In this document: piece by piece, positions 1 through 64,000 of the stretch | Layout of the letters: every line of letters begins with the position of its first letter | Position numbering within the stretch: position 1 is the stretch's first letter | Assembly (NCBI GenBank): GCA_963733675.1 | Contig: CAVTET010000004.1 | Coordinates: 416,001 to 480,000, forward strand | Direction: 5' to 3' | DNA from: an uncultured Methanosarcinaceae archaeon | Lineage (GTDB): Archaea > Halobacteriota > Methanosarcinia > Methanosarcinales > Methanosarcinaceae | DNA length: 64,000 nt | Translations under genes and position numbers: made by a program | The notes under the pieces: generated by a model | What the model saw: only the letters and a program-made list of their open reading frames with translations | What the model was told of the DNA's origin: nothing | Database searches by the model: none

Positions 1-2
1 TA

Positions 3-683
3 ATGAAGTTGGAAGCAAAATACAATGCAAAATCCACCTTCTATTTTTTGGCCTTACATCCTGGAGAGAAGGACTTCAATTACAAAATTGAAGACCTTGA
101 AACCGAATTATCTTTTATATCTGACAATGGGTATGAAGTCGGCCTTCATGGAGGACATGAATCCTACAAGAATTTAAAAGATACAATTGGAAAAAAACAT
201 ATTCTTGAAAAGGTCCTTGGAAAACAGGTTGTAGGGTACAGAAATCATTATTTAAAGTTTAAAGTTCCTGATACATGGGAATTGTTGAGCAAAGCAGGCT
301 TCAAGTATGATACAACATTTGGGTACCCTGACTGTGCAGGCTTCAGGAATGGAGTATGCCACCCATTCAGGCCATTTAATCGAAATACAGAAGAACAAAT
401 AGACATCCTCGAAATACCTCTTATAATTATGGATCGAACTTTGCTACGAGATTATATGCGCCTTGATATCAAAAAGGCATGCGAACTCATAAAAAGACTT
501 GTCGATAAAGTAGAGCAGTATAATGGTGTGGTTACAGTCCTATGGCACAACAATACATTAATTGGGGAAGAGAATCTTAAGCATTATGAGAAATTCCTCA
601 AATACGTTTCCAGCAAAAAAGCATGGATTACAAGTGGAGAGGAAATATGTAACTGGTGGTCTACTAATGTTGAAAAAAAGTAA
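3..683 (+). CDS. Polysaccharide deacetylase family protein (CE4/NodB-like), probably 5'-truncated by the window edge
   Basis: Motifs STFYF, EVGLHG, GYRNHYL, FKYDTT, LEIPL..MD and LWHN. Confidence 0.85.
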   Translation: MKLEAKYNAKSTFYFLALHPGEKDFNYKIEDLETELSFISDNGYEVGLHGGHESYKNLKDTIGKKHILEKVLGKQVVGYRNHYLKFKVPDTWELLSKAGFKYDTTFGYPDCAGFRNGVCHPFRPFNRNTEEQIDILEIPLIIMDRTLLRDYMRLDIKKACELIKRLVDKVEQYNGVVTVLWHNNTLIGEENLKHYEKFLKYVSSKKAWITSGEEICNWWSTNVEKK

Positions 684-1108
684 TTAAAGCTCCCGAGATA
701 TTCTTTTTCTGCTATTTTCATTTTTAAATCATAACTTTTGATTTTGCTCCAAAGTATCCCCTGTCCCTGTAAATCACTTAATTTTTTCAAATAAATCTAC
801 CTGAGAAGCATAAAATGATGAGGTTGTTGTTTTGAATGTTCTGATCAGCTCATAATCTCTATCTGTGATGTTATGAAGTTTATATATAAAGTATGACGTA
901 CTATAATTTTCCCTAAATTTATCCTCTGCTTCTCCCTGTTTTTACTTAATTTTCTCGAGCTCTATCCCTTTTGTATTTCAAAGATCTGAATGAATAAAAG
1001 TATCATTCTGAATCATCACCTGTTTTATTTTCAAAAACGCAATCAAGCTAGCTTTATAACTGTCACCACATTTTTTCTTCTTTTCAGTTATCAACAATTC
1101 TTTTTCTG

Positions 1109-1312
1109 AACAACCAGACTGTGGTACTATCTAACATTTGCTCAGGAAAACCAGGAAATTTTTGAAAGAAATTTGATTTAATATATTGTTTCTCAAATTC
1201 AAAGTTTGAAAAATCATGCCATTGCTATAAAAAAAGCATTTTTAACATAACGATTATTTAAGCTTCAGATCTACCTAAGGGAGCTCTTTTGTTGAAATAT
1301 ATGAACTCAAAA
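1109..1312 (+). repeat. Dispersed ~200-bp repeat; inverted homolog at 30349-30549
   Basis: Colinear shared blocks such as TCAGGAAAACCA.GAAATTTT, TTTCTCAAATTCAAA and AGCTTCAGATCT.CCT. Confidence 0.7.
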
Positions 1313-1346
1313 ATGATACGAAAAGATTTCCAATCAATTAAGGAAC

Positions 1347-1653
1347 AGATTTCAGCAAATTTGTCTCCAACTGACTGAAGAAGCTTGCATTCATTTTTCA
1401 GAGCAAGATCATTAAAATTGTTCATTAATATAAATTATGTTTAAGAGATTACAACTTTTTAATACTTAAATACTTAGGAGGTTATCGAAATTCCCTAAGG
1501 ATTGAGGTTTCAGCAAATTTGCTTCCAACTGAATGAAGACGTTTTTATTCATCTTTAAAAGCAAAATAGTTAAGAGTTTTCATGAGTAAAAATTAATGTT
1601 GAGAGACTTAAACTCCAAATAGTCGAATGCATAGAAGTTTATTAAAATTCTCT
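1347..1653. repeat. Two diverged tandem ~150-bp units (1347-1496, 1504-1653), MITE-like, GAGGATTTC-type ends
   Basis: Both start ..TTTCAGCAAATTTG..TCCAACTGA.TGAAGA and end ..TTAT..AAATTC.CT. Confidence 0.65.
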
Positions 1654-1655
1654 AT

Positions 1656-1745
1656 AGAGGATTTTAATAAATTCCAATTTTGGGCTGGTTATATATAAAG
1701 AATGTTTCAGCAATTTTTGAAATCGGAGGTTTAGCAAAATTAGCT
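1656..1745. mobile_element. Degenerate ~90-bp MITE (AGAGGATTTCGATAAA family)
   Basis: AGAGGATTTTAATAAA ... GAAATCGGAGGTTTAGCAAAAT; same architecture as 56396-56485. Confidence 0.55.
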
Positions 1746-2161
1746 ATATTTTTCATAGAGTACTTAAGGTACAGGAAGTTGCGAAGACACTTTAAAATTC
1801 ATATCTTATGTTCCTTCTATGATGGTACTTTCCTTTATTCTCAGATCGGTTTGACCATCTAGATTTATTAGATATATCGCTACATTATGGATAGCATGTT
1901 TTGTACATAATGTTATCATGGGGAAATCTGCTAGATATGTACTCTTCCCACTAAATTTATATTGGCTATGATTGTAGCAGGCTGTCTTACCAAGCTTTGC
2001 TTACAAATTGCGATATCTCCTTCTGTTAGATAAATGATTATATTTTAAAATTCTCTAATTATTTAGACAATAGTTATCTTAACCTAAATATTTATATATC
2101 AGAAATTCCTTTAATTCATCTACATGGATGCAGAGCATCATACTAAAAATATATAAAAAAT

Positions 2162-2233
2162 GCCAAGATGGCGGAGTGGCTACGCAATCGCCTGCAGAGC
2201 GATTTTATTCCGGTTCGAATCCGGATCTTGGCT
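2162..2233 (+). tRNA. tRNA-Cys(GCA)
   Basis: Cloverleaf with GCCAAGA/TCTTGGC acceptor stem, anticodon arm ATCGC-CTGCAGA-GCGAT and GGTTCGAATCC T-arm; TATA-like TTTATATA upstream at 2091. Confidence 0.97.
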
Positions 2234-2318
2234 TTTCCGTTAGAGAATTAATTAATCTAATTTTAAATAAATTGGTGAATCAAATTTAAATATATCTTAA
2301 TAAGGCTTTCAATAAATC

Positions 2319-2392
2319 TACAAAATGGCTCAGTAATCTAGTAGTTGCATCTACAGAGCGATTGCATTTTTTTTCAAATTAGTACGTTGGCT
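2319..2392 (+). pseudogene. Decayed tandem copy of tRNA-Cys
   Basis: Colinear with 2162-2233 (CAA.ATGGC..AGT, CT.CAGAGCGATT, TTC.AAT, TTGGCT) but stems are broken. Confidence 0.7.
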
Positions 2393-3377
2393 TCTTAATC
2401 TTTTCCCCATAACTTTTTAATTAACTTGCTTTTTTCAGATTATCTTTTTTCTCAGTCCACTTGATCGCAGAGAATGATCTGCGTGCTCTGATATACATTT
2501 TTGAATGGTTTAGCCTTTGTGATATAATCCAGAACTCAGCTATTATACTGCAAATATTAATCATCAAGCATGGATATCGATGAACTCATGCGAAGACTCG
2601 CCAAACTCTTCCATTAATATTATATCAATTGTTTTGAGGATCCCTTTTTAGTACTTATTTCAATAATGATCTCCCAAAGGACCTTAAATGGTGTAACCTA
2701 TTCTCAAACATGGAAACTTTTCAGAAATTATCAACGTCAAAGGATATTGTGTAAGGAGATGTTGACGAGATTGGAATTTTTATATATAATTTTAACCTTT
2801 ACATAGTAAAACTAGGGTGAATAAAGGGAATTTCCAGAATTTTTTTGCAGAAATACAACAGCAAGGTTCCTGATAGATTAAATATATGCTTAAACTTCAG
2901 GGAAGCAGTCAGGATGTAGTTAAATATATGCGTTTAGCCATATTTTTTTCTTAGAGATGCCTTTGTAGTAGCAGTTCATGCTCAATGGATTTCCAACGGG
3001 CTCGGTCCGGTAGAAACAAAGGTTCCTTAGAAAACTGAAACCGAACAAAAGATATATACCCCAAAAATACTTGGGAAATAAAGATCTCTTGCCTGTAAAA
3101 TTAGGGCAAAATATCTGCTGGCCCATTATTCCCAGGTTCTGAGCCTGCTTCCAGAATGACAAATATACTAAAATTCCTGTTTGAGAAGAAATTTGGGTAA
3201 TCTCGGTAATTTCGGAATCGAAGTCTAGGGCTTATTATACATGGATCAAGAATATTTCATAAAGGAATTAAGGGAGACCTTCAAGGCACAATATTTCCGA
3301 ATCTCGTCAGTTCCTAACCTATTTCTACAAATCAAAGCAAATTTAAAAAAATTATTAAAAATAATGGAATCCTTGAT

Positions 3378-3720
3378 TATTCCGGTCAAATATTCAGAAG
3401 CTTGCTGCGGATCTGGAAAATTCCCAGAAAACTGCCATTAAAGAAATGATTTATATTTTAAGCAACTTTTGAGCTATGAAATAGAACTACGTTATGAAAT
3501 CGTTTTATCGATAAAATAAGGTATAAAATTGATTTTTTTGCATGAAGATCAAAAAATTTCATTTAGACAATGCTAACATCCACTATTTGAAGCATATGTG
3601 CTTTGAAATTGTTAAAAGATGCTATTTTGAGTTTGATTCAATCAATAATGATTGCAATTATGTACATCTTTTCATTGGTCGTTAACCAAAATATTCTCCT
3701 TCAAGAATAATGCAGATCAT
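3378..3720 (+). mobile_element. IS200/IS605 tnpA remnant with left end
   Basis: Broken translation ..YLKHMCFEIVKRCYFEFD..YVHLFIG.*PKYSPSRIMQII; end sequence resembles 36490-36540 inverted. Confidence 0.75.
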
Positions 3721-3812
3721 AGAGGATTTAGAGAAATTTCTGATTTTCACGAGTCATATTACATACTATTTACAAGAATATGACGAAATTAAGGAGTTTA
3801 GAGAAATCCTCT
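3721..3812. mobile_element. ~90-bp MITE abutting and truncating the IS200 remnant
   Basis: TIRs AGAGGATTTAGAGAAA ... TTTAGAGAAATCCTCT. Confidence 0.75.
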
Positions 3813-4461
3813 GTGGAATTGCAGAATACATAACTACAACCTGAAATTTTAGTACCATAGTATAAATCTATGAATGCTTTTGATGCTTACTTTACTATCT
3901 TACCAGAATAAATTCAAACAAATGTATAAGATTTCAATTATTGGAGCATATGTATACTAATATTACTATAATCCACTGAAAAAAATCGGTGCTTTAGAAA
4001 TTTGGCTTGGCCATGAGTTACTGAAAATTTTAAGCAAAGAACTATTTACATTTTCCTCAAAAGCAAGAAATGTTTCCTTCTTAGTAGAATAATCCACAAC
4101 TCATGAAAACTAACCAAAGATGGTAATGTGGGAATTCTCAAATGGTCTGCATATGGGTGAAAATAGTTTTGTGAAGCATGCAAAAATAAGTTCAACTTGA
4201 CAGTGTCAAGTTAAGATTGAGACTTATTACATATCCTCCTGTATCGCAAAAACTCATCATTATTTCCAGGATTCTGCGATTGCAATAATCCAAGACTCAA
4301 GAAATTATAAAAAGCTCTTGTGAGCATGTTAAGATCGGAAGAAATATATTTTGCTGGAACTTGTAAGAAACATTATTTGCTTTATTTGGTCTAAGGAATA
4401 TAAAAAAAGCAATCGCTTTTTCTTTAACTCTCAAGTCAGGTTAATACTGGATTGTGCTTTC

Positions 4462-5499
4462 ATGAAAAAATATACCAAATGGTTAACAAGATCAATTTTG
4501 ATTAGTATATTTTCTATAGCAGTCGTTCTAATCTTCACTCTGGATACGAATACAATTAAAGTTGTGAGGGAGATTCGACCTGGATATATATTAGCTGCGC
4601 TTGTGATTCACTTATTTTCCTTCGTTGTCTGGGGTTTACGCATAAAATCAATGACTTCTGCACTCGGACATAAAGTAGGACTCATCAGATCTTTTGAAAT
4701 TGTAGTTTCAGGAACCTTCGTAGCAGCTCTGACTCCTTCTTCTATAGGCGGGGAACCTTTAAGGATTCACCTACTCAGGCAAGATCATGTACCAATTGGA
4801 AAGGCAACTGCAGTTATTTTGGGTGAACGCATACTTGATGCTATATTAATGTTGTTGGTTGCGCCTTTTTCTATATACCTATTCAATGGTATATTGTCAG
4901 ATCCACGCATGAATGTAGTTGTAGTATTAGGTGGACTTATTTCAATAATTAGTCTTATCATAATGTTTTATGCGTTACTAAGACCTCGTTATGTTAAATT
5001 TGCCATAAACAATCTTGTAGCGTGGATTATTAAGCGTTTTAGTGGTAAAAAAATCGGGGGACAACTATATAGATTCTCTAAGTCAATTGATAAGGAAATT
5101 GATGAATTTCACGAAAGTATATACATTTTCTGTACAGAAGGACGTGTAGGTTTATTCTATGGAATAATATATACAATTATATATTGGATAGTTGATTTTT
5201 CTTCTCTCCCAATAATTCTTCTTGGCCTAAACCAGCCTCCTTCCATACTACTTTGTATTGCAGCGCAGGTATTGCTCCTTATAATTATAATTGTACCTTT
5301 GACTCCGGGTTCAAGTGGAGTAGCGGAATTTGCCGCAATTTCTATATTTTCAGCCTTTATGCCAGTAAGTATTCTCGGAATTGCAGTGGCAGCATGGAGA
5401 GCTTTTACTTATTATACAAATATTTTAGTAGGAGGATTCGTGAGTTTTAAGTTACTGAAAAATACGGAGCTTGTACATAAGTATTTAAAGCGATCTTGA
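4462..5499 (+). CDS. Flippase-like / lysylphosphatidylglycerol synthase TM domain membrane protein (UPF0104)
   Basis: Multi-TM ORF with TPSSIGGEP and PLTPGSSGVAE motifs and WR..TYY; ATG at 4462 preferred over upstream TTG. Confidence 0.85.
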   Translation: MKKYTKWLTRSILISIFSIAVVLIFTLDTNTIKVVREIRPGYILAALVIHLFSFVVWGLRIKSMTSALGHKVGLIRSFEIVVSGTFVAALTPSSIGGEPLRIHLLRQDHVPIGKATAVILGERILDAILMLLVAPFSIYLFNGILSDPRMNVVVVLGGLISIISLIIMFYALLRPRYVKFAINNLVAWIIKRFSGKKIGGQLYRFSKSIDKEIDEFHESIYIFCTEGRVGLFYGIIYTIIYWIVDFSSLPIILLGLNQPPSILLCIAAQVLLLIIIIVPLTPGSSGVAEFAAISIFSAFMPVSILGIAVAAWRAFTYYTNILVGGFVSFKLLKNTELVHKYLKRS

Positions 5500-6019
5500 G
5501 CAATCCTTAAATGATCTTTAAAGGATGACATCAGTGGTTTGAAGGAAGAAGAGATTCTCATATTAGTTACAGTTCTTATGCATAGATACTGCTATTTTTA
5601 TGTAATACCTATACAGTTTCTAGTAAAAGGTGGAGTATTTGGCTGAAATGAATATTTGTCCCAGTGTGCCGATCTATAAAAAATATAATAAATTTTATAA
5701 TTTTAATCCAGAAAAGCGATCTTTTTTTGGGATACACAAATGGTTCAGACCAAATCTATAATTTACTTCCAATAACCTGAGACAAATGATTTTCCGCTTT
5801 TAATGATTATTATGACTACAATGATACCTTCCGCGTTTTTAGTTGCGCTAATAGTTATAGTTATCTTTAGTTTTGATTTGAGACATTTGTTCATATTTTC
5901 TAGAATCACAACAATTCATCACTGTTTCCGTTTTCTGCAACTGAAATAAATGAAAAATCCTAAAAATAATAAATCATATTTAATTTTAAAAAGGGATTTT
6001 TCTTGAGGAAGCCCTTTAC

Positions 6020-6340
6020 ATTGACGATATTGCAATTCATTTAGAATGTACTTATTATAGCAACAAGATGTGGCACTTTAAGTAAGTATTCTTGTATGAT
6101 AATACTATTTGTTATGAAATGATTCAGAAAAGTTTAGTTTGATAAAACCATTTCTTCCTTAACAGAGGAAAAATCTATTCTACGACTTTTTTGATGAAAA
6201 TGGCCAGATAAAACTTTCTCAGTTGGAAATCTTCATCATTTTGTGAAAAACAGGCTCTAAGAAAAAGGAAATAAATTATATGATTACGAAATAAGATAAT
6301 TAGCTCAAAAAAGCTCCAAGGGAACAAGTTTTTTCCGTAA
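6020..6340 (+). mobile_element. Decayed transposase fragment, ISNCY-like (Methanosarcina type); homologous to 62740-63600
   Basis: DNA similarity to 62740-62930; residual peptides YYSNKMWHFK, KTISSLTEE and LHHFVK.RL. Confidence 0.65.
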
Positions 6341-6364
6341 CTAAAAAGATTCAAACCAAGAAAA

Positions 6365-6603
6365 GTTCTTGCTATTATTGTTCAAATAATGAATTTGAAG
6401 ATGTTGTGTACGCTTTTTGTATAATCTCCATCGTTGATTACATTTAAAATAAAAGAGTATTATTAAGTATAGTGGAAGATATCTTTAAAATCAAAGAATA
6501 ATGAACAAGAAAAGAAAAAATAGGATTAAATACAGAAATTAGCGAGGAAGATTTGGACAGAATTCCTGCGAAGGAAAAAACCAAAGGTAAATCCGAATCC
6601 TCT
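6365..6603. repeat. 239-bp dispersed repeat ending in the AATCCTCT TIR; copies at 30950-31188 and partially inverted at ~15530-15656
   Basis: Shared AAATAC..AAATTAG.GAG.AAGATTTGGACA.AATTCC.GCGAAG ... GGTAAATC.GAATCCTCT; the two full copies have equal length. Confidence 0.75.
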
Positions 6604-7234
6604 ATATGACGCCTTCTAAGCAGAGTCCTCATCCTATTTAACCAGAATCAAGGGAAAACTTTAAGCTTCAAAAATAAGAAGGTAGTATAATATATCATAA
6701 ATATATCATAAGATCTGAGTGCTGAAAATAGTGATTATGAGGCTCGAAAAGTAACATGTATGCATATAGTACAACTCCCACTAAGGCTTTGCAATGTATT
6801 GTATTAAACAAGTAGATCAATATAACAGGTTGTGAGAAAAAAACTACGTTAATTTTTTTGTAAAATTACAAATCTCAATAAATTATCGCGCAGAAAATTT
6901 ATTATCAAAGGAATCAAATTTTATAAAGTATGCAAAAATTTGATCCCAAATTTACAGTAAATTCGAGGTACTGTAAATAAATGCATTAATGAATGCATTA
7001 TTTTTCCGAAAAGAAACGTTTTAAATTTTTATAAGTTAGTTTATTCTATATTTTTTAATTAAGAAATAACTTAAATAATGCTTTTAACCATTGAGAGTAT
7101 TCACAATCCACTGGAAAAACAGCAAACTGAAACCTTAGTCTTTTGTTGTAATTAATGGAAAAAAACTTTATGGCCTTTAAACTCGTGGAAGCATTTTCCA
7201 CGGTGTATCTCATAAATAAGATAAAAACAAGAGG

Positions 7235-8140
7235 ATGATATTCATGGATTTTGAAAAATTAAGACATGGGACAGAACTTATCAAGCGGGGCTTTGCAAGG
7301 ATGCAGAAAGGGGGTGTGATCATGGATGTAACAACCCTTGAACAAGCCAAAATCGCAGAAGAAGCTGGGGCAGTTGCTGTTATGGCCCTTCAGGCTGTTC
7401 CTGCGGATATCAGGAAAGCTGGCGGAGTCGCCCGAATGGCAAATCCTGAGATAATTCAACAAATCATTGATACTGTTACCATCCCTGTAATGGCAAAAGC
7501 CAGAATAGGTCATTTTGTAGAAGCTGAAATCCTGGAGGCACTTGGTGTTGACATGGTAGACGAATCCGAAGTACTAACCCCAGCAGATACCTCCTTCCAT
7601 ATAGACAAGACACAGTTTACAGTGCCTTTTGTCTGCGGAGCTAGAAACCTCGGGGAAGCCCTCCGAAGAATTAATGAAGGTGCAGCCATGATCCGGACCA
7701 AGGGAGAAGCCGGAACAGGTGATGTCAGTCAAGCAGTGAAGCACATGAAACAGATAATGGGCGAAATCCGTGCACTTTCTGGTAAAACAAGGGAAGAATT
7801 GATTTTGGTTGCCAGGGAGATTGAGGCTCCGATAGAACTCGTGATCGAAACCGCAAAAATGCAGCGCTTGTCTGTGGTTAATTTTGCAGCTGGTGGAATT
7901 GCAACCCCTGCAGATGCAGCTCTTATGATGTGCCTTGGAGCTGATGGAGTCTTTGTGGGTTCAGGCATTTTCAAAGCCGAAAATCCTGAAAAGATGGCAA
8001 AAGCAATTGTTGAAGGCGTAAATAACTATGATAACCCTACAAAACTTGCTGAGATATCAAAAGGTATTGGTTCCGGAATGAAGGGCATCAGCGCTGATAT
8101 GATCCCCATAGAAGAAGCTCTTCAGGAACGAGGTTGGTGA
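7235..8140 (+). CDS. pdxS: Pyridoxal 5'-phosphate synthase lyase subunit
   Basis: [45 protein letters not shown] and C-terminal ERGW. Confidence 0.98.
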
Positions 8141-8509
8141 AAATTTTGAATTGCTTTTCGATAGGTACTTTTTCCCTTTTCGTTTCACTCAAAAGGACTA
8201 AAAATTTAAATCTATGCAAATACATCTTTCTTACAAGCCTGTGAGAATAAATTGATTTGACTTTTTAAATATCTACTCCATCAAAAATCGTTTGGAAAAA
8301 TCGATTTTGGTGCAATAGATACTCCTGAGTTTCAACTGATTGAAAAATGCGAAATATAATCAATAGCCTAAAGTTAAATAAAATCAGCCCACCGAAATTT
8401 GCTCATTGAATCGTAGTGAATATAGTTAATTATATTGTTTTTCCCGGATTAACTGTACTTAATTTTTCAGAATTTTAAATCCAACAAATAAAAAGTTAAT
8501 TTTTAGAAA

Positions 8510-9145
8510 ATGGTGCTTCTCATGAAGATAGGTGTAATCGCTATCCAAGGAGCGGTTTCTGAGCATATTGATGCTTTAAAGAGAGCCCTTGTGCAAAGAG
8601 GGAGAGCTGCAGAGATAATTAAAATAAAGCATAAGGGTATTGTCCCTGAATGTAATGGGATTGTGATTCCCGGTGGGGAGAGTACAACTCTTTGTAGGCT
8701 ACTGGCCCGCGAGGGAATTGCTGAAGAGATAAAGGACGTGGCTGCGAGGGGAGTTCCAGTTCTTGGTACCTGTGCAGGGTTGATTCTGCTCGCAAAAGAA
8801 GGAGACGAACAGGTGGAAAAGACTAGCCAGGAATTGCTCGGGATTATGGATATTAAAGTCAACCGGAATGCTTTTGGGAGGCAGAGGGATTCTTTTGAAA
8901 CGGAACTTAAAGTTGAAATTCTCGATTCTCCTTTTAAAGGCGTATTTATCAGAGCTCCTGGAATAGTTAACTGTGGGCCTGGAGTAAGTGTGTTTTCACA
9001 TCTCGACGATCTGATAATTATGGCAGAACAGAAAAATGTATTGGCTCTTGCATTTCATCCGGAATTAACCGATGACCTACGAATCCATCAGTATTTCCTG
9101 GATAAAATATTCAACTGCTGGTATTCGTATAGGCTTCAGAATTAA
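8510..9145 (+). CDS. pdxT: Pyridoxal 5'-phosphate synthase glutaminase subunit
   Basis: IPGGEST, GTCAG, RNAFGRQRDSFE, FIRAP and FHPEL. Confidence 0.97.
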   Translation: MVLLMKIGVIAIQGAVSEHIDALKRALVQRGRAAEIIKIKHKGIVPECNGIVIPGGESTTLCRLLAREGIAEEIKDVAARGVPVLGTCAGLILLAKEGDEQVEKTSQELLGIMDIKVNRNAFGRQRDSFETELKVEILDSPFKGVFIRAPGIVNCGPGVSVFSHLDDLIIMAEQKNVLALAFHPELTDDLRIHQYFLDKIFNCWYSYRLQN

Positions 9146-9630
9146 TTATTCAATACCCTGTAGAATGCTGCGTAGATAGGAACTCCCCCTAAAAATTTTG
9201 TTAACCAACTGATATATATTTTAAGCTACCTTTGCACTTAATGGAATTGCTTCATGCAAAACTATTGTGTATATAAAATTATAAGGATTTCAATAAAATT
9301 TTTAGTTATCCCATATGCTTATAAATGTTGTATCTATGATCCATAGAAATCAGAGGTTATCTAAATTCCCCAAAATATTTGATTTTGAATAATTCCTTTA
9401 TATCCAGAGCTTTGGTGTGAACATAACCAATCGCCTGCAAAGGGGTGAGAAACTGAAAGTTTGATTTTTTCCCTCCAGTTATTAATCAGAAGTATCTATT
9501 AAATTAAAATAGAGATTTTCCAATGAATAGTACTGGATGAATAAAGGGTACGAAATAAACAAATAAACAACATAAAAAAAATGTTGTTGAATAAAAGCTG
9601 AAGATTGAGGGACAAGAAAGTGATTCTTAT

Positions 9631-10368
9631 TCATGAACATGTCCAGGTCACATAAGCTTCAATTATTTCCTGCCCTTCGAGGAATATAAGTCCATTATCT
9701 TTGCCATATTCTTTTGCCTTTTCTTTGGAAAGGGCCTTACCATTGTTGTCATCCAGCATCTCGCAAACCACCATTGCGGGAGTAATTCCAGCCATACGAG
9801 CAAGAGCGATTGAAAGTTCGGTTTGCCCGTTACGTTCATTCAAGAGTCCCTCAGCAGCTTTCAGAAGTGCTACATGCCCTGGGGTTCTGAAATAGTCCCC
9901 AAAATGAGTCCGGTCTCCAGAAACGTTTTTTTCTGTAATTTCTCCGATTTTTCGGATCGTAAGAGCCCTTTCATCATCAGGAATCCCAGTTCTGGTATCT
10001 CTATGGTTGACCCAGAGAGAAAAAGAAGAACGAGAATCATAATCAAGGTCTCCTTTTTTTTCCACAACTTTTCCAAGAAAATCACTGGTTTTGCTGGCTT
10101 CGCTAATGAGGTCCGCCATGAACGGTAATTTTAACTGTTTTGCAACCAAAGGATCTATTGCAACACAGATAAGGCCACCAGCATCTTTTCGCATCCATTT
10201 CACGTCTTTGTAGGTTACCACTTTTGCAGGAATTACTAGATCTGTTTCGCCTTCCCTTGAGTCCGAATCATAAATCTGGATCATTTCCCCGGCACGTAGG
10301 GCATTTAGGGCCTTATTGATATTCTGATTTTTGTATTTAAGGCACTCATATACCATGTTTTCGCTCAT
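9631..10368 (-). CDS. ribB: 3,4-dihydroxy-2-butanone-4-phosphate synthase
   Basis: DSDSREGETDL, GGLICVA, TGIPD..RA, FRTPGHV, GQTE and CEML. Confidence 0.96.
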   Translation of the reverse strand: MSENMVYECLKYKNQNINKALNALRAGEMIQIYDSDSREGETDLVIPAKVVTYKDVKWMRKDAGGLICVAIDPLVAKQLKLPFMADLISEASKTSDFLGKVVEKKGDLDYDSRSSFSLWVNHRDTRTGIPDDERALTIRKIGEITEKNVSGDRTHFGDYFRTPGHVALLKAAEGLLNERNGQTELSIALARMAGITPAMVVCEMLDDNNGKALSKEKAKEYGKDNGLIFLEGQEIIEAYVTWTCS

Positions 10369-11042
10369 ATTTTGCTCTCCATACCCTCTTTTTTAATCTG
10401 TATCACAACGCTGTCTCCGTCTTTCAAGCTAAGAGTATCTCGTAATTTCACCGGTGCAATGATCTCAATCAAATCTGAAGGGTAATGTGTTCTTTCAGGA
10501 GCTACAACAGCAGCCTCGATACCCCTTACACTAACCGGATAACATCTTCCACCCCCAAAAGTGCGTTTTCCATCATGGAAGCCTTCTATCTGGACAGCCG
10601 GCAGTTCAAGTAATCGATTTAGCACAGTCAAACTATTTCCGGAAATTTTTATATTAAGAGTTCCAGGAAAAGGTGAGAAACACAATTTTTCTTCAAATTG
10701 CTTTCTGTATCCAGGTATATTTACATAATACTGGCCCTCGCCGAGTCCTGTGAGAATGTTTCCCTCAAGCTCCAAGCTATCGGATTCTGGAGAAAAGATA
10801 CTGTTGTACTCCCGACATTCATTCTTAAGAATTTCAATTCCTTTTCCTGTCAGCTTTATTAACTGGCCACCAGGAACGATCTTCCTCTCGATCAGCCCTT
10901 CTTCTTCCAACTGCTTTAGTTTTCTTGCTGCAGTTTTGGAACTTGCTACAGTGTGCTTTTGAAACTCACTCGAAGATACTTTAATTGTTTTATTTACTGC
11001 TCCTATAAGGGCAAGTTTTTTCAGATATTCGATATCATGCAC
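10365..11042 (-). CDS. ribK: CTP-dependent riboflavin kinase with N-terminal wHTH (RbkR-type)
   Basis: wHTH (SSKTAARKLKQLE) plus GLGEGQYY, PFPGTLN, PERTHY, EIIAP.KLR; likely GTG start at 11042; overlaps ribB start by 4 nt. Confidence 0.93.
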   Translation of the reverse strand: MHDIEYLKKLALIGAVNKTIKVSSSEFQKHTVASSKTAARKLKQLEEEGLIERKIVPGGQLIKLTGKGIEILKNECREYNSIFSPESDSLELEGNILTGLGEGQYYVNIPGYRKQFEEKLCFSPFPGTLNIKISGNSLTVLNRLLELPAVQIEGFHDGKRTFGGGRCYPVSVRGIEAAVVAPERTHYPSDLIEIIAPVKLRDTLSLKDGDSVVIQIKKEGMESKI

Positions 11043-11067
11043 TATCAGCACCCTACTAGTCTTAATT

Positions 11068-11093
11068 TTGAGATGCATCTCAATATTGAGATG
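11068..11093. promoter_or_regulatory. Two overlapping perfect palindromes upstream of ribK-ribB (candidate autoregulatory operator)
   Basis: TTGAGATGCATCTCAA (11068-11083) and CATCTCAATATTGAGATG (11076-11093). Confidence 0.65.
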
Positions 11094-11431
11094 TTAGATT
11101 ATGCATTTGCCTTTAATAAAACTTTTGATAATAAAATGAAACCGGATAGAACATCCCTTCATCAACTGCATAAAACTATATGCTGGAGAAATTCCTTCTA
11201 AAGATGGAAAGATTATTCTGGATACTGGAAATTTGGCATTGTCAAACTAATAACCAATCATTAAAGCCATTTCCTTTTAAATGCTCCTTGGTCTTCAGCA
11301 GATATTTTCAAACATATTAGAACAAAATAGATGTATTCAACTTTTGTTTTGTTCTTTTCGACAAGAGTAACATAAACAGTAAATCTTTCGTTTTTGTTAG
11401 TGATGCAAAGGAAAAGGTATGGTAAAAAGAG

Positions 11432-12285
11432 GGTTCCGTTGCAAAAAATTCAAAAAAATATGTAAATCTATAGGTAATGAATAAAAATCAGAATATTCAA
11501 AGAAAATGCACTAACATTATAAAACTATACCAAACAATTGATTAATGTATTTGACTTCACTAAGAACAGAGTAATTTAGATCATTTACTTGTCCTTTTTT
11601 GATCATATTCATAGCTTCAATTCCTTTTAAAGTCTTATTAGCAGATTGAAAAGACTGAAATCCTAACATTGGATTAACGATTCGCTTTATAAATCTATGA
11701 TCTTGTTCTATAATGTTATTCAAATACTTGATTTGTCGAATATCTACGTTTTTAGGTAGTATTTTATCATTTTTCAGTTTACATATAGCAAGTGGATAAG
11801 CTGGATTCTTATAAACAGTTATTACTCTTGGAATTTGATTATGATTAGAACTCAAAGCTTTCTTAAAAAATCTCTTCGCTGCATTTCGATTTCGTTTTGC
11901 ACTTAACATGAAATCAATTGTATCTCCATTTGAGTCAACTGCTCGGTAAAGATATTTCCATTTACCTTTTATTTTGATATAGGTTTCATCAACTTTCCAC
12001 GAATAGTTTGTTAGTCTTAAATGTCTTCTTATCTTCTTTTCTAGTTCAGGGGAATATTGATGTACCCATCTCATTATAGTACTGTGATCAACTTGAATTC
12101 CTCTTTCTATCATCATTTCCTTTAAATTTCTATAGCTCAATGGATATTTTAAGTACCATCTTACATTCAATAAAATAATTTCTCCTTCATAATGCTTCCA
12201 TTTAAAGGAATTAGATAGCATATTACTATCTTTGGTTTTCTTTTTATTCTATTGTATCATTAGAAAGGATTTTTGCAACGGAACC
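11432..12285 (-). mobile_element. IS6-family element, copy 1
   Basis: TIRs GGTTCCGTTGCAAAAA / TTTTTGCAACGGAACC around a 234-aa transposase. Confidence 0.95.
11517..12221 (-). CDS. IS6-family DDE transposase; second catalytic Asp replaced by Tyr
   Basis: VDETY, YLYRAVD and NNIIEQDHR motifs; ITVYK where the other copies have ITVDK. Confidence 0.9.
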   Translation of the reverse strand: MLSNSFKWKHYEGEIILLNVRWYLKYPLSYRNLKEMMIERGIQVDHSTIMRWVHQYSPELEKKIRRHLRLTNYSWKVDETYIKIKGKWKYLYRAVDSNGDTIDFMLSAKRNRNAAKRFFKKALSSNHNQIPRVITVYKNPAYPLAICKLKNDKILPKNVDIRQIKYLNNIIEQDHRFIKRIVNPMLGFQSFQSANKTLKGIEAMNMIKKGQVNDLNYSVLSEVKYINQLFGIVL

Positions 12286-12352
12286 TGATGTATTATACTA
12301 CGAAATATTTTTTAAATGTCAGAACAGTAACTCGTATATCTGCATTCAATAA

Positions 12353-13441
12353 TTAGATCAATAAATCCTCAATCCATGTCTCTCTAACTATATAGATCGC
12401 TTTAGTCTTTTCTTCCGGAGTCAGTTGCCGTCTCAATTCGAGGTACTCAAATGCTTGATAGCAGGGGTGATACTGAAACATCAGGTTGAGCCGTACATGC
12501 GGGGTCTTTTTTGCGATCCATTCTGTGATCTGGCTTGTGCAACATTCCAGGTGGCCAGGGAGGACCAGATGGCGAATGAGGACTTCTGCAGTTTCATATG
12601 CGAATTCGAAGTTAGGTTGCATGACTTCAAGGTACCTTTTTATTTGTGAATATTTCTGGGCGCATAAGTTGTTTCCATATTTGAAATCTCCAAGGTAGAT
12701 GTCCACAATTCCTTCGAGAATTTTTGCAATGTCAGTAGAATGGTACATATTTGAGTTCCAGATGACAGGCGTGTTTACAAAGATTTCCCTGATTATTTTC
12801 AGGACAGTATGTGCGTGTGGGGTAGGAGTTACAAAGTTTACATTCCTTGCTCCGTGCATTCTTCTGAGGTCAATTAGCCTTGCAATTTTCCTGGGTTCAA
12901 TTAGGGTTCCTGCTTCAGGACAGGGGGAGATATCCCAGTTCTGGCAGTAGACGCAGGCAAAAGTACAGCCCGTAAAAAAGATGGTGTGAGAAGGTATAAG
13001 TTCTGGCTCTTCTCCCATGTACAAAAATTCGGATGCATAATTAGAAAGATCTGTCAGCCTGCAGAATCCTTTTTCCCCTATCTTTCTATTAACTCCACAA
13101 CTCCAGCCGCAGCAGTTGCAGTTCTCCAGAATCCTGTCCACTATTGCAACTTTTAGATCGAGAAGAGACGGGTTAGCTTTTGGGTGTTTCAGGAAAATCT
13201 CAGTAAGCAGTAGTAACCTATCCGAGGCATTTTTGTGAGCAAGGGCATTAATAGCTTCAAGCTCAAGCTTCTCACGAAGCTTTCAGTATTCTTCGATGCC
13301 TTTCTTATGAATTTCCTTGAGTTCTTCAAGCTGCATGCTAGGTTCGAACTGAACTTGAATTTATTCTGTTATTTTAAAGAGAGCAGGCATTTCATTTCTC
13401 TGCACCTTAAAGTAGCGTTTAAGATGCTTCGAAGCTTTCAT
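12353..13441 (-). pseudogene. PflX-like radical SAM protein with two in-frame stops near the 5' end
   Basis: CTFACVYCQN motif and RHLVLPGH; the frame extends to ATG 13441 through TAA (13361-63) and TGA (13283-85). Confidence 0.8.
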
Positions 13442-14197
13442 ATTTAAATATTATCCTGCTAGGTTAAAGGCTTATCTTGTCTTTCGAGGCTCCGACCCAG
13501 ATTGTTACTCCTAAAGTAACTACTCAGAAAATATAATCTATCTCAAAACACGAACTATCCCTACAATCGGGTAATAGACAGTGTTAACTTTAAATCATAT
13601 AGACATTTATTTCAAAATTTGAGTATTAATAGACCTGTTAGTAAGATATATAATCTCAGTTGCATACTTGAGTTTAGTTTTGAGATAGCTTGATGTTTGC
13701 TATTTTTATTATCGTCTATATAATCTCGATTTGCAGAGCAAATACGGTAACTATTCAGTCTACCAAAAATATTTAATTGATATCGATTTTGACATCATAG
13801 ATATCTCTGATTACTAACTGATGAAAATAGAAAAGGCATAATCAACAGCTAATAATTGAAGAAAATCAGCTCACTGAAACTTGCCTATTGAGTTTAGTAG
13901 CGATGGCTATTATGCTAAAATGTAACAATCTAATACACTGTTTTTGCTATAAAACCATCGCATATTCATCTTTCAAAGAAGATATCATTTAGCGCACTTT
14001 TTTTGATGTGTAGATATCGCCAAGCTCATACTAATTAACCGCCATAGGCAGCGTCGCCTTGGTTATCGCCACCATCCTGATTACCATCGCAGGAACCATT
14101 ACAGCAGCATAGGTCCGGTCTTTAGCAAGGCATTTGTCCGTAGCCAGGGTATTGGCACATACCAAGCCATAGCCACTCCAGTCACCACATCCTCAGC

Positions 14198-14527
14198 TCA
14201 GCAGCCGCCACAGCCGCCATAGCCACTATATCCGGCCCAGCCACCCGGCCCCAGTCCACAGCCACCGCAGCCACCATAGCCGCCACAAACCGGCCAGCCC
14301 AAGCCAACCGGCCAGCCCCAGCCCCAGCCGCCACCGCAGCCGGCATATTCGGCCCAGCCGCCGCCCCAGGCGCCAAAGTCGTCACATCCGCCCCAGCCGC
14401 CAAAACCACCGTGACCATGACCATGATGACCTTCACGTTCTGAACTCGCTGCTGCTGCAGTCAACGATACTACAAAAAGGACTGACAGCAAAACTGCAAG
14501 TACCTTTTTCATTCCAAGTTTCAACAT
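14198..14527 (-). CDS. Secreted Gly/Trp/Cys/Tyr-rich low-complexity protein, possibly truncated
   Basis: RBS GGAGTG, signal peptide MKKVLAVLLSVLFVVSLTAAAAS, His patch, GGCGGC/GWGW/GGYGG repeats; locally GC-rich. Confidence 0.75.
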   Translation of the reverse strand: MLKLGMKKVLAVLLSVLFVVSLTAAAASSEREGHHGHGHGGFGGWGGCDDFGAWGGGWAEYAGCGGGWGWGWPVGLGWPVCGGYGGCGGCGLGPGGWAGYSGYGGCGGC

Positions 14528-15112
14528 TTGTTTACACTCCCATTTAATTTAATACACTTTTTATGTGATGCAACTATTATGATACATATTTTAGGGACAT
14601 ACTTTTCAAACTGTTACTTTTTCAATACATTTCACATCGGCAGATATACTGTGGAAATATTATTTAACTAACTAGTATTTCACCAACCGGTTCACAAACG
14701 AATATTGTAATCAGCTAGTTCAGCTTTAGTTCTTAAAGACTGATATATTACTTAATAATAAAGTCAGCTCATTTGCCGATAGAAATTATTTTCAATTATA
14801 TTATCAGATTATTTATATCCAAACTATATAATTTATAGAGAAAGTATAATTATGAATATATATTTCTAACCAAATATAGGAATGAATGATTACCATAAAT
14901 TAACAACTTTTAATAATTCGTAGGGAATTTTTATAAACCCATATATTTCATCCTAAACTTATGAAAGTATATACCTGATTCCTGAAAAATCAGTGGTTTA
15001 GAAGCATGTAAAGATGAACCATGGTGAAATTTTGATAATTCTTTACAAAAGAATTTTCAATTACTAAACTTCGAAATTGAATGGCTTGAGAGCTTGCTTA
15101 TACATAGTTTAT

Positions 15113-15412
15113 GGTTCCGTTGCAAAAAATCTGGCTATTTTACAAAACAAGTAAGAAACATCACAAATAAGATATTTATATGCCATAAACAGGTCAATAA
15201 TGATACAAAAAGCAATAGTTATAACCTAAAAAGGCAGTAAAATTATTTTTGCAACAGTATAATCTAAATTACTCTGTTCCCAATGAAGTCAAATACATTA
15301 GTCACTTGTTTGGTATAGTTTTATAATGTTAGTACACTTTCCTTGAATATTTTGATTTTTATTAATTACTTATAGATTTACGTGATAATTTTGAAATTTT
15401 TGCAACGGAACC
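15113..15412. mobile_element. IS6-TIR MITE (~15113-15258) fused to an IS6 right-end fragment (~15260-15412)
   Basis: First part is an inverted homolog of 26073-26222; second part matches the last ~150 bp of the IS6 copies. Confidence 0.85.
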
Positions 15413-15657
15413 CTATTAAGTTCCTGATTAATAGTCTAAGCTTTGCTTTTGCTTCACTCCTACATGTTACAAAGCCAATGATACTGGCGATTTTCTCGAA
15501 TATATCGTAAGGATTGCGTTTTTTAATCATTTTGAGAATTCCTATTTTCTTCGTGAGAATTCTGTTTGAATCTTTCCCGCTAATTTCTGTATTTGATTCG
15601 ATTTTTTCTGTTCATTATCCGTAGATTTCTAAAATATGTTTGGCTATCCTCAACCTA

Positions 15658-15747
15658 GTGAGAATATAGATAAACTTTGGTTTCCACAAGCCGATTATAT
15701 ACAATTTATAAGCATCGGACGAGATTTAGAGGTTTATCGAATCCTCT
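15658..15747. mobile_element. Degenerate ~90-bp MITE
   Basis: GAGAATATAGATAAA ... GGTTTATCGAATCCTCT. Confidence 0.6.
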
Positions 15748-15887
15748 ATACTAATATGTCACTTTTGTATGTTTTCTATAAACCTATAAAATGTAAATTT
15801 CGATGAATGGATAATTATAGTAGTTATTTTAAAGTTAACAGATTCCTTAATCAAGTACAAATGATGTACGATGTACTTTTTAATTTT

Positions 15888-16814
15888 TCAACCGTGAACT
15901 CCGATATTTAAAACCTCAGTCCCCTTCTCCAGCTTTCCAAAATTGACTTCGTAACGAATTTTCATTTCTCCCCATATTTGAAGCCCCGTCTGACAGCCCC
16001 GTGTCTGTACGACAAAAGAAGCTACAGTTGATCCAACTTTTCCGCATGTTGGCAGAGAGTATCCTCTAGTAAAAGCTAGCAAGAACCCTGCTCTGTAAGC
16101 ATCTCCTGCCCCTGTTGGGTCCACGACTTCAACAGAAATCACTGGAATTGAGAATTCCTCTTTACATGTGTAAATTCTGCTGCCCTTAGCATCACATGTA
16201 ACTACGATGATGTCAATCCTGGCTTTGAGTTCAGAGAAGCTTTTTCCGGTAATCTCCAAGATTCTCTTGATTTCATGTCTGTTAGCAAAGAGGATATTAG
16301 TGTAAGCAAGAATGAGTTCAAGTTTCTCTTTTGAATATGTAACAATGTCCTGGCCCGGGTCAAAAGATACGAAATCGGCTAGTTGTGCGATTTTTGCGTT
16401 GTAGACGGAATCTGCAGTTGCTAAATGGACAAAATCCACAGGTATGGGTTCAAGTTCTTTGAATTTTGAAGAAGCTCCCCAGTAGAAATAAGTTGTTTGG
16501 TTGTCCTCTCTATCCGTAAAAATAAACGCCTTGGAAATTTTTCGGTCTTCAAGCCTGTAGAGGCGGGAGATATCAACGTGTGAATCTATTAAAAGTTTTT
16601 CATATCCTGAACTTGCAAAATCCGTACCCACAGGAGAAATTAGTTGGCTTTTTCCTCCCAGTCTTGCGATGGCAATTGCAATGTTGGCAGCTCCTCCACC
16701 AGGGTATTCTTCGTAATCAATGATAGGAGAAGATTCGTTTTTTCCTGCCATTTTTTCAACAGTTACGATGTAATCAAGAGCAGTATGCCCAACGATGGAA
16801 ATTACTCGGTCCAT
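15888..16814 (-). CDS. PfkB-family carbohydrate/nucleoside kinase
   Basis: GGGAAN, FDPGQ, FAN.HE and VDPTGAGDAYRAG signature. Confidence 0.92.
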   Translation of the reverse strand: MDRVISIVGHTALDYIVTVEKMAGKNESSPIIDYEEYPGGGAANIAIAIARLGGKSQLISPVGTDFASSGYEKLLIDSHVDISRLYRLEDRKISKAFIFTDREDNQTTYFYWGASSKFKELEPIPVDFVHLATADSVYNAKIAQLADFVSFDPGQDIVTYSKEKLELILAYTNILFANRHEIKRILEITGKSFSELKARIDIIVVTCDAKGSRIYTCKEEFSIPVISVEVVDPTGAGDAYRAGFLLAFTRGYSLPTCGKVGSTVASFVVQTRGCQTGLQIWGEMKIRYEVNFGKLEKGTEVLNIGVHG

Positions 16815-16902
16815 GTAGTATCCTCCTGTTTCAGGGGTCTATTTTTCTGAATTTCATTTGTACTCTGTTAAGGAATCTGCTAACTTTAAAATGACTTTGC
16901 AA

Positions 16903-17920
16903 TTAGTCATTCATTGCAAATACGTCCATTTTAGTCAGGGAAATTTTCGTATACCCATTGAGAGCGATTGCTTTTTTCATGAGAGGTAGTTCAAACCACC
17001 CGCATCTTCTGTTCCTACCGGTAGTTGTTCCGAATTCGTACCCAGTTTTCTGTATCCTTTCTCCTAGTTCCCCTGTAAACTCTGTAAGTAGTGGGCCTAC
17101 CCCTACTCTTGTAATATAAGCTTTCACTATAGCTATCACATTGTCCACTCTTGTAAGGCCTACTCCAAAGGTTGGCACAGGCAGAGCCTTCGACTGTAGA
17201 GGAAGAGGTTACGAATTTTTTGGTTCCATGTATGATAATCTAGATGAGTACACTGAGCAGCTTCAGCCATTACATGCTTTCCTTCATCAAGAGCCTCGTT
17301 TATTTTCATTGAAACATCTGTGATATAAGTTGCAAACTGCCTGCCAAGTCCAATATATCTTTCTATGAGAGTAGAGTCCATAACTATCTTCGGATCTACC
17401 CCCATTTCTGCGATTTCTCTTTTCTTTTATGGGGCAAGTTCCTGAAGTCTTGTTAAAAAACGTTTACTGTCTATAAGCTCAGCCATGCGGATCTCGTCCC
17501 GTGCTATTTTATCTATGTGTGCGTAGCCGGTCCACGTTTTGTAGCCCCTATTTTCTGTTTCCTAGACGATTCTCTTGACCCACCCAATTAGATATAAGTA
17601 GAGCATAATTATACTGATTTTAGCATCTATGCCGAGTTTTCTGGCATCTATCTCTATACCATGCTTCTCAAATATCATGATTTCTTCAGCTAGAACCTCC
17701 TAATTTAGGGTAACTCCAGGCCCAATCAGGACTCTGGCATTAAGCAGAATACTGAAGGGAGAAGGTATAGTTTGTAGATATTGTCTCCTTCCTGGACCGT
17801 ATGACCAGTGTTGTTTCCTCCCTGAAGACGGGTAACAATGTCGTAATCTTTTGCGATCAGGTCGACAATTTTGTATTTTCCCTCGTCACCAAACTACACA
17901 CCTGTGATTATTGTAAACAT
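16903..17920 (-). pseudogene. purA: Adenylosuccinate synthetase pseudogene
   Basis: [29 protein letters not shown], later KAYITRVG.GP and EFGTTTGR.RRCGW; stops, frameshifts and a 3' truncation. Confidence 0.93.
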
Positions 17921-17974
17921 AAAGCTCCGTATGAAAAGAGCCCGAGAGTTTTTCCCTACAATAATTTACCTTGT

Positions 17975-19171
17975 TTAGAAAGTACTCAAATCGCCTTTGA
18001 TCACCATTTCAGTGATCTTCGTCACATCTGAAAACCAATCATCGATTACAACTTCAGCTTCCGCTTTAACCTTTTCAAAAGAGGTACCTTCTTTAGGAAT
18101 AATCTGAGCGCTTGCCACAAGTGGCTTGTCAATGGGTTTTCCTATTTGGGAAAGCAGTCTAACATAGACTTCCTGTACATCTGACACTTTTTTTACAATA
18201 TCACGGGAGATCTGAGTCGATAGAAGGTTGTAGATTTTCCCTACATGGTTGATCGGATTCTTCCCGCTCGTGGCTTCCATACTCATAGGCCTGTTTGGTG
18301 TTATCAAGCCATTACAGCGATTTCCGCGCCCAACGGAACCATCATCTCCCATTTCAGCTGAAGTTCCAGTAACTGTAAGGAAGACGTTGCCTTTTTCCAA
18401 ATCATCTCCTGCGTTAATGAAGACTTTCACATCTCGTTCAGTGTAACGAGTTGCAAGTTCCCCTACATAATCCTTCATCTCGTCAGTGATACTCATATAA
18501 CTGTTCAAATCGTCGATATATTTTCCAATCATGCCACTGCATATTGTAAGGGTTATACCTTCCCCATCCCTCGATCCCATGACCTTCATATCCTCCCCGA
18601 TGCCAGGAATGCGTGATTTCAGGTCTGTGAGAAGTTGTCTTTCTGTATTGTAGACAAGATGTTCAAGCTCAGAAAAAGGAGCATGGCCAACACCGAAAGA
18701 AGTATCATTTGCAGCCGGGACCCTATCTCTTATGAATACATCACGCAGGTCTGAGGACCCTGTTCCAAGTTTGCAGTCCATAACTATATCTCGATCAAGG
18801 TCAAGATTCACAAGAGTATTCTTAAGATATCTCCTGCCAGCTTGAATGGCTACAGCCTCAGTAGCAAGTTCGACACCTTCGAACTCTTTTGTGGCTCTGC
18901 CCACCAGTAAAATATATATTGGTTGCAGTATTTCCCCACCCCCGAATCTTGGACATGACCTTCCAGCTACAATCTGAGTTTCATCGGTGTTGTGGTGGAG
19001 TACCGCCCCACATTTGCTGATGTATTCCTGGCATAGAGCGTGGCTTACGGCTTCGGCCAATCCGTCTGATATGCTGTCAGGATGCCCGATCCCTTTGCGT
19101 TCTACAAGCTCTATTAGTTGTTTCTCGATAGGGGTTTGTAAGAGCTCTTCCACTTTAATATTTCGAGTCAT
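17975..19171 (-). CDS. mat: Archaeal S-adenosylmethionine synthase
   Basis: [40 protein letters not shown] and [13 protein letters not shown]. Confidence 0.97.
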
Positions 19172-19532
19172 TTGGATCAACTTTTTATAAAGTTAACAAT
19201 AATTTTATTATTAGAGTATTTTAAAATATTATTTTACTTTATTTGTAACTATCCAGTCTACCAAAACTAGATCTGTTGACTTCATTTTAATATGCATAGA
19301 TTAAATGACCATTGCCCAACAATTAAAGAAAATTAGCTCACTAAAATTAGCCAACTGAATCTTAATAAAGATGACGATTAACATTTTTTTATCCAGGCTG
19401 AATAATTGCCTTTATTTTAGAATTGAAGTGCATCATACATTTTCACGTTTCAGAGATAGAAATATATCCATAGTTACTGCATAAAATGCACCGGAAAATT
19501 ACTAAAAATATTTATACTTTTTTGTTCCTAAA

Positions 19533-20686
<1,154 letters not shown>

Positions 20687-21981
20687 GGCAATCCCATAAT
20701 ATTAGGTAAACAGTTAAATTCAATTGCATTAAATATGAATGTTATTTGGAATATCGTTTCTAAGTTTACTGTTGGTACCAAAATTTAATAGAAGTATACT
20801 TTTTATACTACTTAAATGAGCTTTATGCTCCTGATTTTTTCATATTACTAAAAGTTCAATTTTGCATTTTTTAATTTTTTATATTTTTATTCCAAAATGA
20901 ATCCTGTGCCAATACGATGCAATTTTTGAGAGATACTATACAAATTAGTAACCTTTGTCAAATTGGAATTGTTACTTTCACTGAAGAACACCTTTAAAAA
21001 CTAGTCTAAATATTTTTGTTTGTTTCTGTCATACGTACAAATTTCACCCAAATTATACAGTAAGTAATAACTTATATGTTATAAATTACTACTTGTTAAT
21101 ATTTATGGGTTTTGAAAATTGGAAGATATATATAAATATATTTCATAAAGTATGATCGCGCTTCAAGTCGTAGTATTTCTCATATAATTCAAAGTTCTAT
21201 CTTATTTTTTGATGAAATACTTTAGTAATTATTGCAATCTTTTAGAATTAAGATATATATATATAATATTATTTTTCCCCATAACAGTACCAATTTTAGG
21301 TTATTTATGTGATATTCTCGGAGAAAAATTGGTAACGTATAAAGTTGGTGAAAAAGAGAAGTTTTTAAATTAAAATTCTAATTTAAAAGCCACAATTTAA
21401 CATTCATAGATTTACAGAAAAATGAACAAAAGCAATACGTTTACAATAGATTGTATTTCAACCAAATATAATCGATGCCCACTTTCTGCAACGTTCTCAA
21501 CAAAATAATCGCTTTTATACATCGTTTTTTATGATAATGTCGTGGTTATTTAAAAATATATTTTAGAAAGCTTTCTCAATTTTTGACTTTTTTGCTCCCA
21601 ATGAGATTTTCCAACCCTATTTCCCGAGGCCCCAGTCAAGATGATAACCGAAGATTTTAAACTATTTTTCCAAAAAAATAACATGAAAAATGTTATTTTT
21701 TGAGAGCATCTTTTAAAGTTGGCTAAAATTTTCCAAATAATCATATACGAGTAGATGATAACTTATTATTGTGTGCATCTAATTATACACTTACGACTCA
21801 CGCAGCTAAGCTGAAAAATAGATAGCCGTAAATATTTAATTATTTAAAACATAAATTGAAACAAAAGTATCTATTACGCTTGATTTTGTATCTCAAGTAT
21901 ATAAATCCTCCATGGATATATTTTTTAATATGATAACATTCTAATTTATAAGTGACGCCATAGTAAAAAAGGGATTGTCAG

Positions 21982-22905
21982 ATGAAAGATAACCAAGCTA
22001 GCTTTACTGCAATGATGGTAGCCTACATGCGTGCTTATCATGCCATGCACGATACTCCAAAAATTTTTGATGACTTTCTAGCCTATGATTTGATACCAGA
22101 GGAAAAAAGATTGACAATTGAACAACATTTGGTTGAATTTTATTTGAATTTGAATAAAGAATTAAATGATTCTAAGCATGCTACTTCGCTCTACGACCAG
22201 ATTACTGCTTCGACACACTTTATGCAAGCGATTAATAATATAATAAGCCGTGCAAGATATACGGAAGAAACTCTCGAGAAGACTGTCAGACAGGGAGTAA
22301 AGCAGTATATAATTCTTGGGGCAGGAATGGATACATTTGCGTTTCGCCGCCCTGAGATGTTGGAAGAATTGGAAGTATTTGAGATTGACCACCCTGCCAC
22401 ACAAGAATTTAAGCTTAATAGACTTACAGAGTTAGGGTGGAAACATCCAGCAAAATTACACTTCATTCCTATAGATTTCACAAAGGAAAGTTTAGTAACG
22501 GCACTAACTCGGTCATCATCTTATGACCCAAATGTTAAAAGCTTCTTTAGCTGGTTTGGTGTCACCCCTTATTTGACCCAAGAAGAGGTGTTTGCAACAC
22601 TACGTTCCATTTCTGAGGTTACCTCTGCTAGCAGCACTGTAGCTTTCGATTATTTTGATACCGATGCATTTGTTCCTGAAAAATTGTCTCCACAAAGGCA
22701 AAAAACATTGGACTTTTTGCAAAAAATAGGTGAACAAATGAAACACGATGGCTTCAATCCAGCAAGCTTAGCTGAAGATCTCACAGCTTTAGGATTCCGT
22801 CTTCACGAAAATTTGAGCCCAGCAGACATCGAAGAACGCTACTTACAAGAACGCCCGGATGGACATCTTGAGTATGTGCACTTTGCATGTGCGGTTACTG
22901 AATAA
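21982..22905 (+). CDS. SAM-dependent methyltransferase (LCM-like)
   Basis: TAMMVAYMRA, IFDDFLA, QYIILGAGMDTFAFR, FEIDHP.TQ..K and GV..YL. Confidence 0.9.
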   Translation: MKDNQASFTAMMVAYMRAYHAMHDTPKIFDDFLAYDLIPEEKRLTIEQHLVEFYLNLNKELNDSKHATSLYDQITASTHFMQAINNIISRARYTEETLEKTVRQGVKQYIILGAGMDTFAFRRPEMLEELEVFEIDHPATQEFKLNRLTELGWKHPAKLHFIPIDFTKESLVTALTRSSSYDPNVKSFFSWFGVTPYLTQEEVFATLRSISEVTSASSTVAFDYFDTDAFVPEKLSPQRQKTLDFLQKIGEQMKHDGFNPASLAEDLTALGFRLHENLSPADIEERYLQERPDGHLEYVHFACAVTE

Positions 22906-22922
22906 TTAGGCACATAATATAT

Positions 22923-23774
22923 GGTTCCGTTGCAAAAATCCTTTCTAATGATACAATAGAATAAAAAGAAAACCAAAGATAGTAATATGCTATCTAATTC
23001 CTTTAAATGGAAGCATTATGAAGGAGAAATTATCCTATTAAATTTAAGATGGTACTTAAAATATCCATTGAGCTATAGAAATTTAAAGGAAATGATGATA
23101 GAAAGAGGAATTCAAGTTGATCACAGTACTATAATGAGATGGGTGCATCAATATTTCCCTGAGATAGAAAAAAAGATAAGAAGACATTTAAAACTAACAA
23201 ACTATTCGTGGAAAGTTGATGAAACCTATATCAAAATAAAAGGTAAATGGAAATATTTTTACTGAGCAGTTGACTCAAATGGAGATACAATTGATTTCAT
23301 GTTAAGTGCAAAACGAGATAGAAAAGCAGCAAAAAGATTCTTTAAGAAAGCTTTGAGTTCTAATCATAACCAAATTCCAAGAGTAATAACAGTTGATAAG
23401 AATCCAGCTTATCCACCTGCTATAGGTAAACTGAAAAATGATAAAATACTACCTAAAAACGTAGGCATTAGACAAATCAAGTATTTGAATAACATTATAG
23501 AACAAGATCATAGATCTATAAAGCGAATCGTTAATCCAATGTTAGGATTTCAGTCTTTTCAATCTGCTAATAAGACTTTAAAAGGAATTGAAGCTATGAA
23601 TATGATCAAAAAAAACAAGTCAATAATCTAAATTACTCTATTCTTAATGAAATCAAATACATTAATAAATTGTTTGGTATAGTTTTATAATGTTAGTACA
23701 TTTCCTTGAATATTTTGATTTTTATTTATTACTTATAGATTTACATATTTTTTTGAATTTTTTGCAACGGAACC
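22923..23774 (+). mobile_element. IS6-family element, copy 2 (transposase interrupted)
   Basis: Same TIRs; TGA at 23263-65 splits the ORF (22987-23265, 23299-23631); the 3' end is frameshifted. Confidence 0.95.
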
Positions 23775-24460
23775 TCAGAATCTACGATACATAGATTTAG
23801 ACCCAAAAACTCTGCATAATTAAAATATAGTGTCTTTTAAAGAAAAAAAATAGTATTTCTAGTAAACGGATATCTAATACATGCTCATTTGCAGTATGAC
23901 GGAGCAGGTGGTATGGGTTCGAACTTTGAAAAAATAGATTATTATAGGACTCTAACTTCATAATAAATTAGATATTGATGTTACTGCTGACGATGCACAC
24001 ATCAACAGTATTTACCCCATTCTGGGAAAACTATTTTTCTGTCCCCCAAATAGTGTTAGTTTTACTACTTTACATATTTTTTCATAATGTTCTAGGTATT
24101 CTAAGTATGATTGTAGTTTAGTTTAATTAGTTCCAAATGTTCAGGAGCCCTAGATTTTCTATGAGTCCCATAAGCTTCAGGAGTCATAGAGCAGTAACCC
24201 TTTCTTATTTCAAATGGAACTAGGAAATTTCGAGATTTTAAGATAAACATTGTGCATAAGATTATGCCATTTTAAAAATATTGCTTTAAAGTGTAGATCG
24301 ATAAGAATTTCAATAAACCGATTTTTTAATAAACAATTTATATATTATCCATAGTATAGAACTAATTTATGGGTTCATAGTAATCTGCTATATAATCTAT
24401 TACAATAACTCATGGGCATAACTAAGAATCTATAGGTTTTAAAATATGGAAAATTGAATA

Positions 24461-24652
24461 AACAAAGATGCAAAAATACTTGTTTACTGCTTTAGTAGAA
24501 ACAGAAGTTCTGTTGCAAGTCAAATGTTGGTACAGTCAGGTTACAAAAGAGTCTATAATATGCAAAGCGGTATCATAAAATGGGTAAATGCAAGGTATCC
24601 AGTTGTAATTGACCCTATATTTTGGACAATTAATTATCCAAATGTAGTGTAA
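24461..24652 (+). pseudogene. C-terminal remnant of a rhodanese-like protein
   Basis: NKDAKILVYCFSRNRSSVASQMLVQSGYKRVYNMQSGIIKWVNARYPV; no start codon or N-terminal half. Confidence 0.75.
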
Positions 24653-25207
24653 TAAAGTATTGATAGTTGGTTAAGCTATAATTTCCAGGACAGATTTTTG
24701 GCAGCTCATTTAATTAATTTGTTGAGCTGATCACAAAACAATTGGGCATTGTACCTAAAGTTCTGCAAATTTTTATTGGCTCTATTTCTTTTTCTTTCCC
24801 TTATCACAAAAATTTAGTTCTGTATCAACTAAATAGGATGAAATTACTACATTGGAAAGTTCTTTCACCAAAAAATAGGATTAATCGTTTTGCTGATATG
24901 GAAATCTTCATACAATGCATGTGCATCTTAGGGTTAAGATAATTCAAATATTTGGACCAAAATAGAAACCAGTATTAAAATCAACAGTCTCAATATTCAT
25001 CGGTATAAATGATAACTTGATAACAGGAAACAAATAGGTGAATTAATTCCAAGTGTTCCCTCGGTTCCATATGTTCTAGAAGTACCAGAAGCTCCATGAG
25101 AAATAAATCAATACATTTTTTATTTTTTGTGGAATTTCAAAGATGAAGAGATTTTAGCCACAAAATCTGTGTATTTAAAAATTATTGATTTGATTAGACT
25201 CGCGAGC

Positions 25208-25346
25208 TAATAAAAAACATTATTAATATTTAATTGTTTTTTAATTGTAAAAAATATTATACGGGATTATTTTTTGGTTATAAACTATTTTTCATAGAAT
25301 TAATTTAAAATAATTACAAAGATAATTGTATACTGTACCACAATAC
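25208..25346 (+). promoter_or_regulatory. AT-rich promoter-like module, copy A
   Basis: Colinear with the reverse complement of 32803-32940 and with 26554-26688 and 39479-39585; core ATTAATTTAAAATAATTAC. Confidence 0.65.
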
Positions 25347-25397
25347 GACATAACGAGTTGATCGAAAAAAAAATCAGAAATGGAAAAATTGAATTAT

Positions 25398-25492
25398 GTG
25401 GAAGATGTCGGTCTTATTTTGAATTAAATATACTACTGGAGTATAATATTCAAAGTGACTGTATAGGGTAACGGTAGAGCCAGCTCTTCCAC
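25398..25492 (+). ncRNA. Candidate structured RNA (three-way junction), copy A
   Basis: P1 GUGGAAGA/UCUUCCAC, P2 UUAUUUUGAAU/AUUCAAAGUGA with apical UAUACU/AGUAUA, P3 ACUGU/ACGGU; covaries with 26388-26485. Confidence 0.55.
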
Positions 25493-25631
25493 TAATCCAT
25501 CAAATCTTTTTAATGTGTTGATTTGGTATAATGTATAATTTGAATCAAAAATAAGCATATGACAAGGTAATCAAAATTTTTCAAACTTCGCAGGATTTAC
25601 CCAATTTTTTAGATAGCTTTTAGGCCAAAAA

Positions 25632-26021
25632 ATGAAATTTGTAGCAGGGGAGAGTACATTAGGAAAAGAAAAGGGAGAAAAAGAAATGGGCAACGATGAT
25701 GATATATTAAAGTCAAGAAGTAAAGAGAAAATAATTAAGGAAGCAGAACCTAATGTTACAATCGAAAAAGTGACAAAATTAACGAAAAAAGCATTGGAAC
25801 AAAAAACAGCGAGTGATATACTTACTTTTGTACAGAATTTGGATGATTTTGAGGAAGCTGATATCTTCTTAACACTATACATTAAGGCATTAAACAATAC
25901 ACTTGCATCCAATAAGGAAAATTATAGAATAGATGAAAATGGGGTAAGAAAAATAATCGCTGAAACAGACGGAAGATTCGTATATGGGGAAGAAATATGT
26001 GGGGGATGTGAAGAAGAATAA
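25632..26021 (+). CDS. Hypothetical acidic protein; start may be ATG 25686
   Basis: 129-aa ORF with GGAGA upstream of 25686 and a C-terminal CGGC; no family recognised. Confidence 0.6.
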   Translation: MKFVAGESTLGKEKGEKEMGNDDDILKSRSKEKIIKEAEPNVTIEKVTKLTKKALEQKTASDILTFVQNLDDFEEADIFLTLYIKALNNTLASNKENYRIDENGVRKIIAETDGRFVYGEEICGGCEEE

Positions 26022-26072
26022 AGAAATGAATGAATTATAACCACATTATCTGCTGAATATAATGGATTTACA

Positions 26073-26222
26073 GGTTCTGTTGCAAAAATAATTTTACTGC
26101 CTTTTGGGGCTAGACTTATTGTTTTTTTGTATCATTATTGATCTGTTTAGAGCATATAAATATCTCATTTGTGATGTTTTTCACTGGTTTTGTAAAGTAG
26201 CCAGATTTTTTGCAACAGAACC
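26073..26222. mobile_element. 150-bp MITE with IS6-type TIRs
   Basis: GGTTCTGTTGCAAAAA ... TTTTTGCAACAGAACC; non-coding interior homologous to 15113-15258. Confidence 0.9.
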
Positions 26223-26387
26223 CCTATTAATAGATCCAATTTTAAAGTCAACTCCGTTATTAAAACAATGCATCTTGAAATCTGTAAATTTTGATTTGCT
26301 CTATACCACTTTATTATTTTCAAAAATTTTAGATTTTTATGAAAGATTATTTTCTGCAAAATCAAGCATGTTAACAATTGGAAGAAG

Positions 26388-26485
26388 CTTGGAAGAGTTG
26401 TCCCTACTGTAGGTTCAGTTACAGTTATTCCGAAAATATAAGCCCAATAATATATTAATTCGAAATATGGCCAACATCTCCCAAG
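26388..26485 (-). ncRNA. Candidate structured RNA (three-way junction), copy B
   Basis: P1 CUUGGGAGA/UCUUCCAAG then GUUG/CAAC, P2 UAUUUCGAA/UUCGGAAUA, P3 ACUGUA/UACAGU. Confidence 0.55.
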
Positions 26486-26553
26486 TAGCCCACCATGGCT
26501 TTTAATTCCCTGCTCTTTACATTACACTCTTTCAGGTCTGTTGGTAGTAGATG

Positions 26554-26790
26554 CAATACTACAATGCATAATCATCAACGTAATTATTTTAAATTAATTA
26601 TACAAAAAATAATTTCTAAACGAAAAACAATACTGGGTGATATTTTTCACAATCGAAAAACAATTTGAAATTTATAATTTTTCTATTATGCTTAAAATAT
26701 TTTAGTGCAACATAATTTTTATTTAAAAACTATTTTTCGTATAATTAATTTAAAATAATATATGAAAGTAATAAGCATTATAGTTACAAT
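26554..26790. promoter_or_regulatory. Back-to-back promoter-like modules B (26554-26688, minus) and C (~26690-26790, plus, upstream of Hsp20)
   Basis: Both carry TTTA.AAA.TATTTTT.GTATAATTAATTTAAAATAAT, in opposite orientations. Confidence 0.6.
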
Positions 26791-26874
26791 AAATTGTTTA
26801 TCTGAGCATCAAAAGTAATTTATTGCAATTACAGATTAAATATACTAAATGTACTAATATTTTGGGGTAATATA

Positions 26875-27168
26875 ATGGTATTCAATAGATCACCGGCTAT
26901 ATGTACATATCCTGATGAGAAATGTGAAAACTTGATAATTGAAGTAGTCCTTCCAGGAGTCGAAAAGAAAGATATTTCTTTCAAGATTGCTGAAGACGTT
27001 TTTTATGTAGATGCTAAGAAAGAAGGAATTAGGTATTGGGACAGTTATGTGCTCTGTTGCCCAGTAGACTCGGAAAAAGCAGTTGCTAAATACTCAAATG
27101 GCATGCTTAACGTCACAGTACCTTATAAATTACCCTTAGAAAAATTAACTGAAGTTAAAATCGAGTGA
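26875..27168 (+). CDS. Small heat-shock protein (Hsp20/alpha-crystallin)
   Basis: IEVVLPGVEKKDI ... AVAKYSNGMLNVTVP. Confidence 0.85.
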   Translation: MVFNRSPAICTYPDEKCENLIIEVVLPGVEKKDISFKIAEDVFYVDAKKEGIRYWDSYVLCCPVDSEKAVAKYSNGMLNVTVPYKLPLEKLTEVKIE

Positions 27169-27847
27169 TGAAGTTAAAATCGAGTGATGTAGTGATTTAA
27201 GAAAAAATCTATAGTTGCTTAACTATAATTTTATTCATTTGTTAATCGGATCCCAAAACTCAAAATAAAGTAGTGTACTGAAATGTCTATAGAATCTACG
27301 AAGGAAGAAATTCAGAGTTGAAAATGATCATTAATCATTGATAAACTACGCATGACCAATAAGGCAGATGTGATATATAAATGGATGAAAATAAACCTTC
27401 AAAAGTTACTACTGGTTTTGGAATCTCTTTGGGGGTATGATCAAAAAGTCGGAGAACGTGGACCTGTTCTTATGTAGGACATTCATCTACTCTCGAAAGT
27501 AGTATATCTTCATTAATATTTTCGTTTTCCATGACTTTTTCATTTCATGAGAAAATAACCCATCACGAGCATAATCAATCTGTATGGTCTTCATTAAATT
27601 TTTCATCTCTTCATAAAGGTTTATTCGATTGAAGTAGAAAACAATTACTTAATACTTTAAGCACCCAAACTTAGAATCTTGTACTTGAGATTTCGAATCA
27701 CACAAATTAGATGTTAAGTTAATGGTATACTTTAGACGATTGCATGCAAAATGAAGTACATTTTTAGAAAACTACAGTGTTTCTCTACTAGCCGGAGAAG
27801 CTTGAACAGGCAACTATCCTAGCTTAACGCTATCCTAGCTTAACGAG

Positions 27848-28948
27848 ATGATAATCATGGCAGGATACCTGGATCTTTTTTCACAGTATCAGATGGGCGA
27901 TTTCACGTTGCCAAACCGCATAATTATGGCACCGATGACCCGCAGTAGGACAGGTTATGCTGACATCCCGGTCTCACTGATGGCCACTTATTATGTGCAG
28001 AGAGTCTCGGCTGGCATGATTATCACCGAGGGCTCACAGGTCAGCCCTCGGGGTGTGGGCGTCATGCATACGCCAGGCATATACTCTGCAGCACAAGTTG
28101 CTGGCTGGAAGAAGGTGACGGTTCCAGTTCACAAGGCTGGAGGTAGGATTTTCATCCAACTATGGCATGTAGGGCGAGTTTCCCATCCAGACTTCTTGGC
28201 TGGCGCTCTTCCTGTCGCACCATCAGCGCTACCTGTTGAAGGCTTTGTCCATACACCCGCTGGGAAAAAACAAATTTCAATGCCTAGGGCCCTGGATAGA
28301 GATGAGGTACCGAACATCATCAGGCAGTTTCGGCAGGCTGCGGAGAACGCCAAAGACGCCGGCTTCGATGGTGTAGAAATCCATGGTGCTAACGGCTACC
28401 TGCTGGACCAATTCTTGCGGAGCGGGTCCAACAATCTAACCGATAAGTACGGTGGCAACCTTGAGAGCCGGGCCCGTTTGCCTCTTGAGGTCACGAAAGC
28501 TGTCATCGAGGTATGGGGTGGTGACCATGTAGGCTACCGTATCTCCCCGCATAATAGCGACCATTCTATGTCGGATGCCAATCCACAGGAGACCTTTTCC
28601 GATTTCACCAAAGAATTGAGCAAAACTGGCCTAGGCTACCTTCATATAATTGAGCCCATAGGAGGTAGAATGGAGTTCGTACCACCAGAGGCACGGTTTG
28701 GTCCTAGTCTGCGTAGGATCTTCGAAAGGACGTTAATACTGAACGGCGGCTATGACCTACACAGCGGGAACGAGGCTATTGCCAGAAGAGAAGCCGACAT
28801 GATAGCCTTTGGAATACCGTTTCTGGCTAATCCGGGCCTTCCAGAACGTTTTAGGCAGAATGCACCGCTGAATGAGCCAGAATTGGATACATTCTACGTT
28901 GGTGGCGCGAAAGGATACACGGATTATCCGTCCCTGGTCTATAGATGA
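27848..28948 (+). CDS. Old yellow enzyme / alkene reductase (NemA-like)
   Basis: NRIIMAPMTRSR, QLWHVGR, GFDGVEIHGANGYLLDQF and GYTDYP. Confidence 0.95.
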   Translation: MIIMAGYLDLFSQYQMGDFTLPNRIIMAPMTRSRTGYADIPVSLMATYYVQRVSAGMIITEGSQVSPRGVGVMHTPGIYSAAQVAGWKKVTVPVHKAGGRIFIQLWHVGRVSHPDFLAGALPVAPSALPVEGFVHTPAGKKQISMPRALDRDEVPNIIRQFRQAAENAKDAGFDGVEIHGANGYLLDQFLRSGSNNLTDKYGGNLESRARLPLEVTKAVIEVWGGDHVGYRISPHNSDHSMSDANPQETFSDFTKELSKTGLGYLHIIEPIGGRMEFVPPEARFGPSLRRIFERTLILNGGYDLHSGNEAIARREADMIAFGIPFLANPGLPERFRQNAPLNEPELDTFYVGGAKGYTDYPSLVYR

Positions 28949-29052
28949 CATGTCTCAAAGCATAGGGTTCGGTTGCAGGAATGATATTTCATTAGTTTGC
29001 TACCATAATTATTTTTTTTATTCGTATTGATCTGATGATGGAATTAATTTTG

Positions 29053-29201
29053 GGTTCCGTTGCAAAAATAATAGTTCTGCAATTTGACACTATAATTTTC
29101 ACCTTTAGGTGTAATTTTCTTTCTAATGAAAATGATTAACTTTCCTAATTGTGAATGTTTCACTGATTTTGTAACAAAGCTAGATTTTTTGCACCACAAC
29201 C
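29053..29201. mobile_element. 149-bp IS6-TIR MITE, left arm of a putative composite
   Basis: Outer TIR GGTTCCGTTGCAAAAA, inner variant TTTTTGCACCACAACC; direct repeat of 30199-30348. Confidence 0.88.
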
Positions 29202-29202
29202 C

Positions 29203-30098
29203 GAATTCTATCAAGAGATTGGGACTAAGGATGACCAAGGCCAAGGTCGGTTTTGACCAGAGGGGGTCCGACTGGTTGTTTCCATCTCCATGCAATTTGA
29301 AGCTAACGGACAGCCATCCAAAGGTACAGACAGCCCCTTCCCAAAAGTCGATTTCCCCCCAGCGTTCCATCGAATGCAGCAACCAACACCTGGTTTGCTT
29401 ACGGCTATCGCGAGGGTATTCCGCGCATGCTCGACCTGTGGGATCGCCACGGCATCAAAGTCACTTCGCATATGATCGGCGAAGCGGCCCGGCATCATCC
29501 GGATCTGGCCAAGGAGATTGTCGATCGTGGCCATGAGGCTGCTGGACATGGTCCACACTGGAGTTCACAATATGCAATGAGTCGCGAGGAAGAAAGAACA
29601 TTCCTCGCCCAGGCAGCCAGCATGGTCGAAACAGTCACCGGTCAGCGACCAATCGGCTACAACTGTAACTGGTTGAGGCGCAGCCCTAACACACTGTCGC
29701 TGCTGCAGGAATTGGGCTACGTCTACCATATCGACGATGTCAGCAGCGACGAACCGTTCATCGAGCAAGTGAATGGCAAGGACTTCGTCGTCATTCCCTA
29801 CACGCTGCATAACAATGATATCCTACTAATCGAGGATCGCAACTACTCTCCAGCAAAATTCCTCGACCAGATCAAGCTGGACTTCGACCAACTCTACGAC
29901 GAAGCCGGCACACGCCGCCGCATGATGTCTGTCAGCGCTCACGACCGTATCTGCGGCGAACCGCTGATAGTGCGCATGTGGGACGACTTTCTGCGCTACG
30001 CGAAAAGTCGGTCGGATGTGGCTTTTCTGCGCAAGGATGAAATCGCACGCTACGTGTTGCAGAGTCCGCTTACCCTGCGCGAGACCGAAACCATCTAA
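29203..30098 (+). pseudogene. High-GC polysaccharide deacetylase (PuuE-like CE4), 5' part disrupted; 223-aa ORF at 29427-30098
   Basis: F*PEGVRLVVSISMQFEA.. then a frameshift to WFAYGYREGIPRMLDLWD..GHEAAGHG..MMSVSAHDRI; GC-rich codon usage unlike the host. Confidence 0.8.
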
Positions 30099-30198
30099 CC
30101 TCGCAACAGAGGAGCTGAATCCCGCGTTTGATGGTGCTTATCATATTGATTACCTTCCTAGATTTCGTTGCAAAAATTTCAAAATAAGCATGTGAATC

Positions 30199-30348
30199 GG
30201 TTGTGGTGCAAAAATAATATTTCTGCATTTTGACACTATAATTTTCACCTTTCTGTGCCATTTTCTTTCTAATGAAAATGATTAACTTTCCTAATTGTGA
30301 AGGTTTTTTCTTATTTTGCAAGAAAGCCAGATTTTTTGCAACGGAACC
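30199..30348. mobile_element. 150-bp IS6-TIR MITE, right arm of a putative composite
   Basis: Inner variant GGTTGTGGTGCAAAAA, outer TTTTTGCAACGGAACC. Confidence 0.88.
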
Positions 30349-30549
30349 TTTTTGAGTCCATAAGTTTAACAAAACAATTTTCTGAGGCAGATCTGAAGCT
30401 GACATAATTCTTATGTTTAAAATTCTTGTTTTAAAGTGATGTAATAGTCCTTGATTTTGAATTTGAGAAAAATGTATCAAGCGAATTTCTTTTAGAAAAT
30501 TTCTTGGTTTTCCTGACCACATACCAGACAATACTGCAGCTTGGTTATT
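30349..30549 (-). repeat. Dispersed ~200-bp repeat (homolog of 1109-1312), cut by the MITE
   Basis: Reverse complement aligns with 1109-1312. Confidence 0.7.
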
Positions 30550-30949
30550 ATTTATCCAATCAGATCCTGGACATGCAAACATGATAAACCTAGAGGGAAC
30601 GAAGCAAAAACAAGGAGAAACAGAGCTGGAACCTGGGCAAAAGGGGGGTAAATAACATTTTATATATAAATTCTATTTGTGTAAAATAGGGATTATGAGC
30701 TGTTCAGGAGATCCAATACAACAATTGAATCACTTCATGATTCGAGAGTAAATTTGCCCTAATAAAATGAAATGGGTTACAGAGACAGAGTATACTTGGG
30801 AGCAAATTCAATGATTAAACTATGAAAAGAGCAGTAAATGAACATCCTCTGACAATGACTGATATATTAAAAAACGAGAATATCAGCCCAAAAAAGCTTC
30901 ATGGAAACGAGTTTATGCCGGAACTAATGAAATATTCAAAGGAGGAATA

Positions 30950-31188
30950 GTTCTTGTAACGACTGTTCAAAGAGTAAATCTAAGGAATTTTTTTGTACAA
31001 CTTCTTGTTATTATCTCTATCATTTGATTTCATTGAAAATAAAAGGAATATTTTAAGAATGGCGAAAGATATCTTTAGAATTAAAGAATAAGGATCCAAA
31101 AAAAAATGGGTCAAATACAAAAATTAGTGAGAAAGATTTGGACAAAATTCCCGCGAAGAGAACAAATTAGGGTAAATCGGAATCCTCT
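30950..31188. repeat. 239-bp dispersed repeat (homolog of 6365-6603)
   Basis: Colinear from GTTCTTG to GAATCCTCT. Confidence 0.75.
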
Positions 31189-31546
31189 TATATTTTTAAA
31201 AAGTGAACAAATTTGTTGGACATCTGCAGAAAACTATATTTCTTTAAGGATCCATTCATTTGAAGTTTTGATAAATTTATAATTTCAATCAGTTAATTTG
31301 TTTAATAAAACATCTTTTTTCGATTTCTATCAGAAACTTTATATATTAACTATCGTATTTTAATTATGATTCATCTTCAAATTATCGACCAGGCAATTCG
31401 GAGAAAGTAGAAAATATACATTTTGACTATGATTTTTTTTAATTGCATCTGTCTTTAATTGCATCTATCGATTAGGTGAATCAGAAACAAGAAACACTGA
31501 TTTGGACAATATCGGGTTTATATAGTTATCCAGAGGAGAATTCAAG

Positions 31547-31891
31547 ATGAAAAAATATCTTTTACCAATGGTTTTATTATTTGTAATCTTAATGCCAGCA
31601 GCTTTCGCGACAGGCGATGTAAAAGTTAATGACTTTTCTGCTAGCAATACAAGTGGGAATGTACCTTTACATATATATTTTAATGGTAGCGTTACCGGGA
31701 ACATCACTAATTGGCAATGGCAGTTTAAGAATGTAGGAACAGGAGCTATTACTCATAGCACTGCAAATGTAACAACTGTCCATACTTTTGGCAAACCTGG
31801 AGTTTATGATGTTACATTGACAGTATGGGGGCCAAACGGTAAAGATACACTTACAAAGCCAGCCTATATAACTGCTAGTAATAGCAATTAA
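31547..31891 (+). CDS. Secreted single PKD-domain protein
   Basis: Signal peptide; FSASNTSGNVPL, WQWQF, HTFGKPGVYDVTLTV and YIT. Confidence 0.85.
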   Translation: MKKYLLPMVLLFVILMPAAFATGDVKVNDFSASNTSGNVPLHIYFNGSVTGNITNWQWQFKNVGTGAITHSTANVTTVHTFGKPGVYDVTLTVWGPNGKDTLTKPAYITASNSN

Positions 31892-31913
31892 AGTTCACAG
31901 TTACTGCATTTTC

Positions 31914-32767
31914 GGTTCCGTTGCAAAAATCCTTTCTAATGATACAATAGAATAAAAAGAAAACCAAAGATAGTAATATGGTATCTAATTCCTTTAAATG
32001 GAAGCATTATGAAGGAGAAATTATCCTATTGAATGTAAGATGGTACTTAAAATATCCATTGAGCTATAGAAATTTAAAGGAAATGATGATAGAAAGAGGA
32101 ATTCAAGTTGATCACAGTACTATAATGAGATGGGTACATCAATATTCCCCTTAAATAGAAAAGAAGATAAGAAGACACTTGAGACTAACAAACTATTCGT
32201 GGAAAGTTGATGAAACCTATATCAAAATAAAAGGTAAATGGAAATATCTTTACCGAGCAGTTGACTCAAATGGAGATACAATTGATTTCATGTTAAGTGC
32301 AAAACGAAATCGAAATGCAGCGAAGAGATTTTTTAAGAAAGCTTTGAGTTCTAATCATAATCAAATTCCAAGAGTAATAACAGTTGATAAGAATCCAGCT
32401 TATCCACCTGCTATAGGTAAACTGAAAAATGATAAAATACTACCTAAAAACGTAGGCATTAGACAAATCAAGTATTTGAATAACATTATAGAACAAGATC
32501 ATAGATTTATAAAGCGAATCGTTAATCCAATGTTAGGATTTCAGTCTTTCCAATCTGCTAATAAGACTTTAAAAGGAATTGAAGCTATGAATATGATCAA
32601 AAAAGGACAAGTAAATGATCTAAATTAATCTGTTCTTAATGAAGTCAAATACATTAATCAATTGTTTGGTATAGTTTTATAATGTTAGTGCATTTTCTTT
32701 GAATATTCTGATTTTTATTCATTACCTATAGATTTACATATTTTTTTGAATTTTTTGCAACGGAACC
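31914..32767 (+). mobile_element. IS6-family element, copy 3 (transposase interrupted)
   Basis: Same TIRs; premature TAA near 32152 and at 32626-28. Confidence 0.95.
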
Positions 32768-32802
32768 CTATTTACCACTCTTTTAAGGCCGCACACTATG
32801 TG

Positions 32803-32940
32803 GTATTGTGGTACAATATACAATTATCTTCGTAGTTATTTCAAATTAATTTTATAAAAAACAATTTCTAAACAAAAGATAGTCCCGCATAAGATTTTTT
32901 GCAGTCAAAAAACAAATAAATATGGTAATTATTTTTATTA
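32803..32940 (-). promoter_or_regulatory. Promoter-like module, copy D; downstream sequence cut by IS6
   Basis: Reverse complement closely matches 25208-25346, including AAGATAATTGTATA.TGTACCACAATAC. Confidence 0.65.
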
Positions 32941-33369
32941 TTTGTGAAATTTTCAGGTTATAAAATTATGCTTTTTCTAAAGAATAAAACTTTACCTTGA
33001 GCCTATCAGTGGCTTATCGCTTGTTTATATTAACGAGTATAAGATAGGATACCTATATTTGAAGAAGTGTGCATCCTCATTATAATCGTGAAAATGAGAT
33101 ATTATAGGCTTTATAATTGTTCGTTCATGTACACTTCTTATTGCAAGTATGTCTTCCTTTACTTATATTCCTAATAGTTCCCAATTATTCCCGCTATTTT
33201 CCCGTTATATTCCAATTAAAAATAATAGGAAAACAATAATAAGAGAATTAAAATCAAGCACATAAGACAGTGTGATCAAATTCACTATTTTGATAGTTTG
33301 AGGTTTTTAAGCTTATTGATTTCTCAGTCAAATCGATTAAGTCCTTTCGGATCCCTATATTTCTGATTT

Positions 33370-34733
33370 TTATTCCAAGTTAAAATTACCTTTTTTTGAA
33401 TCACTGGAAAGCCTTCTGAACCCATAATTAGTGTTGTACCCATGATATAGAGCCGATCCATCAATATCTTTGTTCTGTACAATCCCCCAGTTATCAGTTA
33501 ATAGCGTAAGGTGGTCAGCTTTTACTTCAAACAACTTATTCGGAAGGAAATTAACTATGTTTAGTATTTTTGGATAGGTAGTGTAGTTATTTAAAGTTTC
33601 ATGGAAGACAGTAGTGTATTCTTTACCAACATTTTTCCATGTCATTTTTCTGCCAAAATTGTATGCATTTTGACGCATAATATTAAATTTTTCTGGATTT
33701 TCAATTAAATATGAGAGAGCTTTTTTAAAGCCTTCAGTGTCTCCAAAATCTACAAGCAACCCGCGATTATCGGAAAGCATTTCCTCAGCATACCAATAAG
33801 GAGTGGAGACGATTGCTTTTCCCATGCCTATGGCATAGGTCAGAGTCCCGCTTACTATTTGTTCTCTGGAAAGATAGGGAGATGCATAAATATCACTTGC
33901 AAGAATATAATTGCAGAGTTCTTCTTTTTCAACAAACTTATCATGGAATACTACATTATTCTCAATCTCAAGTTCGGAAATAATACTCTTAAGATATTGC
34001 CTGTATGCTTCCCCATCTTTCTTTTTGATCATAGGATGCGTGGCGCCCAGAATAAGGTAAACAAGGCCAGGATATTGAGTTATAACATCAGGAAGGGCTT
34101 TGAGCAAACTTTCGATACCTTTGTTTTGGCTCAGCAAGCCGAAAGTGAGGATAAGTGGAGACCCTTTGAGATTCAGTATCTTTTTATACTTATCACAATT
34201 GCTAAACGGATAGTCCGGCATCCCATGGAAGATAACCTGGATTTTGTCTTTAGAAACTCCATAACTATCTTTTAGTATGTTGACTGCAGTCTGGCTCATT
34301 ACAACGAGTTTATCAGAATACCTTGCGAGCTTTTCAGTGGATACTCGATACTCATCAAATTCAGGCTCCCGGATCACAGTATGCATCGTTGTTATTACAG
34401 GCTTGCTTATTCCTGATAAGAGAGCGAAAATGTAATCTCCTGCGTCCCCCCAAAAAGACCGAATTCGTGTTGAAGACAGATAATGTCTGCATCGGAATGA
34501 TTTATAAAATCTGCAGCTCGGTAGTAATCTTCGAGCTTGTTCTTTTCAATTTGAAAAACAACTTCTTCTGAATAATTATAATTTTCAGGAGGATCTATCA
34601 AAGCAATGACTTCACAATGAATGTCATCCTTTCCTACAGAAACCGAATTTAAAAGATCAGAAGTAAATGTAGCAATCCCACATTCTTTTGGAACATAGGT
34701 TCCTATAAATAATACTCGCAATTTCCGATTCAT
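33370..34733 (-). pseudogene. GT4 glycosyltransferase split by a single frameshift in a G6 tract
   Basis: GTYVPKECGIATFT..QHEFGLFGG then ..MHTV..TFGLLSQNKGIE..SGTLTYA.G.GKAIVSTPYWYAEE; one extra G at 34446-34451 joins the two ORFs. Confidence 0.85.
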
Positions 34734-36109
34734 TTGATCTCTCCAACTTATAGAATTAAATTTTAGCCCTCCATTATAGCCTTAGATTTTTATAATAAAT
34801 TTAGGACATTTAATGCTATTGATTTTTCAGTTCAAATGCATGAGTCCTAAGATAAAATGATTCGTTTTTATCTTCGTTGCCTATGAGAGACACAATGCTA
34901 AAATCTAGTGATGAACAGAGAATTACAAAATCACTCGATTTTGAAAATTGCCACAATCCTTCAAAGAGAATCTATTGAATGGTGCAAGAAAGCTTGAATC
35001 TTGAGTTTTATTGAAGATTTGATTCTCCGTGAAAACTCGATATTTGAATGCAAATTAAAAAATGATAAGAAAGTTTAGGGGGATTTGTCCCTTATCCTAA
35101 TTCCATAAATATATTATATAGAAAAATGAGATAAACCCCACTTTTTTGTTGGTCATTTATATACTTATATTTACAATTTGCTGAAATCGGAGGTTTATCG
35201 AAATTCTTTATAAGCAATGGAATTTACTAAAAAATATTTCCCAGGCAATTCTTTCTTATCATCTGCTCTCTCAATGTAATTATATATAATTAGATATAAT
35301 TAGATATAAACTATAAATATAATATCAATCTAGACTATTTCTAATTTTTGCAAAGAAAAAATGTATGTGAACAAAAATTATTCGTATATAAAAATTTATA
35401 AAGGCAAACAATATTTGAATATTAATCATGTGATGTTTCTCATTTTTAATAATTTTCATTACTTTATAATTTAGTATAAGTTCATCCCTAAAAAAGAGTT
35501 GCAAGCAACTTATAGGGCTCTTTAAAGAATAACCTAGGTGACACATAATGATAATCCATAATTACATGTTTGATGTTTCCATAATCAAATTTCCATTACT
35601 GAGAAAGCTTGCGTTTTTCATGCATTAAAGAATCTCAGCTATAAACTCACCGCTTGGGGGAAAAGGGCATGTAAACAGTATGGATATTCTAAAAATAATA
35701 TAGACCAACTGAATAGAGATACCTTGACTCACGACATACTCTAAAAAAAATTAAATTTTTTAAATTTGATATAGATCTAGTAAAAATTTTAAATGGTTCC
35801 TTCTGAGCATAAATAAAATACAAAAAGCAATGAATATTTAAGATCAAAATAAACCGACATAATCAGAGTATTAATAAGGGAACTAAATTCATAACTCATT
35901 CGAATAAAAAATACGCGATGGAATTTAGGTAGTCAGGAATATTGAAGGTAGAAATAATTCATACTTTTGTCAGCAAGCACGCTAAGAGGAAATAAAGGTT
36001 ATCAATTGAGCTAAAAGGGATTTAGGAAAGATTGAAGAATTTATAGTACAAAGCTCGAAATTACTGGGTCTTCAGCCCATTGGACTGAAGCATCAACTTC
36101 AATACTGGT

Positions 36110-36540
36110 TCAGTATGTAACTACCCTCAATTCAAACTTCATCATCACATATCTGTTTCTTAATCTCATAGTATTCTTTAAAGATTTTCCTTGCTATAAC
36201 ACTTTTGACAATTTGCAACACCCTTGACGGAAATTATATTGATTCAACACCCACGAAAATATGCACATGATGGGCATCAAACTCAAAAAAGTATTTTTTG
36301 CCGATTTCAGAATATATAGATTTCAAATCGTTGGTGATTTCATTGTCTAAAAGAAATTTCTTACGATACTTTACACCAAAATTACGTGAGATCATATTTT
36401 TATAGACACAATAAGTTGCATGACGTAGTTTCATTTTTTTGTTGCAAAGGTAGCCTAACAGATAAATAAGTTATTTAATTAACTGTTATCAGGGAATTTT
36501 CGATCCCCCTCAGCAATTTTGGGGGTATTCGACTGGGATT
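36110..36540 (-). mobile_element. IS200/IS605 tnpA remnant with left end
   Basis: MKLRHATYCVY..VKYRKK..HHVHIFV (HUH motif) ..PSRVLQIVKSVIARKIFKEY; GC-rich subterminal sequence at 36490-36540. Confidence 0.8.
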
Positions 36541-36702
36541 AAGAACTTCATAGTGTCACAGTTTCAAGAATTCAACTTTCTACCAGATGTATTAAGCATA
36601 ATTTTTTTATTTCTTTTTTTAGATTGATAAGTTTATAATATACACAAGCGAATTAAAAATATAAATACAGAACTAACTGGCAAAAACAGGAGGATTAATG
36701 AC

Positions 36703-38487
36703 TTGGCAAAGCATTTTTTCATGGTCACCGGAGAAGAAGCGGGCCCTAAATCGAACAAAATGGGCGGAATCTGGAACGTCATTGATGGAGAAGCACTTAC
36801 ATTTGCGACTCTATTCAATTCTGGGACATTGGAATTAAAAGATAGAATGAAATACTTGTTGTTGGGCCTTATTATGGACATAGAGGTGCAGACTGGAATA
36901 GAGAACTAAACAGGATTACAAATATTGAGGAATTTAGTCACCTTAATAATGATGGAGAGCTTCAAAAAAGCTTAGAATTACTTGAAAAGTCAGGTATCAA
37001 AGTTTTTACAGGAGAAAAACGGATAGGAAAAACGAGAATATGTTATCTGCAGTTTCAAACTTGTGATTTCGGAAAAATACTCACAACATACAATGGAAGG
37101 GAGATGACACTCGAAAACAGGATCAAAGCTGAAGCCTATGAACTCTTTGGGTTAGATTCCTTGAAATATGAGAGCATGTCAAATGGATTGGAATACACTC
37201 ATTATCTTTCTCTTTCCTATGCAATTTCCGAACTTGCCCGTCTTCTCGTAAACTTGTCCATGGGAACTTATGAAAAATGGAAAAAGGATCCATCCTCAAA
37301 TCTGAATTTTAGTTCCTACCCTCGTGTTTCCCTTCACTGCCATGAATTTGGAGTATTTTATGCTGCAGCCAGGCTTAAGAAACTTGAAGTTCCGGTAAGT
37401 ACTGTTGCAACTCTGCACGCTACACTCCCCGGAAGAGCTGCAGGATATAATTCTCTTCAAAAAATAAGGACTTATGACAGTACATGGGCTCCTAGAGTGC
37501 CGGAAAACCTGGCTGCCCTCGAAGCCCTTGCCTCATATGCAGATGCTATTACCACAGCAAGTGAGTCTACCAAGCAGGAAGCAAAGCTTTATTATGGGTT
37601 TAAGGGAATTGTGATCCGAAACGGGATTAATATACGATCCGATAAAATAGATTGGAATCTGAAAGAACGTGGTCTTGAACAGATTCAAAAATTTCTTTCC
37701 GAAAATCTGTACAAATATCATGGAGGGGAAAGGATAAAACCCGAGAAGATCATTCCTATTTTTACGATCTCCCGCATAGAAGTGGAAAACAAAGGATATC
37801 CTGAACTCCTCGATTCTCTTGTTGCTCTGGATCATATAATACAGAATAGCATTCTAGAAGGGCATATGGAAGAAGGAATTAAGGTGATATGTTTTCTTGT
37901 TACCGCAGAAGGCCCCAAGAAAAACCTACCGGAAGGTTTTCCTGTCAACCTACCAAAAGAAGTGCTTGTAGGAAACGAAATAAGGATTCAGCAGATGATC
38001 GGAGAAAAAAGGCTAGATTTTTCGAAAATGGTACGTGGAAAGGGTTCAGTTGCAGCGGTTCTATATCCCCAGATTCTCTCAATATCCGATGGGGGACGCG
38101 GTATGGAAGTTGGGGATTTCATGGCCGGCTGCTGTGCAGGCATCTTTCCCTCGCGTTATGATCCTTTCCTACTTACCAGACTTGAAGCCAGAAAATAGGG
38201 GACTCCAAAGCGTGATCAGCCGGATATGTGGCTTCAGTGATGCTATAAATGCCATCGAACCTCTAGTGGAAGGATTGGGGGGTATAATAATCGTAGACAA
38301 CATCGATCTTTCCTATTATGAAACAGTCCTTGATTATGCCCTCGCACTTAGTTACTTTACGCAAAATTTCATAGATGATAGGATAAAGTATAAACTTCTG
38401 TGTATGGAAGCTTTTCTCCTAGCAAAAAATATGAACTGGGCAGAACCTACTCAACAGTATTATGAGCTGATGAGTGGACACACATGA
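36703..38487 (+). pseudogene. Glycogen synthase-like glycosyltransferase (GT3-like) pseudogene
   Basis: E..NKMGGI, HCHEF, TLHATLPGR, ISRIEVENKG and GIFPSRYDPF; frameshift near 36850, in-frame TAG 38196-98 and a second frameshift just after. Confidence 0.85.
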
Positions 38488-38642
38488 ACTTATGAGCGGA
38501 ATACTCTAAGAAAAAAATTAGAGAAAAAAGTTACCAGTAGCACCTATTGCATCAAGCTCAAAACAATAAATTTCATCAATTTCAAAGATACATATTTCAA
38601 ATAGTTAATAATGTCATTGTTTAATAATACTTTTTTACGATA

Positions 38643-38666
38643 ATATATATATATATATATATATAT
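38643..38666. repeat. (AT)12 microsatellite
   Basis: Twelve perfect AT units. Confidence 0.95.
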
Positions 38667-39019
38667 AAAGCAAATAATATAAATTTGTCATATAGAAACA
38701 AGTTTCGAATTACATAATTCAATTTTATAGTACAAAGATAACTTAAAATATTAATCCGTTAGTAAATAACGTTTCTCAGGGAAGTTTATGTTCTTAACCA
38801 ACTTACAGGTAGATAGATATCTATCTTTCCGAGTCAAGAACTAAGAAAAAACCACCTAAACTCCCACAAACTATCATCAAAGCTATCCACTTGCCCTCCA
38901 ATTTATTTTTCGCCCCTTTGAAAGGAACTTAGAACTATCAGATAAAATAAAATATGCCTACGCTATGCAATTATTGATGAAACAAATGCATCTAATAGAT
39001 TTGTGCCGATTATGCTTTT

Positions 39020-39411
39020 AAAAAGATAGATCCATATTGGCTTGGAATTGAAACTGCTAAAGCTTTCAGAACTGCGTCCTTAAGAAAACTGAATGTCTAC
39101 CCCCAAGTCTGCGTTTACTTGATAAATACCAAAATGTACCTAAGTGCATTGTTTCGAACGCCCAGAGAGTTTTTACTGAACAGGAACTTCACTTTTTTAG
39201 CTTATACGATCGCTTCAATTTCACAATTATGTCTCCTGATTATTATATCAAGAAACCCGACCTCAGACTCTTCAAGATGGCTCTTGATAGACTTGGACTT
39301 GAGGCTTGGGAAGTGCTCTCTATTGGTGATACGCCGGAAAATGATATTTATCCACCTCAAAGTCTTGGGATGAATGCAATGCTTATCAGTGATGCCGGGA
39401 AGTATGGATAA
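39020..39411 (+). pseudogene. HAD-superfamily hydrolase remnant
   Basis: CIVSNAQ, IKKPD.RLF and IGDTPENDI..PQSLGM; frameshift near 39105 and N-terminus missing. Confidence 0.75.
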
Positions 39412-39478
39412 TCCCCACAAAAACAGGATCCATAACCAATTAGTGAGCTTACAAAATTGATATCTCAATGTATATGCT

Positions 39479-39585
39479 TTAAAAATAATTATTAATATTT
39501 AATTGCTCTTTGAATGTGAAATATTTAATGTTGCATTATTTTTCGTTTAGAAACTTTTTTACATATCATTAATTTAAAGTAACAA
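39479..39585 (+). promoter_or_regulatory. Promoter-like module, copy E; the downstream gene start is cut by IS6
   Basis: ATTATTAATATTTAATTG ... TTTTTCGTTTAGAAAC ... ATTAATTTAAAGTAAC matches copies A, B and D. Confidence 0.55.
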
Positions 39586-39727
39586 AGCTGATAAAAATAA
39601 CTATTTCTAGGTAAATACATCATCAGTACCTAAAAAGAAAATAAGATTTACAACATAATAAGGTTCTAAAATAAATAGGAAGTGCTTATTTAATGGGAAA
39701 GCAAGAAGTCAACCAAACAAAAAAAGG

Positions 39728-40582
39728 GGTTCCGTTGCAAAAAATCCTTTCTAATGATACAATAGAATAAAAAGAAAACCAAAGATAGTAACATGCTATC
39801 TAATTCCTTTAAATGGAAGCATTATGAAGGGGAAATTATCTTATTGAATGTAAGATGGTACTTAAAATATGCATTAAGTTATAGAAATTTAAAGGAAATG
39901 ATGGCAGAAAGGGGAGTAAAAGTCGACCATACAACAATCATGAGATGGGTACATCAATATTCCCCTGAAATAAAAAAGAAGATAAGAAGACATTTAAGAC
40001 CAACAAATAATTCGTGGAGAGTTGATGAAACTTATATAAAAGTAAAAGGTAAATGGAAATATTTTTATCGAGCAGTTGACTCAAATGGAGATACAATTGA
40101 TTTCATGTTAAGTTCAAAACGAGATAGAAAGGCAGCGAAGAGATTCTTTAAGAAAGCTTTGAGTTCTAATCATAATCAAATTCCAAGATTAATAACCGTT
40201 GATAAGAATCCAGCTTATCCACCTGCTATAGATAAACTAAAAATTGATAAAATACTAACTAAAAACATAGGCATTCGACAAATCAAGTATTTGAATAACA
40301 TTATAGAACAAGATCACAGATCTATAAAGAGAATCGTTAATCCAATGTTAGGATTTCAGTCTTTTCGATCTGCTAATAAGACTTTAAAAGGAATTGAAGC
40401 TATAAATATGATCAAAAAAGGACAAGTAATCGATTTAAATTACTCTGTTCTTAATGAAGTCAAATACATTAATCAATTATTTGGTATAGTTTTATAATGT
40501 TAGTACATTTTCCTTGAATGTTTTGATTTTTATTAATCACTTATAGATTTACATATTTTGTTGAAGTTTTTGCAACGGAACC
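39728..40582 (+). mobile_element. IS6-family element, copy 4 (apparently intact)
   Basis: Perfect TIRs and a full ORF. Confidence 0.95.
39793..40497 (+). CDS. IS6-family transposase with intact DDE triad
   Basis: WRVDETY, ITVDK and IEQDHR; 234 aa. Confidence 0.93.
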   Translation: MLSNSFKWKHYEGEIILLNVRWYLKYALSYRNLKEMMAERGVKVDHTTIMRWVHQYSPEIKKKIRRHLRPTNNSWRVDETYIKVKGKWKYFYRAVDSNGDTIDFMLSSKRDRKAAKRFFKKALSSNHNQIPRLITVDKNPAYPPAIDKLKIDKILTKNIGIRQIKYLNNIIEQDHRSIKRIVNPMLGFQSFRSANKTLKGIEAINMIKKGQVIDLNYSVLNEVKYINQLFGIVL

Positions 40583-41227
40583 ACTCGATATACGTTGAGG
40601 AACATAAAAGAAGCTGGCTTTATCATTAAGGAAGCAAATGAATTGTTTTTTAAGGAAACTTTCTGGAATATCCGAGCGAAACCGTAAAAGTCTAATTCAT
40701 GTGATACTTGAATTTAAAGATTTTTTTTAATTATAGGACTTGTGCAATGTAAGTATAATATTAAGTAAAATAGACGTTGAAGTTCAACCTCAAATTTTAG
40801 ACTAATATAGGTTTAATAAGATCGGGTTTTTAGTTCAACTGTGTAAATCTTAATATTAATACATTTATAGGTTGTACATTAATAATCAGTTAATTTTTAT
40901 CCAGATAAGTTACATATTTAATTTTTTCTGTTCTGCATGGTTTAGTTTTTGGTTCCCTGTATGCAGGTTCTCGAAAAAGAGTGAATTTGAACAAAGTGTA
41001 TTGCTAGGATGAAAATATCAACCATCTAATGAGGCACGAAACACCCATATCTATTAAGGAATCAGTTAACTTTAAGTTGACTACCACATTAATTTTAGAT
41101 ATCTGATCACATTTACTTCCAAGTGATGTAAAAAGTAAATGTGGCAAAGTAGCAATAGAACCAATTATTCTAACAATTTTAAAGAGCCAAGTAAAGAAAT
41201 CTGGTGACATAAAAATTCAATTATTGT

Positions 41228-41314
41228 TGAGGACTTCGATAACTCTCATATTTAGTAGTATGTTTATAAATGATGTATATTACTCGTGAAATTAGAAGTT
41301 TATCTGAATCCTCT
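41228..41314. mobile_element. ~90-bp MITE
   Basis: GAGGACTTCGATAA ... TTTATCTGAATCCTCT. Confidence 0.7.
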
Positions 41315-41837
41315 ATTATTTTGTTAAATTCTTTTGCTTTTTTATCATTTACTGGGAATTTAAAATTTTAGCTATAACTTTTTTTTAGCTAAATCATTTT
41401 TTCTATATTATTTATTTTTGCTTCCAACATTATATTTTTCATATATATTTTCATTACACAACTTATTTGTTCTTCATTAAGGAGACCAAAATCTCAGAAT
41501 TTTTTCAGATTGAATCATTGGTTATGTTCCTGTGAATTGTTCATGCTGAAAGTTTATCTCCTCTTTTCTTGTATATTCACAAATCATAATTTTAGTTAGT
41601 TTCCTTGAATTATTAATCAAATCTAAAAAACGAGTATATCTCTGATTTTTGAGAAAATGTAGCTAGAATCTAGTGTATAAGATTTTCAATAATTCACAGA
41701 CACATGACAAACATATTTTTCAGTTTCTTTTTTGAGATACTTCTAAGTAAAATTTTTAAATAAGTTTGTATATGTAATTTTTAAAAATATTATCGCAATG
41801 ATGCTGTGTTATAACTTTATTTTATGTGAAATTTTAG

Positions 41838-42290
41838 ATGAAATAGCCTGCTAAAAAACATTTTCAGGATCCATATGCTGGGATCCTTTAGAATATATCT
41901 GGCAAACTCAGGAATGTCTAAACCAGCTTTTTGAAGACTAAATGCCTATAAAATAATGGGGTGCAAATGTATTTACTCTATTGTTAACATCCAAAAAGAA
42001 GAAATTAAGTTTGTGGTCACTACTGAATTCCATGAATCAATAAAAAGAATGTTTAGATAAACATTAAAGAAGAATGCTTGACATAAGTGCAAAGATCTAG
42101 AAGGAAAACGAAAGAGAAGAGGAAGGATATATTTGTAAGGAAGGAAAATCTACTGGCTTTTTCCGAGCTTGCTACCTGCCAACCATCTTTAAAGAGGTGG
42201 AAGCGCTTCAAAAATTGAAAATTGCATACTAAGACAACACCTCCGAAAATGAAGTTTAAAGAGCCTGCAAACAAATATAGATCTAATAAT
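41838..42290 (+). pseudogene. Heavily decayed Hsp20 gene
   Basis: Residual peptides WDPLEYIWQTQECLNQLFED, VNIQKEEIKFVVTT, LDISAK, EEEGYI and PKMKFKEPA, with many stops and frameshifts. Confidence 0.7.
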
Positions 42291-43476
42291 ATTCGACAGA
42301 TTATAGCTAATTTTCGATGTATTCTGAATTTTATTTACGAAAAGAAATGAGAAGATCATTGAATATTTCAATAAACTTTTGATTATTACAATTCATATAT
42401 ACCATCTATGAGAATATGAAGAAATGGGAAGGTTGATCTAAATCTCCTTAAATATTTAAAATATTTTTGCCCGATCGGATTCTTAAAATTTGTTATTTCC
42501 TCTCTCATAGATTTCTGAGATCTGTGATTTTACAGCAAAATCAACAAAATGGCGAATAGACTATAACACTTATAAATATCTTTAATTTTTTTGTCATTGT
42601 GCGCATAACGAAGCCTCAATATACAGGCGGAAAACTTTTTTAGTAAGTTATTGCATATTTAATATTATGGGTCATAAGGCTAACGACCAACTAGAAAATG
42701 TAAGTTCAAGTTTAATTTTTTTTATAACGATTATTGCAATAGCATTAAGCTTTTTAGGGATAATTATATCTATGAAATAAATGATGTTCACGAGGCAATA
42801 AATGCAAACATCTCTCCAATTATATCTTTAACCAATTATTTACAAAATTAACTATATCTCCCTATCGGGTTGATACCCTCCAAGGAAAGAGCTTCCTTTG
42901 ATTAATTCCTTCATCTGTTCTCAAATTCACGATCCATCGGAAATTCTGTATTATCGGGGATTTTATTTTAGATTGAGTCATTTGTGCACACTAAAGTCAT
43001 CTACTATGATAGTTTTAACGTTAGTGTTTTCAAACATAGTTTTGGAAAGTTTGTGTTTGAGATCTTTAACTTGATTTGCTTTTTTCTATTCATTTTTGTA
43101 ACTGCTTTAGCTAATTTCAGGTATCTATTACTTTTTGTAGGACATGTTTTAACTAGAAAACGAAATCAATTAGACATATAAAGGTAATTAGTATCATAAA
43201 AAGGAAAAATTACAACAATTATATAGTATCTTATAGCAAATTGTGAGATGTACTAAGATGAAATAGAATCTTAAAAGGGAGAAATTAAAGAGGAATAAGT
43301 TTGTTAAACCAGAGATATTCTTGGTTGATAAAAGTATAAAAATAATTAGTGAAATAATCGTAATTGTGGGAAAAGAAGACAGTGTGAGTACTTGAAATGC
43401 CCTCTCATGTACTTTCATTCCAAAAATAAATATTCACTATAATGATTCTAATTCCACGCTTTGTTAGAGGATTTCT

Positions 43477-44184
43477 ATGAAACTGCTTGTAAGTCCAATC
43501 AATAAAGAGGAAGCCATTATAGTTTCAAGAGGAGGTGCTGATATTGTGGATGTCAAAAACCCAATAGAAGGTTCCCTTGGAGCCAACTTTCCATGGATAA
43601 TTAGAGATGTAAAAGAAGCTGTAAATGGAAGACAGCCGATAAGCGCAACAATAGGAGATTTTAATTACAAACCCGGAACTGCTTCTCTTGCAGCTTTGGG
43701 AGCAGCGGTTGCGGGAGCAGACTACATTAAGGTTGGCCTTTACGATATTCAGACTCCAGAACAAGCACTCGAGTTTCTTATAAATATAATAAGAGCTGTG
43801 AAAGACTATGACTCAACCAAGAAAGTAGTTGCCTCAGGATATTCAGACTATAAACGCATTAATTCGATTTCCCCCTTATTGCTCTCCGAAGTTGCGGCAA
43901 AGGCTAGAGCAGATGTAGTCATGGTAGATACTGCAATCAAGGATGGGAAATCTACTTTCGAATTCATGGATGAGAAAGGACTTAAAAGGTTCACTGACAT
44001 TGCTCATGAATATGGACTTGAAAATGCAATTGCTGGTTCCCTGAAATTCGATGACCTCCCAGCGCTTGAAAGAATAGGACCTGACATTATTGGTGTTCGG
44101 GGTATGGTTTGTGGAGGGAACAGGGAAACTACAATTCAGCAAAAACTGGTAGAAAAGCTCGTAGCTGAGTGCCAAAACTTATAA
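43477..44184 (+). CDS. mfnB: (5-formylfuran-3-yl)methyl phosphate synthase (methanofuran biosynthesis)
   Basis: LLVSP, DVKNP.EGSLGA, SATIGD, DYIKVG, MVDTAIKDG, AGSL and DIIGVRG. Confidence 0.95.
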   Translation: MKLLVSPINKEEAIIVSRGGADIVDVKNPIEGSLGANFPWIIRDVKEAVNGRQPISATIGDFNYKPGTASLAALGAAVAGADYIKVGLYDIQTPEQALEFLINIIRAVKDYDSTKKVVASGYSDYKRINSISPLLLSEVAAKARADVVMVDTAIKDGKSTFEFMDEKGLKRFTDIAHEYGLENAIAGSLKFDDLPALERIGPDIIGVRGMVCGGNRETTIQQKLVEKLVAECQNL

Positions 44185-44422
44185 ATTTTATAAATCCACT
44201 GTGAAACTTAAATTTTGTGCGTGCATGTTTTCTAGGCAACATAGCTAAATATTGTTATGGATGAGTAAATATTATCATATTCGTTATTATTATGTTGTTT
44301 TTTTTGGACATATATGGAATCACTTTTGGAACTTTTTATTGGTTTTAGCCTTGAGTTATTAACTTACTTTTACACATTTTTAATTTTATGCTTATCACTG
44401 GATTAATAAGTGAATATCCTTA

Positions 44423-44511
44423 GGAGGATTTCAAAAACGTATGATTTTCAAAAGTCATTTATATACTACTTATATGAATAGAAAATAATTTAGGAATTAT
44501 TAAAATCCTCT
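44423..44511. mobile_element. ~90-bp MITE
   Basis: GAGGATTTCAAAAA ... ATTATTAAAATCCTCT. Confidence 0.65.
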
Positions 44512-45431
44512 TAAGATCTAGATGGCAATTCACTGATTAGTTTTGAAACGGTCTTGGAAACCAAAATTAGAAGAAACTTCCTGCTCAAGATAACGATAGA
44601 TTCAATGTTCAAAAAATTAAGGATAAGTATTATTTTTTTGTTTATTTGAGCATGTTATTGAAAAATTTCATACCTACATTTATTTCGATAAAATAGCAAA
44701 TATCAAGAAATTCTGGGAAAAAAAATCACATTTAGGAAGAACCCATTTTAATACAATATATTAAAATTTAACTTTGCATTTAAAGCAAATTTGGAATACT
44801 GTCAATTATATACATCAACGATACTAAATAATTTAGGTGATATGTACAGTGAAATGACTGTTTCTATACCAGAAGTGGAGTTATTTTTTTTTGCTTTTAT
44901 CAACGGCTCCACTAACTTTGATAATTGTGAATATTCTTCTGATTTGCAGAAAATGTTCTCAGAACTTAAGAGATTCGAAAAAATGTTATATTAACTCAAT
45001 AAATTATTCAAAAGTTGATTGAATCCGAAATTCTGCAGATGCAGACAGGAGTATTATTTGGTTATCTGTTTACTCATTATTATTCATTGAAAATTATATT
45101 TATTTTTAAGCTATTCCCATATTGAGAAAATAGATGTCATTCTTGAGTACACTTGCAGAAAATGATTGGAATTATGTTGAGTTACTTGTTTGTTATATTT
45201 TTAATTTTATATTCTGTTTACTTATTCTATTTCTTATTTGGTAACACAATAATAGTACTAATCTTTACAAGACTGATGGAGGCAGAGGTATTTGATTTTT
45301 GTCCTATGTTTTTCATTAAGTAGATATTCTAGCTGCATTATTAATTATATCAGTCAAATATTACACAACTATAGAAAATTATTAATACAGAAGAGACAAA
45401 GAATTACAATACAAATTTTAACGCTGAGAAT

Positions 45432-45941
45432 ATGAAGACGTTTATTGTATTGTTAACCCTACTAACAGTTGTGCTCTTTACGGCTGGATGTACTGAAGAG
45501 GTCCCGAAAAACGCCACGAGCCTCAAGAATACTTCAGAAAAGAATCCTGTTGTCGAAGCAACCCAACTGGAGCAAATAAACAAATCTCTTCAAAAAGGCC
45601 CAGTTCTTTTAAAAATCGGAGCTGATTGGTGTGGACCATGCCAGGAAATGAAGCCAATACTTAGTGAACTGGCAAAAGAATATGATGGGAAAGCAACGAT
45701 AATGTCTGTGGATGCAGACAACAGCCTTGAATTTGCAAACTATTTCGTAATAAACTCTATTCCCGACTCTTCTGTAATAGTAGGTATTGAAAACGGAAAA
45801 TATGTTTACATTCAAGAGGATGGGACCGTCAGCAATGATAGATTAAGGTCCAGGATTCTCGGAGGCAGGGACAAAGAAGTATTCAAAAAAATTCTTGATC
45901 TAGCTATCCAAAAGTCAAGTCTACATAAAAAAATAATGTAG
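45432..45941 (+). CDS. Thioredoxin-family lipoprotein
   Basis: Lipobox-like TAGC after a signal peptide; WCGPC active site. Confidence 0.9.
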   Translation: MKTFIVLLTLLTVVLFTAGCTEEVPKNATSLKNTSEKNPVVEATQLEQINKSLQKGPVLLKIGADWCGPCQEMKPILSELAKEYDGKATIMSVDADNSLEFANYFVINSIPDSSVIVGIENGKYVYIQEDGTVSNDRLRSRILGGRDKEVFKKILDLAIQKSSLHKKIM

Positions 45942-46057
45942 CTGATTGACTAACTTCGAAGTCCGCATGTATATCGGAAGTTTAAACCTGTGAAACCCAT
46001 TATTCAGGGTATAATACACACTATCCAAAAAATAACATCCTAAGATAGATAAGAATC

Positions 46058-46705
46058 ATGTACGAAACTATCCCCCCTCTGACTGCATTTGGCGCGGGAA
46101 TTCTCAGTGTCCTGTCTCCGTGCATTCTGCCACTTCTGCCCGCTGTACTGGCAACATCCGCCGGGAAAAGCAAAATAAGGCCTCTTGCAATAGTACTTGG
46201 AGTCTCAATAGCCTTCATTTTAATGGGAGTGGTAACTTCTATCTTTGGGGCAGCTTTCCAGAGTCATATAGGTCAACTGAAGATTATGGCAGAGCTCCTG
46301 ATCCTCCTAATGGGTTTTTCATTACTTTTTGAACTGAGCCTATTCAATACCTTTTCAAAGTTCCCTCTTTTTGCAGATATGAATGAAGAAGGGTCTATTT
46401 CGGGTCTTTTGCTTGGGCTTTCCCTCGGAGTACTTTGGATCCCCTGTATAGGACCGATTCTTGGTTCGATCCTGGCCATGGTTGCTCTGGAAGGAAGCAC
46501 TTCAAACGGCGCATTCACCCTTTCAATTTATTCTCTTGGATTTTCAATGCCAATGCTCGTGCTCGCATATTCAGCTCATTTTTCTTCCTCAAAACTCCGT
46601 CTCATATCAATGTATGATGAAATACTCAAAAAGGGAGCTGGAATGGTTATCATTCTATTTGGGTTCTGGATGGTTTATCATAACCATTTCAGGGGGTTAT
46701 TTTAA
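46058..46705 (+). CDS. ccdA: CcdA/DsbD transmembrane electron transporter
   Basis: GILSVLSPCILPLLP and WIPCIGPILG motifs; about six TM helices. Confidence 0.9.
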   Translation: MYETIPPLTAFGAGILSVLSPCILPLLPAVLATSAGKSKIRPLAIVLGVSIAFILMGVVTSIFGAAFQSHIGQLKIMAELLILLMGFSLLFELSLFNTFSKFPLFADMNEEGSISGLLLGLSLGVLWIPCIGPILGSILAMVALEGSTSNGAFTLSIYSLGFSMPMLVLAYSAHFSSSKLRLISMYDEILKKGAGMVIILFGFWMVYHNHFRGLF

Positions 46706-47114
46706 AAACAAATATGAAATTCTTCAAATAAGATGCTCAAATAATTAAAAGTTTTTTCCAGGAACACTTTTAATTATTTGAGCATTGACTACATAGTTAT
46801 TTTGGCAAGGAAGTTTGTTCTAATTTTGTGGAAGCATAAATTATAGCTGAAGATTTAATTTTAGACTTGGACATGTGAGGGTAATTAGTATCATAGAACG
46901 GAAAATTTTCCACGATTATATAGCATTGATTACAAATTAGGAGATATACGAAAATGAAACAGGGTATAAAATTGGAGACATGCAAAAGAGGAAGATTATT
47001 GAGGCTGATACATTCTTGGTTAATAAATGTATAAATTTTATTAGTGGAATAATTGCAATTATGAGGAAAGAGATTGTGAGCATACATTGGGAGGATATCC
47101 TATGTACTTTCATA

Positions 47115-47200
47115 GGCTTTGTACCTAAAGTCTTATTTTAGCTCGACTTTAGGTATAGAAATTAGATTTGAGGTGCAAAACGTACTTTAGGTGCAAAGCC
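47115..47200. mobile_element. 86-bp MITE with GGCTTTG-type TIRs
   Basis: GGCTTTGTACCTAAAGT / ACTTTAGGTGCAAAGCC (16/17 match); flanks ACTTTCATA and ACTTTTATG resemble a 9-bp TSD. Confidence 0.65.
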
Positions 47201-47242
47201 ACTTTTATGTCAAAGTATTAGTACAAAAAAGTAAGCATATGC

Positions 47243-49852
47243 TTACCTTACAATTACAACAATTGCATCATTAATTTCTAGAGTATCAACTTCTCTACCT
47301 TCTGAGATCACTTCCTTTGTTACCATCACGGCTTCAGATTCGATCTCAATTGGTTGCCCATTTACAGTAATCGTTATCTTTCCTAAGGCTTGCTGGGCCT
47401 CAATAGTCGCAAGGTCTACTTTTTTTAGAGCTTTTACAACATTGTTTGCATCATTTCTGAAGCGCGGCCCGATTAAACCCATGTTAATCTTAATACCCAT
47501 GGGCATATATTCAAAGGAAGGAGCACCTACCATCAATTCCACTTCAGAGTTCATAGCGCCTGAAATATCTCCTGTATCGATATCTGCATTATATATCTCG
47601 ATTTTCTTCAGTGGAGCATTAAGGGCCATTCCTATATCTGACTTATACCTGCGAACTTCACTAGTTATTCTCTTAATCAATTCTCCTGCAGCTTCAGCTT
47701 CTTCACTGATGAGACTTTTATCGATAGTTGGCCAGGCCTGTATATGGACGCTTTCATCGCTAAATCTTGAATGCAGCTCTTCTGCAAAGAAAGGTACAAA
47801 AGGCGCAAGCAGGAATGAAAGAGTTTTCATTGTTTGATGGAGAACATATTGACCTGCTCTCCTGCCTTCGACCTTGTCACCATAGAGTCTGCCTTTTACA
47901 AGTTCTAGATAGTTGTCCGCAAGGACTTCCCAAGTAAAGTTCCGAATGGCCTTGAAAGTTGAATCAAAATTGTATCCATCAAGCTCTTTAGTGGTGGTAT
48001 CCACAAGTCGGTTAAGCTTGCTGAGGAGCCATCTGTCAATTGTAAGGAGGGAATCAATTGAGAATTTGTCCGCGTCTTCAGGCCCAAAATCATTTAAATG
48101 GGACATCGAGAAGCGGTAGATACTCCACATCTTCTGGAGAAAGCGAGAAGCTGAAACTACATCTTTCCAGCGGAACATTATATCTGAGCCTGTGGAACCT
48201 CCAACTGCTCCCCACTGCCTAAAGGCATCGGCACTGTATTGTGATATCACTTCTTCGGGGGAAATGATGTTTCCAAGGGACTTGCTCATTTTATGGCCAT
48301 CAGGTCCAAGTACCATACCATTTATCATTATAGAGTCCCAAGGCTTCTTGCCTTCAAGAGCCAGGCTACGCAGTATTGTATAAAAAGCCCAGGTTCTGAT
48401 GATGTCATGTCCTTGTGGGCGGATCTGGGCAGGCAAGCGGAGTTCATACTCGCTTTCCCAGCCAGTGACATGTAATGCAGTAATCGAGGAATCCATCCAG
48501 GTATCAAGGACATCGATCTCGGGTTGAAATTCGGTTGAACCACAAGTACAGGCCTTCTTTGGAGATGCTTCATTTGGATCAATAGGTAGCCAACTCTCTT
48601 CTGCAAGCATGACTTCTCCACAATGCTTACAATACCATATCGGAATTGGAGTTGCAAAAATCCTCTGCCTGGAAATGCACCAGTCCCATTCCATGGTGCC
48701 TATCCAGTTCTGCAGCCTGGTTTTCATATACTCTGGACACCAGTTAATATCTTCTGCAGCTTTCAGAATGCTTTCATGTTTGATCTTCACGAACCATTGG
48801 GGCTCGGAAAGGATTTCTATATGGGTGTCGCAACGCCAGCAGAGTCCAACATTTTGCGTCAGAGATTTCTGGTCATAAAGGAAACTTTCAGCCTTCAGGT
48901 CGGAAATTATAGCTTCTCTGCATGCTGTTGTACTCAAGCCTTCATACTTGCCTGCAGCTTTTGTCATCTTTCCTTGCTTGTCGATAGTTTTTACAAGGGG
49001 TAATCCGTATTTTGCCCGCCAGTGCACATCCTGTTTGTCCCCAAAAGTACAGATCATCACAGCACCTGTACCTAGTTCAGGCTCAACAGCTTCATCAGTA
49101 ATCAAAGTCACTTTCTGCTTAAAAATAGGCACTCTAATTTCCTGGCCGACATATTCCTTGTATCGCTTGTCTTTAGGATTAACTGCAATGGCAACGCAGG
49201 CTGACATCAGTTCTGGCCTTGTAGTTGCAATGTCGACCTTGTCGAAATGGACAAAGTTAAGTTTAGTTTGTCTTGTGTCATACTCTACTTCTGCAAACGC
49301 GATGGCAGTTTCGCAGCGAGGGCACCAGTTAACAGGATGTTCTTCGTGATAGATGTATCCATCATTGTACATTCGGACAAAGGATTTCTGTGTCTTTACA
49401 AAATATGAAGGGTCCATAGTTACGAATTCGTTACTCCAGTCCACAGAAAAACCCAGCCGCAGCATTGTTTTTCGCATCTTGTCAATGTTTTCTGCCGTCA
49501 GTTCCCTACACATTCTCCGAAATTCTGCACGAGAGACCTGGTTTTTAGTTATTCCATTAATTTCTTCAACTTTTACTTCCGTTGGCAGGCCATGACAGTC
49601 CCACCCCTCAGGGAACATTACATTGTATCCCCGCATTCTTTTGTAACGAGCAACAAAGTCGATATAGCACCAATTAAGCGCGTTCCCAATATGGAAATTG
49701 CCTGTAGGATAAGGGGGAGGGGTATCGATAATATATTGGGGACGTGGGTCCTCTCCCCAGTTGAAGTGGTACATGGAAAGATCCCATTTCTCCATCCACT
49801 TTTCCTCAATATCATTTGCATTGTATTCTACTTGAATTTCCGATTCTTTCAT
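47243..49852 (-). CDS. valS: Valine--tRNA ligase
   Basis: [15 protein letters not shown] (HIGH-like), [17 protein letters not shown] and KMSKS. Confidence 0.98.
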
Positions 49853-50405
49853 AGAGACACTCCATGATTGGAAAATGGTGTATGAATTTCTGGGGTTCTA
49901 GAGTGCTTGCGATTATTTAAATATATCTGGTCTTGAAATAGTTTGACACCTCGTCAATTCATAAATTATTTCTACAAATCAGAAGAATATCAAAGAAATT
50001 ATTGAAGGTAATGAAATCGTTGGTTATGAAGACGAAAATTGACTCTACTATAAAATAGACACAGGTATTTCACTTCTTGTATCCTCTGAATTATGTAGTA
50101 TCGTTGATATCACGACTTTACCTTATGAAACAAACTATAGTTATCAAAAAAGTTTTAATGTTTTACTTCATGCTGCAACATCTTCGACTAATATTCTGGA
50201 ATCTGCAAAAGAGAGTTTAAGTGCAAAGTCCCACAGAATATTGAAAATTCATTTTTGATTTACACATATGAAGCTTATGAGAAGGAGTCGTGATCTGAAT
50301 TGGAACTTCGATTTTCTTTTTTGAGTAAAGTTTGTTTCCTGTGGAAATGAGTTAAATACTAAAATAGGAATCCTTATAGGATAAAGATCAGAGACTGATA
50401 ACTCC

Positions 50406-52181
50406 ATGGCCAGAGATATAAAAATACTCCACACCGCGGACACGCATCTTGGATATATCCAATATTACAGTGAGGTTCGTAGAAAGGACTTTTTTAAGGC
50501 TTTTGAAATTGTAATAAATGATGCGATTGATATGCAGGTCGATGCTGTAGTGCATGCAGGGGACCTTTTTGATTCGAGGAACCCTACTCTTGAAGACCTC
50601 CTGGAGACTATCAACATCCTGATTAAGTTAAAAGTTGTTGAGATACCTTTTTTTGGAATTGTCGGGAACCATGAGAGCAAGCAAAATAAGCAGTGGCTAG
50701 ACATTTTGGAGAAAATGGAACTTGCTGCAAGACTTAGTAAAAAACCACACCTCTTAAGGGGTATTGCAATATATGGAATCGATAGTGTCCCTAGGTCAAA
50801 GATTCCTTTATTCGACTATTCTGGGTTTGAAGCTCCGGATTCTTCCCTGCCAGAAAACTGCAAGAAATTACTTGTAATGCACCAGATAATGCAGCCTTTT
50901 CCATATGCTGAATGGGACTGTGTTGAAGTGCTTAATAAGCTTCCGTTCAAGATTGATGCAATTCTCCTTGGAGATTATCACAAATATGAAAAAATTAAGG
51001 TTGAAGATACATGGGTCACGTATTCCGGCAGTACAGAAAGAAACAACACTTCTGAAGAAGAGTCCCGTTCTTACAACATCATCACTCTTTCCGATGAAAG
51101 TTTGGAGATTAGTAGGCGCACAATTCCTACCCGCAAATTCCTTTTCATTATAGCAGAGTTGAATGAGGAAGAGAATACTTATGAACAGATCTTTTCTGCA
51201 GTAAATGAACATCTTGAAGAGCTTCCCGAATCAGTAGTGTTCTTGAAAATTTATGGGAATTCGAGGATGCTTCTGTCCATCAGTGAGATTGAAGAATACC
51301 TTCTAAATAAAGGAGCCCTCGTGACAAAGGTCACAGATATGAGGATAAAAAAATCTTTACCCAAAGAGGTTTTGAAAGTCACATTTTCGGATCCTGATCA
51401 GGCAGTTGCAGAGGAGATCAAGAGAATGAGCTTAAATGATGGCGGGTTAATTGTTGATGAAGTTGTCCGAAACCCAAACATCACAAGGTCAAGAGTGGAT
51501 GAAGAAACTGAAATTCGAATTTCAAAGTTGATTGAGGCCATTGATTTCAAAGACCCGGATTTCCGAATAGAAAGTTCTGTCAAATCTGTAAGATTTATTG
51601 AGTCTAAAGAAGCAAAAGAATGTGTATATGATAACAAAGTTAAAATAATTGCGGATCTCAATCCAACTGAGAAGACTGAATTTGGTGTGGCAGTTATTAG
51701 AAATTCTAATACTACTGAAAGCTCTGGAATTACTGAAGAATCTGAAATTTTGAAGCCCTTATACAGGATTAAAAGTTCTGAGATAAAAAGTAGTGAATCA
51801 TCTATATTGAGTTTGGAGAGCTCCGGATCAGCGCCTGAGACTTCATCTGTATCTGAATCTGCACCTGAATCTATATGTGAACCTGCATATAAATTTGCTT
51901 TCCTCCAGGAAAGTTCCGAAATTTTGGCAGAAGGCCATGGAAAAAGGATGGCATTTTGGAAAGACAGTGGAAAAGAGCTTGAAAAAGAGGTTGATATCTT
52001 GCCTGATTCCGAAGTTGAAGTTAGCTTTGGAAAGGATGTAGAAGGCAAAACAGAGGTACTGTCCGAAGTAAAGCCGATCAAAGTTTTGGGTGCAGTCGGA
52101 AAAAAGGCAAATTTGGGGCAGAAAAAGGGAAAAGGAAAACTTTCTGCACCTCGACAGTATAACCTTGGTGATTACTTGTGA
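50406..52181 (+). CDS. mre11: DNA double-strand break repair nuclease Mre11 with a long acidic tail
   Basis: HTADTHLG, AGDLFD, GNHE, MHQ, LGDYH and YSGSTER; overlaps rad50 by GTGA. Confidence 0.93.
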   Translation: MARDIKILHTADTHLGYIQYYSEVRRKDFFKAFEIVINDAIDMQVDAVVHAGDLFDSRNPTLEDLLETINILIKLKVVEIPFFGIVGNHESKQNKQWLDILEKMELAARLSKKPHLLRGIAIYGIDSVPRSKIPLFDYSGFEAPDSSLPENCKKLLVMHQIMQPFPYAEWDCVEVLNKLPFKIDAILLGDYHKYEKIKVEDTWVTYSGSTERNNTSEEESRSYNIITLSDESLEISRRTIPTRKFLFIIAELNEEENTYEQIFSAVNEHLEELPESVVFLKIYGNSRMLLSISEIEEYLLNKGALVTKVTDMRIKKSLPKEVLKVTFSDPDQAVAEEIKRMSLNDGGLIVDEVVRNPNITRSRVDEETEIRISKLIEAIDFKDPDFRIESSVKSVRFIESKEAKECVYDNKVKIIADLNPTEKTEFGVAVIRNSNTTESSGITEESEILKPLYRIKSSEIKSSESSILSLESSGSAPETSSVSESAPESICEPAYKFAFLQESSEILAEGHGKRMAFWKDSGKELEKEVDILPDSEVEVSFGKDVEGKTEVLSEVKPIKVLGAVGKKANLGQKKGKGKLSAPRQYNLGDYL

Positions 52182-55100
52182 AGCTGAGAAATCTTCATGC
52201 TGAAAATATCCGGAGCTACAAAAAGCTGGATTTCACTTTTGAAGATGGAGTGACAGTAATTTCTGGGGTTAATGGAAGTGGAAAATCAAGCTTGCTCGAA
52301 GCCTGCTTCATGGGACTTTTTGGTAGTAAGATTCTTTCAAAGGATTTTGTGCTTGCAGATATAATTTTTAAAGGGGCTGAGGATGCTAAAATTAGTCTGG
52401 GCTTCGAGCACTTAGGGCGTGAGTATCTTATTGATCAGGTTTTCCGATACTCGGTTAAAAGTGAGAATGCCTCAAGTTCAAAATGCATACTGTATGAAGA
52501 TGGGGAAATTATTGTTGATCAGGCCATACGGACTTATGAGAAAGTATGTTCCCTCCTTAATATGGATGAGGAGGCATATAGGAACTGTGCTTACATTCGA
52601 CAGGGGGAGATCGATGTACTTATTAATGCAAAGCCAAAAGATAGGCAGCTCATGATTGATGACCTACTGCAGCTAGGAAAGCTCGAAGAGTACAGGGAAA
52701 GGGCAAATAGTGCAAAAACAGCTGTTAAAAGGCTTGAAAGGGACACTAAAAACAGCCAATTAGGTGTAAAAGCTGAGATTGAAGGGATTGAAAGTACAGG
52801 ACCAGTTGTAGTACTGAACGAGCTTAGGCAGAAGGAGAAGGAAAGCAATATTGCCTTAAAAAGTTTAAATGAGATGAAAGAGGCTGCAACTACCCGTAAA
52901 GAAAAGCACGACCTAATGATTGTGGAGTACACAGAAAACCTACAGGAAATTGAGGTTTTAAAACAGTCTATCTGTGAGTTTCAGGAAAAAAAAGATGTAT
53001 GTTTCCAAGAAAAGGAAACATTTGCAGATGAGGTCCATAAACAAAGGCAGATTTTACTCGAACTGGGAGAGGAAAATAATACCATCAAGATAGAATGTGG
53101 ATTTGAAGACCTTGATATTGAGATTCTTGTTGTGCAACAGGAAAAGGAGGAATTTCTTACCAGGGAAAAGGTAAATGAGATTTTAAAAGAACTTGCTCTT
53201 CACTTCAAAGACGAACATGCCCTCAAACATACCTTGCTAGAGCTTGAAAAAGAAAAGGTTGAGACTGAGGACGTTTATTTGCAATGCAGAAAGGATATTG
53301 AGGCTACAAGCAGAGAAATAGAGGGGAACAGAACAAAAATAAGGAGAACTGAAGAGGAAAATAGGAAGCTTAAAAGAAAGGCAGGTTTTGAAGAAGCTAA
53401 TGAAATTTCTTCAGTAATAAAAGAACTGGAAGAAAAAGAAAGTTTTTTTCGTGACCAGAAAAGTGAGATTTCTGCAAAGCTTACCCTTGCTTTTAAAGAG
53501 AACGAAAGTAGGGACTTAAACCTCCTGGAACTTGAAAAAGAAATGCAAAACTATAGGAGTGTAGTCCAGAAGGGTAAGATAGAAGTTGAAGTTCTTGAAG
53601 AAGAACTCAAGGAGAACTCAAAAGAAGTTATCGAAATTCATGAGCAGAAATCCGAAGTTCTCTTAGAATTGAGCAAACTCAGTTTTACCGGCGAACAGCT
53701 CGAAGATCTGGAAGATTTCAGCGAGCTTCTGCTGGAAAATAAAAATAGACATCATGGACGGGAAAAAGAGCTTGAGGCAACTATCCGAGAGCTTGAAAAA
53801 GTTCTTCGTAAAAATTCGCAGTTGCTTTCCGAAGGAAAGTGTCCTACATGCGGGCAAGAGCTTGAAGAGTCTAGTATTGCCTGTGCGACAGAGGAATCCG
53901 AAAAGAAAAAAGAAAAGATGTCAGTAGAGCTTATGGAGATCAAAGTTCAGCAGGCTGAGATCGAAAAAAAACTGAACCGTCTCAAAGATGCAAAGAAACT
54001 GAAAAAAAGAATTTCAGATTACGATCTGGAAACCGAAAAGCTCATTGTTAAGGGACAGGATCTGGAAGAAAGGATGAAAATCCATAAATCCCGGATCATA
54101 GAAGATTCCCTTAAACTGGATTCTCTTAATACACGAAAACAGGAACTTGAGGCTGAAATTGGAAAATTTTCCCATGATATTAAAGCCCTTAAGTGTCATG
54201 AGGAGGCGTCTCAAAAAGCTCACAATGAAAGTGAGAATGTTCTGAGGGATGCAAAAGCCTTTGAGAAAAAGCTTGTTGAAAATAACGCTGAAATTGAAGT
54301 TCTGAATGGAAAAATCAGGACTTCTTTTGCGCTAATCAAAAATTACGAGCAGAGGCTTCAAGAACTAAATGATAAGTTAAGAGGGCTTTCAGAAAGGGAA
54401 ATCCTTGAAAAGGAAAAGCTCAAATCCCTGGGAGTCTATTTCGAAGATCTGCGGAAGAAAGAAGAAGGGGCAAAAAAAAATCACCAGGAAAGTGAAAAAT
54501 TCCTAACGCGGGTAAAAAAAATTCAAACAAACCTACTCCGTATGGATAAGATAAAGTACAAAATCTCCGAACTTGAGGCTTCGATAAGTAATCTTACCGA
54601 AAAGGTCGGTTTCTTTGACCGAGATATCCTTGAAAGAAGTGAAAAGATAAAACATCTAGATGAAAAACTGGAGAGAAACGGCCTTGAAGATCTTCAGCTA
54701 AAGCGCGCTCAGTTTGAGGAGGCCCAAGCAAATATCACAGAAGAAATCGGGCTAAAGACTGCCACAAAAGACTCAATTTTAAAAGAAATCGGTATGGTCG
54801 AAAATAACTTAAAACGCCTTAATGAACTGAAAAATGAACTAAAAGATATCGAAAATAGGCTTCTGTATCTCAAAGCCATATATAGTAATTCTGAGGAGCT
54901 TGAGAATATCTATATGTTCGTCAGGGCTGATATGAGAGCAAAAAACATCGATACTCTTTCCGTTCTTTTAAACGAGATGTTCAGTTTTATGTATGCAAAT
55001 AATGCTTATTCCCACATAGAATTAGATACTGAATATAATCTTACAATTTATAGAAAAGATGGGACTCCTCTTGAGCCTAAACTTCTCAGTGGCGGTGAAC

Positions 55101-55390
55101 GTGCTATATTTAACCTTGTTCTACGCTGTGCTATTTACCGGCTCCTTTCCCTCGGTTTTGGCGGAGACCAGGCAGATGGTCTACCACCAATGATCCTTGA
55201 TGAACCAACGGTGTTCCTTGATCGTGGGCATATAAGACAGCTTTTACAATTAATAGATATGATGCGCAACATAGGGGTTGGCCAGATAATAGTAGTCTCT
55301 CATGATGAATCCCTTATAGATTCAGCAGATCATATTTTTCAGGTAGAAAAAGACCCTCTTACCAATATGTCCTCTATTATTAGGCTCTGA
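52178..55390 (+). CDS. rad50: DNA double-strand break repair ATPase Rad50
   Basis: Walker A GVNGSGKS, Q-loop RQGE, zinc hook CPTCG, LSGGE, ILDEPT and VSH; long coiled coil. Confidence 0.96.
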   Translation: MKLRNLHAENIRSYKKLDFTFEDGVTVISGVNGSGKSSLLEACFMGLFGSKILSKDFVLADIIFKGAEDAKISLGFEHLGREYLIDQVFRYSVKSENASSSKCILYEDGEIIVDQAIRTYEKVCSLLNMDEEAYRNCAYIRQGEIDVLINAKPKDRQLMIDDLLQLGKLEEYRERANSAKTAVKRLERDTKNSQLGVKAEIEGIESTGPVVVLNELRQKEKESNIALKSLNEMKEAATTRKEKHDLMIVEYTENLQEIEVLKQSICEFQEKKDVCFQEKETFADEVHKQRQILLELGEENNTIKIECGFEDLDIEILVVQQEKEEFLTREKVNEILKELALHFKDEHALKHTLLELEKEKVETEDVYLQCRKDIEATSREIEGNRTKIRRTEEENRKLKRKAGFEEANEISSVIKELEEKESFFRDQKSEISAKLTLAFKENESRDLNLLELEKEMQNYRSVVQKGKIEVEVLEEELKENSKEVIEIHEQKSEVLLELSKLSFTGEQLEDLEDFSELLLENKNRHHGREKELEATIRELEKVLRKNSQLLSEGKCPTCGQELEESSIACATEESEKKKEKMSVELMEIKVQQAEIEKKLNRLKDAKKLKKRISDYDLETEKLIVKGQDLEERMKIHKSRIIEDSLKLDSLNTRKQELEAEIGKFSHDIKALKCHEEASQKAHNESENVLRDAKAFEKKLVENNAEIEVLNGKIRTSFALIKNYEQRLQELNDKLRGLSEREILEKEKLKSLGVYFEDLRKKEEGAKKNHQESEKFLTRVKKIQTNLLRMDKIKYKISELEASISNLTEKVGFFDRDILERSEKIKHLDEKLERNGLEDLQLKRAQFEEAQANITEEIGLKTATKDSILKEIGMVENNLKRLNELKNELKDIENRLLYLKAIYSNSEELENIYMFVRADMRAKNIDTLSVLLNEMFSFMYANNAYSHIELDTEYNLTIYRKDGTPLEPKLLSGGERAIFNLVLRCAIYRLLSLGFGGDQADGLPPMILDEPTVFLDRGHIRQLLQLIDMMRNIGVGQIIVVSHDESLIDSADHIFQVEKDPLTNMSSIIRL

Positions 55391-55457
55391 AAAAGGTAAC
55401 TTACATAAAAGTTCCGAATAAATCTCTCTAGAATGACTTTACTATTTGTAAGCTTGT

Positions 55458-56264
55458 TTACCAGTACACAAGGTAGTTAAACAGCTGATCGACTTCCGTC
55501 TCGAATTCTTCAAAAAAGTTATGATTTTTTACCAGGAAGCTATCTGCAGGAAGATCTTCGAGGTAACCATACCAATAAACAACCATTCCTTTTCCGAAAA
55601 TATTGACGTACTCTCTAAACTGCTTTTTTGAATAATGTTCGTGTTCGAGGTCGTCCCCGAAGAGAGCTTTGCTTTCAATCCAGCTGACCATGAACCGATC
55701 TATGCATATCGGACTTGGTAGGACAAAGTCTGGTGTCTTGCCATCTCCCTGAGAACGAATTTCTTCTTCAGTGAAATAGATAATTCCCCTGTCATCCAGC
55801 CATTTTCTGATGACTGCTTCTCCCATTTCACCCTTTTTACATTGCATCTCGTGAGCGCGAGGGGAAAAGAAATAATCTGCCTCAAGGGCTTTTTTTACCT
55901 CTTTTCTAAGGCGGTGGTTTTTGATGGAATCTATATTCTTGAAAAGCCAGCTGATATTTTTCCTGGGGAGAGCACAATTTTTCATTATTAGAGACGCCAT
56001 AAGGGTTGGAGGGAAATCATTAAATTCCGCAAGTTCAAGAATTGAAAGACCCTGCTTCCATATTAAAAAAAGTTCCTGCTCTCTGGAATAGATCTTTCTG
56101 TGTTTAAATTTTGTCATTTTCACGACTTTTTGATTCAAAATTGTTGCTAGCATGCCTGCAGGCTCTTCAAATTCTTCCGAGAGGCGGAAAACGTCTTTAA
56201 AGTCGTACAGTGAACTATATACGTTCTTGTATTTCTGACGATCCATTTTAAATCCACATATCAT
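55458..56264 (-). CDS. TPD-domain (C15orf41/CDIN1-like) PD-(D/E)XK nuclease-like protein
   Basis: KTPDFVL..PI..VSWIESKALFGD ... Q..Y..FG.G.VVYWYG. Confidence 0.8.
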   Translation of the reverse strand: MICGFKMDRQKYKNVYSSLYDFKDVFRLSEEFEEPAGMLATILNQKVVKMTKFKHRKIYSREQELFLIWKQGLSILELAEFNDFPPTLMASLIMKNCALPRKNISWLFKNIDSIKNHRLRKEVKKALEADYFFSPRAHEMQCKKGEMGEAVIRKWLDDRGIIYFTEEEIRSQGDGKTPDFVLPSPICIDRFMVSWIESKALFGDDLEHEHYSKKQFREYVNIFGKGMVVYWYGYLEDLPADSFLVKNHNFFEEFETEVDQLFNYLVYW

Positions 56265-56395
56265 TTTTTATTTTCTTCTGGAGCATGCAAAATGAAAGCT
56301 AAGCAATCTGAAAAAAGATAAGTACACAATATCAAAAATCTCTCTCAGATGTGTAATTGATCTCAGCGTTATTCTTTTTTGTTCTCATTGATTAC

Positions 56396-56485
56396 AGAGG
56401 ATTTCGATAAATTCTACATTTCATCATATTCTTATGAGTGGTATATAATTATCTCGTGAAAATCAGGGATTTATCGAAATCCTCT
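56396..56485. mobile_element. 90-bp MITE, best-preserved copy
   Basis: Perfect TIRs AGAGGATTTCGATAAAT / ATTTATCGAAATCCTCT. Confidence 0.9.
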
Positions 56486-56746
56486 ATAATATCAAAGCTC
56501 TAAAGGGTTAAGACTTAAAATAGCGGTCTCGTCATGAAATCCAGCAGGTTAGCTGCAGAAATGCCGTTATTGGAGAAAGCAACATTACCTTCAAGAGAAA
56601 GTAATATTTTTTCATGAACTCCGATCCACATCTCTGAATTATCACTTTCTGCCCTGATATGGTGTTAACTCCAAGATTATTTATTATGAATTTCAGGAAA
56701 TTCTATTGCCATGATTTCATCAAGCTTTCTTCTTTTTTCCCGATTT

Positions 56747-57451
56747 TCAAGGCTCTTTTGTATTTTCTTCATTGTTTGAAGGAGAATTCTCCTTTTTTTT
56801 GTATGTATCACTGGATATGAAGATTGTAGTGTCTTTATTTGTTGAAACTACTTTTTCAGGCAAATTTAACTTTTCCAGGACTACTGGCTGAGTTTTAGTA
56901 CATGTACTTTTTTTTCCTTTATATGACTCTATTTTCATTCTGGCTTCAAGTTTGATGGAAGCTTCCCCGGCTCCAATTGCAGTATACATTTCGTTTGGCC
57001 TGAAATTATTGTTTTTCTCATTTTTTGGGCAAGGGGTTATGACAACTGTTCTTTGGGAATTTTGTGGGGTAAACTTTTCTTCGATCCATCCAGCAGGTTT
57101 TTCCATTGATTTTTCTGCAAGCCTAGTAGGAATCCAATCTCCCCTTTCAGATATATTTTTCCTTTTACCAGGTTTTTCCATTGATTTTTCTGTAAGCCTA
57201 GTAGGAATCCAATCTCCCTTTTTATAGACGTCTTTTCTGTTGTATACTGGACGTCCACTTAACTTGCAGAAGGTATCTTCAGCGTAAGAATCTTTGTTTC
57301 GGTCAGCTTTTCCAGACTTAAGTTTACTTGTTGTGCTGTAGCCTATAAGGCATATGGGTTCTTTCATTCTCCACTCAAGGCAGAAAAGGTGGCATTCTCG
57401 CCCTTTACATGTTTGGTTATCACCAAGTGGGCAAATTTCTGGGAGGGTCAT
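56747..57451 (-). CDS. Hypothetical protein with a Cys-rich N-terminus and an internal 25-aa duplication
   Basis: CPL...C...C.L.C.......C motif; GDWIPTRL.EKSMEKP occurs twice. Confidence 0.7.
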   Translation of the reverse strand: MTLPEICPLGDNQTCKGRECHLFCLEWRMKEPICLIGYSTTSKLKSGKADRNKDSYAEDTFCKLSGRPVYNRKDVYKKGDWIPTRLTEKSMEKPGKRKNISERGDWIPTRLAEKSMEKPAGWIEEKFTPQNSQRTVVITPCPKNEKNNNFRPNEMYTAIGAGEASIKLEARMKIESYKGKKSTCTKTQPVVLEKLNLPEKVVSTNKDTTIFISSDTYKKKENSPSNNEENTKEP

Positions 57452-57513
57452 AGTACTAAAGAATAACAGAACATAAAAAATAGTTAACGGTAATACAACT
57501 TAAAATAGTATCC

Positions 57514-58365
57514 TCAGATATTTTTCAGAGCATCTGCAATTAGAGGTGCAACGCTCAGTATGCTCTCAGCTTTTTCGAGGGTATCAGTTGCAATTATATC
57601 TTTTACGCCCGCATTAAAAAGTCTTAAAGCTGCATTTCTTACAAGAACAGGATGCACGCAGGCAATATATACATCCACCGCTCCCTGATCTCTAAGAACT
57701 CTAATAGATTCAGCCATTGTACCACCTGTTGAGATCATATCATCTACAAGGACTACGTGCCTGCCTGTTACATCGACATTTTTTGTATTGATTATAACAG
57801 TGTCTCCGCTAAGTCTTGTTTTATGCAGGTGATCGTAATCGAAACCCTGGTCAGAAGAAACATTCTTAACAAGTCCTTTGGCTCCGGAATCAGGAGCCAC
57901 CAAAATCGGATTTTCCATACCAAAGCCTGCAATATACTTTCCAAGCAGTTTAGCTGCATCAAGGTTTTTGGCAGGACATGGAAAATATCTAAGAACATTC
58001 TTTGCATGGATATTTATTGTAAATATACGATCAGCATTGATGCAGCGGGCAATTGCGCGGGCACTGATTGATTCTCCGGTTTTGAATTTTTTATCCTGTC
58101 TGGCGTATCCCATGTAAGGAATTACAACATTGAGTTCTTTTGCCTCATTACAGGCATTAATAAGTTGGAGCAGGGATACAAAATCTGAATCTGTAGGTGT
58201 GCTCTGGATAATGGTTACATTCTCGTCTTTTATCTCATCTGCGATTCGGAGGTAAAGTTCTCCGTCAGGGAAACGGTTAAACTCACAGAGCACTGGTTCC
58301 GTCCCTAAAGCTTTGGCAGTGCGGCTGGCAAGTAATTGTGATGCTGGTCCACCTACGATCTTCAA
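57514..58365 (-). CDS. prs: Ribose-phosphate pyrophosphokinase
   Basis: FPDGE, PYMGYARQD, APD.GA, VDDMISTGGT and ACVH. Confidence 0.97.
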   Translation of the reverse strand: MKIVGGPASQLLASRTAKALGTEPVLCEFNRFPDGELYLRIADEIKDENVTIIQSTPTDSDFVSLLQLINACNEAKELNVVIPYMGYARQDKKFKTGESISARAIARCINADRIFTINIHAKNVLRYFPCPAKNLDAAKLLGKYIAGFGMENPILVAPDSGAKGLVKNVSSDQGFDYDHLHKTRLSGDTVIINTKNVDVTGRHVVLVDDMISTGGTMAESIRVLRDQGAVDVYIACVHPVLVRNAALRLFNAGVKDIIATDTLEKAESILSVAPLIADALKNI

Positions 58366-58616
58366 AATATATACCTCAATCTCCCGTCTTGATAGATTCC
58401 ATCCTTTAAAAAGCTTATTTTAATTGGCTCATTAATTTGCTAAAATCTTTCCTCCACTTTTCTTCCATTCACTTATCTCATACACTCACTACTATCCTAA
58501 CCCATAACTTTCTTCCCAGCCATTACTCAATGAGAAGTTTAAACGTATCAAATCAGATTTTTTTAATCTATGGCCTTAGGTTTTAGTTTGATAATCCAAA
58601 TTTTGTTCTGTCCCCC

Positions 58617-58802
58617 TTAGTCAATCCTGATTTTTTTTCTTTTTGAATAGTCTTCGAGCACCTTCCCGATTTCTTCTGTAAGCTTTTCTGCTTCATCAAG
58701 GTTGAGCTTTATAATTTCTTCATCTTCTCCGTGAAAAATAGTAATTCGTATCCGATTTCTTTCAATCTTTATATCTATTTTCCTTCCAATTCCCTGTACC
58801 AT
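58617..58802 (-). CDS. Small hypothetical protein
   Basis: RBS GGAGA, 61 aa, co-oriented between nnr and prs. Confidence 0.7.
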   Translation of the reverse strand: MVQGIGRKIDIKIERNRIRITIFHGEDEEIIKLNLDEAEKLTEEIGKVLEDYSKRKKIRID

Positions 58803-58925
58803 TTTGTTATCTCCGAATTTATGTCACATTTTCGCATAGTATTCATAAATTTATAATGTCAAATTTAGATTGCAATTTTATACTTTTATTACCATATAAA
58901 ATGTTTATAGGATACCTCTCTTACC

Positions 58926-60428
58926 CTATCTTTCCTCTTTAATTATTTCTGGAATATTTTCGATTACGTCCGTTGCAAGCAGACCATTTCCTGCTTTCTC
59001 AAAAGCTAGATCTCCAGCTGCTCCGTTAATATACGCCGCACAGGCTGCAGCAAGAAATGCTGAATTCCTGGCAAAAAGTGATCCAGTTAGCCCTGCCAAG
59101 ACATCCCCTGTACCTCCTACTGTCATGCCCGCGTTTCCTGTTCTGTTCAGGAGGGTTTTCTTCCCATCTGAAATGACGTCTATTTTTCCTTTGAGGAGTG
59201 TTACAATCCCTTTTTCCTCCGAAAACTCCTTTACAGCTTTGATACAGCCCTCCTGGTTTTCAGGAGTTTCAATATCACTCAAACTGGTGAATTCTCCAGC
59301 ATGTGGGGTAACTATCAATTCACATTTGCCTGCAAGGGCCTCAAAAGTAGAGCATGAAAGAGCTGAAAGAGCATCTGCATCTACGACGGCTTTCCTGCAG
59401 AATGGTAGAATTTTTCGGATAGCTTCAAGGGTTTCTGAGGCTTTTCCTAGTCCCATACCTAATACAACTATGTCATGGGAATTAATAAGGTCAGCAAGAA
59501 TTGAAAGGTCATCGAGGCAGAGCAAATTTGAAGATAGTTTTCTGACTATCAGGTTCGGAGAATAGGATTCAATTATTTTTGATATAGGCTCAGGAATCGC
59601 TACGGTTACAATGTCTGCACCCCCCCTCAAAGCTGCAAGAGCTGCAAGAGCCGGGGCTCCTGAGTAAGGACCGCCTCCTACTACAAGAATCTTTCCAGAA
59701 TCTCCCTTGTGCCCTTCAGAATTTCGCTTGCGCAGCATCGTTAGGTCTCCAGGGCCCACATATTGTTCGGCGTCCGCACAAATTCCTATATCTGCAATCT
59801 TTATAGTACCAGTATATCCTTTTGCTTTCTCGCTTATAAGCCCTATTTTCATGCGGTGAAAGGTGACTGTAAGCTTCGCATGCACGGCTTTTTCAAAATA
59901 ACAGCCATCAGGATCCACACCTGAAGGGATGTCAACAGAGATTACTATTTTCCCCGCTTTTCCTTCCTCGTTTATTAAGTCAACAGCTGTTGACTCTGGT
60001 TCTTTCAAACTTTTTTTCACTCCTGTTCCGAATATAGCGTCTACTAGCAAGTCGGCTTCTGAAAACCAATCAGAGGCTGCAGATGTAAGCTGACTTGAAT
60101 CCTTGATTTCGAGTACTTGCAATCGGCTGAACTTTAACAGGGAAAAGTTATGGCAGGATTCCCTGGTTTTTATGTCATGAGCCTTTCCCAGCAAAATTAA
60201 TTTGGTAGTATACCCTGAAAAGCCTGCAAGGTGTCTGGCGGCAACAAAAGCATCTCCTCCGTTATTTCCTAGGCCTGCGACAAAAAGTACTTTCCCACAT
60301 TCCATCTTCTCCCTGATATTTTGCGCGATAATAGCCCCCGCATTTTCCATTAGCTGAACAGGAAGTAGGCCAAGGTGTTCGCAATTTATATCAATTGCCC
60401 TCATCTGCGAAGAACTGATACACTTCAT
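58926..60428 (-). CDS. nnr: Bifunctional NAD(P)H-hydrate epimerase/dehydratase
   Basis: LMENAG, GNNGGD, DAIFGTG, VDIPSG, HKG..G, TPHAGEF and GGTGDVLAG. Confidence 0.95.
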   Translation of the reverse strand: MKCISSSQMRAIDINCEHLGLLPVQLMENAGAIIAQNIREKMECGKVLFVAGLGNNGGDAFVAARHLAGFSGYTTKLILLGKAHDIKTRESCHNFSLLKFSRLQVLEIKDSSQLTSAASDWFSEADLLVDAIFGTGVKKSLKEPESTAVDLINEEGKAGKIVISVDIPSGVDPDGCYFEKAVHAKLTVTFHRMKIGLISEKAKGYTGTIKIADIGICADAEQYVGPGDLTMLRKRNSEGHKGDSGKILVVGGGPYSGAPALAALAALRGGADIVTVAIPEPISKIIESYSPNLIVRKLSSNLLCLDDLSILADLINSHDIVVLGMGLGKASETLEAIRKILPFCRKAVVDADALSALSCSTFEALAGKCELIVTPHAGEFTSLSDIETPENQEGCIKAVKEFSEEKGIVTLLKGKIDVISDGKKTLLNRTGNAGMTVGGTGDVLAGLTGSLFARNSAFLAAACAAYINGAAGDLAFEKAGNGLLATDVIENIPEIIKEER

Positions 60429-60632
60429 AATAATTACTCATATATTCTTTTTGATTCTATTTTTAACATTCAGCAAATATTCCCTTTAAATCTGAATTAC
60501 CTGATTTCAGGAACTATTATAGAAATCATTAAATATCTCTACGATAATTGAAGCAAATTATTCATTATATTTTAACCGAGGAAATCTTATTTGACATCAT
60601 TAACTATTATACGTTGCATTACGATATTATAT

Positions 60633-60722
60633 AGAGGACTACGATTAACTTCTATTTTTATGAATTACCAATATACCATTTATAGGCACATGACGAAATT
60701 CAGGGGTTTATCAAAATCCTCT
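60633..60722. mobile_element. 90-bp MITE
   Basis: AGAGGACTACGATTAA ... TTTATCAAAATCCTCT. Confidence 0.75.
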
Positions 60723-61037
60723 GTAACATACCTGACAGACTAATTATCCTGAAAACCATGTTAATCACAAGAGACTAATTTAATCCCTTAGATAAAGCTA
60801 AGTAATTCTCATTAAAATTTGCTCTATTATACTTAACTCAGTTTGATATGAGCAAGAAAATGATAAGAAGTAACTATATTAATAAAGAATGTAAGCAATA
60901 AAATCAGAATAAAAGACCAATATGGCAATAAATTAAAAAATCACTGACTTTAGTAAAATCGCAAACATGCAGGATTCTAATCAGTATTTGCTTTCCTTTG
61001 CAAGTGGCCGGATTTACATGAGACAGGGAGGATTATT

Positions 61038-62504
61038 TTGTCTAATTTTCCAAAAGATGTTGATAGCAACCTTAAGAATTCAATCAAACCCAGATACTTA
61101 GTTCTGGGTAGTGGAAGTGTTGGTTTTGCACTTGCAAAAGAGCTAAGGGAAAGCAATAAGATGGTAATCATCGTAGATAAAGATGAAGCCAAGGTAGAAA
61201 CTCTCAGAGAGGAAGGCTTCGAAACAATTGCAGGTGACATCTCAGATCCTGAGCTCGTTAATAAGATTGATCTTAAAAATGTTGTAGTCATACTTTTCCT
61301 GACTTCCAATAGCGAGGCAAATCGGAAGGGCCTTGAAAATTTTAAAACTGTAGTCAACCCTGATGTCCAGCTCTTTTCCCGGGCTTCAGATATAATTAAT
61401 AAGGAAAAGATGGAAAATCTCGGAGCGGATTATGTTTTTATGCCTTCCAAACTTATTGCAAGCTCCCTTTCTCGTTCCCTTGAGAGGGCTGAGTCCGTTC
61501 ACAGGGGCAACAGGCTTGCAAGGTGGCTAAAAGGGATTCGGGATAAAAAACTTGCGATTGTAATTCACGATAACCCTGATCCGGATGCAATCTCCAGCGG
61601 GCTTGCACTAAAAGAAATTGCAAAAAATCTTGGTGTAGAATCAAATATTCTCTACCATGGCAGGATCGGACACCAGGAAAACAAAGCTTTTGTAAACCTT
61701 TTAGGGATTGACCTCGGCAAGATTGAAGATAATAACCTTCAAAATTTTAATGAAATTGCCCTTATAGACTGTTCCATCCCTGGTGTTAACAACATGGTTC
61801 CGCCCAATTCATATGTGGGCATTGTAATTGACCATCACCCACCCGGAGAAACTGAGGTAAAGGCTGAGTACATAGACATTCGGCCCAATTTTGGGGCAAC
61901 TGCAACTATTATGACAAAGTACCTCCAGCAGCTTAATATTAATATATCAAAAACCTTGTCAACAGCTCTACTATATGGGATTCGGACTGATACCCAGGAC
62001 TTCAAGCGAAAAACAGATCCGGCAGACCTCTCAGCTGCTTCATATCTCTATCCCCTTTCGAATCATGGAATCCTTGACCAGCTAGAACAGCCTTCAATGG
62101 CTATTGAAACTCTAGAAGTACTTGGAGAAGCCATCAGAAACCGTCAGGTTATTGGAAGTTACCTTCTCTCAAATGTCGGAAACATTAGGGATAGAGATAC
62201 TTTACCGCAAGCTGCGGATTACCTCTTGAGTCTGGAAGGAATCTCCACAACGGTCGTTTTTGGAGTCAGTGAAGACCGCATCTATATCTCAGGACGTAGC
62301 AATGATATTAGAGTTAACCTTGGTGAAATTATGCGCCAAGCTTTTGGCGAAGATGCAGGTGGGCATGCTAATGCAGCAGGTGCCCAGATTCCTCTGGGAG
62401 TTTTCAGCGCTACAAAAGATAGACAGACACTATTGAGGTTGGTTAACGAATCAGTGGTCAAGAGATTCCTGAGTGTCGTAGGTGTAGAAAGCACAGGAGA
62501 ATAA
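61038..62504 (+). CDS. TrkA-N (NAD-binding) domain fused to a DHH/DHHA1 phosphoesterase
   Basis: LGSGSVG Rossmann motif; HDNPDPDA, LIDC, IDHH, GIRTDT, SGRS and AGGH. Confidence 0.9.
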   Translation: MSNFPKDVDSNLKNSIKPRYLVLGSGSVGFALAKELRESNKMVIIVDKDEAKVETLREEGFETIAGDISDPELVNKIDLKNVVVILFLTSNSEANRKGLENFKTVVNPDVQLFSRASDIINKEKMENLGADYVFMPSKLIASSLSRSLERAESVHRGNRLARWLKGIRDKKLAIVIHDNPDPDAISSGLALKEIAKNLGVESNILYHGRIGHQENKAFVNLLGIDLGKIEDNNLQNFNEIALIDCSIPGVNNMVPPNSYVGIVIDHHPPGETEVKAEYIDIRPNFGATATIMTKYLQQLNINISKTLSTALLYGIRTDTQDFKRKTDPADLSAASYLYPLSNHGILDQLEQPSMAIETLEVLGEAIRNRQVIGSYLLSNVGNIRDRDTLPQAADYLLSLEGISTTVVFGVSEDRIYISGRSNDIRVNLGEIMRQAFGEDAGGHANAAGAQIPLGVFSATKDRQTLLRLVNESVVKRFLSVVGVESTGE

Positions 62505-62739
62505 CATATTAACAAAATATATTGCAAAATTAATAAAATTTTTTAATGTTTCCTAAGATCTCTGAAATTTAAAATGAATTACATTGGCAATTGACTGCAA
62601 TTAATCCAAAACCCATATATTAATAAAAAATAGATATCGATCAATCGATTTTTTGCAAGCTTAATAGTTCATAAGCCAATTAATAATGGGTTATCGGGAA
62701 AGTTTTCACCACTGCTACAAGCTGCGAGGTATATAATCC

Positions 62740-63600
62740 CCTTTGTTGTGAAATGTTTCAGAAAACTTTAGTATGATCAAACCATTTTTGTCATCCTTGA
62801 TAAAGGAATAAGCTATTTTATTATCTATTTTTATGAAAATAGGGGGATAATACCTCTTTCAGGCAGAATCCTTCATCATTTTGTGAAGTACAGGCTCGAA
62901 GATGAAGGAATGGATAAGATAATGATGTTATTTGGTGGAAAAATTCTCAAATCCTCATGAGAACAGGAAAATCAGATACATTTCACTTCAGTGGGGCTTC
63001 AAGATATGAACCCATTCTGATTATAATCCTCGTTATGAATGTAAAATGGCTAAAATGTGCATCACACTGATTGAAACTACCCTGTTTCATGACATCTACT
63101 TATGGTCTTGCCTCTGATTCTCTTGAACTTATCAAATACATAGAGGCTTTATAAAAAAAGAATGCTGATATATAATCACATTCTAACGACGTAGATTATG
63201 ATTCGTTACTTAATCATGCGTATATATGGTGCCATCTTAAAGCAAAATAAGTCATCTCGTTTCCATCAAATGCCGTAAACAATAGGAAGAAGAGATTGAA
63301 ATAATAGACCAGTGGGTAAATAAAATGTGGAAGAAGGTAAGAGATATCAATGCGAAAATGAAAAATGAACTCAGTTTCCTGTGCCAGAATGGGAAAATAG
63401 TACAGGTATGATTATCTGAAAGATCAAAATATTAGAGATTATTCATTCAAAGAATTCTGTAAAAAAATAGTGGAATGCAAAAAGAGAAAAGACATATTAA
63501 GGATAAAGTAAAATCTGAAGTAATTAGAATCAGATCGGGAGTAGAATATCTACCACTTCTGAACTTCATTGCATATCAGTTAGTGGTGCTTACTTAATCA
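62740..63600 (+). mobile_element. Decayed ISNCY-like transposase
   Basis: Residual peptides FVVKCFRK, LHHFVKYRL, NPRYECKM, YDSLLNHAYIWCHL, WVNKMWKK and FIAYQL; homologous to 6020-6340. Confidence 0.7.
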
Positions 63601-63789
63601 CAAAAAAATTTAAAAGTAAATATTCATTTGGAGGATTTTTTTAAAAAACAATTGTCAAATTAGATCACGGATTTTAAGAGCTAATTTGAGATTCATCCTC
63701 GAAACTAGAACGTCAAGCGAAAACTATTTAATGGATAGCTGGTATTTTCAGATACTGCTCAGATAAGATGACATTAATAATTACCCTGT

Positions 63790-63864
63790 AGCGGGGTGGG
63801 GTAGCCAGGAGATCCCGACGGGCTCATAACCCGTAGACCGATGGTTCGAATCCATCCCCCGCTA
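63790..63864 (+). tRNA. Initiator tRNA-Met(CAT)
   Basis: A1-T72 acceptor pair, anticodon arm ACGGG-CTCATAA-CCCGT with consecutive G-C pairs, GGTTCGAATCC. Confidence 0.97.
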
Positions 63865-64000
63865 TTGTGAAGTTTTTTTGGATGCACGAATATCTTTTGC
63901 AACTATTTATTCTGGATAAAATAATATCATTAGCCATCTTTATCAGTGCTAATTGTGAAAATTTTTTGAGGTTTTTTTTAAATTGTAGCCATTGATTGTT

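What the first reader, a model, noticed from the sequence alone, without database searches (positions are those of the whole stretch)
25208..26688. Duplicated three-way-junction RNA with covariation, a micro-ORF and a shared promoter, in convergent copies around an orphan gene
Seen: ~25208-25590 (+) and ~26270-26688 (-) are diverged homologs. Each has the promoter-like module followed by a 95-98 nt segment with the same fold: closing stem GUGGAAGA/UCUUCCAC vs UUGGGAGA/UCUUCCAA with a bulged U; long hairpin UUUUGAA/UUCAAAG vs UUUCGAA/UUCGGAA; short hairpin ACUGU/ACGGU vs ACUGUA/UACAGU. Substitutions are compensatory (G-C to U-A, U-A to C-G), and G-U pairs favour the strand read from the module. 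I see no hammerhead, C/D-box, SAM or fluoride riboswitch signature. Inference: an undescribed archaeal sRNA or cis-regulatory leader family. Copy A precedes the 129-aa orphan, and copy B points antisense toward it.
Basis: partly seen in the sequence, partly recalled or inferred. Interest (0 to 1): 0.85.

Follow-up and report, generated by a model that had tools for sequence, protein, structure and literature searches.

The report
Methanosarcina-wide three-way-junction small RNA family
The two convergent copies are real members of a structured, separately promoted RNA family that occurs in many copies in nearly every Methanosarcina genome searched and matches no catalogued RNA family, so it is a good candidate for a new archaeal regulatory RNA.

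Summary
Copy A (25398-25492, +) and copy B (26389-26484, -) are 2 of 13 full and 3 partial copies in this genome.

A covariance model finds the domain in 23 of 24 and 33 of 34 other genomes of the genus in two draws. It also finds it in 6 of 6 genomes of one sister genus, in 0 of 110 genomes of 14 other genera of the family, and in 0 of 16 genomes of other families. Record titles name Methanosarcina.

On 84 distinct sequences, 95.1% of cells pair and 19 of 26 pairs change on both sides. No shuffle of 500 reaches this, and slid controls give 33-46%. A structure-blind alignment gives the same three helices. G-U pairs and folding energy fix the strand. Rfam 15 has no match.

Each copy sits behind an archaeal TATA-type promoter, and most are followed by a U-run. 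RNA-library contigs cover both window copies, and copy A's contig runs on through the downstream gene. The micro-ORF is not conserved.

Most likely this is a trans-acting sRNA family with leader variants. The partner is unknown.

The parts
25215..25322 (+). Promoter module of copy A. It carries three spaced T-tract boxes and then a TATA-like box, TTTAAAATA, at 25304-25312.
   Evidence: nhmmer hit at C4:441215-441322. Homologous to 26575-26681(-). Calling the box a TATA box rests on recalled knowledge of archaeal promoters.
25334..25397 (+). 5' leader of copy A, from the predicted start about 25-30 nt after the TATA box to the closing stem. It holds the non-conserved micro-ORF 25380-25427.
   Evidence: The start is inferred from TATA spacing. 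RNA-library contigs begin at 25356 and 25367. The micro-ORF frame is kept in 6 of 13 own copies and 2 of 72 others.
25398..25492 (+). Copy A three-way-junction RNA domain. P1 is 25398-25410 with 25481-25492; P2 is 25414-25457; P3 is 25458-25475.
   Evidence: Fold z -3.70. CM score 99.8 bits. Covariation in the family.
25493..25511 (+). Pyrimidine-rich single-stranded tail and T5 run (25507-25511): a likely leaky archaeal terminator.
   Evidence: A run of five or more T lies within 30 nt of the module in 9 of 13 own copies. A contig from an RNA library continues past it to 26037 or 26196.
25632..26021 (+). The 129-codon ORF downstream of copy A. The probable real start is ATG 25686 (111 aa).
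   Evidence: ORF list. No Pfam hit. The RNA-library contig of a near strain has 1 nt inserted after 25646. Paralogs and homologs found.
26073..26222 (.). 150-nt MITE between the ORF and copy B. It is not part of the RNA family.
   Evidence: 16-nt perfect terminal inverted repeat (I7). 76 blastn hits in the genome.
26389..26484 (-). Copy B three-way-junction RNA domain.
   Evidence: Fold z -5.49. CM score 97.5 bits. RNA-library contigs cover 26223-26547 and 26223-26551.
26485..26563 (-). 5' leader of copy B. It holds the micro-ORF 26455-26496, which overlaps the domain.
   Evidence: Aligns with the copy A leader. Contig ends at 26547 and 26551. The start is inferred from the TATA box at 26585-26593(-).
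26575..26681 (-). Promoter module of copy B, back to back with the Hsp20 promoter module.
   Evidence: nhmmer hit at C4:442681-442575. Inverted repeat I1/I2.
26699..26759 (+). Third copy of the promoter module, with a TATA-like box at 26749-26757. It drives the Hsp20 gene at 26875-27168.
   Evidence: (D1, I2). Pfam HSP20 at E 6.6e-06. RNA-library contigs cover 26845-27126.

Best explanation
Copies A and B are two genes of a multi-copy family of small structured RNAs found in Methanosarcina and one sister genus.

Each gene has its own archaeal promoter (a TATA-like box about 70-120 nt upstream of the domain), a short leader and a 95-110 nt three-way junction. The junction is a 13-bp closing stem with one bulge, a long hairpin and a short hairpin. 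A short pyrimidine-rich tail follows, and usually a U-run where transcription can stop.

Shown:
- the fold is under selection;
- the RNA strand is the one read from the promoter;
- the domain is genus-wide and multi-copy;
- RNA libraries hold contigs of both window copies.

Inferred:
- The junction is a scaffold that presents the two hairpin loops and the tail to a partner in trans. In ordinary Methanosarcina both loops read UUGGGGGA, and one to three further UGGG(G)-type motifs lie in most leaders.
- That partner would be either pyrimidine-rich RNA or an RNA-binding protein.
- Stand-alone copies act as sRNAs. Where the U-run is weak or absent, the same domain serves as the 5' leader of the next gene. 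Copy A does this for the 111/129-aa gene. In 17 of 72 copies from other genomes the next gene is a 46-aa zinc-ribbon ORF.
- Copy B is a stand-alone copy, and its convergent position is incidental.
For: Family and distribution:
- 16 CM matches in the own genome, 13 of them at 97-119 bits.
- Same genus: 23 of 24 and 33 of 34 genomes in two draws. Sister genus g23: 6 of 6. Fourteen other genera of the family: 0 of 110. Other families of the order: 0 of 16.
- Titles of 51 pattern hits are Methanosarcina, Methanosarcinaceae or Methanosarcinales, apart from one MAG labelled Bacillota, two labelled Methanobacteriota and two stretches of an unnamed metagenome chromosome.

Structure:
- 95.1% of 2165 cells are paired and 19 of 26 pairs change on both sides, against 0 of 500 shuffles and 32.5-45.8% for slid controls.
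- The same helices come from MAFFT plus RNAalifold without the model, with 92% of cells paired.

Strand:
- Many G-U and U-G pairs.
- The forward strand folds better in 83 of 86 sequences, mean -38.8 against -29.1 kcal/mol.

Promoter:
- A conserved TATA-like block and leader lie upstream in nearly all copies. The commonest TATA-to-domain distance in other species is 71-73 nt.
- In G007, all 8 matches to the promoter query lie next to RNA copies.

Termination and the two contexts:
- A run of five or more T lies within 30 nt in 9 of 13 own copies.
- It lies there in 29 of 55 copies without the zinc-ribbon ORF, against 1 of 17 copies followed by that ORF.

Expression:
- RNA-library contigs at 25367-26037 and 25356-26196 cover copy A plus the ORF.
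- Contigs at 26223-26547 and 26223-26551 cover copy B.

The RNA outlives the ORF. In G013 the best copy is followed only by a 13-codon remnant.

No Rfam family matches.
Against: - No target or partner was identified. Neither base-pairing nor protein binding was tested.
- In this genome the two loops are not conserved. The P3 loop is mostly UUUGGGC-like and the P2 tips vary, so the loop-presentation idea rests mainly on other species.
- Within this genome alone covariation is thin: 3 of 26 pairs.
- Copy A's contig runs through the downstream ORF, and 17 of 72 copies precede the same small ORF. A purely cis role fits both facts as well.
- The expression data are assembled contigs from two runs of one study. 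They carry no strand, do not map ends, and cannot prove a single transcript.
- Kin genomes are not independent, so the shuffle control overstates significance.
- Copy number varies from 0 to 17 per genome, some copies are clustered (five in 6.5 kb of L128), and three copies in this genome are truncated. A selfish repeat would show the same pattern.
Confidence: 0.6

Rival explanations
1. A cis-acting 5' leader, either riboswitch-like or bound by a protein. The junction senses a ligand, temperature or a protein and sets read-through of the U-run, or translation, of the gene that follows. Copies without a gene are decayed or orphaned leaders.
For: - RNA-library contigs join copy A to the downstream ORF.
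- 17 of 72 copies from other genomes lie 56-110 nt upstream of one conserved 46-aa zinc-ribbon ORF, and 16 of those 17 lack a nearby T5 run.
- A T5 run sits between copy A and its gene.
Against: - 55 of 72 copies from other genomes have no such ORF.
- Only copy A of the 16 copies in this genome is followed closely by a gene on the same strand.
- The downstream genes are unrelated: the 111-aa family against the zinc ribbon. This genome has no zinc-ribbon homolog (best E 0.08).
- The RNA is kept where the ORF has decayed.
- The best-conserved bases lie in the hairpin loops and stems. The junction strands are only a few bases long, which leaves little room for a ligand pocket.
- No known riboswitch family matches.
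Confidence: 0.18
2. A selfish or passively duplicated repeat unit (promoter, leader, domain and tail, about 400 nt). Its structure serves its own spread or stability rather than host regulation.
For: - Copy number ranges from 0 to 17 per genome.
- Clusters of copies exist (L128 and L099).
- This genome holds three truncated copies and one copy with a 20-nt internal duplication.
- Some copies lack the promoter and sit right after genes (c5 and c15).
- The promoter module itself has spread to 109 places in this genome.
Against: - No terminal inverted repeats bound a unit.
- No association with the abundant IS6-like element: nearest distances are 0.6-65 kb with 128 loci in the genome.
- Compensatory changes across species keep all three helices, which plain repeats do not show.
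- One copy keeps its place in front of the same ORF in many species.
Confidence: 0.12
3. A dual-function or coding element. The 13-15 codon micro-ORF, which ends in the 5' strand of the long hairpin, is translated, and the structure controls it.
For: - Both window copies carry it, with some third-position differences (TAT/TAC, GTC/GTT, GGT/GGC).
- It is present in 6 of 13 full copies of this genome.
Against: - It is absent from 7 of 13 own copies, both G019 copies and 70 of 72 copies elsewhere.
- 43 of 87 sequences have no ATG-started ORF overlapping the domain at all, and the rest differ in frame and length.
- Domain length varies by single bases between copies.
Confidence: 0.04

Closest known systems
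Methanosarcina mazei trans-acting sRNAs (sRNA154, sRNA162, sRNA41)
   Same: Same genus. They are intergenic genes with their own promoters, conserved within Methanosarcina, with stem-loops proposed to meet targets. Sources: passages of PMC3177094, passages and a figure legend of PMC5867862, and the abstract of PMC3510493 in a search listing.
   Different: - sRNA154 is one locus between MM3337 and MM3338. It is 130 nt, has an NrpR operator GGTA-N6-TACC, and is drawn with two stem-loops.
- Here there are 1-17 copies per genome and a three-way junction.
- The window has no such operator (0 matches).
- In the 4.14-Mb genome G013 the copies lie at 0.32, 1.74, 2.23 and 2.27 Mb, next to other genes.
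- The sRNA lists of the 2009 transcriptome paper could not be read, so the transcripts may already carry numbers there.
Csr/Rsm-type decoy RNAs of bacteria (CsrB, RsmY/Z). This comparison is recalled, not tested.
   Same: Several copies of one short G-rich motif are shown in hairpin loops and in a leader. The genes are multi-copy, and the same motif-bearing structure also occurs in the 5' leader of an mRNA.
   Different: I know of no CsrA homolog in archaea (recalled). The motif here is UGGGG(G)A, not A(N)GGA. No protein partner was sought or found. The three-way-junction scaffold is not a Csr/Rsm feature.
Three-way-junction ribozymes and riboswitches in Rfam (hammerhead, TPP, purine and others)
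   Same: Three helices meet at a junction, and the size is about 100 nt.
   Different: No Rfam 15 model matches at E up to 10 on the window stretch or up to 1 on four loci of other species. The junction strands are short and the loops are the conserved part. The neighbouring genes share no function.
Putative mobile promoters of bacteria (recalled from the literature on promoter propagation; not read here)
   Same: One roughly 105-nt promoter module stands in front of many unrelated genes in this genome: 109 hits.
   Different: This is an archaeal TATA-type promoter. In the ordinary Methanosarcina genome G007 all 8 matches lie next to this RNA family, and G013 and G041 have only 3 and 2 matches. 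The spread therefore seems limited to the low-GC lineage.

Membership tests
Any Rfam 15 family | A match to the covariance model at or near its gathering score | tested here: not met
   - Window 23000-29000 at E up to 10 gave 6 weak matches, none reaching its gathering score and none on the two domains. One of them, TLS-PK5 at 26540-26593 (20 bits against a gathering score of 70), lies on copy B's leader and promoter edge.
- Four loci of other species at E up to 1 gave one unrelated U6 match.
Hammerhead ribozyme | A three-way junction with the conserved core (CUGANGA, GAAA and the cleavage triplet; recalled) | tested here: not met
   No Rfam hammerhead model matched. P2 and P3 are separated by 0-1 nt in the alignments, so there is no GAAA strand.
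Riboswitch (as a kind) | Constant association with downstream genes of one pathway, plus an expression platform | tested here: not met
   - 17 of 72 copies from other genomes precede one 46-aa ORF and 55 do not.
- In this genome, 1 of 16 copies is followed closely by a gene on the same strand.
Riboswitch (as a kind) | Binding of a ligand | not testable with these tools
   This needs in-line probing or ITC.
MITE or other non-autonomous transposon | Terminal inverted repeats bounding each unit | tested here: not met
   The repeat finder on 24500-27500 shows no inverted pair bounding either unit. The only long pair is copy A against copy B. The true MITE at 26073-26222 shows what a positive looks like.
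MITE or other non-autonomous transposon | Target-site duplications | not tested
   Unit ends are not sharp enough in the alignment to look for them.
Archaeal trans-acting sRNA (as a kind) | Own promoter and a discrete transcript | tested here: inconclusive
   A TATA-like box and conserved upstream block are present. RNA-library contigs cover both copies. The contigs give no strand and no mapped ends, and copy A's contig runs on into the ORF.
Archaeal trans-acting sRNA (as a kind) | Action on targets in trans | not testable with these tools
   This needs genetics or interaction mapping.
M. mazei sRNA154 | A single locus, an NrpR operator GGTA-N6-TACC in the promoter, and two stem-loops (from PMC3177094 and PMC5867862) | tested here: not met
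   The operator pattern has 0 matches in the window. There are 16 copies here. The fold is a three-way junction.
C/D-box sRNA | C, D' , C' and D boxes with a K-turn (recalled) | tested here: not met
   The only snoRNA-type Rfam hits lie elsewhere (27544-27617 and 23087-23160), at E 3.5-9.9 and below their gathering scores.

The most novel reading that the evidence does not exclude
The family is an archaeal decoy system. Stand-alone copies display two to five UGGGG(G)A-type motifs, two of them on the tips of a rigid three-way junction. These soak up one RNA-binding protein, or the pyrimidine-rich end of another RNA such as the anti-Shine-Dalgarno end of 16S rRNA. The same domain in the 5' leaders of a few mRNAs (the 46-aa zinc-ribbon gene, and here the 111-aa gene) makes those mRNAs the regulated targets. 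That would be a Csr/Rsm-like logic invented independently in methanogens. In the low-GC lineage, the gene's promoter has in addition been copied in front of about a hundred other genes.
Probability: 0.15. Interest if true: 0.85.

Novelty: new member of a known kind. Interest (0 to 1): 0.62.

Why it matters
Few archaeal regulatory RNAs are defined as families with a proven fold. Most known ones are single loci from one transcriptome. This one has several useful properties:
- It is backed by compensatory changes across dozens of species.
- It is multi-copy.
- It carries a repeated loop motif.
- It occurs both as a stand-alone gene and as an mRNA leader.
- It lives in genetically tractable model methanogens (M. 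mazei, M. acetivorans, M. barkeri).

Its function can therefore be tested directly by deletion, pull-down and probing. It also gives genome annotators a model for an element that now goes unmarked in Methanosarcina genomes. In this lineage it may also be a case of promoter propagation in an archaeon.

Tried and rejected
- **Known M. mazei loci.** Hits in G013 at 2.234 and 2.269 Mb looked close to the spRNA23 and spRNA24 loci (MM1838/39 and MM1870/71; section 3.1 of bioRxiv 10.1101/2025.10.28.685009). The flanking genes in G013 are an IS1 fragment and rhodanese/MBL, and adenine deaminase, connectase-like and pirin. They are not ferredoxin or vanillate decarboxylase. Rejected. G013 carries no name, and I did not try to name it.
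- **sORF_06.** This is a four-cysteine stand-alone small protein in PMC11456600 (passages). I considered it as the 46-aa zinc-ribbon ORF. The text gives no sequence or length, supplements are closed, and in G013 the ORF behind the best copy is a 13-codon remnant. Unresolved, and probably not the same.
- **IS6-like transposase.** One lies 1.6 kb upstream of copy A, and I tested for a link with the family. The genome has 128 such loci, and nearest distances to the 16 copies are 0.6-65 kb. There is no link.
- **Reverse-strand and downstream small ORFs.** I inspected these by eye. Frames differ between copies, so I dropped them without a formal test.
- **Parts without cover.** The promoter modules (25154-25307 and about 26617-26693) and 27156-27300 had little or no depth in the RNA libraries. 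As the tool states, a hole proves nothing, so I do not use it as evidence. The contig ends at 25356/25367 and 26547/26551 come from two runs of one study and are at most a weak hint of 5' ends. The small-share runs X17 and X19 gave only short pieces.
- **Literature.** Paper searches found no description of this family. The 2009 PNAS transcriptome paper and the 2017 sRNA154 paper are not held, and supplements with sRNA coordinates could not be seen. 'Not described' means only 'not found in those searches'.
- **Steps not run.** R-scape is not installed, so pair counts with controls were used instead.
Full report
**1. What is at the coordinates**

The stretch 25200-25640(+) aligns with 26230-26700(-) over 476 columns at 78% mean column identity. 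The repeat finder gives 123-nt inverted arms at 25215-25337 and 26560-26682, 76% complementary. It also shows a third copy of the upstream module at 26713-26759(+).

The domains are 25398-25492(+) and 26389-26484(-).

Folded alone, each gives the three-way junction:
- Copy A: -29.8 kcal/mol, z -3.70, with 1 of 200 shuffles as good.
- Copy B: -32.0 kcal/mol, z -5.49, with 0 of 200.

**2. It is a family, not a duplication**

The 383-nt copy A has 47 matches in the window's own 3.92-Mb genome. Most cover only the first 110-130 nt, which is the promoter module. blastn with the RNA domains finds 14-15 places.

I aligned 13 full copies and built covariance model R1. The model finds 16 places in the genome: 13 at 97-119 bits and 3 truncated at 42-48 bits. 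The repeated unit has four parts:
- a promoter module of about 105-110 nt;
- a leader of 55-90 nt;
- the domain;
- a conserved tail with a T-run.

A few copies lack the promoter and sit just after a gene.

**3. Distribution**

| Group searched with R1 | Genomes with a match |
|---|---|
| Other genomes of the same genus, first draw | 23 of 24 (1-13 matches each) |
| Other genomes of the same genus, family-wide draw | 33 of 34 |
| Sister genus g23 | 6 of 6 |
| Fourteen other genera of the family | 0 of 110 |
| Other families of the order | 0 of 16 |

I scanned the species-representative genome collection for a 20-nt pattern from the short hairpin, which gave 51 stretches. Their titles are Methanosarcina, Methanosarcinaceae or Methanosarcinales, apart from one MAG labelled Bacillota, two labelled Methanobacteriota and two stretches of an unnamed metagenome chromosome.

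The window's genome (35.7% G+C) and its relative G019 carry an A+U-rich version of the domain. Other species carry a G+C-richer one.

**4. The fold is under selection**

On 41 sequences, 94.6% of cells pair and 15 of 26 pairs change on both sides.

On 97 sequences (84 distinct), the figures are:
- 95.1% of 2165 cells pair.
- 19 of 26 pairs change on both sides, in 154 cells.
- No shuffle of 500 reaches any of the five measures.
- Sliding the 3' partners by 1-3 columns drops pairing to 32.5-45.8%.

Those alignments were fitted to the model, so I repeated the test without it. MAFFT plus RNAalifold on 86 sequences gave the same three helices, plus an apical extension of P2 and of P3, with 92% of cells paired. 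One P1 pair reads UG 33, UA 21, AU 19, CG 8.

Two caveats apply. Related genomes are not independent. Within this genome alone only 3 of 26 pairs covary.

**5. Strand**

G-U and U-G pairs are common in P1 and P2. The strand read from the promoter folds better than its complement in 83 of 86 sequences, mean -38.8 against -29.1 kcal/mol. Among this genome's copies it folds better in 10 of 13.

**6. Promoter, leader, end**

All full units carry a TATA-like box. In copy A it is TTTAAAATA at 25304-25312. Upstream of it lie spaced T-tract boxes.

In other species the upstream block and the leader are highly conserved. The commonest distance from the box to the domain is 71-73 nt. Most leaders hold one to three UGGG(G)-type motifs.

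In those species both hairpin loops read UUGGGGGA. In this genome the loops are degenerate.

After the domain comes a pyrimidine-rich tail and often a T-run:

| Set of copies | Run of five or more T within 30 nt |
|---|---|
| This genome's full copies | 9 of 13 |
| Other genomes, no zinc-ribbon ORF downstream | 29 of 55 |
| Other genomes, followed at 56-110 nt by the 46-aa zinc-ribbon ORF | 1 of 17 |

The zinc-ribbon ORF is documented. Its best Pfam matches are zinc ribbons below their cut-offs. This genome has no homolog of it (best E 0.08). In G013 only a 13-codon remnant follows the best copy.

The domain therefore occurs in two settings: as a stand-alone gene and as an mRNA leader.

**7. 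Expression**

The 2.3-kb stretch is held by soil, peat and wetland metagenomes and by six RNA-labelled runs. I laid four RNA runs on it.
- Two runs of one study give contigs at 25367-26037 and 25356-26196. These cover copy A's domain, its tail and the whole downstream ORF.
- The same two runs give contigs at 26223-26547 and 26223-26551, covering copy B.
- The Hsp20 gene is also covered.

The contigs differ from the window at a few percent of positions, so they come from a near strain. They carry no strand, and a contig does not prove one transcript.

Copy B's contig leaves the window sequence at 26223. This is the edge of a 150-nt MITE at 26073-26222, which has a 16-nt perfect terminal repeat and 76 hits in the genome. 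The convergent layout around the gene is therefore probably particular to this strain.

**8. The micro-ORF and the 'orphan'**

Of 87 sequences, 43 have no ATG-started ORF over the domain at all. It is not a family feature.

The 129-codon ORF has no Pfam match but is not unique:
- It has a 69%-identical paralog at C1:868735-869028 and a broken one at C3:127195-127486.
- It has homologs in 4 of 58 other genomes of the genus.
- The RNA-library strain has one base inserted after 25646. The real start is therefore probably ATG 25686, which has a GGGAG motif a few bases upstream.

**9. What it is not**

- Rfam 15 has nothing on the two domains, either on the window stretch (E up to 10) or on four loci of other species (E up to 1).
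- No terminal inverted repeats bound a unit.
- There is no link to the IS6-like element.
- There is no NrpR operator.
- The sRNA154 features do not fit.
- A tempting coordinate match to published spRNA loci failed on the flanking genes.
- Seven literature searches found no description of the family. The key 2009 catalogue and all supplements could not be read.

**10. How it most likely works**

Shown: a promoter-linked, strand-specific, selected three-way junction. It is multi-copy across one genus and its sister genus, and it is present in RNA libraries.

Inferred: the junction is a scaffold that holds two loops and a pyrimidine-rich tail out for a partner. Stand-alone copies end at the U-run and act in trans. 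Copies with a weak or missing U-run double as leaders, as copy A does for the 111-aa gene.

I put 0.6 on this sRNA-family reading. The rivals are:
- 0.18 on a purely cis leader;
- 0.12 on a selfish repeat;
- 0.04 on the micro-ORF.

The boldest reading still open, at 0.15, is a Csr/Rsm-like decoy system built on the repeated UGGGG(G)A motif.

**11. Novelty and score**

This is a new family of a known kind (archaeal structured sRNA or leader). It is absent from Rfam, well supported by covariation, and sits in tractable model organisms. Its function is unknown and its transcripts may already be listed, unnamed as a family, in M. mazei catalogues. I score interest at 0.62.

Noticed in passing
window 25215-25322(+), 26575-26681(-), 26699-26759(+); own genome generally: The roughly 105-nt promoter module has 109 nhmmer hits in this genome. 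It stands in front of unrelated things: several Hsp20 paralogs, small signal-peptide proteins (for example MLKQSS..KKVLAILL.. and His- or Gly/Tyr-rich tails) and other leader-like RNAs. A 76-nt promoter query hits only 3, 2 and 8 places in three ordinary Methanosarcina genomes, and in G007 all 8 lie next to the RNA domain. This looks like promoter propagation in the low-GC lineage.
   Followed up: partly
window 26073-26222: A 150-nt MITE with a 16-nt perfect terminal inverted repeat (GGTTCTGTTGCAAAAA) and 76 blastn hits in the genome. RNA-library contigs of a near strain break at its edge, 26223.
   Followed up: yes
window 25632-26021; G000:C1:868735-869028; G000:C3:127195-127486: The 'orphan' belongs to a small lineage-restricted family: 2 further loci in this genome, one of them broken, and homologs in 4 of 58 other genomes of the genus. 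The C1 paralog lies about 1 kb from a promoter module at C1:870000(-) that precedes an Hsp20 paralog, and the window gene also has an Hsp20 neighbour.
   Followed up: partly
own genome, e.g. C5:336024, C3:130273, C1:172728, C12:9920, C1:984404 (downstream of promoter modules): A second leader-like repeat follows many promoter modules (..TTGTACATTGTAGCTTAAAGTGAACAGATAAAGAGT..GGTAGGATGTGTGAGTA..) without an obvious ORF. It may be another ncRNA family.
   Followed up: no
L128 (contig CAVRNH010000081.1), 315-5688: Five copies of the RNA domain on one strand within 6.5 kb of a Methanosarcinaceae MAG contig. Four form a diverged subtype with many compensatory changes in P1.
   Followed up: no
window 22987-23631: An IS6-like transposase split into two ORFs of 92 and 110 aa. 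The genome has 128 loci with similarity to it.
   Followed up: partly
window 27150-27187: A perfect 19-nt tandem duplication (TGAAGTTAAAATCGAGTGA, two copies) spanning the stop codon of the Hsp20 gene (D6).
   Followed up: no
L032 (G000:C4:210944-211060): One copy of the domain carries a 20-nt tandem duplication inside the 5' strand of P2 and still scores 98.4 bits.
   Followed up: no
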